A DNA stretch of 64,000 nt from a virus (taxonomy: Duplodnaviria > Caudoviricetes), in the IMG/VR virus record IMGVR_UViG_3300044740_000023, positions 1 to 64,000 of that record; one strand, given 5' to 3'. The position numbers were made by a program, and so were the translations under genes. A model generated the notes under the pieces. The model did no database searches. It was not told the origin of the DNA and worked only from the letters and a program-made list of their open reading frames with translations. Shown here in pieces: positions 1 through 64,000 of the stretch; the stretch's first letter is position 1; each line of letters starts with the position of its first letter.

Positions 1-43
1 ACTCAGCCGGGGCGCACACGATCCTCAACGACACCCCGTCGTT

Positions 44-532
44 CTACGGAACGATCTCGGCGGCGCGGAAGGTGATCCCGTAGCGGAGCGTCTGCACCGT
101 TTCGAGTTCTTCCGCCGACTCAAGGCTGACGACTTCGCCGTTCGCCTTGACTTCGAGTTTGCCGCTCGCGTCGATCAGCGCGATTGCAGGCCGGTACTCT
201 TCCGGCAGCGTGGCGATGAGCGCGGTTTCGCCCACGACAACCCACATGGTCGGTTTCGTGGACGGTTTGTTTTCGTCGGTTTCTTTCGCGACGAGGCCAG
301 CGCCTTCGGCCTTGTAGACTTTGCCGCCTTCGACGGCGAGTTCGCCTTCTTTGTACTTCTGTTTTTTCCACGCTTTCGCGTTGGCGTTTTTCACGCGCAG
401 CGCGAGCGTGACCTGATCGCCGCGACGCCAGAGGTCGCAGCCTTTTTCGGGCGCTTCCGTCCACGTCGGGTTGAGGGCGACAGTCTCGCTGTCAACGACG
501 ATCTCGCTGCCCTCTTCAAACGTCGCCTTCAT
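44..532 (-). CDS. tail-fibre-like/adhesin-like protein
   Basis: RRGDQVTL...ATLPEEYRP...LEVKANGEV pattern typical of phage fibre domains; SD AAGGAG upstream of ATG. Confidence 0.55.
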   Translation of the reverse strand: MKATFEEGSEIVVDSETVALNPTWTEAPEKGCDLWRRGDQVTLALRVKNANAKAWKKQKYKEGELAVEGGKVYKAEGAGLVAKETDENKPSTKPTMWVVVGETALIATLPEEYRPAIALIDASGKLEVKANGEVVSLESAEELETVQTLRYGITFRAAEIVP

Positions 533-565
533 GTTCTCTCCTTCTTCGGGATGGCGGCTGACGGA

Positions 566-571
566 AGCCTA
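566..571 (-). promoter_or_regulatory. putative -10 element TAGGCT for 44..532
   Basis: TAnnnT hexamer, same as at 2162 and 11204; GATTCAAGTC motif variant at 583-592 just upstream. Confidence 0.35.
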
Positions 572-706
572 CAGGATGGCCCGACTTGAATCGCGTTGCA
601 GACGGCGGACCTCTTCCTGCCGGTCGGCCTCACCGGACGCGCGACAGAGCGCGAGCACGAGCAGCACGCAGATCACAACCAGGAATGTCACGCCCCCGAT
701 CAGCAT
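569..706 (-). CDS. small membrane protein (45 aa)
   Basis: MLIGGVTFLVVICVLLVLAL hydrophobic helix followed by charged tail. Confidence 0.45.
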   Translation of the reverse strand: MLIGGVTFLVVICVLLVLALCRASGEADRQEEVRRLQRDSSRAIL

Positions 707-752
707 GAGACAGGCGGCGAGGGCCGGTCGCCCGACCCTCGCCTGAAGCGCT

Positions 753-1382
753 CTAGCTCGTGCCGCCCGGTCCCTCGACCGACTGCTCGCCACCGGGGAG
801 CGGTGCGGGCGGGTTGCCGTCACCGGCTTCGCCAGCTTCACCGGACGGGGCGGTGCCGCCGCCCGAAGTCGAGCCACCGCTCGCGCCTTCGGGAGCGCCG
901 CCAGCTTCACCGGCAGGCGCGCCGCCGCCTTCGGGAGCCGGTTCGCCGGGAGTCGGCGTACCGCTGCCGCCTTCGGCGGGAGGCTGCGTCGTGCCCGAGC
1001 CGCCCGTGAGCTTTTCGGCTTCGCTCGCGACAGGTGCTAGTTTTTCCTGCACCCTTTCGACCTGCGCGAGTTCGCCCTTGGCGGTCGCGAGTTCGGCTTC
1101 GAGCGTGGCCTTCGCCGCGTCGTCGGCGGCGAGGTTGGCGAGAGCTTCTTCCTTCTCTTTGACGGTCGCTTCGAGTTCCGCCTTGAGCGCGGCGTTCTCG
1201 CCCTGAAGCGTGCTGATCTCGGTCGCGAGCGCCGGGATCGCGGTTGCGAGGACCTCCTCCTCGACTTCAAGTCCTGCGATGTTGATGCCCATAGATGCGA
1301 GCCTTTCGTATATGGCGACGAGGACCCGTTCGAGCCAACTCTTGAATCGCTCTCCGGGCTGTCGCTTGGGGTCGTTGTTCAT
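753..1382 (-). CDS. coiled-coil protein with Gly/Pro-rich C-terminus
   Basis: 209-aa ORF, ATGA overlap with upstream gene. Confidence 0.7.
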   Translation of the reverse strand: MNNDPKRQPGERFKSWLERVLVAIYERLASMGINIAGLEVEEEVLATAIPALATEISTLQGENAALKAELEATVKEKEEALANLAADDAAKATLEAELATAKGELAQVERVQEKLAPVASEAEKLTGGSGTTQPPAEGGSGTPTPGEPAPEGGGAPAGEAGGAPEGASGGSTSGGGTAPSGEAGEAGDGNPPAPLPGGEQSVEGPGGTS

Positions 1383-2149
1383 GCGGAGATGATCGCATCA
1401 GATGCTACGGACAGAACATCGGTTCCCGCAACCTGCGAGAGTTTCTCGGCTGTCTGCGCCCACAGGTCCGCCGACTCGCTGTCGAGATAGGTCTCGTAGA
1501 CCTTGCGCGCGCGCGTGAACACCTCGTCGCGTTCCTCATCGTTCTGACAGACACCGAGCAACGTCGGCAGGCCGGTGCCGATGCTCTCCGCGATCTCGAC
1601 GGGCGCGGCGGCGCGGCCCTCGGCGTAGAAGCGAACCTCGACCGGCTCAGGGAGCATGAAGAGCACTCCGTTCGCGCGCATCAGCGGAGCCGGTTCGCTG
1701 ACGACGTACACCACCGCGATGCCGGGGTTACGCTCGATCATCATGCCCGCCGCCTCCTTCGCCTCGCCGGGGAGCGAGTTGTCACGCCGACGCGCGTGCG
1801 GGCGGGTGAGGAACGGACAGGCGCGCGCGGCGTAGTCCGCGCATTCCAGGTGCGAGGGCGGCTCCGCGTTGATCCGGTTGACGAGGCACATCGGCCCGAT
1901 CACGAACGCGCGATACTTGCCGAGGCGCTCGCCGCAGAGCCAGCACCGCGATTCCTTGATCGCCTGCACCAGACGCCGCTCGCTCATCACGCGGAACTCG
2001 GGCTTGCCCTCACCGGGCTGCACTTCCCTCTCGCTCTCATCGAGCCACGGCACAAACCACGGGACGGGGTAGCCACGGTCGTCGATCTTGAGTCCTCGCA
2101 TCTTGCGGGGAAGCTCAGGCAACTCCGCACGCATGTCGGTCATTCGCAT
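1379..2149 (-). CDS. conserved phage hypothetical protein (Cys/His-rich)
   Basis: GYPVPWFVPW, CWLCG, EPPSHLECA..CPFL motifs; SD GGAGAAGGAG. Confidence 0.75.
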   Translation of the reverse strand: MRMTDMRAELPELPRKMRGLKIDDRGYPVPWFVPWLDESEREVQPGEGKPEFRVMSERRLVQAIKESRCWLCGERLGKYRAFVIGPMCLVNRINAEPPSHLECADYAARACPFLTRPHARRRDNSLPGEAKEAAGMMIERNPGIAVVYVVSEPAPLMRANGVLFMLPEPVEVRFYAEGRAAAPVEIAESIGTGLPTLLGVCQNDEERDEVFTRARKVYETYLDSESADLWAQTAEKLSQVAGTDVLSVASDAIISA

Positions 2150-2161
2150 CTCCTTCTCCAG

Positions 2162-2167
2162 TAGGCT
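2162..2167 (+). promoter_or_regulatory. -10 element of probable leaderless transcript
   Basis: TAGGCT then 6 nt then ATG at 2174; no SD. Confidence 0.5.
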
Positions 2168-2173
2168 CGCGCC

Positions 2174-2875
2174 ATGCTACCTACACCGACACCCCAACTT
2201 GTAATCGTCAACGAGAGCACGAAGGTCGATCAGCAATGGTGCTGGAACATGGCTTGGGTGCTCCAATATCAGATCAGGTGGCAGTTCGCACCGATCTGGA
2301 AGCTCCTTGCGGAAGTTCTGCACCTCGAACCGGGCCAGCCGATCCCGTCCGGCGCGTGCGTGCTGCACCTGATCGACAAGCTCGCGGAAGCCGAAGGTGC
2401 TCTCGGGTTCCACGACGAGGACGGCAACGAGGTTCCCTATGGGCACATCGGCATCGAGACCTCGCTCGAAGCCGGTGTTCAACCATCTGAAGTTGTGTCA
2501 CATGAGGGGCTGGAGCTTCTGGCCGATCCGCACGTCAACCTCACCGCGTTCGACCCGACCAACGACCGGCTCTATCCCGTCGAGGTTGGCGACCCGGTGC
2601 AGGGCGGCAGCTACGACCTCGGCGCGCCGTACAACCGCAAAACCGGCTGGATCGTGGCCGACTTCGTGGACACGAGTTGGTTCGACCCGAACACGCCTGC
2701 GCATCAGCCGACGAGCTACCGGCACACCGTCAGCGGGCCGTTCGCACTCGGGAAAGGCGGCTACGTCAGCTACGCGACGACGCTGCCGCCCAACTACCAG
2801 CAGGAACTCGACCGCGACGCCAACCCGAAGCTCGTCGAGGCCGACCACCGCCTACAGCGGCGCATGGCCGCGTAG
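2174..2875 (+). CDS. putative metallopeptidase-like protein
   Basis: HEGLE (HExxE) motif, 233 aa, normal codon usage. Confidence 0.55.
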   Translation: MLPTPTPQLVIVNESTKVDQQWCWNMAWVLQYQIRWQFAPIWKLLAEVLHLEPGQPIPSGACVLHLIDKLAEAEGALGFHDEDGNEVPYGHIGIETSLEAGVQPSEVVSHEGLELLADPHVNLTAFDPTNDRLYPVEVGDPVQGGSYDLGAPYNRKTGWIVADFVDTSWFDPNTPAHQPTSYRHTVSGPFALGKGGYVSYATTLPPNYQQELDRDANPKLVEADHRLQRRMAA

Positions 2876-2876
2876 A

Positions 2877-3218
2877 TCACAGCCACCCGCGCTCGCACGC
2901 CGTCAGGACGGCTTGCGCGCAGTTGTGGACGCCGAGCTTCGCGTACAGCGCGTGGCGATGCGAGCGCACGGTGGACTTCTGGATGCCGAGGCGCAGCGCG
3001 ATCTCCCCGACGCCGAGACCGCGCGCGAGCAGCGTCACGACCTGCCGCTGACGGCGCGTGAGCGGCGAGGGAAGCGGGCGGCACTCGCGCGCGTAGGCTT
3101 GAATCCTACGGCCCCATGCGCGCCACTCCTCAAGCTCGCGGCGGCGGGCGTATTCCCTGCGTTCCGGCTGCTTCGTCAGCGCCATTGCGACGAGCGCGCG
3201 CGTGCGCGGGCCGTCCAT
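2877..3218 (-). CDS. LuxR-family HTH regulator
   Basis: LTRRQRQVVTLLARGL..GEIA..L.I..STVRSH...LYAKLGV. Confidence 0.85.
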   Translation of the reverse strand: MDGPRTRALVAMALTKQPERREYARRRELEEWRAWGRRIQAYARECRPLPSPLTRRQRQVVTLLARGLGVGEIALRLGIQKSTVRSHRHALYAKLGVHNCAQAVLTACERGWL

Positions 3219-3402
3219 GCCGAGAACGTATGTTTCGAGCCGGACGTAGAACGGCGCGCCGTCAGCCCCCTGGCGCGCCGTTGTGGGCGGGGATGCGGGT
3301 TCACCTCAACCTGGACTGCCGCCCAACCGATCTTTCAGGTCGCTCCGCAGCCTAGCAAGGGCTTCTGATACGGTGCCGTGACCGCCCCGTCGTAAGAGGG
3401 CG

Positions 3403-3993
3403 ATGCGGACTGAGCCGGTGTTGCGCTCCGTCCGAGCCGCAGGGAGCTTCCATCTCCCTGGACCCGAACGAAGGAGGTTCGACAGCATTCTCCGTGCTGC
3501 CGCGCTGCTCTCAGTTGTTGTACCACTCACCGCAGTCACGTCAAGCCGAATATCGCCCGCACATGCGGGTAAAGCGCATGGACGCACCATTCCCACAGGG
3601 AGGCACCATGTCCGGCATCGAGTACGTCACACCCGAGGTTGTCGCTCGCTACCGTGCGACCGCCGAGTCGGAAGGTCGTGGTGGATCAGGCACCACCCGC
3701 GACCGGCTGCGCCGCAGGGTGCAGTCGCTCTCGCAAGCTGGTTCAACGACGCGGGAGGGACCGCGTGCGAAACGCACGCTACCTACGGGTTCGCTGATCG
3801 CACGCTACCTTGCGGAACTCAGGTCACGTTCCAGGCCGTCGATGACGCGGGCCACGCAATCGGCCCGGTCGTCACGGGCGAAGTCGAGGATCGCGGGCCG
3901 TTCATCGCAGGCCGCGAATTCGATCTGAACCCGACGCTCAAGTCGGCGCTCGCCTGCTCCGACCTCTGCAAAGTGCGCTACCGCATCGGGTAG
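3403..3993 (+). CDS. secreted RlpA-like double-psi beta-barrel (lytic transglycosylase-like); real start possibly ATT at 3487
   Basis: ASWF..., TLPCGTQV, VEDRGPFIAGREFDL motifs; signal peptide ending AHA. Confidence 0.8.
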   Translation: MRTEPVLRSVRAAGSFHLPGPERRRFDSILRAAALLSVVVPLTAVTSSRISPAHAGKAHGRTIPTGRHHVRHRVRHTRGCRSLPCDRRVGRSWWIRHHPRPAAPQGAVALASWFNDAGGTACETHATYGFADRTLPCGTQVTFQAVDDAGHAIGPVVTGEVEDRGPFIAGREFDLNPTLKSALACSDLCKVRYRIG

Positions 3994-4220
3994 ACTCGCA
4001 CTCGGGCCGTCCGGGGCACCCAAGCCAACTTCAGGCTCTCTCCTCCCCGGACGGCCCTGCGCGCGATTACGCCGAGGTCCAAGGTCGCTTCGTCGGGGGA
4101 ACGGGTGCCGAGGCGCAGCCCTTCGTGGAAGCGGTACGCGGCCTCGCTGCCGGGCATGAACCGGGCGAGCGGTTCGGGCAGTAACTCAGGCTGCGAGTGC
4201 GGTCGTCGCCAGAGCCTCAT
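3978..4220 (-). CDS. hypothetical protein
   Basis: ATGA overlap with upstream gene; last gene of cassette run. Confidence 0.5.
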   Translation of the reverse strand: MRLWRRPHSQPELLPEPLARFMPGSEAAYRFHEGLRLGTRSPDEATLDLGVIARRAVRGGESLKLAWVPRTARVRVYPMR

Positions 4221-4606
4221 ACGTCCGTCGCTTCTGCCACTTCCGAGACGGTGTCGCGGGCCTTCTGGCCCCCGTCGCTCTCAATGGCTGACTTGTCGGT
4301 GTCGGGCGTGGCGGTGTAGTTATCCTCATCTGCGTAGAAGCTCAGAGCCTCGCGATAGCGTCGCTTTGCCTCAACCTCGTTCATCGGTTCTCCTTTCGGT
4401 TCCCAAAGTCCCACCTGGTGTTGTCCTTCGTGAGTGCGAGCCCCAGGGTCGGCGTCAAATGCCGCTTCCATGTCAGGCCCTGAGCGCCAGCCGTCCGCGT
4501 AGCAGTTGTCACAGATGCCGGGTGAAGTGGTCATCGGGTTCTCAACGAGCGGCCCTTTGCAGACCGCGCAGCCGGATTCGTGCGGGCCATGCTTTCGCTC
4601 ACTCAC
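4217..4606 (-). CDS. cassette protein (CxxC pairs; internal start at 4384)
   Basis: starts MSERKH at degenerate junction repeat; internal SD AAGGAG before ATG at 4384. Confidence 0.65.
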   Translation of the reverse strand: MSERKHGPHESGCAVCKGPLVENPMTTSPGICDNCYADGWRSGPDMEAAFDADPGARTHEGQHQVGLWEPKGEPMNEVEAKRRYREALSFYADEDNYTATPDTDKSAIESDGGQKARDTVSEVAEATDV

Positions 4607-4818
4607 CAGCCGTGCTCCTTCGCGAGCTTCCTGCCGCGTGCGACGGCGCGCACTGTCTCCCACGGCAGCCACTCATCGGGCGGCGAAATCATGCCCAATC
4701 CTTCGAGGCTCATACCACGCGCCTCCACTTCCGCCTGCGTCATGCCCATCTTCTGCGCGCGCACTCGACCACGCGCTCGTAGGCGTGCACGCTGCAATCG
4801 TTCGTCTCGCTCACTCAC
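4603..4818 (-). CDS. cassette protein, 71 aa
   Basis: GTG start inside junction repeat (MSERDERL). Confidence 0.65.
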   Translation of the reverse strand: MSERDERLQRARLRARGRVRAQKMGMTQAEVEARGMSLEGLGMISPPDEWLPWETVRAVARGRKLAKEHGW

Positions 4819-5053
4819 GGCTCGACGCTCCCAACGAGGCAATGTCGTCGCCGTAGTAGTTGGGCGCGGGGCGGCGGGCGTCGTCGGCCAGCTTCCGGGC
4901 GATGAACCGCGCATCGCATCCGGGGCACCGCTCACTCGTCTGCGTGATCGGCTCGGTGTCGCGGCCCCACATCCACTCCGCACTCGTACCGCCGTAGCCG
5001 CACGCGCTGCATTGGCAGTTCCAGTCGCGAACGATCATCGTCGCCTCACTCAC
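4811..5053 (-). CDS. cassette protein with CxxC pairs, 80 aa
   Basis: MSEATM...CQCSACG...RCPGC; ends GASSRE in repeat. Confidence 0.65.
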   Translation of the reverse strand: MSEATMIVRDWNCQCSACGYGGTSAEWMWGRDTEPITQTSERCPGCDARFIARKLADDARRPAPNYYGDDIASLGASSRE

Positions 5054-5055
5054 GG

Positions 5056-5160
5056 CTAGGCTCCCGTCGTGATGTGCCGAGGCGCGGTGTAGAAGCGCAT
5101 CCCGTCCTCGACCTCGACTGACCACTCAACACGCTCATCACCATGCGCTCGCTCGCTCAT
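5056..5160 (-). CDS. cassette peptide, 34 aa
   Basis: MSERAHG...VEDGMRFYTAPRH; paralogous to part of 5823..6242. Confidence 0.5.
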   Translation of the reverse strand: MSERAHGDERVEWSVEVEDGMRFYTAPRHITTGA

Positions 5161-5366
5161 AAGCCCTTCGCGCTCCCATCGGTGGCCTCGGCGAGGGCGG
5201 CACGAGCGATGTCCTGCATTACGTCGGCCACTGAGTCGTATTCCCGGCCGATCGGCACCCTTCGTTCCGCAATCTTCGTCAGGGCTGTTTCGAACAACTC
5301 GCTGCGCCTTCTGATGCAGCAAGCGGAACATCCTGCGACCGGCTCTAGGCCTGCTCTCAGTTTCAT
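5157..5366 (-). CDS. cassette protein, 69 aa
   Basis: SD GGAGG, ATGA overlaps at both ends. Confidence 0.6.
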   Translation of the reverse strand: MKLRAGLEPVAGCSACCIRRRSELFETALTKIAERRVPIGREYDSVADVMQDIARAALAEATDGSAKGL

Positions 5367-5452
5367 AAGCGCAGCCCCCCCTCCTTGCGGTGGGTGATCC
5401 AGTAGACGAGGGCGAACGGCACCGCTGCCAAGTGGGTGATGACTCGTCTCAT
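5363..5452 (-). CDS. small hydrophobic peptide, 29 aa
   Basis: MRRVITHLAAVPFALVYWITH; ATGA overlaps. Confidence 0.45.
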   Translation of the reverse strand: MRRVITHLAAVPFALVYWITHRKEGGLRL

Positions 5453-5826
5453 GCAACGCTCCCCGTGCATCGCTCGCCCCTCGCGGGGCAGCCGGTGTCG
5501 TCGCACTCGGGTCCCTCGTCGTCGGGATTGAGCGGCCCACGGCACACCCAGCAGAGCCGCGGGTGTCCCAATGGCAGGCGCTTGACCCACTCGGGCGGCT
5601 CGCTCGCCTCGTAGGCTGGATCGAGCAGCGTGCCGCCATCACCGACGTAGCCGCAGGCGAGACAGCGGTGGATGCCGACACCTGGGAAGTGTCCACGCTC
5701 ATGCTCGGCACCGCAGTCGCAGCGCCAGCGACGAGGGGGGTAGCCTGCCGCAAGATCGGCGCGCTCCGACGCCTGCGCGTCAGCGTGAACCTCGCGGTCA
5801 ATGAGGGGATCGGGGTGATATCTCAC
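5449..5826 (-). CDS. Cys-rich cassette protein
   Basis: CDCG, CLACG, CWVC motifs; GTGA overlap. Confidence 0.65.
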   Translation of the reverse strand: MRYHPDPLIDREVHADAQASERADLAAGYPPRRWRCDCGAEHERGHFPGVGIHRCLACGYVGDGGTLLDPAYEASEPPEWVKRLPLGHPRLCWVCRGPLNPDDEGPECDDTGCPARGERCTGSVA

Positions 5827-6242
5827 TTGGCTGCCCCCCTTGACGATCTGAGCGAGGCAAGTCCGTCCTCGATGCGATGGCCGTTGACGCACTTGGCGCG
5901 GACCGGCTCGTTGAGGTGCATATCGGCCCTGACCAGCCTGGCACCGCACAACGCACACGAGCTACTCGACGCTCCGATGTATCGCGGCACCGTGTAGAGA
6001 CGCATACCGTCCTCGACTACGATCTCGACCTCCACGCGCTCGTCATCGCCAGATCGCTCAAGCCACACGTCCCACTCATCGAACGAGTTGTGCGTCTCGA
6101 CGCCACCATCAGCCCTGAGCGCCCAAGAGCCGCTGAATCGCACGCGAGAGAGGCCGAGAATGTCGGAGCGCGTGAGGCGGTCCACGATGATGATGTGCGG
6201 CTCGCCGTCCACATACACAACGCGCCTCCTTCGCTCACTCAC
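5823..6242 (-). CDS. cassette protein, 139 aa
   Basis: starts MSERRRR in repeat. Confidence 0.7.
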   Translation of the reverse strand: MSERRRRVVYVDGEPHIIIVDRLTRSDILGLSRVRFSGSWALRADGGVETHNSFDEWDVWLERSGDDERVEVEIVVEDGMRLYTVPRYIGASSSSCALCGARLVRADMHLNEPVRAKCVNGHRIEDGLASLRSSRGAAK

Positions 6243-6459
6243 GGCTCGACGCTCCCCGAGCCGCAGCGTCCAGTCGCGCGACTGCTGCTGGATTCGTGAT
6301 CCGTTCTATGTTGCCGATCCGATCCTCGCTGCCCTCAAAGCGGACGGCCCAGAAGGTCCAGTCACCTGCGCTACTGCGGGATAGCTCGACCACAATCCCG
6401 TCACCGATCAAGTCGTAGCACCCGACCTCCCCGCGCGCTTCCATCCGTAGCTCACTCAC
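6235..6459 (-). CDS. cassette protein, 74 aa
   Basis: MSELRM...GASSRE; bounded by repeats. Confidence 0.65.
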   Translation of the reverse strand: MSELRMEARGEVGCYDLIGDGIVVELSRSSAGDWTFWAVRFEGSEDRIGNIERITNPAAVARLDAAARGASSRE

Positions 6460-6742
6460 GGCTCGACGCTCCGACAGCGTGCCAGTCGGGTTCCCGACAG
6501 GTCGCATCGCGGTGACAGTCCCACTCGACCCAGCGGGAGCGACGGCGCATCCAGTAGCGGCGACCGCGCGTGACGGGATTGATCCACACTCGCTGAATCT
6601 CGAACAGGTCCGGCCATTTCCAGCGCGCCGCAAGCCGCTCCATCGCCGCCCGCGCTTCGGCGGGGCGCTTGAATCCCTTGGCGTGTACGCCCGCGCCGTT
6701 GCTCGTCACGACCTCATAGCTGTAGTTCCGGCGCTCACTCAC
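6452..6742 (-). CDS. cassette protein, 96 aa
   Basis: MSERRNY...GASSRE; bounded by repeats. Confidence 0.7.
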   Translation of the reverse strand: MSERRNYSYEVVTSNGAGVHAKGFKRPAEARAAMERLAARWKWPDLFEIQRVWINPVTRGRRYWMRRRSRWVEWDCHRDATCREPDWHAVGASSRE

Positions 6743-6939
6743 GGCTCGACGCTCCCGACTTCCTTGAGCGCGTCACGGGCCACGTTGCCCCGGTCGCTCT
6801 CAATTGCGGACCTGCCGGTCGTGTCGAGCTTGCCGGTCCAGTTGTCCTCGCTTGCGTAGAAGGTCAGGGCGAGTTCGAGGATGCGGAGCTTTTCTTCGGG
6901 GGTTTTGCCTTCGGCCATTTCTGCTTGCCTCGCTTTCAC
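6739..6939 (-). CDS. cassette protein, 66 aa
   Basis: ALTFYASEDN...SAIESD.G..ARD, paralog of 4217..4384; ends GSVEP. Confidence 0.65.
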   Translation of the reverse strand: MKARQAEMAEGKTPEEKLRILELALTFYASEDNWTGKLDTTGRSAIESDRGNVARDALKEVGSVEP

Positions 6940-6994
6940 GATTTCGCCTGCGGCGAAGGTCCGGTCACGGTCATTATCGGCCTCGGTCGCTCAC

Positions 6995-7573
6995 TCACGG
7001 CTCGACGCTCCGGGGGTCGTCCCTCACCCTCGCCGCTCCTGTTGGGGGGTGAGCCTGCGCTTGGCTTGGAAGGGCTTGGACTTGGGCGGCGACGGCCGCG
7101 ACCACCTCGCCTAGCCGCATACCGCCCTGCTCGATACCTAAGTGGGTCGCTGCCTCTCGGATTGCTTTCGCCTGCTTGCCGGTCAGGTCGTGAAAGCGCC
7201 CGAGTGCGTCCCGCTTGGCGGCGTCACGTTCCTCCGCGATGAACTCGATGCGGGCGTTGAGGGTGTCGCGCTCTTGCGTCACCTTCGCAAGAGCATCCAA
7301 GGCTGCGTACTCCTTATCGCTGATGCCCTCCCTCACCCTCGCCGCTCCTGTTGGGGGGTGAGCGATCCCCAGTGCTGTCGCCCTCCTAGAGAGAATGTGG
7401 TCGTAATCCGACATAGCTTTCGACTGTTCGCGGAGCCGATGCTGTTCGTCAAGCGGCAGGCCATAGAAGCCGTCGGAACCGATGAACAGGCTGAGCTTGA
7501 GCCGACGATCGCGCAGCTCAAGCAGCTCCTTACGCAGGCGCGTCTTGAAGTCGCTTTGACCCGGATGCGTCAT
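6995..7573 (-). CDS. two-module cassette protein (helical hairpin phage domain + coiled coil)
   Basis: EL..R..KL..F.....F..L...EQ..L..Q...M..Y..IL..R pattern; AHPPTGAARVR twice. Confidence 0.7.
   Translation of the reverse strand: MTHPGQSDFKTRLRKELLELRDRRLKLSLFIGSDGFYGLPLDEQHRLREQSKAMSDYDHILSRRATALGIAHPPTGAARVREGISDKEYAALDALAKVTQERDTLNARIEFIAEERDAAKRDALGRFHDLTGKQAKAIREAATHLGIEQGGMRLGEVVAAVAAQVQALPSQAQAHPPTGAARVRDDPRSVEP
7020..7363. repeat. 35-bp perfect direct repeat (7020-7054, 7329-7363)
   Basis: TCCCTCACCCTCGCCGCTCCTGTTGGGGGGTGAGC twice, 309 bp apart. Confidence 0.95.
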
Positions 7574-7893
7574 TGGTCTGCCTCCTTCGTGGACATTTCG
7601 CCCCTTCTCGTCGGGCCGGTTACGGGACAGACTGCGCAGTAGACAAGCCCTAACTCGGGGTGTCGGGCGCGATCGCCTTGCCGACAGTTGGAGCAGCCGA
7701 GCAGCAACGCGTTGAGCGGCACGCACGGTTCGCCGTTGGCCTTCTTCTCCGCTACGTACTCCCTCAAGCGGGTGCGGCGGCGTAGCTCGTGCTCGACGGT
7801 GATGTTGAAGTGGCGGGCGGCGACAGCCACGTTCTTCACGATTTCGTTTCGGCGCTTCGCGATTTCATGGCGGCGCTTCCTTCGCTCACTCAC
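7570..7893 (-). CDS. cassette protein, 107 aa
   Basis: MSERRKRR start in repeat; CSNC/CAVC. Confidence 0.65.
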   Translation of the reverse strand: MSERRKRRHEIAKRRNEIVKNVAVAARHFNITVEHELRRRTRLREYVAEKKANGEPCVPLNALLLGCSNCRQGDRARHPELGLVYCAVCPVTGPTRRGEMSTKEADQ

Positions 7894-8150
7894 GGCTCGA
7901 CGCTCCGGCGTAGAGCCTCACGCGCGATAGCCCGTATTCGGCCAATGTCAGCGTCGCTCGCCAGCCAGCGCCCGCTTTCGATTTCGCTCAGCGCCTCTCG
8001 ATAGCGCGCCTCTCTGCGCCAAGCCTGGTCGGTGAGAGCATCTACGACCCCCTGCGCGAGCGCGGGCGTGTCCATGACGCCGACGAGTTCGTCGTCTAAA
8101 TAGATCGTGCGCCCAACCTTGCGGCCCACGCGCCACCTTCGCTCACTCAC
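7890..8150 (-). CDS. cassette protein, 86 aa
   Basis: MSERRWRVGRKVGRTIY...RRSVEP; bounded by repeats. Confidence 0.7.
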   Translation of the reverse strand: MSERRWRVGRKVGRTIYLDDELVGVMDTPALAQGVVDALTDQAWRREARYREALSEIESGRWLASDADIGRIRAIAREALRRSVEP

Positions 8151-8392
8151 GGCTCGACGCTCCGGGGGGTGAGGGATTTCTGGAACGCGCGCAGACAGTC
8201 GATGATGCGTTCGTACTGCTCGATCAGGGCTTCGTGTTCCTCCTGCGACCCAACGAGCTTCAGGTCCCCTGCCGTCGCGTGGCCCCGCGCGATGTAGCTG
8301 ACCCACTTGCGGTGACTCTCGCGCATGGCGGCGGCATCTTTGATCGCCTGCGAAACGTCGTCCGCGCTCGGTTTCCACCTAGCGGCGCTCAT
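8147..8392 (-). CDS. cassette protein, 81 aa
   Basis: MSAARW...PRSVEP. Confidence 0.65.
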   Translation of the reverse strand: MSAARWKPSADDVSQAIKDAAAMRESHRKWVSYIARGHATAGDLKLVGSQEEHEALIEQYERIIDCLRAFQKSLTPRSVEP

Positions 8393-8691
8393 CCCTCGCT
8401 CCGGGGGTCGTCGGAGGGGGAGAGGGCGGCTTCGACGGACCCGACGGCGAACTCCACCGTGAACCGTTCTTCGTCGTCCTCGATGAAGCGGCTCACCTGA
8501 ATCCCGCCGCACGACAACGCGCCCTCTGGCTTGACCCGCTCCAACATTCCACGTGTCTGCGACGCGAGCATGGCAGCGTCGGGCACGCCTTCGTCGCGCC
8601 ACTCCCACTCGCCAGCGGCGTAGGCCGGTGCGAGCAGCCTGCCGACCTTCGCGGCCAGTTGGTCGAGGGCGAGGTCGTCTACATTCATCAC
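8389..8691 (-). CDS. hypothetical protein, 100 aa
   Basis: GTGA/ATGA overlaps; ends DDPRSEG. Confidence 0.65.
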   Translation of the reverse strand: MMNVDDLALDQLAAKVGRLLAPAYAAGEWEWRDEGVPDAAMLASQTRGMLERVKPEGALSCGGIQVSRFIEDDEERFTVEFAVGSVEAALSPSDDPRSEG

Positions 8692-9035
8692 TCGTACACG
8701 ATCTTGTAGCTCAGGTGCAGCATGTGCCCGATGATCTGATCGGCCACGTACTCGCGGTCGGACACGTCGGCCACGTCGAGCGCATCGAGCAGCGCCTCGC
8801 GCGCGAGCGCGGACTTGCCTCGGTCGGTCAGGTAGGTGCGGTGGTTGGACTCGCGCCGCAGCAGGCCGTCTTGTGTCAGCCGCTCGCGCATCCGTTCGTG
8901 CTCGCGGAGCGCCGACCAGTCGGAGTCGCGCACCGCTTCCAGCACGCGGCGGGCGACCGTGTTCATCCCGGCGTGCTCGGACATCCGCGTGCCATCAGAA
9001 CCGTGTTCTACCACGTTATGCACGCTCGCGCTCAA
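8688..9035 (-). CDS. hypothetical protein (possible winged helix; start uncertain)
   Basis: RL..DGLL......YLTDRG pattern. Confidence 0.5.
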   Translation of the reverse strand: MSASVHNVVEHGSDGTRMSEHAGMNTVARRVLEAVRDSDWSALREHERMRERLTQDGLLRRESNHRTYLTDRGKSALAREALLDALDVADVSDREYVADQIIGHMLHLSYKIVYE

Positions 9036-9103
9036 AAGAGCCGTCGAGACTCCGCTCAGCGCGAAAAATGGGGGATTCGTGCCCGGCCATGCACAACGGA
9101 ACT

Positions 9104-9143
9104 CAAGTCGGGGCGAGGGAGGTGAGCCGCTCGCCCCGACTTG
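9104..9143. terminator. 14-bp GC-rich hairpin (terminator or regulatory)
   Basis: CAAGTCGGGGCGAG / CTCGCCCCGACTTG, 12-nt loop; no U-tract. Confidence 0.45.
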
Positions 9144-9153
9144 CCCTCTCCTC

Positions 9154-9357
9154 CTACATCACGGCACGCAGCGGCACCCTTGTCAGCTTGCGGTGCAGCG
9201 CGCGCTCCTCGGACGGACCCTCGTCTACCTCGACCGCCGTCGCGAGGCGCTCCAAGAACTGCAAGCTGGCTACGGGACTCGTGAGGTGAGCGGTCCCGAT
9301 GCTCTCCTCCATGAGCATTCCGCCGTCGTGCTCTGAGCGTACTTCGACTACTGCCAT
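9154..9357 (-). CDS. hypothetical protein
   Basis: SD AGGAG before ATG. Confidence 0.5.
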   Translation of the reverse strand: MAVVEVRSEHDGGMLMEESIGTAHLTSPVASLQFLERLATAVEVDEGPSEERALHRKLTRVPLRAVM

Positions 9358-9534
9358 ACGTGGCTCCTGTTCGCATTCGCGGGCTTCCCTGAGAGCGTCG
9401 AGCAGGTCGCGAGCGAGAAACGCGCGGCTCTCAGGATCATTGCCCGAACGGTGGTCCTTCGGGCTTGTCAGTCTCTACCCCCAATCCGACCGACGCAAGA
9501 GCGACCTGTCAGATGATCCCGCACTTTCCGAGGA

Positions 9535-9852
9535 TTAGTCCTCGGGAGATGTGGCGCGCGGGCTGGAGAAGATCAGGAACGGGATGCCAAGCGCGAGTCC
9601 GACCTGCTCCAACTTGACCTGAAAGGTCGCGAAGATTGTCAGGACTCGAACCTCACACTTGCTGACAGGCGGGTCATCTTCGTCCTTCTGCCACGCAAGC
9701 GCGCGGAACCACGCCGTCACGAAGCGCATCGGGTCCATGTTGTTGATCGCGACCCACGGCTCGGCGCAGCGGCGCTCGCACTCGGCGCAGCCGTCGATGA
9801 ACAGTTGGCCCTCCCGAAAGCTCGGCAGGCTCGGGTGGTGGTCGTGGGCTAG
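9535..9852 (-). CDS. hypothetical protein
   Basis: DGCAECE motif; coupled to upstream gene. Confidence 0.6.
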   Translation of the reverse strand, partial: LAHDHHPSLPSFREGQLFIDGCAECERRCAEPWVAINNMDPMRFVTAWFRALAWQKDEDDPPVSKCEVRVLTIFATFQVKLEQVGLALGIPFLIFSSPRATSPED

Positions 9853-10067
9853 TGCCACGGGAACAGCCAGCGGTGGGCACGCTGAGCGAGGGCGTGCGCC
9901 TCCTCAGCGTGGCGCTTGGCGATGTCGAGTTCCCCGAGGTCCAGAGCCGCGCTCGCGCGCTCGTTCTCGATCTCGGCCAGCCGCATGTACTTGCGGGCGC
10001 GCAGGGTCGTCACGCGCAGCACGAGCGTCAGGACGGCGATGCCAATGGTGATGCCGGTCAGGATCAT
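9849..10067 (-). CDS. small membrane-anchored protein
   Basis: MILTGITIGIAVLTLVLRV N-terminal helix; ATGA overlap. Confidence 0.55.
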   Translation of the reverse strand: MILTGITIGIAVLTLVLRVTTLRARKYMRLAEIENERASAALDLGELDIAKRHAEEAHALAQRAHRWLFPWH

Positions 10068-10291
10068 CGCGCCGCCATCATCGCGCGGCACTCTTCCTCG
10101 ATCCGGCGCATGCAGTCCACGTTGAAGATCGTGCCCGCCTGCGGGAAGAAGCAGTATTGCCGCCACGCGCCGTACCAGCGAATCTGCCCAAGCTCGCCCG
10201 AGGAGCGCCGGTTGCGCACGCTGACGATGCGCGTCTTGCGCACGTCGGGCACCGCGCAGTCCTCGAAGAAGATGTAGTCGTCGGCGCTCAC
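10064..10291 (-). CDS. conserved phage hypothetical protein
   Basis: LGQIRWYGAWRQYCFFP motif; GTGA overlap. Confidence 0.7.
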   Translation of the reverse strand: MSADDYIFFEDCAVPDVRKTRIVSVRNRRSSGELGQIRWYGAWRQYCFFPQAGTIFNVDCMRRIEEECRAMMAAR

Positions 10292-10602
10292 GCGAAGGCG
10301 TCGGCGGCAGGGCCGAGGACGGAGCGCAGGAAGCAGCGCCGGTGAATGTAGACGTAGCTGATCGTCACCTCGATGCCGGTCGAGGTGCGGCCCGAGGAGG
10401 ACAGAATCTCGCTGACGACGCTCTCCGGGGTCACGTCGGGCATGCGGAAGCCCTGGTCGCCGTCCTCGATCTCGTTCTGGCACCACCAGCACGTCTTGCC
10501 GACCGGCGTGTCCACCTTGTCGGCGTGCCAGTAGATCGGCGCTTCGAGCTTGTCTCCGAAGTAGTCCATGAAGTTGAGCGCCCCGGCATGGAGCGAAGCC
10601 AT
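10288..10602 (-). CDS. hypothetical protein (CWWC...HRRC)
   Basis: ORF in run of coupled genes; start may be 10569. Confidence 0.6.
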   Translation of the reverse strand: MASLHAGALNFMDYFGDKLEAPIYWHADKVDTPVGKTCWWCQNEIEDGDQGFRMPDVTPESVVSEILSSSGRTSTGIEVTISYVYIHRRCFLRSVLGPAADAFA

Positions 10603-10663
10603 TACCGCCGAGGCGCGACGTAGTTATACACTCCCCGGCGCAAATCAACCGAAAGGACGCAGG

Positions 10664-11116
10664 ATGCGTGTAGTAGGACTGACCGTAGCCCTGGTGTTGG
10701 GGTGCTGTTCGCCCGCGTGGGCGGGGCATAGTGGCGGCATCCCCGGCAACAAGGTCGGGGGAGGCGATGCGGGGTGTACGGGCAACCCGCACGACTTCGG
10801 GCAGCCGACAGGCAACCCCCACGACTTCTCGGAGGGTCGGCCTACGGGCAACCCGCACGAGTGCGCGGAAGTGCGTGAAGAAGGACGGTGCGGCTGCCAT
10901 CCGTGTCCGCCGCCACCGCCGCCGCCGCCCGTGTGCCCGCCACCGACTCCGGTGCCGTGTCCGTGCTCGACGGTGACGAACGTGACCAACATCACCAACG
11001 TCACGAACATCACGAACGTCGTCGCGCCTAAGCCGCACAAGAAGCACCACAAGAAGAAGCACAAGCGGGTGCGCCATTTCCACCCGCACCCGAACCCGCG
11101 CATCTTCGCGGGCTGA
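10664..11116 (+). CDS. secreted low-complexity repeat protein
   Basis: SD GAAAGGA, signal peptide ending AWA, TGNPHD x3, poly-Pro, TNV/TNI repeats, Lys/His tail. Confidence 0.7.
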   Translation: MRVVGLTVALVLGCCSPAWAGHSGGIPGNKVGGGDAGCTGNPHDFGQPTGNPHDFSEGRPTGNPHECAEVREEGRCGCHPCPPPPPPPPVCPPPTPVPCPCSTVTNVTNITNVTNITNVVAPKPHKKHHKKKHKRVRHFHPHPNPRIFAG

Positions 11117-11161
11117 AAAGGAAGGCCACCGGGCAAGGTTGTCGAAGCTCGGTGGCCCTCC
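11116..11161 (-). terminator. intrinsic terminator (possibly bidirectional)
   Basis: minus strand GGAGGGCCACCG / CGGTGGCCTTCC stem followed by TTTT. Confidence 0.65.
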
Positions 11162-11203
11162 TTACTTCCGCATCAGGCACTCCAACTACGAGCGCCGCGC
11201 GGG

Positions 11204-11233
11204 AGCCTACAGAAATATCGGGGAGGCCGTCAA
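11204..11233 (-). promoter_or_regulatory. sigma70-type promoter
   Basis: TTGACG-N18-TAGGCT. Confidence 0.6.
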
Positions 11234-11239
11234 CCTAGA

Positions 11240-11905
11240 CGAAGGTCGAGGTCCAGGTCTGTCGCCACGACGATAGTTCTGTCAAGAGTCGGCGGTGAGC
11301 TTGGGCATCTGCTCGGTGAGTTGCTTCAGCACCGGGCATTCGCCGTTGCGTAGCAAGCGACGATGACTATGAGAGCGATCTCCATACAGCGAGGCTACGC
11401 CGCCGCTCTCGTGGTCGCTACGTGGCGAACTACTGAGATACGCGCGGCCCGCCCCGCCTAGCCCTCTCTGCCGAGTCGGGCGTCGGAACCGACAGGCGCG
11501 AGACCGCACTCAGATCAGCCTCGGCGGACGGCTGCATGACAGGCCCAACCGGACCCCACCGCGCCCGCTGCCGCGCGCGGGCAGCCTACTAGACCACTTC
11601 GGTAGGTCGCCGGTTCGTGGCCTAGTAGGAGCCGGTCCCTTGGTGCCCCGCAGGACCGGGTGCTCGCCTCGGGAGCGGGTGGACGTGGAGGGCACTCGAC
11701 GCCTTCAGAGCCGCGTTTCCCCGCAGGCAAGGGCCACACTACTACGCGGGGCACCCGAAGGTGCCCCGGCCCCAACACTCGCTAGGGGATAGCGGCCCGT
11801 CTTTGGTCCCTTGACCGTGTGCGCACCGAGGTAAGCGGGCGACCCTCCTGACCTCACCCTACCACCGCCCGCCAACCGATTTTTGCCGTGGCGCGACCGC
11901 AGTTG
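11240..11905 (-). ncRNA. candidate large structured RNA, family not recognised
   Basis: no convincing ORF; several stems that need G-U pairs only on minus strand; C(UUCG)G tetraloop at 11747-11768. Confidence 0.45.
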
Positions 11906-11907
11906 TG

Positions 11908-12237
11908 TCATGGGTCTGGATACTTCTGATGCTCCTGGCCGTGATGCGTGGGGCAAAGCCACCGAACCTCCAGCGGCTTGTCGTAATCGTCATGGTGCCC
12001 ATGCGTATTCGGGTCGCCGCAGACTTCGCATGGACGGCGCTCGATTCGCCCTTCCTTCACCGCTTCTCGAAGCCGCTCCCTAGCCCGCCGCTTCTTCGGG
12101 TCCTTCCCGACACGCCCCTCGGCCCGCATCTTCGCCTGCGCCGCGCGCGCCCGCGCTCGTTCCGGCTCAGGGTCGGCCCGGTAGTTGCGCCGTTTCCGCC
12201 TCGCTGCACGCGCTGCCGCCTCGGGCGTAGGCGGCAC
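11908..12237 (-). CDS. HNH-like endonuclease (frame open to 12420)
   Basis: CEVCG...HGHHDDYDKPLEVRWLCPTHH. Confidence 0.8.
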   Translation of the reverse strand: MPPTPEAAARAARRKRRNYRADPEPERARARAAQAKMRAEGRVGKDPKKRRARERLREAVKEGRIERRPCEVCGDPNTHGHHDDYDKPLEVRWLCPTHHGQEHQKYPDP

Positions 12238-12479
12238 ATACCGTTTCGGGTGCGCGCGCCTGTACGCCTGCCGTGTCGCCCGATATTTCGCCGCCTCGTT
12301 GTTCTCGCGCCGCCAGTTGCGTTTGCGGCAGAGCGACGAGCAGAAGCGCGCGGTTCCGGTCGTTGGCTGTCCACACTCCTCGCAGATGCGGTGAGGGTAA
12401 CGAGGCCATCGGACATCGCTTTACTTTGTGAAGTATTGCGGATTTTTCTAGGGATAAATTGTGCGAGTGTGTCCGGTGA

Positions 12480-12740
12480 GGGCGGTCGGGCGAGCCGGTC
12501 CCACGCCTTGGCGCATGGCCGGGGCGTCCGGGTGCGGATTGCACACGGCACGCGCCGCGCGCCGTCCGTGCGAGCGGTCCTCGCGGCGGCGGCGGCGGCG
12601 GCGTGCGCGCGTTCGGTCAGTCGGTCAGTCGGTCGCAGTCGGCGCGGCGGCGCGTGCGCGCTGTCGCGTGGCGGCGCGTGGCACATGACGCGGCGGCGTG
12701 CGCGTGGCGCGCGGCGGCGGCGGATAGCGTGGCGGCGCGT
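12480..12740. repeat. low-complexity GGC/CGCG-rich intergenic tract
   Basis: (GGC)n runs, alternating GC, GGTCAGTC x2. Confidence 0.6.
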
Positions 12741-14236
12741 CATCGTTCGGCGGCGGCGTCAGCGGCGGCGCGTGCGCGTGCGCGTGCCAGTCGCGCGCGC
12801 TTGGCGGCGCGTTCGCGCTTGGCGCGGTCGCTGTCGCTGTCGGCGGCGATGGTCAGCGGCGCGTGCGCGGGTAGCTTCGCGTACACGTTCCGCGCGGGTA
12901 TCGCGGCGAGTCGGGCGGCGCGCATGCCAGTCGGCGGCGCGTACACGGTCGGCGCGTGCGATAGCTGCTCGGACAGCGTGCGGAACCTTGGCGGCGGCGT
13001 GTACTTCGCGCCAGTCTCGCGCACGCCGAGTAGGTAGCGCATGCCTGCCGACATGCTCGGGCGTGTGGCGGCGACTGCGCGTCGCGTACCCTGCGCGCGG
13101 AGCACGGCGGCGGCGCGCTCGCGCTCGGCGCGCTCGCGCTCGATCTCGGCGTTCCGTTCGGCGTCGCGCTTGAGCGCGGCGGCGTTCGGCGTTCCGACAG
13201 CGGCGAGGGTTAGCGCGTGTAGGCGCGCGGCCTCGCGCTTGAGCGCGCGACCGACTAGCGGCGTGTGCGCGTCGCGCTTGGCGCGTAGTTTCTCGCGCCG
13301 TGTCAGCGTGCGGCGGCGTCCGCCCGGTAGCTTGCGAGTCTCGACATCGGCGGCGACATCGGCGCGCGAGTATCCCCAGTCGATAGCTAGGGTCCGTGCG
13401 CGGCGTTTGCGCGCCTCGCGCGAGTCATCGCCAAGCGTGAATAGGTAGCCCGTCGATAGCTCGCCGTCAGCGCGCCACGCCTCGCGCGCTGTCGCCGTGC
13501 GCGCGACTGTCCAAGTGTCGGCGGCGAGAATGATCGGCGCGCAGTCGGTCAGCGCGGCGAGCATGTCCGCCGCTGTCGGGTACGCGCCGCGCAGGTACTT
13601 GCGAGCGCGAGTCTGCGACTGCTCAAGCGTGGCGAGCGTGACCGATAGCTCGGCGGCGGCGGCGGCGTTCGGAACGTCGCGCGCGAGTCGGTAGAAGTAT
13701 CGGGCGACCTGCTCGCGCGCGCCGTTCGGCGCGTCCTTGGCGAGTCGGTCGGTTATCGCGGCGGCGACCTGCGCGGCGGCGCGCGGCGGATACTTCGCGC
13801 CGATCTTGAGCGTGTAGCGGTCGGCGTCCGTGTCATCGGCGGCGCGCTGCTCGGACGCCTCGACAGTCTCGCTGTCGGCGCGTTCGCGCGCGTCGCGCTT
13901 GGCGGCGTCGCGCCGGTAGTTCATGGCGCGACCGATGTAAACCTCGACAGTTTGGCGCGAGTCATCGGCGCGCGCAGACTCGCCACCGGCTAGATGCTCA
14001 AGCGCGACCATTACTAGGTCCGCCGCGCAGTCTAGGCGCGACTCGGCGTCCTTCCGCGCGCCGCCGAATACATGACGCGCCGCGATGTGAGCGCGCCGCA
14101 TGATCTCGCGCGGCGTGATTCTGCCCTCTAGCACGGCGCGCCGTTCCTGCGCGTCCGTTCGGATAGCGGACAGCGCGGAACGTGTCCGAGACTCGGCGGC
14201 GGCGACTTCGCGCGGCGTGAGAATAGTTCCTGACAT
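12740..14236 (-). CDS. sigma-factor-like protein with long Ala/Arg-rich extension
   Basis: region-4-like AAAELSVTLATLEQSQTRARKYLR and region-2-like segment; SD GGAAGG before ATG at 14236. Confidence 0.5.
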   Translation of the reverse strand: MSGTILTPREVAAAESRTRSALSAIRTDAQERRAVLEGRITPREIMRRAHIAARHVFGGARKDAESRLDCAADLVMVALEHLAGGESARADDSRQTVEVYIGRAMNYRRDAAKRDARERADSETVEASEQRAADDTDADRYTLKIGAKYPPRAAAQVAAAITDRLAKDAPNGAREQVARYFYRLARDVPNAAAAAELSVTLATLEQSQTRARKYLRGAYPTAADMLAALTDCAPIILAADTWTVARTATAREAWRADGELSTGYLFTLGDDSREARKRRARTLAIDWGYSRADVAADVETRKLPGGRRRTLTRREKLRAKRDAHTPLVGRALKREAARLHALTLAAVGTPNAAALKRDAERNAEIERERAERERAAAVLRAQGTRRAVAATRPSMSAGMRYLLGVRETGAKYTPPPRFRTLSEQLSHAPTVYAPPTGMRAARLAAIPARNVYAKLPAHAPLTIAADSDSDRAKRERAAKRARLARARARAAADAAAER

Positions 14237-14559
14237 GACTGACCTTCCCTTCCGTGTAGGCGTGGTTTGCACGCCTCAAATGATAGCGCGGCGCGACTGT
14301 AGTTGTGGCATTCCCGCGCCTGTGAAGGGAAGTCATGTCGCCGTGACATTCCTGACAGCGCGGCGATGTCAGCGGGTCCGTTCCCGCTGTCGCCGCTGTC
14401 ATCGCGGCGTCAGACAGGGAAGTCATCGCGGCGTGACATTCCTGACGCCTCGCGCTGTCAGGAATGTCACGGCGACATGACTTCCCTTCCCATCGCAGGA
14501 TGCGAGGCGCGTCGCGCCTCGCACACGTACACACACACACGGAAGGAAGGTCAGTCATG
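14234..14559. promoter_or_regulatory. divergent control region with 39-bp perfect inverted repeats
   Basis: 14324-14362 is the exact reverse complement of 14451-14489; third partial copy 14417-14446; mirrored leaders 14234-14257 and 14537-14559. Confidence 0.85.
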
Positions 14560-14874
14560 GCCGCCACGCAAACGAAGGACAAGGCCGCGCAGGTCAAGCT
14601 TGCGCAGTCGCTGCTTGCAGGGAAGGCGCGCGCCGCGCGCTTCACCATCGCCAAGGACGCGCCACGCGCGGACGGTACGTCATCGACGTTTGGCGAGGGT
14701 TGCTACGTCACGCGCGGCGTTCCCGTCAACGGCGGAACGTCGCCCGTCGAGCACATCGTCCTGGTGAACGGCGACCGTCAGTCGGGCATGCCCTTGACGG
14801 TCATCGCCGCCGCCATCGCATACGGCGTCATCCCGCGCGAGTCGGTGCTCGCGCTGCTCGCGCTGTCCGAGTAG
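14557..14874 (+). CDS. hypothetical early protein
   Basis: SD GGAAGGAAGG; 105 aa. Confidence 0.7.
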   Translation: MAATQTKDKAAQVKLAQSLLAGKARAARFTIAKDAPRADGTSSTFGEGCYVTRGVPVNGGTSPVEHIVLVNGDRQSGMPLTVIAAAIAYGVIPRESVLALLALSE

Positions 14875-14880
14875 GCGTCC

Positions 14881-14922
14881 GCGCCCGCGCCCGCAAGGGC
14901 GCGGGCGCTCCCTCTCTTGTTT
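14881..14922 (+). terminator. hairpin terminator
   Basis: GCGCCCGCGCCC-GCAA-GGGCGCGGGCGC then pyrimidine/T tract. Confidence 0.65.
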
Positions 14923-15013
14923 TACGCCCGCGCCACGGGCATATCACGAACTGGCGCGGACGTAAGCCAAGATCACAAACGAACGCACGCGCAAGCGTGC
15001 GAGGAAGGTAGCC

Positions 15014-15100
15014 ATGACATCGCTGCTCATACACATCGGCGTGAGCGTGTTCGCGCTCGCGCTCCTGTGGGTCGTCATGCTCGCGCGGATGAGCCGATGA
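15014..15100 (+). CDS. 28-aa hydrophobic peptide
   Basis: SD GAGGAAGG; MTSLLIHIGVSVFALALLWVVMLARMSR. Confidence 0.55.
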   Translation: MTSLLIHIGVSVFALALLWVVMLARMSR

Positions 15101-15863
15101 CCGCGCTCATCGTCAAGCTCTACACGGTGCGCGCGCGTCATGGCGGCTTCGACTGCCACGCGACGCTCGCGTATGACGGCAAGCCCGTCAAGCGCAGGGA
15201 CGAACGATGCGTGAGCTTCTCGCGCACGTTCGAGTGCGAGTGCGGCGAGCCACTACACGACGGCGACAGATCGTGCGCGCGCTGCACGACGAAGGTCGCC
15301 TCGTACACGTCAACTGCGAGGCGATATGTGCGGCGGCGTGACATACCGCGTAGTCGGCGTGCCCGGTACGCACATGGGAGCTACGCGCGCGCGGATCAAG
15401 CGCGTGGTGGCCCGAGCCTACCGAGCGCACATACTTTCGTGGCGACTTGCTCGATGCGCTGCGCGAACGCGCGCGCTACGAGCAGTCGTCCCAAGATGAG
15501 GTCCTCAATGACAGCCTAAGCGCCTCGCGCGCATAGGAGAGTGACCATCGAACACGCGCATTCGTATGCGCGTTGTAGGCGTGAGACTGAGCCACTTGTG
15601 GCAGCGTCCTTGCGCCGAATACACGGGTGCGCACGGCATCCAAGCTATCCGCGAACCAACGTGCAGGCGCGCAGGGGTGCGTGCGGAAGCCTAAATGCTC
15701 CGCTATCTGCGGCAACAACGCACAAACTTGCAAGCGCACGCGCAAGCGTGTGAAACCGCGTACACGGGGCTGCGATGGAGCGACGCGGGTGGGTGTTCGA
15801 TTCCCCACGCCCCGACTCATTCCACCGATCCACGCGCAACAATCCACACGAGGAGGTGAATCC

Positions 15864-16304
15864 ATGCGCACGATCAACGCAGTAGACGCGCGCATGATCG
15901 CCATGCGCTATCTCGACATCGAGACTTTCGCGCACTCCGAACGGGTCGCGCTGAACGTCAACGGGCGCAAGGCGTGCGTTGTCGCGTGGCTGCACGATGT
16001 CATCGAGGACGGCACCGCGCCCAACGGCAGCACCATCGACATGCGCGAGCGCCTGATAAGGCGTGGCGTCGAAGGTGAGATTCTGGCCGCTGTCGAACTG
16101 CTCACGCGCGGCGAGGAATCCTACGCCGCGTACATCGACAGGATCGCGAACGCGACAGGCTGCGCGGGCAGGCTCGCGCGTCGCGTCAAGCTGGCCGATC
16201 TCAACGACAACCTCTCTCGTGGCGGCGCAAAGGCCGTCACGCTCCGCGCACGCTACCTACGTGCGCGCAAGAGGCTAAGCAGGGCCGAACCGTGCGCAAG
16301 CTAA
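15864..16304 (+). CDS. HD-domain hydrolase (RelA/SpoT HD, small alarmone hydrolase-like)
   Basis: AWLHDVIED, AVELLT...Y..Y, VKLADLNDN; SD GGAGG. Confidence 0.8.
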   Translation: MRTINAVDARMIAMRYLDIETFAHSERVALNVNGRKACVVAWLHDVIEDGTAPNGSTIDMRERLIRRGVEGEILAAVELLTRGEESYAAYIDRIANATGCAGRLARRVKLADLNDNLSRGGAKAVTLRARYLRARKRLSRAEPCAS

Positions 16305-16407
16305 GGCGCACGATCACGGTCCTGCTCATCCTCGACTTCAGCATCTACCGTCCGTACTTGCGCGAATGGGCGCGCGATATGTGCGGCGTCGAACGAGGAG
16401 GATCACG

Positions 16408-16632
16408 ATGATCTCCGGTACGTACAACAATCCCACGCGCGAGAGATTTCGCGCACGGGTGGCAAGACAATCCGCCGAACGCGATGCAAAGTTGCTCGCA
16501 AGCGCGAGCAAGCGCATCGTGGCCGAACAGGACCCTGCGCATGGGCTGACTTCAGTCGATCCAACAGGATTCCTCGCGGTGGGCATGCTCAGCTACGACC
16601 CACGCACGGACACGCTGGAGCGTGCGGCATGA
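16408..16632 (+). CDS. hypothetical protein
   Basis: SD GAGGAGG; ATGA overlaps. Confidence 0.55.
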   Translation: MISGTYNNPTRERFRARVARQSAERDAKLLASASKRIVAEQDPAHGLTSVDPTGFLAVGMLSYDPRTDTLERAA

Positions 16633-16808
16633 AGAACCTCGCACTCAAGCGCCAACTGGCCGCGTTCGCGCGCGGCTACCAAGTCCGCGTGATCTATCGC
16701 GGCAACGAGTCGATCCACTCGGCAAGCTCGAACAAGCACGCGCGAGAAATCGCAGCGTGGCATGTCAAACGTGGCGCGACAGCGCACGTCGAACTTGTCC
16801 TGAAGTAA
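16629..16808 (+). CDS. hypothetical protein, 59 aa
   Basis: ATGA overlap, clean ORF. Confidence 0.5.
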   Translation: MKNLALKRQLAAFARGYQVRVIYRGNESIHSASSNKHAREIAAWHVKRGATAHVELVLK

Positions 16809-17022
16809 GCCAGACTTCTCGCGCGGTGCCCACATCTGCGCGCTGGCGGACGGTGATCGTGGCAGAGACCCTGCGAACCGCGCGTCCGATCCATACCGTC
16901 CGCCAGACGCGGCAGAACCCACGCCTACTCCGCGAGCGTACTCGACTTTGCGGAGGCAGGTATCATCGACGATAGTTGTGCGCTCACGGGCGCGCACATC
17001 TGCGAACGGAGGCTTTGCCCGA

Positions 17023-17310
17023 ATGCGAACCAACACCGTCTACCTGATCCACGCCGAGCGCGGCATCGCGTGCCGCAAGGGTGCGGGCAAGAGCTTTGCT
17101 CAGCACTATCTCGGCAGCACGAGCGATCTTGAGTCGCGCCTAGCCGAACACGCGAGCGGGCAAGGCAGTCCGCTGATCGACGCTTGGAATCGACTCGGCA
17201 TCGGTTGGTCGGTCAGCCGCACATGGCGCGGCGGTCGCAAGCTGGAGCGCAAGCTGAAACGTCGCAAGAACGCGCGCGGGCTTTGCCCCGCGTGCAAGGA
17301 GGCAGCGTGA
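17023..17310 (+). CDS. GIY-YIG-superfamily nuclease
   Basis: VYLIH...HYLGST.DL..RL.EH, ER.LK, CPAC. Confidence 0.75.
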   Translation: MRTNTVYLIHAERGIACRKGAGKSFAQHYLGSTSDLESRLAEHASGQGSPLIDAWNRLGIGWSVSRTWRGGRKLERKLKRRKNARGLCPACKEAA

Positions 17311-17473
17311 CTTACGAACACAATCCCATCCCACCCGACACGGAGATGCGCAACGGCGCAAGCGTGCCCGACTTGATGACCAAGCTGACGAACGCCATCG
17401 CAGCTAAGGAAGCTGCGACCGGCAAACCCGCGCGCAAGAAGCGCGCACCCGCCAAGAAGGAAGGAGTCAAGGC

Positions 17474-17722
17474 ATGACCACAGAGGCGACACCCGCACGC
17501 GAGCCGACACCGAAGATGCTCAACTTCGTCAAGCGTCTGCTCAACGAACGCGAGTTCACGCCGACCAACGGATTCACGGTCGAGCAAATCATCGAGCAGG
17601 CAGACGCGCTCACGTTCGATGAATGCAAAGCGTGGATCGACACCCTCAAGAAACTGCCCGTGCGCAAGAACGTGAGCGAGCGCAAGCGACAGCTTCGTCA
17701 AGCCATCGTGCCGTTCGCATGA
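17474..17722 (+). CDS. hypothetical protein
   Basis: PT.KM..F...L, W.ID.LK..P pattern; SD AGGAG. Confidence 0.65.
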   Translation: MTTEATPAREPTPKMLNFVKRLLNEREFTPTNGFTVEQIIEQADALTFDECKAWIDTLKKLPVRKNVSERKRQLRQAIVPFA

Positions 17723-17991
17723 CCGATCCGCGCTTGTGTTGCGAGTTTCACCATGACCGACCGGCGACACATCTCGCGCCCCGGCACAAAGGCGGCGACG
17801 TGGATGTGCCGTGCGAATACACACCGATCTGCGCCGAGCACGTCGAGGACTGGCGCGAGGACGTGGACGCAGACGAGGCGCTGCCGATCTTCGACCTGAC
17901 GGCGCTGCTCGAATGGGAGGCGTTTGTGGAGGACGTGCGAATGCGCGGAGCCGAGGGCTTGGAGGCGCTGGAACAGGTGGTGATCGCGTGA
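17719..17991 (+). CDS. hypothetical protein
   Basis: coupled overlaps at both ends. Confidence 0.55.
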   Translation: MTDPRLCCEFHHDRPATHLAPRHKGGDVDVPCEYTPICAEHVEDWREDVDADEALPIFDLTALLEWEAFVEDVRMRGAEGLEALEQVVIA

Positions 17992-19184
17992 TCTCTCCCA
18001 TGCTCGCGCAGGCGTCCGAAGTTGTGCCCACGGACGCCAACAGCGTCATCGAGCCGAAGCTCGACGGTTGGCGTTGCATCTACGCCGAACGTAAGTTGTG
18101 GTCACGCAGCGGCGCGCCGATCACGCAGGTTCCGTACATCGTCGAGGCACTCATGGACTCACCCGAGGGCACGACGCTCGACGGCGAGCTAATCCTGCTC
18201 GATGCGCCACCCGGCGAGCACTTCACGCGCACGTCGAGCATCCTCAAGCGCAATGCTGAGCACCAGCCCACGGACACCGAACCGCGTCTGCACTACGTCA
18301 TCTTCGACCTGCTGCATTGCGAAGAGAACGACCTGCTCACGGCCACGCTCAAGGAGCGGCGGCTGTTCCTGAAGCTCGTCGGCAAGCTCGTCGATGACAG
18401 TCTCGTTCACGTCATTCCCGAACGCGCGGCTGACGAAGGCGCGGAGGAGTTCTACGAACGGTGCTGCGAAGAAGGCTATGAGGGAGTAGTTGCCAAGCGG
18501 CTCGACTCGCTCTACGTGCCCGGCGCGCGCAATGCGGGCTGGACGAAGATCAAGCCAGAACTTGAGATGGACGTAGAGGTGACGGGCACCTACCCGGCTG
18601 ACCCCACGTCCAAGTACCACGGCAAGGCTGTCGGCGGAATCACCTTCCGCACGCCCGAAGGGTACGAAGGTCGCGCGGCGGGCATGGACAATGCACTCCG
18701 CGAAGCACTCTTCCACGACGCGAGCGAATACACGGGCCGGGTCGCGGTTGTCGCTTATCAGAGCGTAGGCGAAGGCGGCGCTCTACGCTTCCCACGATTC
18801 AAGCGCTTCCGCGACCCGGCAGACAAGAGCGTCGCTGACCTGAACGCAAGTCCCACGGCGACGATCTTCGTGCGGCGAGCGGCTGAGGCCGAGGACCGCG
18901 CGCGACAGCTTGAGGAGCAGAACGCTGAGCTACGCAGGCGGCTGGAGGGCGCTGTCAAAGGTGTCGGCGCGACGAACGGCACGAGCGGGCGCAAGCGTGC
19001 GAGCAGCGGGCCGAAAACCCGCAACTACAACGCGATGACCGCCGCGAAGCTGCAAGCGGCCATCGAAGAACTCGAAGGAGGGTACGGCGTGTCCACCGAC
19101 AAGGCGCGCGCGACCGAAGCGAACGGAGGCTGGACCGTGGCACGGCATCTGCAAGAGGCCAAGAAGGTGCGTGCATCGAGATGA
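17988..19184 (+). CDS. lig: ATP-dependent DNA ligase with C-terminal extension
   Basis: EPKLDGWR, LDGEL, FDLL, EGVVAK, WTKIK, LRFPRF. Confidence 0.92.
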   Translation: MISPMLAQASEVVPTDANSVIEPKLDGWRCIYAERKLWSRSGAPITQVPYIVEALMDSPEGTTLDGELILLDAPPGEHFTRTSSILKRNAEHQPTDTEPRLHYVIFDLLHCEENDLLTATLKERRLFLKLVGKLVDDSLVHVIPERAADEGAEEFYERCCEEGYEGVVAKRLDSLYVPGARNAGWTKIKPELEMDVEVTGTYPADPTSKYHGKAVGGITFRTPEGYEGRAAGMDNALREALFHDASEYTGRVAVVAYQSVGEGGALRFPRFKRFRDPADKSVADLNASPTATIFVRRAAEAEDRARQLEEQNAELRRRLEGAVKGVGATNGTSGRKRASSGPKTRNYNAMTAAKLQAAIEELEGGYGVSTDKARATEANGGWTVARHLQEAKKVRASR

Positions 19185-19516
19185 CCGCCAGTCAGGTTCG
19201 TCATCGCTCGTTGACTTCCCTTGTGTACCGACTAATCCCGCTGTCGATCTACATGCGGTGGGCCGACTGGCACTTCAAGCGCGAGCACCCGCACGCCGAG
19301 TACACGGTCGGCTACGTGATGCGCGACGGCAACCCGCACGACATCTCAAGCCACGGCAACAGTTTGCTGTCGGCGCTGCGCGCACGCGAACGCGAGGAGC
19401 GCAAGTACGCGAGCAAGTACGACGATCCGCGACAGGCTCGCTACTGGTGCCATTTCTACATCTACGACCGCGAGGACGAGGAGCGCGGCTACTTCGGAGA
19501 GGAGTCACTTTGCTAA
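19181..19516 (+). CDS. hypothetical protein
   Basis: ATGA overlap, 111 aa. Confidence 0.6.
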   Translation: MTASQVRHRSLTSLVYRLIPLSIYMRWADWHFKREHPHAEYTVGYVMRDGNPHDISSHGNSLLSALRAREREERKYASKYDDPRQARYWCHFYIYDREDEERGYFGEESLC

Positions 19517-19541
19517 TCACCAACACACGGAGGCGCACGTA

Positions 19542-20777
19542 ATGGCTGCGGCCACGAAAGCGAAGCTCACGGCAGTCAAGCCCGAAGCGGGGCTGTTGCC
19601 ACGATTCAAGTCCATCTTTGGCAAGGGTGGGCTGCTCGACCAGCACAACGTCGAGCGCACGGAGGAGATCAACCTGCTCGCGCTCGCGGTCCTCGGCGGC
19701 TGCGACCTGCTGTTCCTCGGAGACCCCGGCGTCGGCAAGTCCTACCTGCTGGAGATGTTCACCGAGCACGGCATGACGAACGCGACCATGTTCGATCACA
19801 TGATCTTCAAGGAAGCGGGCGCGGACGAACTCATCGGCATTCGTTCGGTGAAAGCGTTGCAGGAAGATAAGATTCGGCGGATCGTCGAAGGCACGCTCTG
19901 CGAGGCGGACACCGCGCTGCTCGACGAGATTTTCAAGGGATCGGCAAGCGTGCTGAACGCGCTGCTGGACCTGTTCGCGAAACGGGTCATCAAGGTCGGT
20001 GGCAAACCCATCGACTGCAAACAGCTAATCACGATCCTCATGGCGTCGAACGAGCTTCCCGACCGCGAGGACCTGATGCCGTTCCGCAACCGCATCGACA
20101 TGACGACCATCGTGCGCCCGGTGCAGACGCCAGACGGTCGCAAGAAAGTCCGGCAGATTCAACTCGGCCAGATGCAGAACGGCGTCACGTTCGCGGGCGA
20201 ACCGCTCACGCTCGAAGAGATACACACGGCGCGCGCGGAGGTCGAAGCTATCGACCTGCCTGAGCCGGTGGGCGAGATGCTCGACGACGCGCAACAGAAG
20301 TGCATGGAAAGCGGCTGGATTGTCAGTCAGCGGCGCATGAAGAACGTCTACAAAGTGGTCAAAGCGAACGCTTGGCTCGCGGGGCGCAAGGAATGCGCTG
20401 CGGACGATCTCCTGCCCGTCCAACACATGCTGTGGGACCTGCTCGACCACCGCGACGCGGCGCGTTCGATCATCCTCGAATACGCGAGCAAGTTCACGCG
20501 CAAGGCCGAGCGGCTGCGCCAGTCCCTTGAGCCGGTGCTCAAGAGCATGGACGACCTGAAGGCCAAGATCAACGAAGAGGGCGGCACGCCCTCGCAGGAC
20601 ACCATCGAGGAGGGCATGAAGCTCCTCGGCACGCTGCGAGGCGTCGGGCGCGAAGCCAAGGCGCAGATCGCGGAAGGTGACAAGCAGGGACAGGACACGA
20701 GCATTCAGAAGGACCTTCTGTCCGAGATCGAGCAGGCGAACGAATGGGCCGAGCACGCCCTGATCGGAGAGTTGTAG
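19542..20777 (+). CDS. MoxR/RavA-like AAA+ ATPase
   Basis: GDPGVGKS Walker A, LLDEIFK Walker B, ASNELP, RID. Confidence 0.9.
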   Translation: MAAATKAKLTAVKPEAGLLPRFKSIFGKGGLLDQHNVERTEEINLLALAVLGGCDLLFLGDPGVGKSYLLEMFTEHGMTNATMFDHMIFKEAGADELIGIRSVKALQEDKIRRIVEGTLCEADTALLDEIFKGSASVLNALLDLFAKRVIKVGGKPIDCKQLITILMASNELPDREDLMPFRNRIDMTTIVRPVQTPDGRKKVRQIQLGQMQNGVTFAGEPLTLEEIHTARAEVEAIDLPEPVGEMLDDAQQKCMESGWIVSQRRMKNVYKVVKANAWLAGRKECAADDLLPVQHMLWDLLDHRDAARSIILEYASKFTRKAERLRQSLEPVLKSMDDLKAKINEEGGTPSQDTIEEGMKLLGTLRGVGREAKAQIAEGDKQGQDTSIQKDLLSEIEQANEWAEHALIGEL

Positions 20778-22538
20778 ATGATGATGGTGAACACACTCCA
20801 AGCGCTCCTCGGGCGCGAAGCGTCCGAGCGCGTCTTTGAGCCGGACCTGCCGAAGTCTGTCGTCACTCACACGAGTCTCGATGACTTGGCTCTCGGCAAC
20901 CTGCTCGAAGATTCGGTGCGCTTCCGCGAGGTCACGAGCGAGGCACCGAAGGTGCCCGCAGACGTGCCCGAGCCGGACCCAATCGACATCACCACGGCGA
21001 GTCGCGAAGAGATCGCGGCTTATCAAGAGCAGTCCCGCGCAGCGCGCGCGGCGAAGGAAGAAGCCGCCGAGTATGGCGGATGGGGCGACCTGCGTGACGA
21101 CATGTTCCGCATGCTGCACACGCACGACGCACCCGAGCTAGAGGATGAGGTGGACGCGAGCCGCGAGTTGAACAAGCGGATCATGGCGAAGTTCCACCCG
21201 CTCGACGAGATCGCGGAGATGCGCAACATCACCCGCGACGATCCGACTGCGGCAGGCATCGGCACGATGGCGCTCACGCGCCGACTGCGCGAGACCTGCG
21301 AGGAGTCGCTGGTCGAGCAGATGCGCGAGTCCGACGAACTGGAGAAAGCGCGCAAAGAAGCGGAAGAGCACGAAATCGAAATCGAGAACATCGTGCCCGG
21401 TGGCATCCCCGGTCCCGAAGGCGAAGGCGGTCAGCCGCAAGGCACGACCGCGACTGCCGGTGGCGAAGGCGGTGGAACGCCCGCGCCGGTCAAGCTCAGC
21501 CAGAAAGCGAAGGAACAGTTGGCCGAACTTGAATCGAAGCGTGACGCGGCCCGTGAACGCGCAGAAGAACTCGCCAACCACCCGACGCCGATGGGACGCG
21601 ACGCGCTCGAAGGCATCGAAGATGCGGCCAAGGCCGGTCAGGAAGCTGCGGAAGCGGCGAAGGGCGTGCCGCGATTCGGCGCAGGCATCGGCAAAGGCGA
21701 GCCGACGTACACGTCACCCGAGCAGGCGCTCAGCATCGCGGAACGGTGGGCCAACGATCCCGACCTGCGCGCGATGGCGGAACTGTTCGGCAGGCTCGAC
21801 AAGGACATCCGCTTCAAGCGCTCCAAGCGTGTCGTCGGAGGTAACGACGAAATCGTGGACGTGCGGTTGGGCGACGACCTGCGGCGCACGCTGCCCAACG
21901 AGCTATCGCAGCTTGCGGCAGGCGGCGCGGCTGCGGACGACTTCTACTCGCGCTTCGTGAGCAAAGAGGTCATGGAGTACCAGACCGTAGGCGAAGAGCA
22001 CGCCGGTCGCGGCCCGATTCTCATGGTCCTCGACGGCTCCGGCTCGATGCACGGCGACCGCAACGTGTGGGCGCGAGCCGTGGCGATGTGTCTGCTGCAC
22101 ATCGCGCGACTGGAGCGGCGCGACTTCGCGCTGGTCGAGTTCTCTGGCGGGCACCAGACCGAAGAGTGGCACTTCAAGGCCACCGACCCGATGCCCGGTC
22201 AGCGCGTGCTCGACATGGCATCGCACTTCTTCGGAGGCGGCACCGTGCCGCTCCTCGGCATCGAGCGTGCGAAGAAGATCATGGCCGAAGCGCCCGCGTT
22301 CAACAAGGCGGACATCGTGCTCGTTGGCGATGGTGAATCCGGCTTCGGTCCCGAAGATGAGCGACTACGCTCAGAGCTTACGTCGATGGGCGTGCGCATC
22401 TTCGGAATCTGCGTCGGCGGCTCGTGGGACTACATCACGAAATACTGCGAGCCAGACGGACATGTCGTGGACGTTCACGACTTCAACCTACAAGACCCAA
22501 GCGCGGCGACCGCCGAGCTTGCGACCCACATCACTTGA
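20778..22538 (+). CDS. VWA-domain protein (ViaA-like partner)
   Basis: DGSGSM MIDAS motif, GGT, VGDG. Confidence 0.9.
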   Translation: MMMVNTLQALLGREASERVFEPDLPKSVVTHTSLDDLALGNLLEDSVRFREVTSEAPKVPADVPEPDPIDITTASREEIAAYQEQSRAARAAKEEAAEYGGWGDLRDDMFRMLHTHDAPELEDEVDASRELNKRIMAKFHPLDEIAEMRNITRDDPTAAGIGTMALTRRLRETCEESLVEQMRESDELEKARKEAEEHEIEIENIVPGGIPGPEGEGGQPQGTTATAGGEGGGTPAPVKLSQKAKEQLAELESKRDAARERAEELANHPTPMGRDALEGIEDAAKAGQEAAEAAKGVPRFGAGIGKGEPTYTSPEQALSIAERWANDPDLRAMAELFGRLDKDIRFKRSKRVVGGNDEIVDVRLGDDLRRTLPNELSQLAAGGAAADDFYSRFVSKEVMEYQTVGEEHAGRGPILMVLDGSGSMHGDRNVWARAVAMCLLHIARLERRDFALVEFSGGHQTEEWHFKATDPMPGQRVLDMASHFFGGGTVPLLGIERAKKIMAEAPAFNKADIVLVGDGESGFGPEDERLRSELTSMGVRIFGICVGGSWDYITKYCEPDGHVVDVHDFNLQDPSAATAELATHIT

Positions 22539-22658
22539 ACGTGTGTGTGCGTTCATCGGGCGGCTGGAGGCACGGTCCTCGCGGCGACCGCCGAGCTTGC
22601 GACCCACATCACTTGAACGTGTGTGTGCGTTCATCGGGCGGCTGGAGGCACGGTCCTC
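22503..22658 (+). repeat. 78-bp perfect tandem duplication
   Basis: 22503-22580 identical to 22581-22658; hairpin GGGCGGCTGGAGG/CCTCCAGCCGCCC completed only in second copy. Confidence 0.95.
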
Positions 22659-22695
22659 CAGCCGCCCATAACAGGACTCAAGTCAAGGAAAGGAC

Positions 22696-23703
22696 ATGAC
22701 GACTCACACTCCCGGCCCGCTCACGGACATGGTTGCCGTCAGCGGCAAGTCCGGCGTCAAGCCGTTGGGCTACATCGTGTGGTTCAGCGTGCCCGACAAG
22801 CCGGTACGACTCACGCATCTCAAGAAGTGTTGGGCGCTTGTCGGTGGACTGGACCCGAAAGTCCTTCCGCCCGATCCGCGCCCGCTGTACCTCTTCAAGC
22901 GTGCGATGCGCGCTCAGGAGGGCAAGATTCGCAACGACGACGGCACGGTCACGGAGACCGACGTGAAGCCGATCAGCGAGGACCACGACATCTGCGACTA
23001 CCAGATCAGTCGCGTGACTCGTGACACGGCGAAACGTCAGGTGGACTACCCGAAGGCGATGCGCGTCACGTTCGACAAGCACAACGTCAACGACCCGCTC
23101 ACGTTCTCCCCGTTCAAGGAAACTCCGCTGTCCGACATCCTGCCGATGCAGGAGAGCATCGAACAGTATTACGAGCAGAACGGCAAGATGATCGACGGGC
23201 GCAAAGTGCGCACGATGGTCCGCGAGTTCATCCGCGACGACGACAACCGCGCCGACCAGAAGGACGGCACGACCGGGCTGAGCGGCGAGAACCTGCGAGG
23301 CAAGGGCGGCGGCGTGTACTTCGTGCTGGAGAAGTACAAGGACAAGCTCGACGGTCTGGCGGAAGCGCTGCACGAGCTTCACCCGGATGGTTCGGCGTAT
23401 CTCTACATGGTCCCGCTGGCGGACGGCGCGAGCGAGCGCGAGCTTGTGCGGCGTCACCACGTCAACAACACCGTGAAAGAGATGCAGGAAGCGATGGCGG
23501 ACGTTGGTGCGCTGCTGCGCGAAGATCGCAAGCAGGCCGTGCGCTCCGACCACGCGGCGTTCCATTGGCAGCGGTTGCAGGCGCTCCGCAGACGTGCTGC
23601 GGAGTACAACGCGCTGCTGGAGGAGGAGCAGGAGGACGTGACTCAGATGTCCGCGATGCTGGAGAAACAGCTTCGCAAGCTCCCCGGCGCGGTGGCGGCA
23701 TGA
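22696..23703 (+). CDS. conserved protein of AAA/VWA loci (DUF6744-like)
   Basis: LGYIVWFSV, FKRA, GGGVYFV; SD GGAAAGG; family name from memory. Confidence 0.55.
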   Translation: MTTHTPGPLTDMVAVSGKSGVKPLGYIVWFSVPDKPVRLTHLKKCWALVGGLDPKVLPPDPRPLYLFKRAMRAQEGKIRNDDGTVTETDVKPISEDHDICDYQISRVTRDTAKRQVDYPKAMRVTFDKHNVNDPLTFSPFKETPLSDILPMQESIEQYYEQNGKMIDGRKVRTMVREFIRDDDNRADQKDGTTGLSGENLRGKGGGVYFVLEKYKDKLDGLAEALHELHPDGSAYLYMVPLADGASERELVRRHHVNNTVKEMQEAMADVGALLREDRKQAVRSDHAAFHWQRLQALRRRAAEYNALLEEEQEDVTQMSAMLEKQLRKLPGAVAA

Positions 23704-23891
23704 GCCGTCGCCGCGTTGGATGGCAGGTCCCACGCACTCGTCCTATCGAGATTGAGTGCCCGCATTGCAAGGCCAAGCCGCTGCACCCATGCAAGACAGC
23801 GAGCGGCTGGCCCATTCGCGGCTACCACCAGAGGCGCAAGCACGAGGCCGCGTTCATCAACTACCTCGACGTAAAGGGAGGATTCCGCTGA
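23700..23891 (+). CDS. zinc-finger protein
   Basis: CPHCKA....PC.....YH..R. Confidence 0.65.
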   Translation: MSRRRVGWQVPRTRPIEIECPHCKAKPLHPCKTASGWPIRGYHQRRKHEAAFINYLDVKGGFR

Positions 23892-24337
23892 TGGCGGTAC
23901 GAGTGAAGATCAGACGACTGAAGTTGCTGCAACTGCTGGAACAGGCCAAGCAGCGCAAAATCGCGGCACATGAGAAGCACATCGAGAAGTACAACGAGGC
24001 GCTCGCGAAAGCGCGCACAGAAATCGTCAAGGAGCTTCGCGCCAAGGCCGACGCAATCGAGGCTGGCGAGGATGTCTACCTTCGCAACGAATCGCGGGAT
24101 AAGGAACAACGCCCGCGCAAGGGACAGCGCTACGGCAGAACTGTCTACGTCAACATGCTCTGCTTCGACTCGAAGATCACGGTCCCGCGCAAGCCGGAAC
24201 GCAACGACAGCGAGATACACGAGATCGAGCGCTGCATCAAGCTGCTCGACGCGAGCGAAGAGGACACGATCACGGTCGGTGAGACCGACCTGCGCACCTA
24301 CGGCATCGGCTCCGCGCTCGCGCTGGAGGACGACTAG
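23891..24337 (+). CDS. hypothetical coiled-coil protein
   Basis: 148 aa coupled ORF. Confidence 0.65.
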   Translation: MAVRVKIRRLKLLQLLEQAKQRKIAAHEKHIEKYNEALAKARTEIVKELRAKADAIEAGEDVYLRNESRDKEQRPRKGQRYGRTVYVNMLCFDSKITVPRKPERNDSEIHEIERCIKLLDASEEDTITVGETDLRTYGIGSALALEDD

Positions 24338-24537
24338 GTGCCGCGCAAAGCAGGCTACGTCTACGTCGAAGTCGATTGGGAGCTTGACGGCCACTCGATG
24401 CGAAGCGCAGGCGTGACACGGATCGTCGGCATTCCCATCGACGAGTTCAACGACAGGTTCAACGAGCCGCCCGAGGAGTGGGTCGCTGACTGGCTCAGCG
24501 ACGAGCTTGGCTGGCTCGTCAAGGGATGGAGTTTCGC

Positions 24538-25590
24538 ATGACCAGTACGTTCGCGGACATCGAGCGGTCGCTACGACAGCCGCCGCCGATGTCCGAAGCA
24601 CCTACGCTCGCGCCGCTCAATCTGGATGAGCGCAGCGGCAACGAGCTTCGCCCGGCGACCTTCGATGAGATGGTCGGGCAGACACGACTCAAGTCGCTTC
24701 TACAGCGCGTGGTCTCGGTCGCCAAGACGACCGGCAAACCGCTCGACCACATGCTGCTTGTCGGCAGCGCTGGCACCGGCAAGACCACCTTCGCGCTCGT
24801 GATCGCGCATGAACTCGGGACGCGCGTGTTCATGCTCAAAGCGCCCGTCGCGTTCAACATGTTCGAGGCGCTGGCGCAGGCGGCGCGACCCGGCGACGTG
24901 TGCGTGATCGACGAGATTCATCTCCAATGTTCTGGTGATCGTCGCGGACTCACCCAAGCTGCGGACCCCGAGGTTTTCTACCACGTCCTTGAGGACAAGC
25001 GACTCATGGCCGAGAGCACGATGATCCCATTCCCCGACGTGACCTTCATCGGCTGCACAACTGACGCCGGACTCCTGCCAGAGCCGTTTCTGGACAGGTT
25101 CCCGCTCCAGCCGCAGCTTGACGAGTACACCGACGAGGAGATGGCGGTGCTGGCGAAGGCGAATGCCCGCTGGCTCGACATGCAGATCGACGACAGCGCG
25201 GCGCTGGTGTTCGCGCGCGCGAGTAGAGATGTGCCACGGCAGATCAACACCTACGTCCGCAACGCCCGGTCGCTCAACGTCGGCAGCATCGACGAGTGGG
25301 TGGCGAAGGAGATCGTCTGCTCGCTGAACAGCACGACTCTCGACGGGCTAACACGGGACATGCAGTTGATGTTGAAGTTCCTGCTGGCGTGCCGACGCGA
25401 AGATGCGAAAGGCAACGTCCGCTACCAGAGCGGTGTGAACAGCATCGCTACGGCGCTCGGCAAGTCGCGCGACTCGAAGGCGGTCGCGCTCTACGTCGAG
25501 CCGTATCTCATCAAGGCGGGCTACGTCATCGTCACGCACGGTGGCCGCGCGCTCACGGACAGAGGCAGAGAAAGGGCAGAACAGCTATGA
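24538..25590 (+). CDS. ruvB: RuvB-like Holliday junction branch-migration ATPase
   Basis: LRP..FDEMVGQ, LDHMLL.GSAGTGKTT, IDEIH, IG.TT..G.L..P..DRF, PR, LDGL, EPYLI..G....T..GR. Confidence 0.88.
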   Translation: MTSTFADIERSLRQPPPMSEAPTLAPLNLDERSGNELRPATFDEMVGQTRLKSLLQRVVSVAKTTGKPLDHMLLVGSAGTGKTTFALVIAHELGTRVFMLKAPVAFNMFEALAQAARPGDVCVIDEIHLQCSGDRRGLTQAADPEVFYHVLEDKRLMAESTMIPFPDVTFIGCTTDAGLLPEPFLDRFPLQPQLDEYTDEEMAVLAKANARWLDMQIDDSAALVFARASRDVPRQINTYVRNARSLNVGSIDEWVAKEIVCSLNSTTLDGLTRDMQLMLKFLLACRREDAKGNVRYQSGVNSIATALGKSRDSKAVALYVEPYLIKAGYVIVTHGGRALTDRGRERAEQL

Positions 25591-25823
25591 AGAGGCTACG
25601 CGAGCAGTTTCGCGCCGACGAGGACGCGCTTGAGAGCGCGGTCGCGATGGTCACGAATGACCTAAACGCCGTCATCAGCGACGACGACGTGCAGGGCACC
25701 TACGAGTCGCTGGAGAGCCTCACCAAGTCACTCAGCACGCTCGACGACAACGTGACGCAGTTCATGGAGAACGCGGAGCGCGCGCTGGAGGAGGCCGAAG
25801 CGAAGGCGGACGCGCGGACATGA
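25587..25823 (+). CDS. hypothetical protein
   Basis: ATGA overlaps. Confidence 0.6.
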   Translation: MKRLREQFRADEDALESAVAMVTNDLNAVISDDDVQGTYESLESLTKSLSTLDDNVTQFMENAERALEEAEAKADART

Positions 25824-26197
25824 AGCTCAACATGAAGGCCACGTTCACCGTCGAGGTGCCCGACGAGGCGCAGAGCGCGCAGGTGCTCGAAGCCGTGCGC
25901 GACACGCTCACCGGCTTGCCGTTCACGACGATACGCAAGTCGGTCGGCGCGCGAAGCCACGACCTGAGCGACTCGTCGGTGATCCACGTTGGATTCGTAC
26001 AGATAGGAACGACATGAGCCGCACGAGGATTCACAACAGCATCGCCAACGGCACCGCGCGCTACGCGGTGATCCGCGAGAGCGACGGCACCTATTCCGTC
26101 GTTGACAAGCAGAAGGACGGCGGGCCGGATCGCTACTGCTTTCGCGGCTCACGCACGAGCGCATGGCGTGAAGCCGCACAACTGGAGGAGGAACACC

Positions 26198-26830
26198 GTG
26201 AAGCGACGCGGACTGTTTGACGAACTCGGCGCGGTACTCGGCACACCGCAGGACCGCCAGAAGGACGTGCTCACGAAAGCACTTGAGTTGCGCCGTCAGG
26301 CGTGGTTCGAGGCGCACGGCGACCGCTTCTACTACCGAGGCGGCGCGGACCTGCTGCTCCAGCACGGACGCTTCTACAGCGGTCGCGAGTGCCCCGACAA
26401 GTACGCGCATCTGAAAGGCGAGCCGTCGATGTGCTTCTACAACGCGCTGGCCGCGTGTGAAGCGTGCCCGGAGCTTCGCTACTGCGAGGGCGTATACGCC
26501 ATCGGTCAGGGTCACTACACGCCGCATGCGTGGTGCCTCGACCCGGACGGCGAGCTTGTCGAGGTCACGTTGCCGACCGATGCGCAGAGCATCGCGATGG
26601 GCCTCGAATACACGACCGGACAGCGCGTCCTCAAACTCGACTTTTGGGGCTATTGGGGCGCGGTGTTCAACACGGAGTACGTGCAGGCGGTGAAGAACTT
26701 TCAGGACGACTGCCTGCCGGTGCTGGACCGCCCGACTCAGGACGGGTGGGAGGAGAACTGCGCCGAGTGGCGCGAGGACTGGCACGTCTTGCGCGTGCCC
26801 TACGACGAGAACAGGAGGACGATGGAATGA
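26198..26830 (+). CDS. papain/transglutaminase-like fold protein
   Basis: CFYNA...YCEG...HAW.LD putative Cys-His-Asp triad. Confidence 0.55.
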   Translation: MKRRGLFDELGAVLGTPQDRQKDVLTKALELRRQAWFEAHGDRFYYRGGADLLLQHGRFYSGRECPDKYAHLKGEPSMCFYNALAACEACPELRYCEGVYAIGQGHYTPHAWCLDPDGELVEVTLPTDAQSIAMGLEYTTGQRVLKLDFWGYWGAVFNTEYVQAVKNFQDDCLPVLDRPTQDGWEENCAEWREDWHVLRVPYDENRRTME

Positions 26831-27044
26831 TGGCGCGACTGCGCGGGCGCGCGTCACCGTGGCCGAACGGCGTCACCGTCGCGCAGCTACGCGAGTACCA
26901 AGGGCGCGTGCGCGCGATGGACGAGGCGGGCTTGGCCGACGAGCTTGAGCGCGTCGGTGCGCTGGACCCTGCGCTGCGCCATTGTCTGATCGGCGTGGTG
27001 CAGGAGCGGCTCATGCTGCTCGCGCGCGTGCGGGAGGTTCTGAC

Positions 27045-27377
27045 GTGAGGGTGCCAACGCCTGCCGTACCTAAGTGCGATTTTTGTTCGTCACGCCCGGT
27101 GACGTGGGACTTCCCATGCCGCGACTTCAGTATGTCCGTGAGCGAGCCGCTGACCGGCACGTTCAACAGCCACGAAGGATGGGCCGCGTGCGCGGCGTGC
27201 GCGGCGCTCGTCAGGAAGGGCGACAGAGAGGCGCTGGCCCGCAGATCGGTGAAGAGGTATCGCAAGCTCTACCCGCACGCGATCCCGCTGACGCTGCGCG
27301 AGGTCCGGCGTCTGCACGACACATTCTGGTCAAACCGCGAAGGAGAGGGGAAACCGTGGGACGGGACGCCCGGATGA
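27045..27377 (+). CDS. hypothetical Zn-binding protein
   Basis: CDFCS...WAAC..C. Confidence 0.65.
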   Translation: MRVPTPAVPKCDFCSSRPVTWDFPCRDFSMSVSEPLTGTFNSHEGWAACAACAALVRKGDREALARRSVKRYRKLYPHAIPLTLREVRRLHDTFWSNREGEGKPWDGTPG

Positions 27378-27715
27378 AGCGCGAGCCATGCCCGACGTGC
27401 CCGTGGCGCGTGGACAAGCACGCCGACACGATCCCCGGCTTCAGCCTGGAGATGGCCGAGAACCTCGTCACGACCTGCTCGGGCGAGTTGGGCGCGCCGA
27501 TGTTCGCGTGCCACCAGAGCAAGCCCGACAAAGAGATCGTCTGTCTCGGCTGGCTCGTCAACTACGGATGGGACTCGCTGACCGTGCGCCTCAACCTCGC
27601 AGCGGAAAAGCTGACGCCCGAGGACTTGGAGCGCGGCGAGGACTGGCCCGAGTTGCACGACACGTTCGAGGAAGTGATCGAGAAGCTCAGAGAGGACATG
27701 GATGCCACAACTTGA
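27374..27715 (+). CDS. DUF6283-like protein
   Basis: PC.TCPWR.D, FACH, C.GWL. Confidence 0.65.
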   Translation: MKREPCPTCPWRVDKHADTIPGFSLEMAENLVTTCSGELGAPMFACHQSKPDKEIVCLGWLVNYGWDSLTVRLNLAAEKLTPEDLERGEDWPELHDTFEEVIEKLREDMDATT

Positions 27716-28163
27716 ATCAGGGCAACAGCCCGAGGAGGGGGTCCGTGCAGATTTTTCCTCAGAGGCTCCGACCCGCGAGGGCGATGAAACCCTGGCGGCG
27801 GTGGACCGGCTTGAGGAGCTTGCAGAGAGCGCCGTCGCGAAGGTGCGCAGCGGCGAGACCAACAAACGCCGAGGCTTCACGATCACGAAGTTCGGCAAGC
27901 ACCCGGACGGCTACTACCACGCGCGCGTCACACCGAGCGGCGGGGCGACCGTCTATGTGTTCTGCAAGTACGGCTCGTGGATGGCACCCGGCTCGATCAA
28001 GGGCAAAGCGGTGCTGAAGGAGGTTGTCCACAAAGAAGTGCTGGAAGAGCTTGCGCGCATGGCGCGGGCCGCACGTAGAAAGGAGGGGAGATCGAATGGA
28101 GACACCGATACAGGTGAAGGGTCCGACGAAGGACCTGATGCTGACGGTGAGGATGCTCGTTGA
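27702..28163 (+). CDS. hypothetical protein
   Basis: 153-aa ORF with SD GAGGA. Confidence 0.55.
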   Translation: MPQLESGQQPEEGVRADFSSEAPTREGDETLAAVDRLEELAESAVAKVRSGETNKRRGFTITKFGKHPDGYYHARVTPSGGATVYVFCKYGSWMAPGSIKGKAVLKEVVHKEVLEELARMARAARRKEGRSNGDTDTGEGSDEGPDADGEDAR

Positions 28164-28290
28164 CTTGTACGGCGAGGAGGAATGCGAAGGCGCGCTCGAA
28201 CGAGTGGCCGGACTCAAGCCAGAGCAAGTGCGCGCGGCGATGCAGCAGTACCACGCGAGCGACAACTAACCCTCCACCAGTACATGACCG

Positions 28291-28307
28291 TGTGGTACGA
28301 TGCCACA
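28291..28307 (+). promoter_or_regulatory. extended -10 promoter overlapped by inverted repeat
   Basis: TG-G-TACGAT within TGTGG-N7-CCACA. Confidence 0.55.
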
Positions 28308-28328
28308 CATGAACACGGAAGGAGCCAC

Positions 28329-28760
28329 ATGGCTAAGAAACCGATGACGGAGCGCCAGAAGGAGATCAAGCGTCTACTCGACGGCGGCGCGGAGGTAGGC
28401 GAGATCGCTGAGCTTCTGCACACCAGCGCGCAGGCCATTCACAACCAGATGTCACGCATGCGCGCGGCGGGGTATCTCCCGAAGGCCAAACGCGGAGGTC
28501 GGCGCGTCGCGGCGAGCGCGAGCGCGAGCGCGCCGACGCGCGATGTCGCCATTCCGCCGCCCGAGGTCGCAGCGCGGGCCGCGAGCAACGGCAGCCGCAC
28601 GGTCGAGGAGCACTTGGCGACCGAGCTAAACGGCGTCATCACGCGGCTCGACGAGATCAGCAACGAGACAGCAGCACTCGCGGAGGAGGACGGGCGACTT
28701 CAGTCGCGGCGCGAGCGGCTGGAGGCCGCAACGAAAGCGCTGGCGGGCACCGCAGCGTAG
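28329..28760 (+). CDS. HTH DNA-binding protein with coiled coil
   Basis: MTERQKEI..LL..G....EIAELL.TS.QAI.NQM..MR; SD GGAAGGAG. Confidence 0.75.
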   Translation: MAKKPMTERQKEIKRLLDGGAEVGEIAELLHTSAQAIHNQMSRMRAAGYLPKAKRGGRRVAASASASAPTRDVAIPPPEVAARAASNGSRTVEEHLATELNGVITRLDEISNETAALAEEDGRLQSRRERLEAATKALAGTAA

Positions 28761-28769
28761 AGGACGACT

Positions 28770-28805
28770 CGTGTGCGGGGCGTGACCAAGAGCGCCCCGC
28801 ACACG
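28770..28805. terminator. 13-bp hairpin directly upstream of recombinase RBS
   Basis: CGTGTGCGGGGCG / CGCCCCGCACACG. Confidence 0.5.
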
Positions 28806-28817
28806 CGAAAGGATGGC

Positions 28818-29822
28818 ATGGACAACGGCAGCCTAATGGCGCGTTTCGAGCAAGAGCACATCGACCGACACAGCATCAGCAGTCAGCGGCGTCGCGTGAC
28901 GCTGCAAACCCTCAAAGGACTGGCCGAGCGACTGGAAGGTCGCACGCTCGCAGAGCTAACGCCGTCCGACATCATGGCTTGGCAGGCCGCAGAGTTGAAG
29001 CGCGGTCTCGCACCCAACACGCTGCGCAACCGCGAAAGCATGGTGCGCGCGTTCCTGACTTGGGCACTCCAGGCTGGCGTCATCACGTTCGAGCAGTCAG
29101 CACGACTCAAGTCGGTTCAACCGGCGCGGGGAACGCGCGTCAAAAAACCGCCGAAGCCCTACAAGCGCACCGAGGTCATTCGCCTGCGCGAGCAGATCGC
29201 GGAGAAGTACCCGGTCGCGCCCGTGAGGGGCCGTGGCTCGCTCGTCGTGCGCCGCTGGCTGGAAGGGCGCGCGAAGTACAGCGCCGTCGTGAAGCGTCAC
29301 GCGCGGCGGCTCCAGCTTGAGGCGCAGGTATCGCTCGCGCTGGAGGAGGGGCTGCGCTTGCACGAGATACACCACCTGACGCTCGACGGGCTGTCGCCCG
29401 AGAACGCGGCTGTAGTTGTGCAGACGGCGAAGCAGAAGCCCGGCGAGGTCCGGTATCGGGAAGTGCCGTGGACTGCCCACTCGCGCGCGCGCGTGAAAGA
29501 GTGGCTGGAGTTCCGGCGTCAGCTACCCGTCAAGCACGCCTCGCCGTGGCTCGCGCTCACGTCGGCAGACCCGCTCGCACCGCAGAGCTATGAATGGCTG
29601 CGCAAGTGCTTGCGTCCGTATTGCTGGCACCGGCTGCGTCACACCTTCGCTACGGAGCGCCTGCGCGCGGGCATGACGCTGGAGAAGGTGCAGGTGATGA
29701 TGGGCCACGCACACCTTGAGCAGACGCTCGCCTACACGGAGATCGTCGGCTCCGATGTCACAACTCAAGCTGAGCGGTCAGAGAGCGAGTTCGCTCGCCT
29801 GATCGGACTGGAGGCAGCATGA
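28818..29822 (+). CDS. tyrosine recombinase/integrase
   Basis: GLRLHE (R), AKQK (K), HRLRH, MGH, TLAY catalytic set; N-terminal SAM-like domain. Confidence 0.9.
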   Translation: MDNGSLMARFEQEHIDRHSISSQRRRVTLQTLKGLAERLEGRTLAELTPSDIMAWQAAELKRGLAPNTLRNRESMVRAFLTWALQAGVITFEQSARLKSVQPARGTRVKKPPKPYKRTEVIRLREQIAEKYPVAPVRGRGSLVVRRWLEGRAKYSAVVKRHARRLQLEAQVSLALEEGLRLHEIHHLTLDGLSPENAAVVVQTAKQKPGEVRYREVPWTAHSRARVKEWLEFRRQLPVKHASPWLALTSADPLAPQSYEWLRKCLRPYCWHRLRHTFATERLRAGMTLEKVQVMMGHAHLEQTLAYTEIVGSDVTTQAERSESEFARLIGLEAA

Positions 29823-30090
29823 ACACCGAGATGAAGGCACCGCCGTCGTGTCCGACGTGCGGGAAGGGGATGCACTACCACGGCGGCACCATCGGTTTCG
29901 TGTGCTGCGAGTGGAAGCTGCTCTATCGAGCGGGCGGTTGGTTCGACGCCAACGGCAAGCCCTTGTCCGACCGACGCCTGAAGGCGTGACGCAAGTCGCG
30001 CGGTGCCGGTGCAGTACATGTCAGAAACACCTACCCACAACCCGACTAGGGGAGAGCAATGAAGCATCGTGAGCGAAAGGATGCCGCGAA

Positions 30091-31136
30091 ATGAAGGCAG
30101 CAGATGTAAGAGAGGCGATCAAGCACAAGACCGCCGTCGCAATCGGTCGCGGCTTCGTCCGTGGCGAAGTGCCGACTACCTTGCGACAGGCCATCGTGCT
30201 GAAGATCGACGGGCGCAAAGCGCGAGTCCGCTACGTGGACAACGGCACGCTTGGCAACGTCAACATTCGGGACATCTACAACGTCTGGCAGGAGTCCTAC
30301 AAGACCCGCGCGCCGGTACAGCCGAAGCCCGAAGGTCCGCAGGAGACTGAGGTCCGAAAGATTCCGCTTGGCGACATCTTTATCCCGTACTCGGATGAGT
30401 TGTTCGGCGGGAAACTCGGCTACCAGCGCAAGCGCACCGAAGAGGAAGCGATGAAGCTGGCGCTGAACCCGGACGTACACCGTTGGGAGTTCCCGCACGT
30501 CAGCGACCGCACAACTACAGATGAGCCGTTGGGTCCGAATGGTGAGCGGTACGCGCTGCTCGACGGCGTGGCGCGCTACCACGCGCATGAGCTTCTTCTG
30601 CGCAAGGTGATGCGCTGCGAGGTTCACATCGGGCTGAGCCACGAGGCCGAGGCGAAGCTCTGCCACGATCTCTGGCGTGGGCGCAAACCGCACTCGTCGG
30701 GGCAGTCGTTTCAGGAGATGCTCGTCGCGGGCGATGCGATGCACGTCGCCATCGACAAGATTCTCAAAGGCGGCGGCTACCGGATCGGCGGCACGCGAAA
30801 AAGTCACTCGGCTGTCCGCAGGCGGTCATCCGCGTGTACCTGCTCGATGAAAGCGGCGAGCACCTGCAAGCCGCACTCTGGCTGGCCGAACCGCTCGTCG
30901 AGGAGCGCAAACTGAAGGCTCCGATCTTGGAGGGACTTGCGTTGTTCCACAAAGAGTACGGGACTTCGGTCAACATGATGGCGTTCCGGCAGAAGCTCGC
31001 CAAAACGTCCGTCACGGTCCTCGAAAAAGCGATGAGCCGTGCTGTTAGCTCTGGCAGTCAGGCCGATGAAGTCCGTACCGAGTGCATCAAGATATGGAAC
31101 AAAGGCAAACGCGCCGAGGCGCGGCTCGCTGCGTAG
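30091..31136 (+). CDS. ParB/Srx-like protein split by a -1 frameshift near 30800
   Basis: YQR..., LLDG.AR motif; ORFs 30091..30915 and 30834..31136 overlap in -1 frame at CGA-AAA-AG. Confidence 0.6.
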
Positions 31137-31138
31137 GA

Positions 31139-32029
31139 ATGGGCCGTCACCGTCGTAACCGACAGAAGCTACGTCACAAGCTGGAGGATCGCATTGGCGA
31201 AGAACAGTTCGCGGACATCGTTCAGAGCGCAACTCAAGGCGAGTTGAAACACCCCGCGATGGTCGCCAACAGTCCGCAGCGCATACGGCGCATCGCGCGT
31301 GGGTGCGGGTATTCGCCCGCCGACGTTCGGCTCGCGTTCAAGGCACTCGCGTCGGCCTATCACGGCAAGGCGACGGGGTTCACCGAGCAGAGGTTCCGCG
31401 ACATGAAGCGGGAGTTCAGCGAGGAGGAGCGCGAAGAGTTCGCGCGGCGCAAGCGGCACGCCGAATGGGACAAGAGATGGCACGAGGACGAGGAGGGCAG
31501 GCACCACCGCGTCGAGGAACGACTGGCAGTCGCGCTCGCCAAGGAGGGGCCGTTCAACGATCTCGTCAACGAAGCGCTCGCGCTCGACATGGAGGACGAG
31601 GAGCGCATCGAATACCTGTACGAGCTACTGGAGGAGGATGGGCGCGAGAACATGGCGGTCGGCGTCCTCTACTTCGGCTACGGCCCGGAGTTTGAGGCGG
31701 CGCAGGAGCGTGAGCTTACCTTCGAGGAGGCGTGCGAGATGATCGACACGTTCGACGCGGAGGCAAAGGCCGACATGATCCAATGGGGCATCATCGTTTG
31801 CCTCAACCGTGAACGTGGCAAAAAAGCCATCCAGCAGCGGCGCGAAGAAGGTCAGGAGGACCCCGACATCGTTGGTCGCCATCTCATGCGCATGCGCAAC
31901 GGAAAGCCCGAGCGCGGCGAGGTCATCGCGCAGACGGCAACCGAGATTCTCGTCAAGTTCGAGGGCGCGGAGGAGGCCGAGCTATTCACCGCTGACAGCG
32001 TGATCGCAGAGATAGGAGCGAGAGATTGA
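31139..32029 (+). CDS. hypothetical acidic protein
   Basis: 296-aa ORF, phage-like codon usage. Confidence 0.65.
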   Translation: MGRHRRNRQKLRHKLEDRIGEEQFADIVQSATQGELKHPAMVANSPQRIRRIARGCGYSPADVRLAFKALASAYHGKATGFTEQRFRDMKREFSEEEREEFARRKRHAEWDKRWHEDEEGRHHRVEERLAVALAKEGPFNDLVNEALALDMEDEERIEYLYELLEEDGRENMAVGVLYFGYGPEFEAAQERELTFEEACEMIDTFDAEAKADMIQWGIIVCLNRERGKKAIQQRREEGQEDPDIVGRHLMRMRNGKPERGEVIAQTATEILVKFEGAEEAELFTADSVIAEIGARD

Positions 32030-32352
32030 AGTCCTGGCAACGACTACAGAAAGGCGTGTTCAACCCGGTCGAGCAAGAGCGTGCGCGGCAACTGACCGCG
32101 AGCATCGGCGCAGAGTGGGTGCCCGACGACGAGGTATGGCTCAACGACGAGTCGCGACTTGTCGATCAGGCAGACCAGACGCACTTGTGGTGCATGCCCG
32201 AGGGCATGACGCTGGAGATCGGCTTCCCCGACCGTGATGTCCGCACGAACGAGGAACGTCTTGCGGCGCTGCGCGCGACCGATCCTGCGCTCGTCGCCAA
32301 AGGTTCACAACGCGACTGGAGACCCGGCATCCCGACCGGACCACATGCCTAG
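32026..32352 (+). CDS. hypothetical protein
   Basis: ESRLVD.A.Q.HLWC.P motif. Confidence 0.6.
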   Translation: MKSWQRLQKGVFNPVEQERARQLTASIGAEWVPDDEVWLNDESRLVDQADQTHLWCMPEGMTLEIGFPDRDVRTNEERLAALRATDPALVAKGSQRDWRPGIPTGPHA

Positions 32353-32604
32353 AAAACGATCAGTACGAGAACGAGCGGAACGGCGCGCGGCTGCCTACGA
32401 GATTCCTTACGAGGAGGCCGAGGCGTTCGAGCGCCGTGCCGCTGCGCGCAAAGCGGCGCAGGACAGGCTGGAGAAACAGAAGGCGCACATGGAGGCGCGC
32501 ATCCGCAAGCGCGAGCGCGAAGCCGAACGTGAGATTCTGTACCCGAAGGGCAAGTCCGTGCGCGCGATCCCTACCGCGTTTGAGCGCAACAGAAGGAGGC
32601 ACTA

Positions 32605-32862
32605 ATGTCCGCCGACGAATACGTGACAACGGAGCCAGAGCCAGCGACGGTGATCTTCCGCCGCGCGAACGGCATCCCCGAGTGGAAGTCGCTTACGCGG
32701 CGATTGCGACAGGAGCGGCGGGAGTTCGCCGGGGAGTTGGAGCAACTGGCCGAGCAGGGCGTGATCTGCCGGGGCCAGGGGTACGGGTCGTATCCGATTC
32801 CGGTGTTCTCGAAGGCTGCCAGTCCGCCAGCTTCTCACGGAGCTTCTTCACAGAAGCCGTGA
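32605..32862 (+). CDS. hypothetical protein, last of plus-strand operon
   Basis: SD AAGGAGG. Confidence 0.55.
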   Translation: MSADEYVTTEPEPATVIFRRANGIPEWKSLTRRLRQERREFAGELEQLAEQGVICRGQGYGSYPIPVFSKAASPPASHGASSQKP

Positions 32863-33352
32863 CTTGAGTCCGGCTGAGACCCATCAGTTCACCGATCTCC
32901 TGCTGATCGAAGCCCGCGACTAACAGCGCGGCGATCTCCTGCTCGCCCTGCGTGACCGTCGAAGGGAACGTGAAGCGGTCGAGCACGGCTGCGAACGTCT
33001 GGTCATCGCTCTCGGACAGGAAGGCGAGCATGAAGTGGTCCGTGGTGAAGTGCTCGCCGTCCGCGAACACCTGCCCGTAGGTCAGAGTCTCGATGTACCC
33101 GATGTGCCCGACGCGCGCGTAGCGCGTGGCAGCGTTGCGCTTGAGGTCCTTCACCAAGTTGGCGACGCACGAGTAGATGTACGCGCGTTCCGACATGCTT
33201 GACCGCGCCGGATCGAACACACGTTTGCTCTTGATGATCTTCAGCCGAAGCTCTTGCTGCATGTCCTCTGGCTCCAGCCCGACCATCGCCGCGAACATGT
33301 GGGAGGTCTTGAACACGAGACCTTCGTAGGCGGCGATCCCCAAGTCGTCCAT
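32693..33352 (-). CDS. sigma-70-like factor (regions 2 and 4)
   Basis: EDMQQELRLK..K....FDP.R; QEIGELMGLSRTQV...VKKLREKL. Confidence 0.75.
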   Translation of the reverse strand: MDDLGIAAYEGLVFKTSHMFAAMVGLEPEDMQQELRLKIIKSKRVFDPARSSMSERAYIYSCVANLVKDLKRNAATRYARVGHIGYIETLTYGQVFADGEHFTTDHFMLAFLSESDDQTFAAVLDRFTFPSTVTQGEQEIAALLVAGFDQQEIGELMGLSRTQVTASVKKLREKLADWQPSRTPESDTTRTPGPGRSRPARPVAPTPRRTPAAPVAIAA

Positions 33353-33375
33353 CTGCGCGGCAGGGTAGCACGACG

Positions 33376-33855
33376 CTACGACTGAAGTTGCGGCGCGGGC
33401 GTGAGTGCTGTCTGCGGAACGAAAAAGGCGGGCCGACCACCAGCAGGGTCTTTCCACCAGTCGGGGTTCTTTGCGCGTGCGCCGGATATGCAGCCGCAGA
33501 CCTCGTACTCGAAGTCGCCGTCGATGTGAACCAGCACGAACTTCCAGTCGTCGGGGTCCTCGGGATGCACGATGAGGTTGTGCCATGTCTGCGAGCGCGA
33601 GCGGACCTCAGTCGCCCGTCCGATGTCGGCGGGCTTCGGATGCAGCGAGCGGTAGTAGCACCCCGTCCACGGCAGGCGGTACACAATCGCCGCCGCAAGC
33701 TCGCCGCCCGCAGCCGCTATGTGCATCGCCTCGGGGTCCTGCTCGTCGTAGCCGTAGCGATCTGGCCGACCGTTCTCCAGCGCGCTCTTCTGCCGCGCGC
33801 GACCGACAGCTTCCGCGAGGGCTACCTCATGGGGTCTCAGAATCACCCTCGACAA
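33376..33855 (-). CDS. conserved phage hypothetical protein
   Basis: H..AA.GE.A.A, DIG...EVR (nuclease-like). Confidence 0.65.
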   Translation of the reverse strand: MSRVILRPHEVALAEAVGRARQKSALENGRPDRYGYDEQDPEAMHIAAAGGELAAAIVYRLPWTGCYYRSLHPKPADIGRATEVRSRSQTWHNLIVHPEDPDDWKFVLVHIDGDFEYEVCGCISGARAKNPDWWKDPAGGRPAFFVPQTALTPAPQLQS

Positions 33856-34117
33856 CGGGCGTCACCCACGTCCCAAGCTCCGATGACCACTCCGCGCCCT
33901 TCGGCCCGACTACGTTCAGGGCAACGGGCGGCGGCGGGTGCTGCCATACCTCCAGCAGAATCCTGCCGCCCTGCGCGAGCGACGCAAGCTCGCCCGCGTC
34001 TAGCTCCCACACCGAGCACACCGCGTCGTCCTCGGACACGTATGCGGGCAGAGGCTTGATGCCCTCCTCGACACTCGTGAACTCGATGACGGTCTCGTCA
34101 GTCTTGATCGGTTTCAC
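33827..34117 (-). CDS. hypothetical protein
   Basis: LPAY....CS.WEL...E...L..GG.I.L...Q..PPP. Confidence 0.6.
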   Translation of the reverse strand: MKPIKTDETVIEFTSVEEGIKPLPAYVSEDDAVCSVWELDAGELASLAQGGRILLEVWQHPPPPVALNVVGPKGAEWSSELGTWVTPVVEGDSETP

Positions 34118-34484
34118 CGCGCTGATCCTCCAGTCCAAGCGCGAACTCCAGTCGCGCCACTCGCGCCTCCAGGTCTTTGATGCGCTGCTCGCGCCCGCTG
34201 CCACCCTTGCGCGAGAGCGTGTAGCTGATCCCATGCTCGCCGCCGTCGTACTGCTCGACGTGCAGGTCAAGCTCCTCGCCCACCGGCAGTTCTTCAAACG
34301 ACCGCAGCTTTGCGTTGACCGGATCACCGTTCAGACGCTCAGCCTCGATGTCGTAGATCGTGTAGCTGTGGCCGTTCGGGTGTTTGCCCCGGTAGCCGAC
34401 ATAGCAGTCGGTTATGCGCAGCCTCGTTTCGTGACGAGGCCGCGCACCCCCTTTTTGATCTCCTGTTGCCACGACTGAAGTCAC
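34098..34484 (-). CDS. possible OB-fold/ssDNA-binding protein
   Basis: beta-rich 128 aa in replication cluster. Confidence 0.4.
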   Translation of the reverse strand: MTSVVATGDQKGGARPRHETRLRITDCYVGYRGKHPNGHSYTIYDIEAERLNGDPVNAKLRSFEELPVGEELDLHVEQYDGGEHGISYTLSRKGGSGREQRIKDLEARVARLEFALGLEDQRGETDQD

Positions 34485-34506
34485 GCCAAGGTTCTTTGAA
34501 GAACCC

Positions 34507-35349
34507 TCAGCGAATCTTCAACCGGACCTTCGGCTGGTTTTCGACCTCTGGCTCGATGTGGCGCAGACGGAAGTAGTTGGCCGCGACCGCAACGATGTCG
34601 CACCCGTCCTCCGGTTCACCGAGCGCGCGAAAGCCGACGCGGAGCGCCTCTTCCTGCCCGCGCACGACGCACATGCGCTGCTTCTTGGCACCTTTCGTGC
34701 CAGCGGCGACGATGCGGCCCTTGCTGTCCTCGTACCAATGAACCTCGCGCCAGAGACCATCCTCGCCGTCCGGCGTGAAGATCAGGTACGGGCGCTTGAT
34801 CGTTTCGCCCTTCTCGTTGCGCTGCTCGCCCGGCTCAGCAGCCTTGCCAGCGTCGCCCTCCGGGGCCGAAGATGAGCCAGCCTCCGCGCCGCTCTCCGAT
34901 GAAGTGGACTCGTGGCCCGCTCCCGTAGGGTCCTCAGCGCCAGCCGCCTCCCCACGCTCCTCGCTGGATGCCTCGCTTGCGTTTGCGGCGGTCGCCCCAT
35001 CCGCCGTCGCCGTAGGGTCGCCTTCGCCCTCGCCTTTCTCGCCGCCGTCAGTCGCAGTCGCACCAGGGGCAGGGGCGTCCTGTCCCGTGGGGGCATCCGA
35101 CTGCGGGGGGCCACCGTTCCCGGCCTCGGTAGGAGGGACTTGAGTCGCGCCATCGGCACCCTCGCCAGGCTCGACTCGCTCGCCCTCCTTGTTGACGATG
35201 GGCGGCTCGCCCTCGGCGGCGATGCCCGCTGCGTGCGCCTCCTCCTCAGCGAACGGGTCCTCGCCCTGCTCGAACTCCTCCTCGCTGCCCGCGAACGGGT
35301 CATCGACTGGCGACTCCACGCCACCACCGAACGGGTCTCCTGACTCCAT
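34507..35349 (-). CDS. acidic low-complexity protein
   Basis: 280 aa, Glu/Gly/Ala-rich with ordered C-terminus. Confidence 0.65.
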   Translation of the reverse strand: MESGDPFGGGVESPVDDPFAGSEEEFEQGEDPFAEEEAHAAGIAAEGEPPIVNKEGERVEPGEGADGATQVPPTEAGNGGPPQSDAPTGQDAPAPGATATDGGEKGEGEGDPTATADGATAANASEASSEERGEAAGAEDPTGAGHESTSSESGAEAGSSSAPEGDAGKAAEPGEQRNEKGETIKRPYLIFTPDGEDGLWREVHWYEDSKGRIVAAGTKGAKKQRMCVVRGQEEALRVGFRALGEPEDGCDIVAVAANYFRLRHIEPEVENQPKVRLKIR

Positions 35350-35359
35350 GATGCTCCTT

Positions 35360-36730
35360 TCAACGTGCCCGCATTTCCATGTTCGCGGGATCGAGTGTGA
35401 AATGACCGACGCCTTCCTGCGTGTGGCGACACTTCACCCACAGCATCTCTGCGTCGGTGGGCTTTAGCCCTAACGACAGTTGTTCCTCTTCGCTTGCGTT
35501 CTTCTCCGGTTTGTGCAGCATCCCGATCAGGTCTGCGTTCGCCGCGATCTGACCGGAACCACGAAGGTCTGCCATCCTCGGAACCGGGTTGCCTTCCGAC
35601 GCCCGTCCCATCTTCAGCGTGTGCGCGAGACACATCACCGCGACGTTGAGGTCCTTGGCGATGCTCTCCTTGAGGAAGCGCACCTTTACCTCGTCGCGGT
35701 CGTTCGCATCTTTGATCGGCTTGTCAGGGTCGATCTGTCGGAAGTGGTCGATGACAACGAAACCGACGTTGTGGCGTCGGATCGCCTCGACGATGAGCGC
35801 GCGCAGTTGTGAGAGCCGGAAGTTGCTGGCGTAGTTGAACAGCAGCGGCAGCCCGTCCCTCGCCTTCCATTCGCGCAGCAGCAGGTTGTACTCGGCCTGC
35901 GTCACCTGTCCCTCGCGCAAGCGCATGCCGTCGATGCCGGTGAGTGACTGCGCCAGTCGCGTCGAGGAAGGTACGAGACCCATCTCCATCGACACGATTA
36001 GAGTTGCGATGCGGTGCTCCTCGGCCTTCTTCATCTGCCTCGCCGCGAAGCCCTCGGCGCACTTCCACCCCACTATCGACTTGCCCGCGCCGGGAGGACC
36101 AGCGATGAAGCACAACTCGGTCGGCGCGATGCCCTTGGTGAAGTCGTCGATGAACGGGAACCCGGTGTAGACGGCAAGCTCGATGCCCTTTTCGCGCGCG
36201 AGGCGCTGGCGCTGGAGGTAGCGCGCGTAGTCCCTGCCGGTGTCCATCCACGAGAACAACTCGGCGCGGCGTGCGGTGCCGCTCGTGATCGCCAGGGCGT
36301 CGGTGCTCATCGTCGCCGCTACCTGCTCTGGCGTCAGTTGTCCTTGCACGAGTGACGCTGTTGCCGTATCTATAACCGCGAGCAGTTGACGCCCGCTGCT
36401 CAGCTTCTTCACGATTCCGGCGTGGTCCGTCACGTTTGCGGACATGTCCCGCAGAGATATGCGGTGCAGCAGTTCCCCGGCGACAAGCTCGGGCTTCACG
36501 TCCCATGACTCGGCCAGGGTCGTGCGCAGGCGCTCCGCGATGGACAGCGGCTCGACCGGCTGATCGGCGTAGTAGCTCTCGACGGCTGCTTCGTAGAGCG
36601 CGCGTGCGTCGGCTCTGAGGAAGTCGGATGCCTCAAGTTGAGTCCCGACAACCTCCGCGATCATCTCCGGGTGGTGCAGCAAGCTCGCCGCCACGCTCCA
36701 CTCGGCCTCGGGGTTCGCGAGTTCCGTCAC
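35360..36730 (-). CDS. dnaB: DnaB-like replicative helicase
   Basis: AGPPGAGKS, SMEM, VVIDH, DLRGSGQI..NAD, KCRH. Confidence 0.93.
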   Translation of the reverse strand: MTELANPEAEWSVAASLLHHPEMIAEVVGTQLEASDFLRADARALYEAAVESYYADQPVEPLSIAERLRTTLAESWDVKPELVAGELLHRISLRDMSANVTDHAGIVKKLSSGRQLLAVIDTATASLVQGQLTPEQVAATMSTDALAITSGTARRAELFSWMDTGRDYARYLQRQRLAREKGIELAVYTGFPFIDDFTKGIAPTELCFIAGPPGAGKSIVGWKCAEGFAARQMKKAEEHRIATLIVSMEMGLVPSSTRLAQSLTGIDGMRLREGQVTQAEYNLLLREWKARDGLPLLFNYASNFRLSQLRALIVEAIRRHNVGFVVIDHFRQIDPDKPIKDANDRDEVKVRFLKESIAKDLNVAVMCLAHTLKMGRASEGNPVPRMADLRGSGQIAANADLIGMLHKPEKNASEEEQLSLGLKPTDAEMLWVKCRHTQEGVGHFTLDPANMEMRAR

Positions 36731-36957
36731 TCTGCGAACGGATAGTCCGGGCGCGACGACACATCTGCCGCCGTCACGGGCTGTCTCTTGGGCTTCCCTG
36801 CGGACTTTGCCTGCCGCCTCCGGTCAGGCTTATTCTCGTAGTAGGTCTCCAGCACCGTCGTCGCGAGGTCCTCGTCGCTGACGGTGTGCATCAGGTAGCG
36901 GTCTTGGTGTACGGCCTTTGCCGCAGCTTTCAACGCGCCATCATGCAGACGTGTCAA
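36727..36957 (-). CDS. hypothetical protein
   Basis: coupled ORF. Confidence 0.55.
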   Translation of the reverse strand: MTRLHDGALKAAAKAVHQDRYLMHTVSDEDLATTVLETYYENKPDRRRQAKSAGKPKRQPVTAADVSSRPDYPFAE

Positions 36958-37699
36958 GTTCCACCTCGCTCACGGTAAGAGTGCGCCAGCGCAGGATGCC
37001 GTTGTCGCCTACCTCGCAGACAAGTCTCAGGTGCTCCCGAAACCATGCTGCCGCTAACTCTCCGCGCTGCTTCCAACTCTCATCTCCAGGGTTGCGTAGC
37101 CAAGTCTCTAAGTGACGTTGACGCTCTCGCACACTAGGCCGTGCGTCGGACGGAAGCGTGCGGATGGCAGCGTCGATTGTTGACTCAACTGAAGTCGCGA
37201 CATCCTGTTCGACGAAGAACGAGATGCGGCTGGCAAGGTCGCCGGTGCCACGGAAGGTTCCGAAGATGTCCGTGAACTCTGTCGAACCTGCCTTGGTCTC
37301 GCGGTATCTCTGCGCGCCTTTGAGCGCACGTACCAGTACCGCGATGTCAGGCTCCTCCTTGAGCGCGCGCTCCGCTGCGCGCATTCTGCTAGGGCTGTAC
37401 GTCGCCTTCTTGCCGAAGATGCGCGCCCACTCGTCTATAAGCGTGCGACGCTCGTCGAGTCCTGGCAGCGTTTCGGGTTTCCCCCCGGACCCCCCATCCC
37501 TCTGCAAGTCCTCTTCTTGTCGGCCTTGCGGTGCGCTGTGAGCCGAAGCAAGAGGCGAAGCCTCTCCCCTACCCCCCGTACCCCCCACGCTATCAGGAAT
37601 GTCAATGGTGAGTGAAACGAGCTTCCCCCAAATTGCGCCGTTTCTGTCAACGAGGATGCCGTCCGATGTGACCTTCAGTCGCTTCTTCATGGGCAGCAC
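36941..37699 (-). CDS. putative replication initiator/helicase loader
   Basis: position upstream of dnaB; central G-run low-complexity linker. Confidence 0.5.
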   Translation of the reverse strand: MLPMKKRLKVTSDGILVDRNGAIWGKLVSLTIDIPDSVGGTGGRGEASPLASAHSAPQGRQEEDLQRDGGSGGKPETLPGLDERRTLIDEWARIFGKKATYSPSRMRAAERALKEEPDIAVLVRALKGAQRYRETKAGSTEFTDIFGTFRGTGDLASRISFFVEQDVATSVESTIDAAIRTLPSDARPSVRERQRHLETWLRNPGDESWKQRGELAAAWFREHLRLVCEVGDNGILRWRTLTVSEVELDTSA

Positions 37700-37996
37700 C
37701 TATAGCGACAGAACCCGAGTTCGGGCAACCGCCGTTCCCGCAATCACCAGGAGACTGATGCTCGCGCGCGCTCCGTCGCTTCGTAAATACCGGACGCCGG
37801 GTCGGTCGGCACCTTCTGGACCCACCCGCGAGCGATCAGCGGGCGCAGCCGGTTGAACATCGAGAGCGCCCGCGAGCGCCCGCTGTCGCTGTCCGAGAGC
37901 CACGTCCGCATCGGCCATTGGAACGAAAGCTCGTAGGCCGTCAGGCGCTCGCGGATGAGCGCGTACACGATGTCGTACTGGTACGGGTAGAGCGGC

Positions 37997-38248
37997 TCAG
38001 GGGCGCTCGACGCGCTTGACGCTGGCGGCAATCTCGGCAGCCTCCTCGGGCACGGCGATCTCCGCGATGACCTGCCGCGCGCGGTCGAACATCGCGTCGG
38101 GGATGTCGAGGTCCAGCGCGAAGCTCACGGTCGGCAGCGCTTCGCGGTTCGAGTCGTAGAGCGGCTCGTCGGTGGAGCGCACGGTCGCCGCGACTTTCGT
38201 TTTGCGGTTGCGCCCGCGCGCGACGCGCACGTAGGTCCTGACTTTCAT
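37997..38248 (-). CDS. hypothetical protein
   Basis: P.V.FAL.L.IPD.MF pattern. Confidence 0.65.
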   Translation of the reverse strand: MKVRTYVRVARGRNRKTKVAATVRSTDEPLYDSNREALPTVSFALDLDIPDAMFDRARQVIAEIAVPEEAAEIAASVKRVERP

Positions 38249-38438
38249 CGTTCCGACGCCCGGCGCACCTCGGTACGCGCTTCCTTCTCCAGCCGCTCCG
38301 CGTGGACGGTCGCGGTGATGGACTGTTCGCGTAGCTCCTTCGCCTTCGCGAGCGCCTCGCGCGCCTTGTGTAGCCGCTGCATGGCTTCGTGCTCGCTCAA
38401 CTCGCCGTGCGTCCCTCGCAGGACTAGCCTCGGCATGG

Positions 38439-39596
38439 TCATCCTCCTTTGGTCGGGACTACGGACGTGCTGGACACTCGCCGAAGCTCCAGGCTCCGGG
38501 CGAGGTCAAGCTCGCTCTTTCCGGCGATCTTCTCGACCGCCGTCTTGGACATCGTGATGGCCTCGTAGAACGAGTCTCCGAGCCGCTCGTGCAGGGCTTG
38601 GAGCGCCTGCGGTGGCAGGTAGCTCAGCTTGCGCTCAGAGACCCGCCAGCCGAGCCTCTCGCGCTCCTCTGAGGGCATCTGCTCGATCACTTCCTTGATG
38701 GCCTTCTCAGCGGCCTCCAGGTGCTTGCGCGTCTGCACGATCACGGGCAGGTCGTCGCGGATCAGCGCCTCCATCTCGTCGCCCTCGTCACCGAGCTTGA
38801 TCCGTGTCTTGCGGCCCTCTTTCGTCTGCGGCGCGATCACGGCCAGCTTCATCCGCCACACCTTCGCCGCGCGCGTGGTCTCCGGGCAGGCGATAACCAG
38901 CGGGCAGTAGGCGCACCAGTCGTTCTGCTTCGGTTCGAGGTCCTCGTCGGCCAGCGCCGCCTTGATCGTTTCGATCAGCCACACCTTCATCTGCGCGCGC
39001 TGCACTTCGTTCTTCGAGGTCAGCAGATTCCCGAACCTAAGTTGCTCGTAGCTCTGGAGCAAGCTCACGCACTCCGGGTAAAGCTCATGGATGCCGAAGT
39101 TGTACGCCCACATCTGCGGATCGCGGTCCACATCTGCCTGACTCTTCGGCCACTTGCTGCTCTTGTAGTCGCGGTGGTAAAACGAGGTCGGGTCATCCGT
39201 GCGGCGGTAGAGCGCGTCGAGTTTGAAGCGGAAGTAGAACCATTCGCCGTCGATCTGGAAGAGCGGCACGCGCACGTCGGCCTCGGCGGTGACGAGTTCG
39301 TAGCCGAGCGGCGTGTCACCCCGGTACTTGCTGAGGTCGTCGCGCAGCAGCGCGAGGTCGTCGGGAAGGAGGTGAGCGGCGTAGGTCGGCCAGACTTGAG
39401 TCACGGCGTCCTGGTCGGTGGCCCCTTCCTCGACGGCGTGGATGGCGTCGTGGATCGCGCTGCCGTAGGCGTTCTTCCAGTCGGTTTCGCCGGGCACATG
39501 CCCTTCGTGGCGCTGCATGCCGTGGGCGAAGCGCATCGGGCACTCGCGCCAGTTGAGGAGGTCGGAGATGCCGATGCTGTTGCCGGGAAGCTTCAC
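38439..39596 (-). CDS. Cas4/RecB-like PD-(D/E)xK exonuclease
   Basis: W.ECP, GSAIH..., KLDAL...DYKS, Q...Y, C..CP....C. Confidence 0.85.
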   Translation of the reverse strand: MKLPGNSIGISDLLNWRECPMRFAHGMQRHEGHVPGETDWKNAYGSAIHDAIHAVEEGATDQDAVTQVWPTYAAHLLPDDLALLRDDLSKYRGDTPLGYELVTAEADVRVPLFQIDGEWFYFRFKLDALYRRTDDPTSFYHRDYKSSKWPKSQADVDRDPQMWAYNFGIHELYPECVSLLQSYEQLRFGNLLTSKNEVQRAQMKVWLIETIKAALADEDLEPKQNDWCAYCPLVIACPETTRAAKVWRMKLAVIAPQTKEGRKTRIKLGDEGDEMEALIRDDLPVIVQTRKHLEAAEKAIKEVIEQMPSEERERLGWRVSERKLSYLPPQALQALHERLGDSFYEAITMSKTAVEKIAGKSELDLARSLELRRVSSTSVVPTKGG

Positions 39597-40327
39597 CGCA
39601 CTCCCACCGAGACCTTGCTTCGCGATTTCGGACTCGCGAGCCAGCAGTCCCGACAGAGCACCGCGCCGCGTCGCTTCAACTCCCGACCGCAGTCGTGGCA
39701 TTTCGGTTTCGGCGTCGAAGCAGCTTTGCGGGCGCGGCTGATCTTTTCGCGCGTGCTCTGCGATTTCGCGGCGCATGGCTTCGAGCAGAACCGCTGACGG
39801 CGGCTCTCTTTGTAGTACGCCTTCCCACACTCGTCGCAATGCGCCTCCATCCGGCAGCCCCTAGAGCAGAACCGTGGCGGCTTCTGACTTGGGTAGGCAT
39901 GGAACCGAAAGTCGGCCCCGCACCGCTCGCAGGCGGCTTCCGATAGCGCATCCTCGCCCCGACGCATCGTAGATTTGGAGTCGTCGCGCAGCGAAATGAC
40001 CGTGCGCGGACGCTCCCCGTCGAACTCCAGTCGAGCCACGATGCTCGTGACCTGTGAGTCGTCGAGCCACGCGATACCGTTCGCTGCGTCGAGCACCTGC
40101 TTGACGAGGTTGTCGAGGTCGATGCGCTGCCGGTTGCTGCGATAAAAGATCAGCCCGACCTGCACATTCCCTCGAAACGCTCTCCCGCCAATCGCGCGGC
40201 GGATTTCCCAACCGAGAAGTTCTGCGTTCTCGCGCTGCGCCTTCGGCGTGTACGCGCCCCGACTCGTGACCCGAGGTCGTGCCTTTGAACATGGCTGCCC
40301 CTCCACCGTGAGATCGACTCGTCGCAT
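39593..40327 (-). CDS. rusA: RusA-like Holliday junction resolvase with C-terminal Zn fingers
   Basis: SKARPR, DLDNLVK.VLDA.NG..W.DDSQV; CxxC..FCS..C repeats. Confidence 0.88.
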   Translation of the reverse strand: MRRVDLTVEGQPCSKARPRVTSRGAYTPKAQRENAELLGWEIRRAIGGRAFRGNVQVGLIFYRSNRQRIDLDNLVKQVLDAANGIAWLDDSQVTSIVARLEFDGERPRTVISLRDDSKSTMRRGEDALSEAACERCGADFRFHAYPSQKPPRFCSRGCRMEAHCDECGKAYYKESRRQRFCSKPCAAKSQSTREKISRARKAASTPKPKCHDCGRELKRRGAVLCRDCWLASPKSRSKVSVGVR

Positions 40328-40335
40328 TCGTGTCG

Positions 40336-41337
40336 TCAGGAGGCGACATCATCCGTGTTGCCCTGACTTGAGTCCCCCGAAGAGGGCTGCACCTCAGCGA
40401 GCGCGGTCTCCAGCCTGCGGATCATGCCGCGCCGCACCTCCAGCGGCGCGTCGTCGGGCTTGCTCCAGCCGCCCTCCTTGCTGCGCTCGGTCCACCACGC
40501 CGAGAACTTCGACCACGCCTCGGGGTCGCGTGCCTGGAGTTCCCCGGCGAGCATCGGCAGGCGCTCGCGCACCTGCTCAGCCGTTTCCTGCCCCTGTGCG
40601 GCCTCGGGAAGCTCGATGGGAGCCTCCTCTGCGGTGCCGCGCAGTTCCGCCATGTCCTCAAACGTGGCGACACCCGTGCCGACGATGAGGATGCCCGCCA
40701 TGCCGAGGGCACGACCGATGGCCCCGGTCTCGGCCTTCGCCAGCGCGTTCACGTCGCTCGTCGTCGCCAGAACTTGCTTCGTGGCAACGCCTTCACGAGA
40801 AGGGCGCGGGCGCTCCTCGGTCCAGTCCTTCTTGCCGTCAGGTAGCTGGACTTCGTGGCCGGTGCTGGAGTGCCACGCCTCGGTCTCGTACAGCGCGACG
40901 CGCATGGTGCAGCAGAGGAAGCGCACAAAGTTCTGACCCTCGCCCCGAACGACATGCCAGAAGAACCCCGCAGGCATGTTCGCGTTGTAGAACGGGGAAT
41001 CCTTATCGTCGATCTGCGGCACGGAGACCGGCTCGATGACGGCCACCTTGTCGGTGAGAGCGGCTAGCTTGCGGAAGTAGACGATGCGCGTGTCCACTCG
41101 AACGTAGGGCGTGTACGTCATCTCGTACACATCTTCAGTCCCTATGCGCCCGTTGCGTTCGACCTGCTTTTTCACCTTCTCGGATGCCGGGATTATCGTC
41201 ACGCCATTGACGAAATCCTCATGCTGCATCCCCTCGTCGAGCGGAACGGTTCTAAACCACTCCGCAACTTCCTCGCTCGATGGCCGGTGAAACCGCCATC
41301 TCCCTCCCTCGCGCACCGGGCTATTTGGTATCGACAT
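40336..41337 (-). CDS. putative single-strand annealing recombinase (Sak/Rad52-like)
   Basis: AKAETGAIGRALG..GI motif; near exonuclease. Confidence 0.5.
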   Translation of the reverse strand: MSIPNSPVREGGRWRFHRPSSEEVAEWFRTVPLDEGMQHEDFVNGVTIIPASEKVKKQVERNGRIGTEDVYEMTYTPYVRVDTRIVYFRKLAALTDKVAVIEPVSVPQIDDKDSPFYNANMPAGFFWHVVRGEGQNFVRFLCCTMRVALYETEAWHSSTGHEVQLPDGKKDWTEERPRPSREGVATKQVLATTSDVNALAKAETGAIGRALGMAGILIVGTGVATFEDMAELRGTAEEAPIELPEAAQGQETAEQVRERLPMLAGELQARDPEAWSKFSAWWTERSKEGGWSKPDDAPLEVRRGMIRRLETALAEVQPSSGDSSQGNTDDVAS

Positions 41338-41779
41338 GGACCCTCCGATAGTGCTCAATGCCGTGGTGCTTGGCACATAGCCAGCGAACGGCAAGCGGTT
41401 TGCTGTAGTCGTCGTGGTGCGCCTCGATGCGCCCTTCGCATCCCACGCCCACTTCACACGGCCCTCGCCTTAGCGTGCCATCCGCCAGCGCATGCTTGAC
41501 CGCTTTTCGCGCTCGCACCTTCTGATCGGTCGGCTGAATATGACCGCGCGCTCGTTTGCGCGCCACTCTCTTGCGCAAGCGATCTTCAATTCGCCGCCGA
41601 TGCTTGTTGCGGTCATGGAACGCTGCGTCCTTACACCGCTTCGAGCAGTAGCGTTGTGGCTCACCGCTGCTACGCGGCGTGAACGGTTCTCCGCAAAGTG
41701 CGCAGTTCATAATCTCCAGGGGGTCGATGTGTGGACTGAATCTACATCTGGCCTCGGACGTAAAAGAGGCGCGCCGCAA
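41321..41779 (-). CDS. HNH-like endonuclease with N-terminal Zn finger
   Basis: CALCG..YCSKRC; HHDDYSKPLAVRWLC.KHH; paralog of 11908..12237. Confidence 0.8.
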   Translation of the reverse strand: MRRASFTSEARCRFSPHIDPLEIMNCALCGEPFTPRSSGEPQRYCSKRCKDAAFHDRNKHRRRIEDRLRKRVARKRARGHIQPTDQKVRARKAVKHALADGTLRRGPCEVGVGCEGRIEAHHDDYSKPLAVRWLCAKHHGIEHYRRVHVDTK

Positions 41780-41882
41780 CTCCCCGCGCGACGCGCCCCG
41801 GCCCCCTGGATGAGAGGCGCAATTAGCGTAACTTGCGTCGCGGCGTCACATGCCGTCCGACCCATGTGTAGACTCCCTCCAC

Positions 41883-42173
41883 ATGGAGAACGAGAACGGA
41901 GCGCGTCAGCACGAGAGCGACGAGTCGGTCGCGATGCGGGCGATGCAACCAGAGCCAGAGCAGCAACCCGCGCTGCCGATGCGCGAGGAATACCCGACGT
42001 TCGGCGTGAGCATCGCGGACACCGAGGACGGCGGTCGCGCGCTCATCATTCAGGTGCCCTACCCGCGCAAGACGATGATCCTGCCATTCACCGCCGAGAA
42101 CGCCGTGGCGGTCGGCCAGAAGCTCAGCGCCCCGCGCGTGGTAGTCGCAGATCGCGTGCCTCCGACCGGCTGA
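41883..42173 (+). CDS. hypothetical protein
   Basis: clean ORF divergent from replication cluster. Confidence 0.55.
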   Translation: MENENGARQHESDESVAMRAMQPEPEQQPALPMREEYPTFGVSIADTEDGGRALIIQVPYPRKTMILPFTAENAVAVGQKLSAPRVVVADRVPPTG

Positions 42174-42379
42174 TGTTCACGCCTGAGCAGATCGCAGCCG
42201 GGACGACGGCACTCGGATTACCGTTGACGCTGGAGTATTCGGTGCCGTGCATGGACGGGCAGTCGGCGTGCCGCAAGATATTCGGGAGCGACCGGAGTCA
42301 GGCCGAAGCCTGCGCGAAGAACGAGCGTAGTCTCGTCGAGGTCCGCCTGACGACGGGCTGGATCAAGCTCCCCGATTAG
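42173..42379 (+). CDS. hypothetical protein
   Basis: TGATG coupling. Confidence 0.5.
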   Translation: MFTPEQIAAGTTALGLPLTLEYSVPCMDGQSACRKIFGSDRSQAEACAKNERSLVEVRLTTGWIKLPD

Positions 42380-43968
42380 ACGCCGTTGGGGATGGTCGCG
42401 CGGGCACCGGGACCAACGCCCTGTTCGCCCAAGCCCAACGGCCATCCGGTGCGCGTCAGGTCGATGGTGTCGCCCGAGTGGACACCGATCTGACGGCGCT
42501 GATAGTAGGGCACGATGGTCGCCTGAGCATGCGCCAGTACCGAGTGGTATCCGACCGAGTTCCATGAGCCTTCGATGCTCGCCGCTGCGACCTGCGCAGG
42601 TGTCCACAGCAGGCTCGTCGCGATGTTCGGGTTTTCCCCGCCGCTCAAGTACGTCGGCCCTTTGTAGAGCGCTTCGGGCGGTTTCAGAAAGCCAGTAATG
42701 CTCGGTTCTTCACCGGGCGATTTGAGTTCACCTTTTTCATTGTAGGCAGTCGGAAGGCTGACGGCAGTAACGGTCTGCGGCCCCAATTTGTCGTTGCAAC
42801 CGAGAGGGCATTTGTGGAAGTTGTCACAATACGGACTTGGCGCTTCGGGTTCGTGATTCAGGAGTCCTTGCCCAAATTCGATCCCGCTACCGTAGACCCA
42901 AATGACGATTGCGCACCAGTCCGGTTGGGGCAGGCACGTCCCGAGTAGACCGGCGAGGGCCAGCGAGATGCCGAAGCCTGCGGACGTACCGTCAAACGCT
43001 TCGCCGTAAGGTAGTAGGCATTCCTCAAAACCTGTCGGTTCGTGGCAGACGATCACGGGCGGCGAACCTTCCGCTTTTGCGTTCCCATCGACCGCGCATG
43101 TGATGGTCGCACCCGTGAAGATGTCCTCTTTCGACACCGTGCCGCGCTGATGCACAGGCCCCGTTCCGCGACGCATCCGGTTGAACCACTTGAGCGGCGG
43201 GGTCTGCGTGACGGGCTTGATGTCGGGGTCAACATCGACAATCACCGCAGTCGGTTCTTTGTGGCCGGGTTCGTGGCCGAGTGCTTCGCCCGCGCGCAGC
43301 ACACCGCCGACATGGAGGGTCGTCGCATCGCTGCCGCGCGGTGTGGCCGGACACGTATTTTCGGGCAGGGTGTTGGTGAGTTCGTTCACGTTGTCCGCCG
43401 TTGCCGTCACATGTCCCGCCAGATGCAGGCGAGTGCCGTGGACTGCGTATTCAGAATCGACATCGGCAAACGCGGGGAGGAGGAATCCGCCCATCGCGGC
43501 ATATCCGGGCGCATCTTCTTCTTCCACGAGCAGCCAGCGCGCGTTGCCGAGGACGAGCGCGAGTCGAAACGGCTGCGTGTACTGCGGTTCTTTTTTCCAG
43601 CCTTCACCTTCAGGGGTCTCGCTGTACCATTCTGCTTCAGGAGGCGGGGCGTTGACGGACGCCGGGACTGGAGTCGTGAGAACAAGCGTGCCGTCTGCTT
43701 TCATCGTGGCGTTGAAGTGCTCCGCGATCTCCAGCGCCGTGTTGCAGGCGTCCGTGGTGCCGTTCGGCTGAATGGGGAACGTGAGCGAGGTATCTTTCGC
43801 GGGTCGATACGCCGGGGGCAACAGGGTCAGGATCGTCGTGGTCGCGCTAGGCGCCACCGAATAGATTTCGCCGGTCAGGTAGACGTAGCCCTTGTGCTGA
43901 TAGGCGTACACATTGTTGCCGGGTTCGTCCTTCCAACCCGTGTGCAGGTAGGGCGCGAGTGCGATCAT
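42376..43968 (-). CDS. minor tail/receptor-binding protein (paralog 2)
   Basis: HKGYVYL.G...LLPPAYRP fibre domain; paralogous to 43965..45659. Confidence 0.75.
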   Translation of the reverse strand: MIALAPYLHTGWKDEPGNNVYAYQHKGYVYLTGEIYSVAPSATTTILTLLPPAYRPAKDTSLTFPIQPNGTTDACNTALEIAEHFNATMKADGTLVLTTPVPASVNAPPPEAEWYSETPEGEGWKKEPQYTQPFRLALVLGNARWLLVEEEDAPGYAAMGGFLLPAFADVDSEYAVHGTRLHLAGHVTATADNVNELTNTLPENTCPATPRGSDATTLHVGGVLRAGEALGHEPGHKEPTAVIVDVDPDIKPVTQTPPLKWFNRMRRGTGPVHQRGTVSKEDIFTGATITCAVDGNAKAEGSPPVIVCHEPTGFEECLLPYGEAFDGTSAGFGISLALAGLLGTCLPQPDWCAIVIWVYGSGIEFGQGLLNHEPEAPSPYCDNFHKCPLGCNDKLGPQTVTAVSLPTAYNEKGELKSPGEEPSITGFLKPPEALYKGPTYLSGGENPNIATSLLWTPAQVAAASIEGSWNSVGYHSVLAHAQATIVPYYQRRQIGVHSGDTIDLTRTGWPLGLGEQGVGPGARATIPNGV

Positions 43969-45659
43969 CGGTTGCGCTCCGGTAGTCGCACCATGCCGCG
44001 CGTACCGCTGCCGATCAGCGTGGCGGCACCTTCCTGACGTAGTTCGACGCCCTGCCAGCCGCAGTTCGTGAGGTCGAGCACGTCGCCTTTGTGCATCCCG
44101 TACTGACGCTTCTCGTAGTAGGGGAAGATGATCGCTTGGTAGCCGACTCGCGCAAGCCATGTGCGGAATTTGCCGAAGGTGATCTGAACGGTGGCCGATT
44201 CGCCGCCCTTCCAGAGCAGCGAAGCCACGCACCCGTCGCGCAGGCCGATACCCGGTGAGCCTTTGTAGTGCGAGGCGGGCGGTTTGAGGTAGCCCTTCGG
44301 GAAGAGTCCTTTGCCCGCGCCTTCGCCCTGTTCCAATGGCACGACTGGAGTCACGCCATCTTCAAGCACCCATGATGGCGTTATGACTCCCTGCATGTTG
44401 CGCGACCAGTTTTCGACAACTTCGCATCCACAATTTTCGGGATAGCCGCCTTTGTGCTGCGTTTCCGCGTTCTGCGGATCGGGGCCGTTCGGCACAGCCA
44501 CGTCCTGCTGCGCTTCGAGCGTGAGCTTGACAAGGAACCAGTCGGGCGCAGGGTTGACGAGCGAAAAGAGTTCGGACACATCGAAGAAAAGGTCCGGCAA
44601 TGTGCCGTTCTGCGTGTTACACATGAACGACGCTTTGCTATGAGGCGGTTCGGGATCTTCACAATGAAATTCGGTTTTGACGGTGCTGCCGACTGCCGTC
44701 CGATACGCCTTGCGACCGAACCCCGAAATCTCTCCGGGGTAGAAACCCGCGCTCTTGGGAGAGGTGTAGTTGCTGTCTCCTTCGCTCACCTGCCCGGCGT
44801 GATCCGCAAGCGGCGGCGAATCTCCTGCCGGGTGCATCACGTCGGAGGGAAGCCAGAGGTTGTAGTGTTTTGTGACTTCGTTGAACGAGTAGGTGACAGG
44901 CCAGCCGTCGAAGGTCGCGAAGTCGCTTCCGCCGTGACCAACACCGAGGCCAGTCTCCTCTTCACCCGTCGTCGGGAACGAGTCGAGCATGGTGAGCACA
45001 CCGGGACTGTCCAATGCCGCAACTAAAGCCCCGGCAAGATGCACTCGTTGTGGCTGCTCTTCGACCGGCCACGGCCAGGGTTCGTGCGCGCCGTGCATCG
45101 ACCATTCCGAACCGCTGTCGGTGAAGTCCGCGTGCAGATAGCTGCCAAGCGGAGCGAGAGTCGGCGCGAAGTCGTCGGTGTATTTGATCGCCCCTACGGG
45201 CCAGCGGCAGTTGCCGAGGTTGATCGTCAGCGCATACGGATGCGTGAAGAGCGCGAGCGGCGCTTCCCCGTGTTCGGTGTAGTGGTAGTACGTGCCGCTG
45301 GAGGGCGTCGTCGTGAGCAGCGACGGGAACGTGTCGAGCGTGATCGTGCCGCTCGGGTCCACGGTGGCGGTGTACGTGCGCGGCAGGCGCAGCGCGCCGA
45401 CCGAGTAGTCGTCCGTGCTGGTGGGATCGCAGGCGACCGTGATTTTGACGGGTGCGCTCGGGCGCGCCTCGGCAGGCAGGCCCGTCAGCAGGACCGGACT
45501 GGTGGGCACCGTGCCGGGCGGTTCCGTGCCGACGCGCCCGACCAGATAGCAGTAGCCCCGGTGCAGGTAGTAGACGATGGCTGAGGAGTTGAACGGCGCG
45601 TTCCAGCCGGGCTGGACGGTGCCAGCGCTTTGCGTTACGCCTCCCGCGAGGATCGGCAT
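43965..45659 (-). CDS. minor tail/receptor-binding protein (paralog 1)
   Basis: HRGYCYL.G...GLPAEARP fibre domain. Confidence 0.75.
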   Translation of the reverse strand: MPILAGGVTQSAGTVQPGWNAPFNSSAIVYYLHRGYCYLVGRVGTEPPGTVPTSPVLLTGLPAEARPSAPVKITVACDPTSTDDYSVGALRLPRTYTATVDPSGTITLDTFPSLLTTTPSSGTYYHYTEHGEAPLALFTHPYALTINLGNCRWPVGAIKYTDDFAPTLAPLGSYLHADFTDSGSEWSMHGAHEPWPWPVEEQPQRVHLAGALVAALDSPGVLTMLDSFPTTGEEETGLGVGHGGSDFATFDGWPVTYSFNEVTKHYNLWLPSDVMHPAGDSPPLADHAGQVSEGDSNYTSPKSAGFYPGEISGFGRKAYRTAVGSTVKTEFHCEDPEPPHSKASFMCNTQNGTLPDLFFDVSELFSLVNPAPDWFLVKLTLEAQQDVAVPNGPDPQNAETQHKGGYPENCGCEVVENWSRNMQGVITPSWVLEDGVTPVVPLEQGEGAGKGLFPKGYLKPPASHYKGSPGIGLRDGCVASLLWKGGESATVQITFGKFRTWLARVGYQAIIFPYYEKRQYGMHKGDVLDLTNCGWQGVELRQEGAATLIGSGTRGMVRLPERNR

Positions 45660-46297
45660 TACTGGAGCGGCCTAAATACCACGCCGCGCGTCAGGCCCGG
45701 CGTGTGCGACTGTGGTTCGAGTTCACCTTCGCCTTCTTCTTCGCCGGTCCAGATGGCAGTCGCGTTGACATCTTCGATTTCGCCAGGAAGGAGTTGCCAC
45801 CCTTTCGTTTCGTCACACTTGCCTTTGGAGAAGGTTTCACCTTCGACCGTTACGGAATGCCATCCGCCTTTGAGCGGGTTTTCATTTCGTTTGAAGGTAT
45901 CGACCACGACGCCGCCGATGCTGAAGTTCACGACTTCCGGCCATGTGTGGCGGAAGGCTTCGATCCCCGCTTTGCCGGTGGTGTAGGTGGCGTCTGCGGC
46001 TTCAAGTGTGTGGCCTGCGAATTCGAGGATGACTTTGCCGCCTTCTACCTTCACTCGCATCGTATGTTTGCCTTCGGGCACCGGCAATTCTTCGCTGAAG
46101 CCGATGTTCGTGTATTTCCATTCGGGGTCGATGCGGTAGAGGATGAGTTCCATGATTGGAGTTGCTTCAAATCGCGGCGTGATCTGGAGCAACGCGATGT
46201 AGCCGTGGCCTTTCAGCGGTTCAAAGCAGGTGAGCAACATCAACGCCTGTTCCTGTTCGGCGGGGTGCGGCATCAACACTTCGACCGCGACGTTCAT
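45659..46297 (-). CDS. minor tail protein, beta-sandwich/lectin-like
   Basis: position in tail module; beta-rich. Confidence 0.6.
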   Translation of the reverse strand: MNVAVEVLMPHPAEQEQALMLLTCFEPLKGHGYIALLQITPRFEATPIMELILYRIDPEWKYTNIGFSEELPVPEGKHTMRVKVEGGKVILEFAGHTLEAADATYTTGKAGIEAFRHTWPEVVNFSIGGVVVDTFKRNENPLKGGWHSVTVEGETFSKGKCDETKGWQLLPGEIEDVNATAIWTGEEEGEGELEPQSHTPGLTRGVVFRPLQ

Positions 46298-46764
46298 GGT
46301 TCGACTTCCGGCGCTTCGGGTTCTGGCTCAGCTTCGATGAAGGAGCCGTAGCCCTGGAAGGTCAGGTGGGCCACGCCTTTGTACGCACCTTCCCCGATAG
46401 CGCCGATGGCGACGACAGCGCCGACGATGGAGCCGTTGGTTTCGTCGTGCAGCCATTCTGTCACCGTCGCAAGAACGCCGACAGCCGGGTTCGTGTGCGA
46501 GCCGTAGGTGAAGTGCGGGTATTCGAGCGTCGAGTCGCGCGCGGACGGCGCAAAGTGCAGCGCGTAATCGAACTGGATCGTGACGGTGGCGAATACCGGC
46601 GTGGCTGCGGCGGTGCCCGAGATTTCGTACTGGAACTGGAGTTCGATCTCTCGCATCGCGTTCTTGGCGCGATTTGAGTCGCGGCCACGGATGGCCGTCG
46701 TGGTCCCAACTGCGACCTGATGCAGCACCCGCTGGACCGCTCCGATGGGGATGCCCTCAGCCAT
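46294..46764 (-). CDS. minor tail protein
   Basis: position, coupled overlaps. Confidence 0.65.
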   Translation of the reverse strand: MAEGIPIGAVQRVLHQVAVGTTTAIRGRDSNRAKNAMREIELQFQYEISGTAAATPVFATVTIQFDYALHFAPSARDSTLEYPHFTYGSHTNPAVGVLATVTEWLHDETNGSIVGAVVAIGAIGEGAYKGVAHLTFQGYGSFIEAEPEPEAPEVEP

Positions 46765-49096
46765 AGCCTTCCGTGCTCTGCGTGGCTTCACGCGGTTCGA
46801 GTTCGCCGCCCTTGCCGTTCGGCGGGGCTTCTTCGTTGATGATCGCCACGATTGCCGCCACGTCCGGCGTGTCGATCAGGGAGCCGACCAGCGTGGTCAC
46901 GAACTTCCGGTTCTCGCCGTCGATGAACGTCGAGGCGCGCTCGCGCACGGAGAGGCGCGTGGCGAGGCCGGTGCCGAGGTCCATGAGCATGACGTGATCG
47001 TCGATGTCCATGATCGCGGGCGCACCGGGGAATTCGACCGTGGCTTCACACTCCGCGATGGCTTGCTGGAGCGCGATGAAGAGCGCCGCGTTTTTGCAGA
47101 GGTCCACCGTCGCAAGCTGCGGGTTTTTTTCGACCACCACCTTCTGCACGCCCGCGAGCCGCGAGTCGGCGTAGCGTGCGCCCGGCGTGCCAGCCCACGG
47201 CGGGATCAGGTCATACATGACGAACTTGCCGCTGGTGATCGCGGCTGACATGTTGCCCGGCAGCGACTTCGTGATGCCGATGGCACGGATCAGGCTCGAC
47301 AGCGGTTCAAGCGAGAGCTTCAGGTCGATGGCGGTGAGCATGGAGCGGTCGGTGATGACTGGCGGCGGGATGCCGGGGCGTGCGAGCGCCGCGCTGTTAC
47401 CCCGCTGTGCCCAATCGACGTTGCCGTTCGCCTCGATCCCCGCTTCACGGAGTTCCTTTTCGGCTGTCGTGTCCGGTGACAGGACTCTAGTTTTCCTGAA
47501 CGTCGGGATGCCGAGGCTTTCTTCACCGTTCACCGGCCCGCCCTGCGCGGGGTCCTGCGCGGGGTCCGCCAAGAAGAAGATGAAGCCGATACCTTCCGCG
47601 ATTTCGCGGATAACGTCCATGTAGGACTTATCCTGAAAGCAGATGATGCGCTTGGGCAATCGAAAGCCGGTGAGCGGGATGTCCCATTCCTTGAAGCCTG
47701 CCCATTGACAGAGGATGCGGATGACATCGGCAATATCTTCGGTGAGTACCCATTGGTCCTTGCCCGCGGCGGCTTCGGTCGCTTCGCGCAGACCGTGCAG
47801 TCCGTTCAGGCCCGCGCGGAACCCGCCTTCGGTCGCGTGCAGTTTGCGGAAGCTGATGCGCAGGATGCTGCCGTTGCCCACGCGATAGGCGACTGATGTG
47901 CCGGGGCCGGGGGAGTTGTCGAGCGGCGGACGCTGAAAGCCGGTGGGGAAGTTGGCGATGAAGCGCGTGTAGGACACACCACCGAGCACACCCGGCACGA
48001 GTTGTTCTTCTTTTTTGGTGATGTCCACCCATCCGTTTTTGTCGAGCCATTTGTTTTCGATGGTCATATCTTCGGCGGGCGCGCTCGTTTCCTTGCGCGT
48101 CGGAGCCAGACCACCTGTCAGTTTTGTTGGCCGGAGTGAGATATAGACATCGAGGCCCGCCCATTGCGCGAGCATCTCGCAGAAGTTGTACCGGCCCTCC
48201 GGTAGCCTGATCTCCACCCACTCGGTCTGTTCCGCGCTGCCGAGTAGGTTCGTCTGCCACCACGTTGCTTTGTTGAAGTCGGTGACAGCCGTGGCCGGAT
48301 GTTTGCCGCTGCTATCTTCGTTCGATGCCGTGGCTTCGCCGCCCACGTCCGACTTCAGCGCGGCGTCGTCGGCGTCCACGAACACCACCGGGGTCGCGAT
48401 CACCGGGTCCTTGCCAGCGCCGAAGAAGTGCGTGTCGGTGAATACGAGGCCGAAGTCGCGCGCCGTGATGACGATGCGGTCGGGTTTCGAGGTCGAGTCG
48501 ATGTTTTCGATCAGGCCCGTGAACACCTTGACTAGATTCGTGCCGTAGCCCTGGTAAATGGTGATCTGCGCTGCCTCAGCGAATTTGCCTGCCCATTCGT
48601 TCGCGGCGAACGCTTCAGCGATTGCTTCGAGTTCTGCGAGCCACGTTCCCGCGAGCGCTTTCACGTTCGCCGGACCTTCGACCCTGCCGCGCAACGGAGC
48701 CATCGCGCCGCGCTCGCGAGCGTGATAGCCACCGCCGCGTTCGGGATAGAGAATGTTCTCTACCTCGATGGTGGCCGTGCCAACGCTGCCCTGCTGTTTT
48801 TCGAGCTTCTTTTCGTGCTTGGCTTCGAGCACGTTTGGCACGACGACGTAGCTCGACGTGGGCAGCCACAAGCCCTGCCAAGGCTTCGCGTAGTACGGAT
48901 TTTTGCCGTTCAGCCCGACGCGCGCCTGACACGGGTAGTTAGCCTGATCCCACGTCTGATGGCCCGCGCCCATCGGCGCTTCGCCTTCGGCTTTGTTACC
49001 GACCGGGTTGTCCTGGTAGTAGTGAGTGAAGCGCCCGAGTCTGATCTTGACGACCTGTGTCGGAGTCGCCGGGCCGATGTACTGCGGGACGGGCAC
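46757..49096 (-). CDS. baseplate hub/Tal-like tail protein with discoidin (F5/8 C)-like insert
   Basis: TGLIE.I....D.I.I.ARD; AS..S..HPA.A.TD....TWW.T....EWVEI.L. Confidence 0.75.
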   Translation of the reverse strand: MPVPQYIGPATPTQVVKIRLGRFTHYYQDNPVGNKAEGEAPMGAGHQTWDQANYPCQARVGLNGKNPYYAKPWQGLWLPTSSYVVVPNVLEAKHEKKLEKQQGSVGTATIEVENILYPERGGGYHARERGAMAPLRGRVEGPANVKALAGTWLAELEAIAEAFAANEWAGKFAEAAQITIYQGYGTNLVKVFTGLIENIDSTSKPDRIVITARDFGLVFTDTHFFGAGKDPVIATPVVFVDADDAALKSDVGGEATASNEDSSGKHPATAVTDFNKATWWQTNLLGSAEQTEWVEIRLPEGRYNFCEMLAQWAGLDVYISLRPTKLTGGLAPTRKETSAPAEDMTIENKWLDKNGWVDITKKEEQLVPGVLGGVSYTRFIANFPTGFQRPPLDNSPGPGTSVAYRVGNGSILRISFRKLHATEGGFRAGLNGLHGLREATEAAAGKDQWVLTEDIADVIRILCQWAGFKEWDIPLTGFRLPKRIICFQDKSYMDVIREIAEGIGFIFFLADPAQDPAQGGPVNGEESLGIPTFRKTRVLSPDTTAEKELREAGIEANGNVDWAQRGNSAALARPGIPPPVITDRSMLTAIDLKLSLEPLSSLIRAIGITKSLPGNMSAAITSGKFVMYDLIPPWAGTPGARYADSRLAGVQKVVVEKNPQLATVDLCKNAALFIALQQAIAECEATVEFPGAPAIMDIDDHVMLMDLGTGLATRLSVRERASTFIDGENRKFVTTLVGSLIDTPDVAAIVAIINEEAPPNGKGGELEPREATQSTEGYG

Positions 49097-49269
49097 TACA
49101 GTTCACCGCTCCCCGATGCCTTCGCTTCGCCCCACCCGAGCATCGACTTGACCTTAGTCGCGCCATAGAACCATACGTCCGCGATGGTCAGCGGCTTTTC
49201 GGGCGAGGAGAGGAAGCCCTGACCTTCGGCCTTGGCGACACCTTCGCCGGTCATTTCTTTGACGGGCAT
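49096..49269 (-). CDS. small tail protein, 57 aa
   Basis: TAGATG coupling; GEG.AKA.G.G repeat. Confidence 0.5.
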   Translation of the reverse strand: MPVKEMTGEGVAKAEGQGFLSSPEKPLTIADVWFYGATKVKSMLGWGEAKASGSGEL

Positions 49270-49662
49270 CTACGTGTCCGACATCCCGAACACGAGCGAG
49301 CCGACGTTGAACTCGGGAATGATGCCAGCGGCGACGACCGTCAGCGGGATCACGCCCGAGCACACGATCAGCCCTTTGCCCGTTTCGCTGGACGTGCAGA
49401 GCGCCCATCCGATCACGTTCGACGTGCCTGCCGTGCATTCGGGGAAGGACTTGAGCACGTTGTTGTGCCGTTTGTTTTCGGCGGCGGCAGACCATTGCGT
49501 TTTTTTCTGTTCGATCCGCGCGTAGCCGGTGTAGGTCGGCTCGACGATTGTGGCCCCCGTGTCCGAGCCTTTCACCGCAACTGTAGTCAGGGCAAGCCAG
49601 CCGTCGATGAGGAATTCTTCGAGGATCGTTTTCTTGCGTTCGTCGGAGAAGCCGGACATCAC
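49270..49662 (-). CDS. tail-associated protein
   Basis: EP..TGYAR....W......N....FP pattern. Confidence 0.65.
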   Translation of the reverse strand: MMSGFSDERKKTILEEFLIDGWLALTTVAVKGSDTGATIVEPTYTGYARIEQKKTQWSAAAENKRHNNVLKSFPECTAGTSNVIGWALCTSSETGKGLIVCSGVIPLTVVAAGIIPEFNVGSLVFGMSDT

Positions 49663-50069
49663 ACCACCTCCAGAGTGATCGAGTATTGAAAGACGATGCT
49701 GCCGCCGCCTCTACCGACCATCCGGCCTGTCGAACGCTGCGGTGCGAACTGCGTGATGAGCACCTCGAAGAGCGTGCCGCTGATGTCCTGCCAGAAGATC
49801 GTGCGCGCGGGCGTGCCGATGCCCGCGCAGGCGTTGTAGAACGCTTCCATTTTTTCGATCTGCGTTTTCGTGGCCCACCCGTGCAGTTTGTAGACCGTGG
49901 GCTGTGGCGCACCCTGCTGGCGCACGAAGCCGACGCCGCTCGTGAGCGCCGTGCGTTCAAAGTTCTCCGTTTTTTCCTGCGGCTCTTCCGTTTCGTGGCT
50001 GATGTCCCATTCGTAGAGCGCGCCACCGTTGATGAGACCGGCTTTGTCTTGGAATCCGTCGCGTGCCAT
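49659..50069 (-). CDS. distal tail protein-like
   Basis: immediately after tape measure. Confidence 0.65.
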   Translation of the reverse strand: MARDGFQDKAGLINGGALYEWDISHETEEPQEKTENFERTALTSGVGFVRQQGAPQPTVYKLHGWATKTQIEKMEAFYNACAGIGTPARTIFWQDISGTLFEVLITQFAPQRSTGRMVGRGGGSIVFQYSITLEVV

Positions 50070-53000
50070 TACCGTGTCAACCCCGCGTTCCGTAGTTGGG
50101 CGGCGGTGAGGGAGCCGAACACACGCTCCATTTCTGCCGCGAAGCGTCCCGGCTCCGAGCCGGTCACGTTGACGCGAATCGAGTTGTGCTGATGCAGGAC
50201 CGGGTGCGGCACCGAGGACGGCGAGAACTGCGTGAGGCCCGGTGCGCTCCTCGGGCGTCGGCGCGTGAGCGTGAGCGCGTCGTAGAGCGTCGGAGCCTGC
50301 GTGACCGCGCCCACGGCGAACGAGCGGTTAGCGTCCTCCTCGTAGCCGTAGATGTTCTGCTCGATGTCACGGCGCTGCTGCGGCGTGAGTTTGTAGCGCC
50401 GCGATTCGCGGAGGATTTTCTGTTCGCGTTCGACGGCCTGTACGTTGGTGATGCGTCCGGTGCCGAGCAGGAACTTGGTTTCGTTCTGCGCTTCCTGTCG
50501 CTCTTCTTCGGCCTGCTTGATGCGCAGGTTGTTGATCTGCGCCTGAGCCTTCTCTTTTTCTTCCGGCCCCTTCGCGAATTTCAATTCGCGCTCTGCGCCA
50601 CGGAGTTCGATACCGATGCGCCTGAGCGGGATGTTGGTGAACGAGGCCGCGAGTTCGGTCTGCGTGCGGATGCGCTGCTTGAAGGCTTCGCGCAACTGGT
50701 TTTCGGACTCGACGAGGAGTAGCTGAGCCTGCGCCTGTTCGACCGGGTTGCGAGCGATGGCGAGCAGCGCCTCCGCTGTCCGTTTCGCGGCCTGCGCCTG
50801 CGCCACGGCGTTGCCCGGTAGACGGGCCTGTTCGATCTGCCCGCGAAGCTGGACGGTCTGCTCTTCCTGCGAATGTGCGACTTCGCTGTAGGCACGACTC
50901 GCTTCCGCCGCCGACGCCTGGAACTGGAGTTTTTCGATAGGCGAGTAGCGACGGCTCGCCTGCACCGCTGCGGACACACGCGCCGCTTCACGCGCACGGA
51001 CAGCGGCGAGTTCGACCGGGTTGTTTGCCCCGACTTGAGCTTCGGCAAGTTTGCCGCGCGCCTGGACGAGTTCGACCTGTTCGCGTTCGGCCTTGACCTC
51101 GTTTTCCTGTTTGCTCGTGCGCGCCGATTCGAGTTGCTTCAACGCGGCGGCGTGTTCCTCGGAGTATGGACTCTTCGAGTGGAGTTCTTTCAGCGCCGTT
51201 TTTTCTTCCCTGCGCAACTGCTTGTTCTCTTCTGCACGCTGCGCCGCAGGGCTACCGGCAAGCTCTGCCACTTTCCGTCCGGTGGTGAGTTTGCCTTCTT
51301 CAAATTCGGCTTCGATGGTGGCGCGCGCGGAGGCGCGAGCGGCTTCCTGAAAGACCGTCTGGATGTGGCCCGCCGCCTGCCCGATCCCTTCGATCTCCTT
51401 CTTGAACCGCTCCGCGTTCTGTTCGATCTGCGCGAGATCACCCTGAAGGCGCGCGCGCTTGTCCGACGAGGCGGCGTGCGCGATTTCCTGCTTGACCTTC
51501 GCCTTCGCCGCTTCCTGCTGAGCGAGTCCTTCCTTGGCTGTCTGGAGCGGCGCTTCGACGCCCGATTCGTAGTATTCACTCAATTCGCTGCGCAGCGTGT
51601 TGAACGCCGAGCGGCGCTCCCTGTTATTCGTCGCAGCGGCGAGCCGCTGTTTGAACCGTTCCTGAGACACCGTGCCGATGTCGCTGAGACCCGTCTGCAA
51701 ACGGCTCGCGTATTCTTCGAGTTTCTGCGGTTCGAGAGTCGAGCGCTCGATGGAGCCGCCGAGGTATTGCGCGATTTCATTCAGGGCATTCCGGCCCGCG
51801 CGCGTCCCGCCGTAGAGCTTGGCTGCGGCGTCGAGGCGCTTGATCCGTTCTTGCAGGAGTTTGCTGCCTTCGGACCCGCGTCCGGTTTCACCTGCCTCCG
51901 CTTCGTATTCAGCCCTGACAGTTTCCGCCGAGACCGCCGCGTTGAGCCTGCGTTCCTCAGCGGCGGCACCGGGCGCGCCCGGCCTGATGGTGGGCAGCCT
52001 GCCGTGCGCTTCGAGTTTCGCGAACGTCCGGGCACGGAGTTCGTCTGACGCGATGATGCGCGCGTTAGCTTCGTCCTGACTGATGCCCTTTTCAACCCGC
52101 TCGCGTTCCTTCCCGGCGTCGAAGCCGAAGAGTCCTGCCACCTGACTGATGCCCGGCGCTTCGAGAATCCCAAGGCCGATGTTGGTGATACCGCCAAGCA
52201 CCCCGCCGTAGCGGTAGTCGAGGTTTGTCGGCTTCGCTTTCGCCGCGAGGTATGCGGCGGCACCGCCCACGAAGGCACCGGGGAGACCAAACGCGAGGCC
52301 ACCCGCTGCGGCCCCGAGGCCGATCTGCGATGACGCGCCTTCCAGTTTTTTGCCGAAGCTGCCGCCAAACGCTTCACCGATGACGTTGGCGGCGATGGCT
52401 CCGAAGAACGCCGTGTTGAATGCGCCGAGTAGCTTGCCGCCGTAGCCCTGGAAGCGCGCGCTCAGTTTGCTGCGTAGCTCCCCAACTTGAGTCGCGATCA
52501 GACCCTCGCTGGAGAGGGGTGAACCGAACTGCGAGAGAAGTGTGGCTCCGTAGATGCTGTTGACCCGCGCTGCCGCCCTGCTCGCGAGGCCCGCGCTCGC
52601 GAGGCCCACGTCAGCGGATGCCGCGACCTTAGCCATGCCCTGCCGCTGCACCAGGATGAGTTTCTCGTTGCCCTCCGCGACGGCGTTGGTGAAGCGCGCC
52701 TCGGCTGCCGTCGCCTCCTGCGCCCCACCCTCGGTGAAGATGAGCGGCCCGCCGCCCTCCTTCAGCCGTTCATAGCGGCCCTTGTTGCGGAGGGCTTCTT
52801 TCTCAGCCTTGTCGTAGGCTTCGATGGACGCCTGACGGTTCTTCTCCAGGTCCGCTCTGTCGGCGGCAACTTCGCGCGCCTTTGGCGTGAGACCGAACCG
52901 CTCCTCGATGTTCGCACTCGGGCCGTATTTGCGTTCGTGCTCTTTCAGCGCTTCGTCGCTGAGTTCGACACCTTCCGCACGGCGCGCCACGGTCTCCGCG

Positions 53001-55312
53001 AGGCCCGCCTGACGCTGGCGGATGCGGTTGAGGTATTCGCGGTTTAGCTCGCGCTCGATGAGCGTCTGCCGTGCCGACTGCGCGCCGAGCAGCCCCGCGT
53101 AAGGACTGTCAGCGAAGAAGGCGCGGGCCGTGAGCGCCGGGCCGGTGCGCGCGAAACGCGAGAAGGCCGCGAGACCGCCCAATGCCAAGACTGGAGTTGT
53201 GGCACCACTCGGCAGCGAGGAGAAGATGGAGCCGATGCGCTCGAACGGGCCGAGCGCCGCACCGATCTGCCGACCGGCGAAGGTGATCGTCGAGGCGATG
53301 GCTTTGATCGCGGTGATAAAGCCGCCCTCACCGATCTGGCTGCCGACCGCTTCAAACTCGATGCCGATTTTTTTGATCTGCTCGTTGACCTGACCGAGCT
53401 TCTTTTCAAGGTCTCGCGCTGCGGAGCCTTCCGACTTCGCAAGCTGTTCTTTCACTTCCTCCGGTAGTGCTGTCTGTCCGGCGCGGTAGAGCGGCAGGAA
53501 GTAGCGGAGGCCGAGCGCCGAGCCGCCGCCTGCCGCTTTCGCGAGCGCCTGTAGTTGCTGGTTTGAGAGATTCGGTGCAAGCTCCTGCACTTCGCGGTTG
53601 AAGCGCCCGACGTGTGTGAGCACATCGGCGGGCCGGAAGCCGAATTCGCGCAGCGTGCTCTCGGCTTCGGGACGGCGCAGGTTGGCAGGCTCGCGGATGA
53701 GCGCGGTCGCCGGGTTGCCACCACCTGTACCACCACCGCCACCTGTCGTGCGGTAAAGCTGGATGATCTGTTCGTTGAGTTCGGTCGCGGTGCCACCGGC
53801 AGCCGCGAACGACGACGCCGCACGCCCGATGGCGGGGAGTGTCTGCTGGAGGCGAGCGTTGAACTTGAGTTGCCCGACATCGAGTTCGTTGAAGGTTTTG
53901 GCGATCCCTGACGGTCCCTCTTTGAACGACACGTTGAGCGCCGCGAAGGTCTTGACCGCATCCTGAATCGGTACTTCGTCGAGCTTCTGCGCGAGCAGCG
54001 CCGTGCGCGCCACTTCTTTCGACGCCTGCTGTGTCGGGAACGCGCGCGCGGCGTAGAACTGCGCCGACGCCGCCTCGCTGATCGGGACGTTGATTTCGGT
54101 CGCCAGTTTGCGGAAGCCGGACGCCGCCGCCGCTTTGTTCACACCCTCCAGCGAGCGTTCGAGTTGTGACACACCGCTCTGTGTCTCGATGGCACCCTGA
54201 CCGAACTTCTTGAGCGCCTCGTATGCGCCATAGACGAGACCGCCCGCGACAGCCCACCCCGCGAACTTGCCGATGGTCTGCACCATCGAGTTGCCGAACT
54301 CGCGCATCGTGACTTCGCCGCGCGCGAGCGCCGAGATGAACTCCGTGGAGAGCGCGCCGTGACGGGTGAGCGCGTTGGCGCTTTCGCCGTAGATGCCGAC
54401 CGAGCGCTGGAAGATGCCGTTGACGCGCTGCTGCACGTCGCCCTGCGCCGCGATCTCCGCGTTGAGCGACGCGATCTTCGCGCGCGTATCCGCCTCGGCA
54501 CCCGAGAGCGTGCCTGCCGGGACCACCTCGGGACCGAGCGGGTTGCCCGCTTTGTCGTAGCGCTGGAAGCGCGTCACGCGCTCCGTGCCGCCCGGCAGGA
54601 GGCCCGCGTACTCAGGCTGCGCGAGCGTGCTGGCCGTGTACTGCGGGAGGAGCCGCTGCTGGCGGTAGAACTCGCTGACGGCCTGTTCGCGCGCGGCTGC
54701 GCCGGGACCGTAGGTGCCCGCCTCGCGCGCGAGTTTCGAGCTTTCGCTGTACTGCGGAATCAGGATCGGCGCGCGGTTGAACCGCTCCACCTCAGCGGCG
54801 CGCCTAGCCGCTTCGCGCGCTTCGATGGCTCCCCGGTCGAGGATGACCGGCGCAGCCGCCGCGCGCGTCGATGCACGCTCGATGGCCTGCTCCAGTTTCG
54901 CCGCAGCCGCCGCCGACGCTGCGCCGACATCGAGAGTGCCGAAGCCCGCCGAGGACGCGCCGTACTCGACCCGGCGAGCGCCACCTGCGGCTGCGGCAGC
55001 ACCGGCCCCCTCCGCACCCGCGAGACCGGCGACCCCGGCGCGCTCGCGCCACGCAGCGGTGTTGGCGGCGAGAGCAGATGTCTCGGCCTGGAGCCTCGCC
55101 GTGAGCGAGGAAATCTCCGCGACCTGCTTCTGCATTGCAGCGACCGACTCAAGTCGTGCCGTCGTGTTCGCCTGAATGCTCTTGGTGTTCAGCCCTTCCG
55201 TGGCCGTCAGCGTTTTGAAGCTCTTGTCAAGCTCCCCGATCTGCGCGGCAGTCTTGGCGAGCGCCTCGGACGCCTGTGCCTGTGCGCTGCCGTATTTGGG
55301 ATCGCGTGGCAT
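50069..55312 (-). CDS. tail tape measure protein
   Basis: 1747 aa, Ala/Gly-rich helical, after chaperone pair. Confidence 0.92.
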   Translation of the reverse strand: MPRDPKYGSAQAQASEALAKTAAQIGELDKSFKTLTATEGLNTKSIQANTTARLESVAAMQKQVAEISSLTARLQAETSALAANTAAWRERAGVAGLAGAEGAGAAAAAGGARRVEYGASSAGFGTLDVGAASAAAAAKLEQAIERASTRAAAAPVILDRGAIEAREAARRAAEVERFNRAPILIPQYSESSKLAREAGTYGPGAAAREQAVSEFYRQQRLLPQYTASTLAQPEYAGLLPGGTERVTRFQRYDKAGNPLGPEVVPAGTLSGAEADTRAKIASLNAEIAAQGDVQQRVNGIFQRSVGIYGESANALTRHGALSTEFISALARGEVTMREFGNSMVQTIGKFAGWAVAGGLVYGAYEALKKFGQGAIETQSGVSQLERSLEGVNKAAAASGFRKLATEINVPISEAASAQFYAARAFPTQQASKEVARTALLAQKLDEVPIQDAVKTFAALNVSFKEGPSGIAKTFNELDVGQLKFNARLQQTLPAIGRAASSFAAAGGTATELNEQIIQLYRTTGGGGGTGGGNPATALIREPANLRRPEAESTLREFGFRPADVLTHVGRFNREVQELAPNLSNQQLQALAKAAGGGSALGLRYFLPLYRAGQTALPEEVKEQLAKSEGSAARDLEKKLGQVNEQIKKIGIEFEAVGSQIGEGGFITAIKAIASTITFAGRQIGAALGPFERIGSIFSSLPSGATTPVLALGGLAAFSRFARTGPALTARAFFADSPYAGLLGAQSARQTLIERELNREYLNRIRQRQAGLAETVARRAEGVELSDEALKEHERKYGPSANIEERFGLTPKAREVAADRADLEKNRQASIEAYDKAEKEALRNKGRYERLKEGGGPLIFTEGGAQEATAAEARFTNAVAEGNEKLILVQRQGMAKVAASADVGLASAGLASRAAARVNSIYGATLLSQFGSPLSSEGLIATQVGELRSKLSARFQGYGGKLLGAFNTAFFGAIAANVIGEAFGGSFGKKLEGASSQIGLGAAAGGLAFGLPGAFVGGAAAYLAAKAKPTNLDYRYGGVLGGITNIGLGILEAPGISQVAGLFGFDAGKERERVEKGISQDEANARIIASDELRARTFAKLEAHGRLPTIRPGAPGAAAEERRLNAAVSAETVRAEYEAEAGETGRGSEGSKLLQERIKRLDAAAKLYGGTRAGRNALNEIAQYLGGSIERSTLEPQKLEEYASRLQTGLSDIGTVSQERFKQRLAAATNNRERRSAFNTLRSELSEYYESGVEAPLQTAKEGLAQQEAAKAKVKQEIAHAASSDKRARLQGDLAQIEQNAERFKKEIEGIGQAAGHIQTVFQEAARASARATIEAEFEEGKLTTGRKVAELAGSPAAQRAEENKQLRREEKTALKELHSKSPYSEEHAAALKQLESARTSKQENEVKAEREQVELVQARGKLAEAQVGANNPVELAAVRAREAARVSAAVQASRRYSPIEKLQFQASAAEASRAYSEVAHSQEEQTVQLRGQIEQARLPGNAVAQAQAAKRTAEALLAIARNPVEQAQAQLLLVESENQLREAFKQRIRTQTELAASFTNIPLRRIGIELRGAERELKFAKGPEEKEKAQAQINNLRIKQAEEERQEAQNETKFLLGTGRITNVQAVEREQKILRESRRYKLTPQQRRDIEQNIYGYEEDANRSFAVGAVTQAPTLYDALTLTRRRPRSAPGLTQFSPSSVPHPVLHQHNSIRVNVTGSEPGRFAAEMERVFGSLTAAQLRNAGLTR

Positions 55313-55315
55313 GGC

Positions 55316-55651
55316 CTATTTGTCGAACCCGATGAGCAGCCTGTCGCGGAGTGCGTTCTTCATCATCGGCCCCGAGGACTCGTCGCCGCCCTTGCCTTCC
55401 ATTTCCGCCTTGCGCATCGCCTTCACGTCAGCCCACCACTCCTCCATCGCATCGCTGTTGAGCCAGATGCGCTTAGGCGGGCGCTCCTTCTCGGGTAGCT
55501 CCTCGAACGACAGGAACCCAAGCGCCGCCATGATCGCGTTGTGGACGGTGTACGGAAGGTCATACGCTCGTTCGATGCCGTGCGGATACAGGGATGAGAT
55601 GTCACCGAGGTCACGAGCGAGGCGAACAACGCTCAGCCACCTCTCATCCAA
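55316..55651 (-). CDS. tail assembly chaperone, frameshift (gpGT-like) part
   Basis: -1 frame continuation of upstream gene. Confidence 0.8.
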   Translation of the reverse strand: MDERWLSVVRLARDLGDISSLYPHGIERAYDLPYTVHNAIMAALGFLSFEELPEKERPPKRIWLNSDAMEEWWADVKAMRKAEMEGKGGDESSGPMMKNALRDRLLIGFDK

Positions 55652-55653
55652 GA

Positions 55654-56508
55654 TCAGTTTCCCGAGGCATCACCCCGGTTTAGCCGCGACTCAAGTTCGT
55701 CCAACGCCTCGTCGAGTGCCCGAATCACCTCGGGCGGCGCGGCCTTCATGTCGTCCATCTTCGGCCAGTAGCGGAACGACGCGACTCCACCGGGGCACTT
55801 GCGCGTGCAGATGAAGCCCATCCAGGTGTAGTAGGTGGTGCTGCGCATCTGCTCCGCTTCGTGCTCGATACGATGCTCGCGCAGCGCCTCGCGGAACGGC
55901 TCGTCAGCGAGCGTGCGCAGCCCCGCGCGGATGTTCTCCCGTTCGGCGCTGATCCGCGCTTCGAGGGTCTCGTCGTACTCGGCCACGAGCTTCGTGAGGG
56001 TGTCGAAGTCGTCGCTCCGCTGGTCCTCGGGGAGCGCTTGCTGGCGGACTAGCTCCTCGCGGTGCTGGCCGATGTCCGCGAACTCCTCCTGCTCGCGTAC
56101 CTCCGTGATGAGGTCCATGATCTTCTTGCGCAGCTTGTCCTCTGCGATCAGAACGACGTAGCCCTCGCGATCCTCGCGCATCGCTTCGTCGAGTTCGGAC
56201 TCCAAGATCGCGTAGGCGTCGGTCTCGGGGTCGCGGAAGGCCATCTTGCGCCGCGCCGCCGCAGCCCGGCCCTTCTCCACGATGTCGTTGTGCTGGAGCG
56301 TGTTCGGCAGGCAGAGCCATGCGTGGAAGTGCTGCGGGTCCTTGCACTCGCCGTCCTCGCGGTGCTCGCACTCCCGCGCGCCCTCTCCGACGTGGACGTA
56401 GGTGCTGTACTCGAAGAGATGGGCGCTCGTCCGTGTCGCCTCTGCGCCGCCCTCAGCGGGCGCGCCGTTCTGTTCGGCCTGCTCCGGTGCCACCGTTGAT
56501 GCCTCCAT
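55654..56508 (-). CDS. tail assembly chaperone (gpG-like)
   Basis: position and slippery site. Confidence 0.8.
   Translation of the reverse strand: MEASTVAPEQAEQNGAPAEGGAEATRTSAHLFEYSTYVHVGEGARECEHREDGECKDPQHFHAWLCLPNTLQHNDIVEKGRAAAARRKMAFRDPETDAYAILESELDEAMREDREGYVVLIAEDKLRKKIMDLITEVREQEEFADIGQHREELVRQQALPEDQRSDDFDTLTKLVAEYDETLEARISAERENIRAGLRTLADEPFREALREHRIEHEAEQMRSTTYYTWMGFICTRKCPGGVASFRYWPKMDDMKAAPPEVIRALDEALDELESRLNRGDASGN
55657..55663 (-). other. -1 programmed frameshift heptamer G-GGA-AAC
   Basis: TCG GGA AAC TGA; -1 frame reads GGG AAA CTG ATC TTG GAT into 55316..55651. Confidence 0.85.
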
Positions 56509-56565
56509 TTTCGTACCTCCCTAGTGGTGTTGCCGTGACGTAAGTTAGCTCATCGGGCCGACGAC

Positions 56566-58035
56566 TCAGTTGACCCGCACGATGTCGAGGAAGATGTCGT
56601 AGCCGGTCTCGTTGTTTTCTTCGCCGCCTGGCGCGCCGAGTAGCTGGTATTCGAGCTTGATCTTGGTCCCGGCTTTGATGCGCCATATCCACGAGTCCGT
56701 GGGGTCGGGGTTGACTTCCCTGCCGAGGTACACAGACGAGTAGATCGTGTCGCCCGCGTCGATGCCGCCCGCCGTAGTGCTTGGGCGCAGCCATACCGCC
56801 TCTGCGTGTTTGGCGTTGCTCATCCCCCACCGCAGGCGCAGCATGTAAGTGCCCGCCGTTTTGACTTCAATCTCTTCTTCGTTCGGCAGCGCGAGGTCCG
56901 TGCCTGCGCCCCCGGCAGCGCCCGGTGTTTTCTTCCACTTCAGCGGATTGAGTTTCCCGTTGTTTTTGAACGTCGCCGGTTCCGCGTTGGTGGCGTTGTA
57001 TTCGAGATGCAGACGACTGTCGGGCACCGTGCCCGCCGCGCCCGTTTCGCCTTTTTCGCCTGTTTCGCCTTTTTCCCCGCGTTCGCCTTTTTCACCGCTA
57101 CCGCCGACCGCTTCGAGCGGGGCCGTGCGGATTTCGTGATTGCCGCAGGTGATGTAGATAGTCGGGCCAACGATGAGCGCGTTGAGAGCGCCCTGTTCGA
57201 CGGGAAGGTAATTTGCGTCGGGGAACTCGGGATCGGTATGCACGCGCCCGACACCTTCACCATCCGTCCAGTACAGATCGTGCCCGTGTACCGCCATGTG
57301 CCGCACGGCTTCCGGCACGCGCAGCCAGTAGGGGTCGTTGCCACCTTCGACGATGTGCCGCCCGATGTAAAAGCGTTCTTCTTCGTTTTCGACATATCTC
57401 CAGCCGTAATAGACATACGGCCCGGCAGCGGCGATACCTGCCGTGTTTCGCGAAAGCGGCACCATGCGTGCTTCATGGCCGCTTCCGTCCACCTTGATGC
57501 GCCCGATCCATTCGTAGTAGTTGGGGCCTTCTTCACCTTCCCACACGAAGTACAGCCATTCACCGCTAACCGCGATGTCATGCATTTCACCCTTTTCGGT
57601 GAAGGCCGCGTGCTGCCATTCGGGTTGCGCTTCACTCCCGTTGATATTCGCGCGCCCGAGCCAGAGTGTCCCTTCGCTCCACGGCGCGTTCCACGACCAG
57701 AAGAGGAGCCATTCGCCTTCGTCGGGCGTGTAACAGGCGAGGCCCACGACGTTGCGCCCCGGCGCAGCCAAGAGCCAATGGGCTTCGCGCGTGCCGTTGC
57801 CGATATTGACCCGTTCGATGTATTCGCCGTTGGCGAGGTAGAGATATGTGCCGTCTGTGGCAGCCTGCCCCGCATTCGACGTGCCTGTGACGAACTGCCG
57901 AGTGGGACCAGGCACCGGGTCGCCAAGCAGCGCGGCGACAGCCTCGTCGTCCTCGATGCCGAGCACCGCCGCGATCAGGTCGAAGTCGAAGCCCCTGTTC
58001 GCGAGGGTCTGCGCACGCTCAACGAGCGTGGGCAT
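56566..58035 (-). CDS. beta-propeller protein with collagen-like linker
   Basis: repeated blades (...YLY.A, I.R....G); GEKGERGEKGETGEKGETG. Confidence 0.75.
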   Translation of the reverse strand: MPTLVERAQTLANRGFDFDLIAAVLGIEDDEAVAALLGDPVPGPTRQFVTGTSNAGQAATDGTYLYLANGEYIERVNIGNGTREAHWLLAAPGRNVVGLACYTPDEGEWLLFWSWNAPWSEGTLWLGRANINGSEAQPEWQHAAFTEKGEMHDIAVSGEWLYFVWEGEEGPNYYEWIGRIKVDGSGHEARMVPLSRNTAGIAAAGPYVYYGWRYVENEEERFYIGRHIVEGGNDPYWLRVPEAVRHMAVHGHDLYWTDGEGVGRVHTDPEFPDANYLPVEQGALNALIVGPTIYITCGNHEIRTAPLEAVGGSGEKGERGEKGETGEKGETGAAGTVPDSRLHLEYNATNAEPATFKNNGKLNPLKWKKTPGAAGGAGTDLALPNEEEIEVKTAGTYMLRLRWGMSNAKHAEAVWLRPSTTAGGIDAGDTIYSSVYLGREVNPDPTDSWIWRIKAGTKIKLEYQLLGAPGGEENNETGYDIFLDIVRVN

Positions 58036-58041
58036 GAGCGC

Positions 58042-58530
58042 CTACGAGGAGGACGGGTAGATCGCGCCCGGCGCGTAGGGAGCCGGGTAGTGCGTGGCCG
58101 CGACTTCCGGCAGCGCGCCCGTGCGCCCGCCTGACGCCTGTCCGCCCGGACCCGGCGCGTAGCCAGCTTCATCTCCGAGCGGCTCGATGGGCGGCGAGGC
58201 CACGGACGGAAGCGCCGCCGTATTGCCCGCCTGCGCCTCGCCGCCGCCAAGACCGGCTGCGGCGGGCACTTGGCTCGTCACGCCGGGAGAGGAGCCGACC
58301 GACGCCGCCACCGTGGGCGGTGCGGTGGTCGCGCTCTGGCTCGTGCCACCGGCCTGACCGGGCGACGGACCCTCAAGTTCCGAGTGGCCCTCGGTGGCTA
58401 CTGATGGAGGAGCTTCAGTTGCGCTCTGATCGGTCCCACCAGCGGGACCGGGACCAGGACCCTCGATTTCGGAGTGGCCCTCGCCCGCTGCCTCTGTGGG
58501 GTACGGCCCGGTGTAGCCAGATGCCTCCAT
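58042..58530 (-). CDS. Gly/Ala/Pro low-complexity repeat protein
   Basis: EGHSE.EGP.PG.AGGT.QSAT.APP twice. Confidence 0.65.
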   Translation of the reverse strand: MEASGYTGPYPTEAAGEGHSEIEGPGPGPAGGTDQSATEAPPSVATEGHSELEGPSPGQAGGTSQSATTAPPTVAASVGSSPGVTSQVPAAAGLGGGEAQAGNTAALPSVASPPIEPLGDEAGYAPGPGGQASGGRTGALPEVAATHYPAPYAPGAIYPSSS

Positions 58531-58539
58531 CGTTGCCTC

Positions 58540-58965
58540 CTATGCCGTCTGCTGGACTTCGGGACCGGGTGAGATGGTTTCGGCAGCGGGTGCCGCCGCG
58601 TCGGAGCGCGCGGGCGGGCTGCCCGCGTAGGTGTGCTGCGAGATCAGCGCGAAGGTTTTGGTGAAGCCCGAGTTCTGGAGCACGTAGGTCGCCTCACCTA
58701 CGGGTGCCCAATGCACGAAGTCCGTATCTTCGTGCGGCGTGTTGCCTTTGTTGCCGGACGCCTGCGAGCGGTAGATGATCCCTTCATCTTCGACGTATGC
58801 GCCCTTGGCATACGTGCTACCCGCGCTGTAGGCGGCGATGGGACCGACGAGGGGCGGACCCGGCTGGAATGCGAGGTCCGCCAGAGCCTCGTTGAGAGCT
58901 TCCTCTTTTTCCGCCTCTTCAGCGAGAGGGATGGTCGCGATGACCGTGCCGGTACCTCCGGGCAT
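58540..58965 (-). CDS. protein with CBM5/12-like carbohydrate-binding motif
   Basis: AYSAGSTY.KG.YV...G.IY....GN.G.TP.....W. Confidence 0.65.
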   Translation of the reverse strand: MPGGTGTVIATIPLAEEAEKEEALNEALADLAFQPGPPLVGPIAAYSAGSTYAKGAYVEDEGIIYRSQASGNKGNTPHEDTDFVHWAPVGEATYVLQNSGFTKTFALISQHTYAGSPPARSDAAAPAAETISPGPEVQQTA

Positions 58966-58968
58966 GGC

Positions 58969-60258
58969 CTATTCGCCCTTCACCTCTTCAAACGTGCCGG
59001 TCTGCGACTCCCATGACAGCGGCAGCGAGAGCACCTGGAGCACTTTCGCGAACGTGCCGGGAATCTGGAGCAGCGCGTCTTTCACCCGGATCGACTTCAG
59101 GACGACAGTCGGTTCTTTCGGGTTGTAAATCTTCGCTTCGAGCGGCTGCGGGTTTTCGTTGAGGTAGCCAAACACCTCTTTGCGGCTGACACCCGTGAGC
59201 GTTTCGAGCGCCTGATACAGCGCCTCCTTTTCCTTCGGCTCGATCTGAATGGTGCCGTTGCAGTCGATGCCCGTTTCGTTGTAGCCGATGGGGTCGAATT
59301 CGCCCATCTCGCGCTGCACTTCGCCCGAGTGCGTGGCGTTGAGGTCGAAGCTCTGAATGCCGTGGAGCTTGACCTTTCCTTCGCCTTCTCCGACGAGGAT
59401 TTCGATGTTGCGGCCACGGACGGCAGCCGGGGTGACAGTCGTGGAAGCGTGCGCCGCTTCGTTGATTTCTTTTTTGACCGCCGCGAAGTAAATCCACTTG
59501 ATGACCGCACCTTCGGCGGGGGGCACGGTGAATTTGATTTTGACTTTGGCGGGCGCTTTGCCCGGTTCTTTCGTGCCTTCCTCTTTGTAGTCCACACCCG
59601 GCTGCTGAATGACGCCGTTGACGAGGACTCCGAGGATCGCCTTGTAGGTCGTGCCACCTGCCCCGCCGATGCGGTAGACGCGGCAGACCTGTCCCGTTTC
59701 AAACGTCGCGGTCGCGCCGTTGCCGGTAGCGGTCTCCTCGATGGGGTACGCGCCCATCGCTGCTTTCGATTCCGCGTTTTCGGCTTCGTCGGCCATGTAG
59801 TACGTGCCGCCGTTGAGCGTGACCGTCTGCTCAGCGTTCGCGGTGACGCCGAATTTGTATGACAGCGCGGTCGGGTAGTACATCGGGACGACGACGCCGG
59901 ACGTGATGTGGGTGTGTTCCCCGGTGGGGTCCTGCGCCCACGGGCACGCGAGGTTGATGAACTGGCAGTTGCGCCAGTCGTATTTCGTGCCGTTCGGGTC
60001 GGCGTGGGCCGGGCCTTCGTTGCCGCCCATCGCGCCGACTTTGCCGGTCAGCATCGCCATCATGTCGCAGGACACGTCCCACGAGGTCATCTGGAAGCTG
60101 AAGTTCGCCTCGGTGAGAATCTTCCCCACAACGAGGTCGTTGCCGGTCTCACGGATGGTCTCGGTCGGGATGCGCGGGTTCTGGAGACCCGAGTCCTGAA
60201 GGCGGTCTATGACGTTGAGGCCACCGACTGTGATGATATGCCCGGCAGGAATGCTCAT
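58969..60258 (-). CDS. major tail (tube) protein
   Basis: 429 aa, position after tail completion genes. Confidence 0.75.
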   Translation of the reverse strand: MSIPAGHIITVGGLNVIDRLQDSGLQNPRIPTETIRETGNDLVVGKILTEANFSFQMTSWDVSCDMMAMLTGKVGAMGGNEGPAHADPNGTKYDWRNCQFINLACPWAQDPTGEHTHITSGVVVPMYYPTALSYKFGVTANAEQTVTLNGGTYYMADEAENAESKAAMGAYPIEETATGNGATATFETGQVCRVYRIGGAGGTTYKAILGVLVNGVIQQPGVDYKEEGTKEPGKAPAKVKIKFTVPPAEGAVIKWIYFAAVKKEINEAAHASTTVTPAAVRGRNIEILVGEGEGKVKLHGIQSFDLNATHSGEVQREMGEFDPIGYNETGIDCNGTIQIEPKEKEALYQALETLTGVSRKEVFGYLNENPQPLEAKIYNPKEPTVVLKSIRVKDALLQIPGTFAKVLQVLSLPLSWESQTGTFEEVKGE

Positions 60259-60596
60259 GTGGTCTCAGTCGCCTCCGTATCGTTGAACGCAAATCGCTCC
60301 GCGAGATCGGTGGAGAGGTCTCCTACCTGATCGCCGGGCTGCACCTTCAGCGCCCGGATGCCCTCGTAGGCCAACCCGTTGATCTTCTCGCGGCAAGTGC
60401 TCTTGAACGTGTCGATTGCCTTCTCGTGTCCGGGCGGAATGAGCGGCTCAATCACCTTCTCGAACTCCCCGAGGAGGGTGAGCATGGCCGACCTGCGCCG
60501 CCGATGTATTGCGGCCTCTGGACCGCTGTCGTCTTGGCCTAATATACGCGGCTGACCACCGTTTTGCGCGACTTGAGTCGTGGCGCGGGCGCTCAC
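60255..60596 (-). CDS. hypothetical protein
   Basis: coupled ORF. Confidence 0.55.
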   Translation of the reverse strand: MSARATTQVAQNGGQPRILGQDDSGPEAAIHRRRRSAMLTLLGEFEKVIEPLIPPGHEKAIDTFKSTCREKINGLAYEGIRALKVQPGDQVGDLSTDLAERFAFNDTEATETT

Positions 60597-61261
60597 GGGA
60601 GACCTTCCCCGTACACGATCTGAGCGGTCTGCACCTCGACTTCAAACGCCCGCCGCACGGCGTCCAACTCGCCCTTCCAGAACGCCTCGATGTCGGGGAT
60701 CGAGTCTTTGACGAACTCCCGCGCTTCGATGGGATTGCGGATGCGCCCGCTGCCGCGATCTTCGCCCTTGCCGCGCGGCTCGAACACCGGATGCTGGCGG
60801 AATTCTTCGCCCTCGGGGTGCGATTCGCCGGGCATGAACACGCCGTAGAGGATGCGCCCGACGTGCCCCGAGTAGCCAAGCTCCTGCGTCCACCACCACT
60901 CGACCTTGCTGTCGAGCAGACTCTCGTTGGCGATGCCGATGGACCCCCACCCGATGTCCGCCGACAGGTCCACCGGCAGGACGCCGCACTCCAGGTAGTC
61001 CTCAAGGCGCGGCCCGCCTGCACCGTGGCTGTCAGGGCGCACGCGGCTGTTGCGCTCGTGTTCAACGAGGACATGCGTGCCGTGAGCGACGACAGACACG
61101 GCCATCGCCTTTAGCTCAAGCTCCAGCGTGCGCATCGCATCTGCGACACGCTGCGCGCCAGGAATGTCGCCCGCCAGTAGCAGACGTTGCTCGATGGCCT
61201 TGCATTCCGACTGCGCTCTCGGGATACCTCTGACGAAGCAGTAGAAGGCGTAGTTGTCCAT
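60593..61261 (-). CDS. neck/tail completion protein-like
   Basis: WW..E.GYSGHVGR..YG; position. Confidence 0.55.
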   Translation of the reverse strand: MDNYAFYCFVRGIPRAQSECKAIEQRLLLAGDIPGAQRVADAMRTLELELKAMAVSVVAHGTHVLVEHERNSRVRPDSHGAGGPRLEDYLECGVLPVDLSADIGWGSIGIANESLLDSKVEWWWTQELGYSGHVGRILYGVFMPGESHPEGEEFRQHPVFEPRGKGEDRGSGRIRNPIEAREFVKDSIPDIEAFWKGELDAVRRAFEVEVQTAQIVYGEGLP

Positions 61262-61756
61262 CTAGGGCACGAAGTAGTCCGTGAGGGTGATCGTCGTCGT
61301 CCACACGTATTGGTCCCACGGGCGCGGACTCTGATTTACCTCATGGCGCACTTGTGCCTTGTCTACGCGCAGACTGTCGATCTGCGGATTACCTTCCTGT
61401 CCGAAATCGAGCAGAGGTATTTCTGCCTGTCCCGCCCGGAACACATGCTTGATCGCGTGCGCGAGCTTGCGCCCGAAGCGCGGCTCCGTGGCGAACGTCC
61501 AGACGATGAGGGTGTGGACGTACTCGGTCAGGTCGCTGCCCATCTCGATGAGTTTGCCGCCATCGTCGATGTTGAAGCCGAACGCGACCGTCGTCATCTC
61601 AAGCTCCTGCGCACGTTCCTCGGGCGTCGGGAACGCTTCGCGCAGGCGAACGTCCTGCCCGCCGCCCGACAGCACGAAGCCGTATGTCGGCAGGTCCGAG
61701 TTGAGCAGCGCGAGCGCGCTGAGTTCGACAAGCTCCTCGCGCAACAGCGTGGTCAT
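61262..61756 (-). CDS. tail terminator-like protein
   Basis: E.GS......L..W.F, position. Confidence 0.6.
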   Translation of the reverse strand: MTTLLREELVELSALALLNSDLPTYGFVLSGGGQDVRLREAFPTPEERAQELEMTTVAFGFNIDDGGKLIEMGSDLTEYVHTLIVWTFATEPRFGRKLAHAIKHVFRAGQAEIPLLDFGQEGNPQIDSLRVDKAQVRHEVNQSPRPWDQYVWTTTITLTDYFVP

Positions 61757-62187
61757 AGCTGCTCCCCGTAGACGAGTTGCCGGTACACCTGTCCGCCGAG
61801 GCTGAATGGCTTGGCCTCACGGATGGAGTAGTCGAGTCCGTTGACGTGCATCTCCTTCGCCGTTTCGACATCTTCGTAATCGCTCTGAGCGATGTCGAGG
61901 ATGATGTCCATGCCCGATACCTCACCGAGCGCCACGACATCGGTGTCACTCTGCGGACGCAGCGGCGAGCCTTGCTTGAGGATCACGAGACACGTCTTGG
62001 TCACTTCGGTCCATGCCGCGTTTTCCTGCTTCACCGTGGCGTCGTAGGGCAGGCCGGTGATCGGGTTGATCTTCGTGCCTTCCGGCCATGTCGGGGCAGT
62101 CGGCACCTTGAAGATGACCGGCGCGCCGCCGACGACGCGGAGGTTCGCCTGTGCCTCGATGAACCCGGCTATGTCTATCGCAGCCAT
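61753..62187 (-). CDS. head closure/head-tail joining protein-like
   Basis: position; beta-rich 144 aa. Confidence 0.55.
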   Translation of the reverse strand: MAAIDIAGFIEAQANLRVVGGAPVIFKVPTAPTWPEGTKINPITGLPYDATVKQENAAWTEVTKTCLVILKQGSPLRPQSDTDVVALGEVSGMDIILDIAQSDYEDVETAKEMHVNGLDYSIREAKPFSLGGQVYRQLVYGEQL

Positions 62188-62510
62188 GCGATCCCCCGCG
62201 CGGGCGTGCCGAAGCGGATGCGAAGTTCGTCCACGCTCAGGTGTTCGACCAGCGCCTCGGTCTCGTTGAGCGCTTCAGCACCGACATCTTCCGCCTGCAC
62301 GGTGACGGACGGATAGCGCCCGAGACCGTGCGGGATCAGCCAATGGCCGAGCGGGTCCTGCACGACGAAGTGATACCCGGCCTCGTCGAGACCGCTGGAG
62401 GTGATGTCCGGTTGCGGAGGTGTTCCACCTCCAGCGAACGTAAGGGGTGACTTGAGTTCGCCCTTCGCGATCTCTGCCGGGGTGGGCGCGAGTGCGATTA
62501 GCTCTGTCAT
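62175..62510 (-). CDS. small virion protein
   Basis: W.I.HGLGRYPSVTV motif. Confidence 0.55.
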   Translation of the reverse strand: MTELIALAPTPAEIAKGELKSPLTFAGGGTPPQPDITSSGLDEAGYHFVVQDPLGHWLIPHGLGRYPSVTVQAEDVGAEALNETEALVEHLSVDELRIRFGTPARGIAWLR

Positions 62511-63439
62511 CAGAACCCGGTCGGCGGGTACATGACGGGCACGACAGCCGCCTCCTGTCCACCGGGCAGGCCACCGGGCACGTTGACATCGAAGTAGCCA
62601 GCCCACCACTCCAGCACGGCGACCGTCGCCTGATCGCGCACACGGATGTTGGAGGCGTAGCGGTCGAGCACCGGGATGTTGATGCGCAGGCCCGCGATGG
62701 CTTTGTCGCGCTCGTCGATCAGCGAGTTGAGGTAGTTGCGGATCAGGTTCGCGGACAGGCTCCACGTCCACTCCGTTCCCTCGTTCTTGATGCTTTCGCT
62801 GATCTTCATGTTGTTGAAAACGTGGAAGTAGTAGTTGAGCGCGACCTGTGCGGCGATGATCGCTGTCTCCCACTCGGTCAGCGGTGTGTCGGTGCGCCAG
62901 CGCGTCGGATAGCCGCCGAGCGGGTCGCGCTCCTTCACGAGCAGTTCGTGGTGGAAGAAGCTGCCGCTGAGCATCACGACATCGCCGCAGGCGTCCGCGA
63001 TCATCGCGTACAGTTCCGCGTCGGTCAGCGGCGGTCGCTTGTTCGCGTTGCCCCACGGACCTTCCACCTTGCGTCGCGCGCGCGGGACGAGCACGTACAG
63101 ATCGGTGAGGTCGGGTGGCGTGCCATCCCACCGTTCCGATTCGACTTCGAGCTTGCCCTGGCTGACAGCGGTGCCCGCCTTGAGCCATTCCCAATGCCAG
63201 AGGCCGGTGACTTTCGGGACGTAGTTGGCGTGGTAGTGCCCCGTCGAGTCGTGGTGGATTTCTCCACCTTCGAGCGTGTGTTGTTTGATTTCCGCTGAGT
63301 CGGTCAGTTTCGGCTCGACGAGGCGCAGCTTCAGTTCTTCGACATCTTCCGGCGCGCCCGTGTCCGGGTTGGTCATCACCGTGCGGAACGTCGCCGTGCT
63401 GCCCGTCGTGACGGTGGGGATGGGGTCCTCAGCGCTCAT
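62510..63439 (-). CDS. head-tail adaptor-like protein with N-terminal Ig-like domain
   Basis: DS.G.Y.A......G.W...W N-domain; helical C-domain. Confidence 0.6.
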   Translation of the reverse strand: MSAEDPIPTVTTGSTATFRTVMTNPDTGAPEDVEELKLRLVEPKLTDSAEIKQHTLEGGEIHHDSTGHYHANYVPKVTGLWHWEWLKAGTAVSQGKLEVESERWDGTPPDLTDLYVLVPRARRKVEGPWGNANKRPPLTDAELYAMIADACGDVVMLSGSFFHHELLVKERDPLGGYPTRWRTDTPLTEWETAIIAAQVALNYYFHVFNNMKISESIKNEGTEWTWSLSANLIRNYLNSLIDERDKAIAGLRINIPVLDRYASNIRVRDQATVAVLEWWAGYFDVNVPGGLPGGQEAAVVPVMYPPTGF

Positions 63440-64000
63440 TCGACCGTGCTTTCTGCGTGGATGGCGGGGCCGACACTCGACTGCTCGTTCGACGTGATGG
63501 TCGTCGTGCCTACGATACTCGGCTCCGTGGATGATGTCACGACTTCATTCGCGGCATCAGAGGTCGCTGTGATGGCGGGGCCGACTGTGGAGGTGAGATG
63601 CCCCGGCGTGTACGGGTGGTGGACGACGGTCGTTTCGACTTCGGCTTCCTGCGTCTGGCTGACGACGCCCACGCGCAGCACACGCTTGACGAGGACCGCG
63701 CTGGAGGTGTCGGAGAGCGAGAACGTCCGTGCGAAGCGACGCACGAGCGTCGGCGTTGAGGAGCCGGTGGCGCTCAGCACGCGCACCGCCGAGCGCGTGA
63801 AGCTGACGGCCTGCGCCTGCGTGAGCGCCATGACGCGCAGAACCGCGCGCGTGTAGCTGACGCTCTGGCTCTGAGAGACCGAGAGCGAGCGCGTGATGCG
63901 CTCGACGACGCTCGCGCTCTGCGTCTGTTCGGCGCTGAGTTCTTTGGTGTGTTCGTGGTGTTCGACTTTCGCCGTCTGTTCGGCTGTCTGTTCCTGGCTG
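63436..64000 (-). CDS. repeat-containing virion protein (5' partial)
   Basis: frame open to window end; ~16-aa repeats R.L...Q.Q..S..R. Confidence 0.6.
   Translation of the reverse strand, partial: SQEQTAEQTAKVEHHEHTKELSAEQTQSASVVERITRSLSVSQSQSVSYTRAVLRVMALTQAQAVSFTRSAVRVLSATGSSTPTLVRRFARTFSLSDTSSAVLVKRVLRVGVVSQTQEAEVETTVVHHPYTPGHLTSTVGPAITATSDAANEVVTSSTEPSIVGTTTITSNEQSSVGPAIHAESTVE

Follow-up and report, generated by a model that had tools for sequence, protein, structure and literature searches.

A 25-nt stop/start junction repeated between the small genes of one phage operon

Results

Gene content of the operon

The window analyzed here comprises 64,000 nt, corresponding to positions 1 to 64,000 of the 85,805-nt IMG/VR virus record IMGVR_UViG_3300044740_000023 (Duplodnaviria; Caudoviricetes), which represents an uncultivated soil phage. 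An operon on its minus strand (4217..8984) contains approximately 18 small genes, named up and A to Q, and carries every copy of the junction sequence described below. Codon-usage scoring supported every cassette frame except that of a 20-codon leader, and the cassettes are real coding genes. A hairpin with a perfect 14-bp stem, read directly from the sequence at 9110..9150 (-) and located 3' of the gene ending at 9154, is likely a terminator that sets the transcription unit of the array apart from the upstream genes. No promoter-like site was found in 2000-12500.

The cassettes are orphans or members of families of unknown function, which gave no support to the proposal that they might be anti-defence or host-takeover genes. 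Most of them are mutually unrelated, as had been claimed, although two pairs, F/P and I/M, are related. In particular, gene M, at 34 aa, is a truncated paralogue of the I1 end and adjoins a variant of the junction.

Structure and conservation of the 25-mer

The original prediction of five perfect and two one-mismatch copies of a 25-mer on the minus strand was borne out. These copies lie between 4807 and 8163, and shuffled sequences gave an expectation of 0; no further copy with up to three mismatches was found in the whole 85,805-nt record. All seven canonical copies share one orientation and lie at boundaries between ORFs. Their start-to-start spacings are 1424, 217, 283, 256, 895 and 257 nt, and the measured range of 217-1424 nt agrees with the irregular spacing of about 220-1400 bp described previously. 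In contigs from a second run of the same sample, a stretch spanning three copies showed the same arrangement with 100% identity, indicating that the arrangement is not an assembly artefact.

Every canonical copy has the same layout, in which GGAG is followed after 9 nt by a GTG start codon, with TGA stops in the other two frames. The two TGA stops, one for each non-start frame, are supplied by the string GTGAGTGA. The element thus combines a Shine-Dalgarno (SD) sequence, a start and two-frame stops, exactly as had been claimed. Genes B, C, E and F end in ...SVEP* with a TGA that overlaps the GTG, and genes G, H and N end in GASSRE* with a TGA 4 nt further on; the read-through frame is used by none of the seven upstream genes. 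The junction GTG opens six downstream genes, which start with MSER or MSEL.

At the canonical copy at 8139..8163 (-), gene B ends with RSVEP* and C starts at the GTG (MSER), and at 7882..7906 (-) C ends with RSVEP* and D starts with MSER. The canonical copy after gene E (6987..7011, -) terminates E with RSVEP*, and its GTG opens only the 20-codon leader ORF (6998-6936, -), the stop of which is 17 nt ahead of the separate ATG of F. Both one-mismatch copies flank gene G: at 6731..6755 (-), which differs at the last base, F ends with GSVEP* and G starts with MSER; at 6448..6472 (-), which differs at position 24, G ends with GASSRE* and H starts with MSEL. At the canonical copy at 6231..6255 (-), H ends with GASSRE* and I starts with MSER or, from codon 9, at an in-frame GTG that is located behind AAGGAGG and is the start in the public gene call. 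At the last canonical copy (4807..4831, -), N ends with GASSRE* and O starts with MSER. Since another in-frame start follows the GTG within a few codons at the H-I junction, and possibly at the G-H junction (gene H) and the degenerate M-N junction (gene N), the start in use is not necessarily the junction GTG.

Within the 25-mer, the majority-base fraction was 0.99; it dropped to background on either side, with 0.47 over the 25 nt upstream and 0.55 over the 25 nt downstream. Translation of the repeat gives ...SVEP* at the end of four genes and GASSRE* at the end of three, so the conservation is at the nucleotide level and not at the level of the protein. The invariant positions include bases that have no obvious role in rRNA pairing. 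We found no dyad symmetry, inverted repeat or hairpin in the 25-mer. Additionally, no RNA fold was common to the copies, each of which pairs with different partners, and this lack of a conserved fold fits an accessible ribosome site.

Degenerate and variant junctions

Degenerate copies are present in the same operon, as predicted, and we counted approximately eight of them instead of about five: at the starts of B, K, M, N and P, and at three places, inside E (twice) and I, where they are read through in frame. A loosened form (GGAGCG, 3-12 nt, ATGAG or GTGAG) occurred 13 times in the genome, always on the minus strand; 12 of the matches are in 4831-8402, and the thirteenth is a chance match inside an HTH gene.

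The degenerate A-B (8386..8402, -) and J-K (5443..5462, -) junctions both consist of GGAGCG, 4 nt and an ATGA, in which stop and start overlap; the former has 16 nt of upstream flank in common with the copy at 7011. The L-M junction (5149..5176, -) has an ATG start (MSER), and the M-N junction (5041..5065, -) has a TAG stop and a GTG start (MSEA), with the second in-frame ATG five codons on. At the O-P junction (4595..4618, -), the 5' half has diverged, and the 3' half, GTGAGTGAGCGA, is intact (MSER). In the decayed junction inside gene I (5952..5975, -), both stops are gone and the reading frame continues, so that the I1 part is fused to a zinc-ribbon-like tail. As the decayed junctions still join intact genes, the exact sequence is not needed for expression.

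The two variants inside gene E are copies of a perfect 35-nt repeat, in which the junction is one base shorter and is consequently read through in frame. The first copy (7329..7363, -) encodes AHPPTGAARVR and begins where the crAss001_48-like domain of E ends. The second (7020..7054, -) follows 309 nt (103 codons) later, directly upstream of the canonical copy at 6987-7011, and the two bracket the 309-nt in-frame module E2.

Relationship of the junction to gene families and to other genomes

The boundaries of homology coincide with the junction in several cassettes. The homology of F to the C-terminal half of P stops at the 5' edge of the junction, and homologues of the FYADEDNY module in cassette F stop where the junction begins. 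The family of cassette G has at least 34 cluster representatives, and its conserved core begins immediately past MSERR and ends immediately ahead of GASSRE; the homologues differ in their termini, have unrelated neighbour genes and are without the 25-mer junction. Homologues of G, F/P and E1 in other phages lack junction-coded ends, and the 25-mer thus resembles a portable adaptor for genes that already existed. The occurrence of these families in unrelated phages indicates that the genes were acquired separately, not by duplication.

No close relative of the phage was found in IMG/VR, JGI metagenomes, GTDB genomes, GenBank phages or the protein collection. No GenBank phage was a near match to it, and none has a DnaB more than 27% identical to its own. 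The exact 24-mer was absent from IMG/VR, and the 20-nt core gave only single-copy chance matches in JGI metagenomes and GTDB genomes. On an unrelated viral contig of 46 kb, one 23/25 copy was found at the boundary between two genes, where it is used in the same way: the upstream gene ends with GDSSRE*, and the downstream gene starts with VSER. We estimated the chance probability of such a single copy, among 63 pattern matches, as approximately 0.004-0.1.

Indications of recombination

The sequences flanking the junctions are shared in different combinations. A 5' extension, CCCCC, is common to the B-C, E-leader and A-B junctions, and a 3' extension, AAGG.GGCGCG, is common to the B-C and H-I junctions and partly to C-D. 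All four left-right combinations of flanks are present, as would be expected from crossovers within the repeat. The 35-nt-bracketed E2 module, the truncated gene M and the decayed junction in I may represent indirect signs of rearrangement, as may these mosaic flanks and the 23/25 copy on the unrelated contig. In the contigs of the source runs, we found no junction-to-junction joints; the listed joints have sides of 21-24 nt and lie off the junctions, and rare variants are invisible in contigs. With 25 bases, the repeat is near the lower length limit for efficient homologous recombination by Red/RecET-type systems. Cassette shuffling at the junction is plausible but unproven.

Two recombination routes had been proposed. 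For an exonuclease/SSAP pair, the phage encodes a PD-(D/E)XK nuclease, but no SSAP family was recognised among the genes tested. The role proposed for the tyrosine recombinase was not supported, because the only such enzyme found (28773-29822) is 20 kb from the array and the 25-mer has no dyad or hairpin.

Discussion

Comparison with known systems

The design is less unusual than was initially suggested, as close precedents exist in the start-associated sequences (SAS) of cluster K mycobacteriophages, in boundary or linker sequences and in PeSL cassettes. The SAS and ESAS were described by Pope et al. 2011 (PMC3203893) and in Front Microbiol 2025 (PMC12699233). The SAS is a 13-nt sequence located 3-7 nt from the start codon, mostly ATG, with the consensus GGGATAGGAGCCC (up to two deviations), and its function is still unproven (PMC3203893; PMC12699233). 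Both elements are short, asymmetric repeats present in many copies and one orientation at non-structural small genes only. Both occupy the ribosome-binding position with a GGAG-type core and extra invariant bases that rRNA pairing does not explain; in both, the upstream stop sometimes overlaps, and the associated genes are from unrelated families. In contrast to the SAS, the junction is 25 nt in length, has another sequence that does not match GGGATAGGAGCCC, and extends over the GTG start and the first three codons, with stops in two frames. Its SD sequence is 9 nt from the start, the start is GTG, all copies are confined to one 3.6-kb operon, and no ESAS-like inverted repeat accompanies it.

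Boundary ("linker") sequences form part of the modular theory of phage evolution, of which PMC3029335 gives a summary (its references 21 and 22); in that account they are short identical sequences at gene boundaries between unrelated modules, proposed to allow gene exchange by homologous recombination with function kept. The 25-mer resembles them in this respect. However, the linkers of that summary are defined at mosaic joints of related phages, whereas the 25-mer is present in many copies within one genome, and its two-frame stop and start are more elaborate than the account in PMC3029335.

The PeSL (promoter-early stem-loop) cassettes of T4-type phages (Arbiol et al. 2010, PMC2839356; Comeau et al. 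2014, PMC4122927) are similar in that a repeated regulatory element lies between small orphan genes in a plastic region and spans the upstream stop to the downstream SD sequence and start. PeSL copies recombine, leading to gene shuffling and mini-circles (PMC2839356; PMC4122927), whereas no recombinant was seen for the 25-mer. The PeSL contains a sigma-70 promoter and a terminator hairpin; no promoter-like site was found in the array region, and the 25-mer could not accommodate two hexamers with a spacing of 16-18 nt, has no conserved hairpin and acts within one polycistronic message.

Proposed role and alternative explanations

We propose, with a probability of approximately 0.5, that this early, leftward operon of accessory genes in a temperate soil phage uses the 25-mer as a portable linker between cistrons, which both couples translation and provides a foothold for recombination. 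At the RNA level, the 25-mer would end the upstream cistron and restart translation through GGAG, the 9-nt spacer and GTG. With a TGA in each non-start frame, ribosomes arriving there would terminate on the start codon or 4 nt past it and could re-initiate, a form of translational coupling. At the DNA level, unrelated genes are separated by direct repeats with 25-30 identical bases, which could serve as substrates for homologous recombination, gene conversion and copy-choice slippage. Such events may have spread the 25-mer through the array and kept it identical, and cassettes may have been inserted, duplicated, truncated or lost by the same route. We infer translational coupling and all of the recombination from the sequence.

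A sequence-specific binding factor could account equally well for the perfect identity of the 25-mer. On this explanation, modelled on the cluster K SAS proposal or T4 RegA, a phage or host protein or a small RNA would bind the 25-mer in mRNA or DNA and co-switch the translation of early genes, and recombination would be incidental. An asymmetric site in one orientation that overlaps the ribosome site and start of non-structural small genes only, as for the SAS (PMC3203893), is consistent with it, and so are the invariant bases that have no obvious rRNA-pairing role; direct repeats so close together should be prone to deletion, and their retention suggests a function. Nevertheless, the approximately eight neighbouring junctions have decayed while the genes that they join remain intact and codon-biased, no RNA structure is conserved, and the most complementary site in the genome (9386-9425) is no outlier (-38.9 kcal/mol, compared with -38.7 kcal/mol for the next site). 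A candidate binding factor was not found. We consider this explanation unlikely, although not negligible. Somewhat less probable is a relic of serial local duplication and slippage within this genome, homogenised by gene conversion, in which the 25-mer is an ordinary SD sequence and start that took no part in exchange with other phages. The absence of the exact 24-mer from IMG/VR and the chance nature of the 20-nt core matches agree with such a relic, and the F/P and I/M pairs and the 35-nt-bracketed module reveal that local duplication took place. The mutually unrelated nature of most cassettes argues against it, as do the membership of at least G, F/P and E1 in families of unrelated phages and the 23/25 copy with the same role on an unrelated contig.

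Two further alternatives invoke DNA-level sites. Stoperators of cluster A mycobacteriophages, as mentioned in PMC3203893, are 13-bp sequences that are distributed genome-wide and match the early-promoter operator. A repressor bound to similar sites in the array would block transcription of the accessory operon in lysogens, and the phage does have an integrase and HTH/LuxR-type regulators. The 25-mer shares with the stoperators of that account its asymmetry, its stop/start positions and its orientation with transcription. However, all copies are within 3.6 kb of one operon (4595-8402 with the variants), and none is at the divergent control region (~14.3-14.5 kb), which uses other repeats. The dispersed palindrome GACTCAAGTC is a better stoperator candidate in this genome, and 25 asymmetric bases across a start codon are unlike known operators, making this explanation improbable. 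Integron-like capture, in which the phage tyrosine recombinase would act site-specifically on the 25-mer, is very improbable. Promoterless small ORFs in one orientation with one repeat copy each, together with the encoded recombinase, recall integron cassettes, but unlike attC the 25-mer has no inverted repeat, core-type dyad or conserved fold. The distant recombinase has an ordinary integrase domain pair, no integron-type integrase is adjacent, and no attI-like site or promoter platform adjoins the array.

Overall, the original prediction is partly supported. Beyond the portable-linker reading, it is conceivable, although we regard it as unlikely, that the junction is a self-propagating adaptor forming a recombinase-independent cassette system, in which any ORF bearing one copy could be inserted between two others by the general recombination of the phage and would then be terminated, restarted and expressed in any frame. 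If this were true, the soil-phage pool would share linkers as a common currency for the exchange of accessory genes.

Junction copies and the small-gene array

The 25-mer GGAGCGTCGAGCCGTGAGTGAGCGA was found in five exact and two one-mismatch copies, all of them between 4807 and 8163 on the minus strand, where none would be expected; this confirmed the original observation of a repeat array at the boundaries of small ORFs. These seven canonical copies were located at 8139-8163 (between genes B and C), 7882-7906 (C and D), 6987-7011 (E and a leader ahead of F), 6731-6755 (F and G), 6448-6472 (G and H), 6231-6255 (H and I) and 4807-4831 (N and O), with spacings of 217-1424 nt. No further copies of the 25-mer were found anywhere in the 85,805-nt genome, of which it was the most prominent non-trivial repeat. 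The conservation was sharply bounded, with a majority-base fraction of 0.99 in the motif, compared with 0.47 upstream and 0.55 downstream. Decayed versions of the junction were present at about eight further gene boundaries or in-frame sites. A loosened motif pattern matched the genome 13 times, always on the minus strand and in 12 of the 13 cases inside the array; the match at genome position 85612 fell within an HTH gene and was attributed to chance.

The array comprised about 18 small genes (labeled up and A to Q), or cassettes, on the minus strand from 8984 to 3978. Using a codon model trained on the long genes of the phage, we found that all array genes scored best in their own frame except a 20-codon ORF; the public gene call agreed with the model for E and started I eight codons further in. 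Only two pairs of cassettes proved to be related: F matched the C-terminal half of P (57%, 3e-11), and M matched the final part of the first half of I (64%, 1e-9). Searches of the cassettes against Pfam and PHROGs revealed only a crAss001_48-like domain of unknown function at residues 7-70 of E, and several cassettes look like small zinc ribbons on the basis of their Cys pairs. The cassettes gave evidence neither for nor against a role in anti-defence. No promoter-like site was found at 2000-12500. A hairpin with a perfect 14-bp stem was observed at 9110-9150 (minus strand), directly after the gene ending at 9154; the stem includes a near-copy of the GACTCAAGTC palindrome, and the hairpin is likely a terminator separating the transcription unit of the array from the upstream genes.

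Stops and starts within the junction

Every canonical copy was positioned on a gene boundary and carried GGAG 9 nt ahead of a GTG. In the string GTGAGTGA, the first TGA overlaps this GTG and a second TGA follows 4 nt later, so that both non-start frames are closed. The first stop was used by the upstream genes B, C, E and F (tails RSVEP or GSVEP) and the second by G, H and N (tail GASSRE), while the third, read-through frame was entered at none of the canonical copies. The design proposed earlier, consisting of an SD sequence, a start and a two-frame stop, was correct. Since different genes read the same bases in two different frames, conservation of the junction cannot be at the protein level.

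The junction GTG opens six downstream genes, which begin with MSER or MSEL. In the copy at 6987-7011, the GTG opens the 20-codon ORF, which lacks a coding signal and terminates 17 nt short of the ATG from which F itself starts. At the boundary between H and I, codon 9 of I is an in-frame GTG with a stronger AAGGAGG ahead of it. Because of these two sites, it is plausible but not proven that the junction GTG is the start actually used.

Cassette homologues without the junction

An exhaustive HMMER search with G (6452-6742, minus strand) identified 34 cluster representatives (35 including G itself; E<=1e-3). They form an uncharacterised family of roughly 90-105 aa with invariant Y, VV, NG, E, W, R and P; its members come from phage-like contigs rich in GC, where their neighbours are always small genes of early type. 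The alignment revealed a conserved core extending from the residue after MSERR to a PDW motif just before GASSRE, and the ends of the homologues were unrelated. Five contigs encoding G homologues were GC-rich and phage-like, with other small genes in arrays; the junction was absent from all five.

F and P share a FYADEDNY module that is also found in low-GC prophages, where it ends a few residues past the position of the junction start in F; at the nucleotide level, F and P likewise cease to be similar at the 5' edge of the junction. As the architecture of P (4217-4606, minus strand), a zinc ribbon followed by the FYADEDNY module, recurs in low-GC prophage proteins (L040 and L041), P would be a natural two-domain protein and F a short single-module paralogue. 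The domain of E is C-terminal in the PHROG profiles and ends where E runs on into a 35-nt junction variant. Judging from these alignments, the junction behaves as an adaptor attached to genes that already existed and that are found elsewhere in its absence.

The closest G homologue is encoded on a 28-kb Logan contig (L116), in which three consecutive small genes at 10001-10510 (plus strand) share a 10-12-nt string, CGTACAGAGC, within their first eight codons; this string may represent a further repeat close to gene starts, in a different phage.

Possible footprints of rearrangement

A 309-nt (103-codon) in-frame module of E is flanked on both sides by a perfect 35-nt repeat, with copies at 7329-7363 and 7020-7054; the repeat has lost the stops because it is a junction variant one base shorter. 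Inside I, a decayed junction is read through, and M, which is located behind a junction variant, appears to be a truncated duplicate of the end of I1, the first half of I. The junction flanks were mosaic: a 5' CCCCC extension was common to three junctions, a 3' AAGG.GGCGCG extension was common to two or three others, and all four combinations of 5' and 3' extensions occurred. The bracketed module, the decayed junction, M and the mosaic flanks fit, as indirect evidence, crossovers within or at the repeat.

The Logan contigs of a second run had the same arrangement across three junction copies. Breaks in the Logan contigs fell at the repeats of 30 and 35 nt, which is what a k-mer graph would produce. 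The contig joints listed had sides of 21-24 nt at a likeness threshold of 88, and none coincided with junction copies; no credible junction-to-junction joint was found in the Logan contigs of one soil sample, and such contigs cannot reveal minority variants.

The phage genome and its relatives

The virus record, whose first 64 kb make up the window, is 85,805 nt long, is rated 98% complete in IMG/VR and has a G+C content of about 65%; the runs containing the phage are soil metagenomes from one soil sample. Since an 18-nt direct repeat is common to both record ends (1-20 and 85788-85805), the assembly is probably circularly closed and the genome complete, although the record is classed as 'linear'. 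The phage encodes a DnaB-type helicase, an ATP-dependent ligase, a RuvB-like ATPase, a MoxR/VWA pair, a PD-(D/E)XK nuclease and a tyrosine integrase; a search near the nuclease recognised no SSAP family. Two 12-mers unrelated to the junction were also noted, namely the palindrome-centred CGACTCAAGTCG, with five to six copies genome-wide (24685, 29103, 55145, 60569, 67604 and 71817), and the AT-rich CGTATATTAGGC, with four copies on the minus strand (60537, 70946, 71803 and 73915); they are candidate operator and late-promoter motifs.

Because megablast against phages gave no matches and tblastn with DnaB gave an identity of at most 27%, we consider the phage distant from all cultured phages. 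A related-locus search with DnaB found nothing, and one with a 341-aa ORF found only a widespread 75-aa domain, at loci without junction-like repeats. Protein searches with I and E returned only the cassettes themselves. A LuxR/GerE-type regulator gene (2877-3305, minus strand) adjoins the array; its 79%-identical relative in Logan contigs of 71% G+C (L114 and L115) had unrelated flanks and completely different neighbours, so this gene would itself be mobile. None of these searches led to a close relative of the phage with which cassette content could be compared.

The junction in other genomes

The exact 24-mer was absent from IMG/VR. The 20-mer core had three single-copy matches in JGI metagenomes and one in GTDB genomes, which lacked flanking similarity and were judged to be chance, and the 16-mer core had five matches. 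Among 63 single-copy IMG/VR matches to a degenerate GGAG-N9-core pattern, only one was notable. This match, in a 46-kb viral contig with 61% G+C (L099; region 10185-11022, plus strand), is a 23/25 junction copy that includes all seven spacer-core bases and lies exactly at a gene boundary; the upstream gene starts with MSER and ends with GDSSRE before its stop, and the downstream gene starts with VSER. L099 shares no proteins with the phage, and the rest of its array uses plain ATGA/GTGA overlaps. As the copy is 660 nt from the contig end, any junction array there would be out of sight. We estimate the probability of such a copy arising by chance at roughly 0.004-0.1, and it gives a hint, no more, of a linker shared between phages.

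Discussion

The best explanation, to which we assign a probability of about one half, is that the junction is a linker which couples translation between the upstream and downstream cistrons, and that recombination both spreads it and keeps its copies uniform, so that they serve as cassette breakpoints. In function the junction resembles PeSLs and the boundary or linker sequences described for phage modular evolution, and in appearance it is closest to SAS, of which it resembles a longer, start-spanning version; it belongs to none of these, whether judged by sequence or by the parts that define them.

The invariance of the junction bases would also be explained by a factor that binds them specifically, an idea put forward for the cluster K SAS, but in this operon intact genes are also found joined by decayed junctions. 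Moreover, no conserved RNA structure was found around the junction, and the genome contained no outlying complementary RNA; an upstream 'anti-junction' at 9386-9425, able to pair with all copies, was rejected as chance because it was the top-ranked partner but not an outlier. It is unlikely that the copies act like stoperators, given that all are in one operon and that the repeats used by the control region near 14.3-14.5 kb are different ones. Cassette exchange by an integron-like mechanism, with the tyrosine recombinase acting at the junction, is unlikely as well, since the motif contains neither a dyad nor a hairpin and the sole tyrosine recombinase found is an ordinary integrase encoded far from the array.

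Phages acquire and lose small accessory genes while keeping their operons intact, in ways that are understood only in part. The existence of conserved boundary sequences was proposed decades ago, but to our knowledge they have rarely been seen. The array is a clean natural example of a frame-solving linker, which closes two frames with stops and opens the third with a start. If genes were shown to be exchanged at the linker, this would provide a simple, recombinase-free mechanism for modular shuffling, as well as a compact natural part with which to build coupled polycistronic constructs for GC-rich hosts.

Follow-up and report, generated by a model that had tools for sequence, protein, structure and literature searches.

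A putative cis-acting RNA module in a long non-coding interval beside the HNH gene of a high-GC phage

What is encoded in the stretch directly downstream of the HNH gene of this phage, where no convincing open reading frame is found? The original prediction held that about 660 nt here (11240-11905) form one large structured RNA, which is co-transcribed with the HNH protein and perhaps works with it. The window analysed here comprises the first 64 kb (64,000 nucleotides) of an IMG/VR virus record of 85,805 bp with 64% GC (IMGVR_UViG_3300044740_000023, hereafter G000), the ends of which overlap by 18 bp, which makes the assembly circular in effect. Phage and host are uncultivated, and one terminase relative in an actinomycete MAG suggests that the host is probably an actinomycete. 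The same phage is carried by a JGI contig that is 100% identical to the window and, judged by gene layout, by an independent Logan contig.

The minus-strand genes of G000 run downwards from a divergent region near 14.3 kb, and the locus is made up of the following features:

12740-14272, minus strand: gene for a sigma-like protein of 510 aa, the first of the leftward genes.
11908-12411 (stop to stop; stop codon 11908-11910), minus strand: HNH endonuclease gene, upstream of the non-coding interval.
11117-11907 (791 nt), minus strand: non-coding interval, presumed to be the 3' untranslated trailer of the early leftward unit of sigma-like and HNH genes.
11118-11163, both strands: hairpin resembling a bidirectional intrinsic terminator, with a 14-bp GC stem (-31.1 kcal/mol, z -5.2).
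10664-11116, plus strand: convergent gene, which borders the non-coding interval at 11117.

The sigma-like gene shows clear GC3 periodicity down to about 12790. The frame of the HNH gene agrees with codon periodicity, and its product, which matches PHROG 2340 at E 3e-18, carries a DUF2116-type zinc ribbon; the gene has no normal start. In the public gene calls, a 228-aa ORF in the wrong frame runs across the HNH region and the HNH gene is left uncalled; such calls are unreliable in the HNH and trailer stretch of G000. Among 5.8 billion protein clusters, both the sigma-like protein and the 228-aa ORF are singletons, and the matches of a neighbouring lipoprotein span its repeat only, so that no closer relative of the phage was reached through the neighbouring proteins.

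The interval 11117-11907 is non-coding. Its GC content by codon phase is flat over 11161-11907 (0.67/0.64/0.68, chi-square p=0.65), a measure which, as a genome-wide detector of non-coding DNA, is too unspecific for ranking this gap against others; codon periodicity reaches p<=0.004 for the HNH gene, the plus-strand gene, the sigma-like gene and a 104-aa gene at 10288-10602. None of the longest ORFs in the interval (87, 85, 75 and 61 aa) matched a PHROG family, and the gene calls of the Logan contig leave a gap of 941 nt here, among neighbouring genes that overlap or lie no more than 190 nt apart. The ORF-free stretch that had been noticed is therefore genuine and wider than thought, i.e., 791 nt rather than about 660 nt. 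One minus-strand frame (11010-12056) contains 11 TAG and zero TGA or TAA over 349 codons. When read through its amber codons, this frame gave 0 matches in 1.84 billion representative proteins, and frames interrupted by TAG only are also seen antisense to several real genes of G000, because GC is high at one codon phase. Amber recoding was thus rejected as a common antisense-frame artefact without periodicity or homologues. A protein-coding gene in either the standard or an amber-recoded reading was likewise rejected, given the lack of periodicity, of any PHROG match and of homologues.

As had been proposed, the interval lies downstream of the HNH gene. Both are on the minus strand, and no terminator was found from the HNH stop to 11163. 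The hairpin at 11118-11163, which closes both the trailer and the convergent plus-strand gene, is a GC hairpin followed directly by a U-tract. Its GC stem and the U-rich 3' side on the minus strand give it the appearance of a bidirectional intrinsic terminator, which a simple terminator scan missed because its loop is 12 nt long. The UUCG-capped hairpin at 11747-11768 is no intrinsic terminator of this kind, having no U run after its stem, and is not listed by the scan.

Four further stems had been predicted within the interval, and all of them are present, each being more stable on the minus strand than on the plus strand:

11834-11873, minus strand: stem of 8-9 bp with a 22-nt G-rich loop (-14.8 vs. 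-13.3 kcal/mol on the plus strand, z -1.1).
11745-11770, minus strand: UUCG-capped hairpin of 9 bp with a C(UUCG)G loop (-20.9 vs. -20.1 kcal/mol on the plus strand, z -4.4).
11632-11659, minus strand: hairpin with a 14-nt loop, which displays the repeat X2 described below (-18.2 vs. -14.8 kcal/mol on the plus strand, z -2.9).
11585-11629, minus strand: hairpin with a 13-bp stem that includes one G.U pair (-24.6 vs. -22.8 kcal/mol on the plus strand, z -5.1).

These local hairpins are real. The preference for the minus strand amounts to 0.8-3.4 kcal/mol for the four stems, and the terminator shares it slightly. As significant structure, three of the stems hold, including the 9-bp stem with its C(UUCG)G loop at 11747-11768, whereas the one at 11834-11873 folds on the minus strand no better than shuffled sequence. 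The hairpin at 11585-11629 is the most significant local structure in the trailer. Folded as a whole, the interval reaches -366.5 kcal/mol on the minus strand (z -2.4) and -339.2 kcal/mol on the plus strand (z -1.6; 20 shuffles each). Among windows of 120 nt, only those in 11050-11290, 11530-11680 and 11680-11830 fold better than shuffles, whereas those in 11380-11530, 11590-11740 and 11770-11900 do not. The structure of the trailer is thus local rather than global, since about half of the interval folds like shuffled sequence.

Searches against known RNAs agree with the earlier impression that tmRNA, RNase P, SRP and intron signatures are absent. A scan of the whole window with Rfam 15 (4227 families) gave no match at the gathering score, and at E<=10 the segments 10900-12700, 11560-11910 and 11100-11600, together with the corresponding locus of the relative G004 introduced below, gave chance-level matches only. 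ARAGORN found no tRNA or tmRNA in the window, in the rest of G000 or in the scanned loci of G004. A group I/II intron or an HNH mobile cassette was rejected, as there are neither intron models nor a split host gene; an 11-nt flanking repeat is at chance level.

A terminase search led to five related IMG/VR records, one of which, G004, is a usable relative. This phage has 79.8 kb and is syntenic with G000, with proteins that are 30-70% identical, including a homologue of the sigma-like protein. Behind the sigma-like gene, each phage carries an accessory arm (G000, about 10.5 kb; G004, about 13.4 kb). These arms have no protein in common at E<=1e-5, tblastx between them gave composition-driven noise only, and G004 has no HNH homologue. 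The hairpin at 11585-11629 is not conserved in G004. When the interval was compared with the five terminase-related records, a single 27-nt core was recovered, in G004, and this core lies within a module with the following parts:

11731-11798, minus strand: conserved 68-nt module with three helices (P1-P3), the only DNA shared by the arms above chance.
11798-11792 with 11737-11731, minus strand: closing stem P1, 7-8 bp.
11787-11781 with 11776-11770, minus strand: P2 hairpin, 7 bp, with a 4-nt loop (11780-11777).
11768-11760 with 11755-11747, minus strand: P3 GC hairpin, 9 bp, with a UUCG loop (11759-11756).
11763-11780, minus strand: invariant 18-mer, which covers the P2 loop, the P2 3' strand, the junction and the start of P3 and is identical in G000 and G004.
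11651-11642, minus strand: X2, where the 5' arm of P3 recurs within the 14-nt loop of the 11632-11659 hairpin.

The core is 93% identical over its 27 nt and lies in the same arm and orientation in both genomes, in each case within a non-coding gap and 110-155 nt past a stop codon; its blastn E value of 0.039 (whole genome) takes no account of this syntenic placement. The gene that the module follows in G004 is unrelated and encodes 87 aa. The match of the 18-mer and core is unique in each of the two genomes. Where the 18-mer recurs exactly in other IMG/VR records and in metagenomes, its flanks are unrelated and several of the copies lie in coding sequence; exact and degenerate core patterns in these collections likewise occur in unrelated contexts only. 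Judged by the flanking codons, some of the 18-mer copies sit in lipoyl-synthase-like or zinc-finger coding sequence. No homologue of the interval was found by blastn among phage GenBank records, nothing matched by blastn and nhmmer in the loci around HNH relatives, and the actinomycete MAG with the terminase relative gave low-complexity GC matches only.

A covariance model built from G000 alone (R1) nevertheless finds the G004 copy with 31.5 bits (E about 1e-5 to 2e-5, in 313 kb), in a match that spans all 68 positions and all three helices; the same model gave zero matches in 151 Actinomycetes-class genomes. All 19 comparable pairs form in G004, with two double and five single compatible changes, and the fraction of paired cells, which is 100% in the proper register, falls to 42-58% when the partners are slid by 1-3 columns. 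The changes between the phages are two compensatory and one compatible in P1, three compatible single changes in P2, all of which are C/U opposite G, and one compatible change in P3. P2 needs G.U pairs and can therefore form only on the strand from which the genes of the arm are read. P3 has 9 bp with C(UUCG)G in G000 and 7 bp with an 8-nt loop in G004, and a direct reading of the G004 hairpin (60077-60098) gives an A-U to G-C change relative to G000. The module is thus conserved with pair-preserving changes between two sequences. The original prediction had looked to covariation among homologues, and what was obtained is one relative in which 68 nt are kept and the pairs preserved; the covariation carries no statistical power, because there are only two sequences and the shuffle control reached it in 140 of 500 trials.

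The individual helices differ in how much they contribute. P1 is weak on its own, given the chance probability of a helix of its length (G000, p=0.27; G004, p=0.026). P1-P3 is the minimum-energy fold of the G000 sequence in a 186-nt context, whereas in a 98-nt context the minimum-energy fold of G000 is a rod without P2, and the G004 segment is no more stable than shuffled sequence (z -1.3). Since UUCG-capped GC hairpins with similar arms recur as ordinary intergenic hairpins in both phages, P3 and its repeats may be generic. A conserved micro-peptide was rejected as the origin of the core, since the frame through it lacks a start codon in G000, has stops on either side and keeps 18 nt identical without a synonymous change.

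A further shared property lies outside of the module. X2 can pair without mismatch with the 3' arm of P3 and one further base, which upholds the exact complementarity between the 10-mer at 11746-11755 and 11642-11651 that had been pointed out before (shuffle p=0.008). The second copy of the P3 5' arm lies 95 nt downstream in G000 and 179 nt downstream in G004. The arm sequence of G004 differs from that of G000, and the distal copy in G004 is a 9-mer perfectly complementary to the P3 3' arm of G004 itself (shuffle p=0.0115). The distal repeat hence co-varies with the P3 arm between the two phages. In G004, 13 nt separate this copy from the start codon of the gene that follows (AUG at 60301). 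According to the computed energies, the long-range pairing costs 2.7 kcal/mol relative to the local one in G000 (-91.6 vs. -88.9 kcal/mol) and 0.6 kcal/mol in G004 (-116.7 vs. -116.1 kcal/mol). The two loci have a parallel layout, with the module, the distal copy, 400-480 nt, a convergent hairpin and one or more opposite-strand genes. The 400 nt after the distal copy of G004 hold a gene of 125 aa with no known family, the counterpart of which in G000 is a stretch of about 480 nt without an ORF, and the trailer has no protein similarity to the genes of G004. Scans for a sigma-70-type promoter consensus found none in G000 and G004.

Based on these observations, we favour, with a probability of about 45%, the reading that the interval is the untranslated tail of an early operon, with hairpins, a terminator and one small conserved cis-acting RNA module that is probably a pairing switch. 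We infer that the interval is transcribed, that it acts at the RNA level and that it has a switching function. The trailer would be the long untranslated 3' end of the first leftward early unit (the sigma-like gene and then the HNH gene), would stop at the strong bidirectional terminator shared with the convergent plus-strand gene, and would consist of a string of independent GC-rich hairpins rather than one large folded RNA. Within it, the 68-nt module would serve as a conserved cis-acting RNA element, in which the P3 3' arm may pair alternatively with its own 5' arm or with the distal copy. From the position of the distal copy of G004 in front of a start codon, the switch would set the translation of, or the read-through into, whatever follows the early transcript. 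In G000, the regulated gene has apparently been lost, leaving a spacer of about 480 nt before the terminator.

Terminator/antiterminator RNA switches and phage antitermination sites such as lambda nut and HK022 put form a class with which this predicted tail can be compared. Like these, it would have a cis-acting hairpin module ahead of a terminator in the early transcript, and an invariant segment, single-stranded or in a loop, goes together with a hairpin that varies; as in terminator/antiterminator switches, two near-isoenergetic alternative pairings appear possible, according to the folding model. We note four differences. First, the module is present in one copy per genome, whereas nut and put sites occur once per early operon. 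Second, the capped hairpin of the module lacks the U-tract of terminator/antiterminator switches. Third, there is no sequence similarity to nut or put. Fourth, no cognate antiterminator protein was identified for the module, in contrast to phage antitermination systems. The hairpins at 11585-11629, 11632-11659, 11747-11768 and 11118-11163 also resemble the GC-rich intergenic stem-loops and terminators of high-GC phages and their hosts. Unlike ordinary terminators, however, the module hairpin adjoins an 18-nt block that is identical across phages with 30-70% protein identity, and it has a co-varying distal repeat in both G000 and G004.

The most serious rival is that the core acts as DNA, either as a binding site for a phage protein (a repressor/operator, ParB-like or recombinase site) or as a linker for module recombination, with the hairpins being ordinary terminators. 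Each phage has the half-site in direct, inverted and again direct orientation, and the copies co-vary as operators do; such a pattern would look like the sites of DNA-binding proteins as well. However, the inverted half-sites are 4 nt apart in G000 but 8 nt apart in G004, and a change of spacer is poorly tolerated by dimeric DNA binders and easily by hairpin loops. In addition, the 5' strands of P1 and P2 carry six substitutions, every one of them a transition that preserves G.U or G-C pairing, and this on one strand only. The core is unique in each genome with unrelated DNA on both flanks, G000 uses a repeated junction sequence at gene boundaries and the phage encodes a tyrosine recombinase, all of which would suit a DNA site; the core is nevertheless 17 kb away from the recombinase gene and about 21 kb away from the terminase gene. 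We regard a DNA site as unlikely. An attP site in particular is unlikely because of this 17-kb distance and since the genome searches did not recover the core, and so is a cos/pac site served by the HNH enzyme, given the distance to the terminase gene and the lack of an HNH gene in G004.

Slightly less credit can be given to the proposal that the interval is debris, i.e., one or more decayed accessory genes plus terminators, in which the hairpins are by-products of GC content or of duplications and the core is a functionless relic. Decay would account for the ORF-less stretch that takes the place of the similarly long 125-aa gene of G004, for the adjoining HNH gene without a normal start and for the fact that much of the interval folds like shuffles. 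The hairpin at 11632-11659, moreover, is a mosaic of three 9-mers that are also found in or just upstream of the module, which suggests duplication. However, a decayed gene has left neither residual codon periodicity in the interval nor protein similarity to the genes of G004, and the only TGA/TAA-free frame matches nothing. Drift also does not explain how an 18-nt block stays identical while its flanks and the neighbouring genes have diverged beyond recognition.

It seems improbable that the module is cut from the early transcript to act on its own as a small antisense RNA, as P1/P7 c4 and P4 CI do, which would make it the actinophage counterpart of this class, pairing with a co-evolving copy at the ribosome-binding site of a downstream gene. 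The c4 RNA is processed to a discrete RNA of about 77 nt and represses an antirepressor operon; its recognition segments are exposed and complementary to targets that recur on either side of it on one transcript, the downstream target being at a ribosome-binding site. The module shares with c4 (RF01695) and P4 CI RNA a place as a small RNA within a phage early operon, which is here a prediction from sequence, and a closing stem round two adjacent hairpins, with a 9-nt 3' linker as in the consensus structure of the Rfam C4 family. A complementary distal copy is present in both phages, and in G004, 13 nt before the AUG of the downstream gene, it would be a target near a ribosome-binding site; the tyrosine recombinase hints at a temperate or plasmid-prophage lifestyle. 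The RF01695 model, however, scored 13.1 bits at 11705-11775 on the minus strand (E=10 in a 351-nt scan) against a gathering score of 45, used a different helix register in G000 and gave no match to the G004 copy. Furthermore, the complementary segment is one strand of a 9-bp stem and thus hidden instead of being displayed in a loop, G000 has no target gene following the module, the downstream gene of G004 belongs to no known family, and the host is probably an actinomycete rather than an enterobacterium. The biology of the P1/P7 c4 and P4 CI RNAs is reportedly set out in Citron & Schuster 1990, which is listed in PMC8198154.

Least probable is that the whole 660-790 nt form one large structured ncRNA that is co-transcribed, and possibly works, with the HNH protein: the interval is long and non-coding, it shares the strand of the HNH gene and no terminator separates the two, and its minus strand is 27 kcal/mol more stable than its plus strand (z -2.4), with five of five local hairpins favouring the minus strand, but the structure is patchy, only 68 nt are conserved, no Rfam family was matched above chance level, and there is no homologue in phage records, in the IMG/VR pattern scans or in the 151 Actinomycetes-class genomes. 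The suggested partnership with the HNH protein is not supported either, since the conserved part is present in G004 without an HNH gene, and the HNH homologues of at least three other phages directly precede the next gene, with no such trailer behind them. The length of about 0.8 kb is comparable to that of large RNAs such as GOLLD, ROOL, OLE, HEARO (the omega RNA of IscB), tmRNA, RNase P RNA and group I/II introns, and the trailer adjoins an HNH gene as do HEARO and intron-borne endonucleases. Unlike these RNAs, it has no Rfam or tmRNA match and no flanking split host gene, and the HNH protein of G000 is a small free-standing endonuclease, unlike IscB or an intron maturase. The result thus removes a tempting but unsupported idea, namely that a small HNH nuclease has a large RNA as its partner.

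Should the module indeed be a working RNA switch within the untranslated tail of an early operon, it would represent an unclassified regulatory RNA motif from little-known high-GC soil phages, and the hairpin arm and its distal copy would constitute a built-in specificity pair that differs between relatives. Such RNA specificity pairs underlie RNA-based immunity in P1 and P4, and to our knowledge none has been described in actinophages. If the less probable relationship to the c4/CI class were true, each phage would possess its own RNA-based specificity, which could serve either immunity or timing.

Inspection of the 5′ part of the HNH gene for its start codon and reading frame concerned the following two features.

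12237-12411, minus strand: 5′ part of the HNH gene
12057-12743, minus strand: 228-aa arginine-rich ORF, given by public gene calls in place of the HNH gene

The zinc-ribbon part of the HNH gene shares one frame with the nuclease part, but in that frame ATG, GTG and TTG are all absent upstream of the GTG at 12237. An ATG at 12409-12407 lies in a frame offset by one base, which would join the HNH frame at a run of C (12397-12395) followed by the rare codon UCA. This arrangement possibly reflects a true 1-nt frameshift, in which case the gene is a pseudogene, or +1 recoding, or an ATC at 12386-12384 possibly serves as the start codon. An assembly error is unlikely, because an independently assembled Logan contig shows the same 228-aa ORF call spanning this site. 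The 228-aa ORF itself is a singleton among 5.8 billion clusters, and GC by codon position agrees with the HNH frame rather than its own; it is probably a miscall.

The surroundings of the HNH gene include a further non-coding stretch and a convergent gene.

12413-12739: second non-coding stretch, separating the sigma-like gene from the HNH gene
10664-11116, plus strand: gene with a lipoprotein-type signal, oriented opposite to the HNH gene

The second stretch (327 nt, GC 73-80%) lacks codon periodicity (p=0.95); at its end, an AT-rich patch (12413-12470) possibly serves as the HNH gene's own promoter. The HNH gene thus has non-coding stretches on both sides, a placement like that of free-standing mobile endonuclease genes, which are often flanked in this way. 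The convergent gene encodes a lipoprotein-type signal (LGC), tandem peptide repeats (DNA periods of 9 nt and 12 nt), a run of prolines and a tail rich in His and Lys. It has atypical codon usage, its relatives in the databases align with the repeats alone, and it looks like a moron.

Four long frames have TAG as their sole stop.

11010-12056, minus strand
12689-14233, plus strand
23857-25650, minus strand
55598-56848, plus strand

Three of the four are antisense to real genes. High GC3 combined with Tyr codons preceded by C-ending codons accounts for this pattern, which can mimic amber recoding in this genome.

Two features were noted in the syntenic relative G004 (IMGVR_UViG_3300037069_002825).

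G004 72955-75682 (loci L054, L042): split large-terminase gene
G004 50200-50600 (locus L053 10201-10601): hairpin-rich patch with no periodicity

The alignment places terminase residues 1-158 at 72955-73419 and the remainder, residues 159-576, at 74414-75682; the stretch of about 1 kb between them may represent an intron, intein or inserted endonuclease gene. The hairpin-rich patch, 1.4-1.8 kb downstream of the G004 sigma-like gene, reaches a folding z of -4.2 on the transcribed strand and is not homologous to the non-coding trailer downstream of the HNH gene. The hairpin at 11747-11768 in the window and those at G004 47214-47292 (minus) and 63050-63085 have GC stems with closely similar arms; two of the three are UUCG-capped, and that at 63050-63085, which has a U/A-rich tail, is a textbook terminator. 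GC hairpins of this type seem to be the standard intergenic stem-loop of this phage group.
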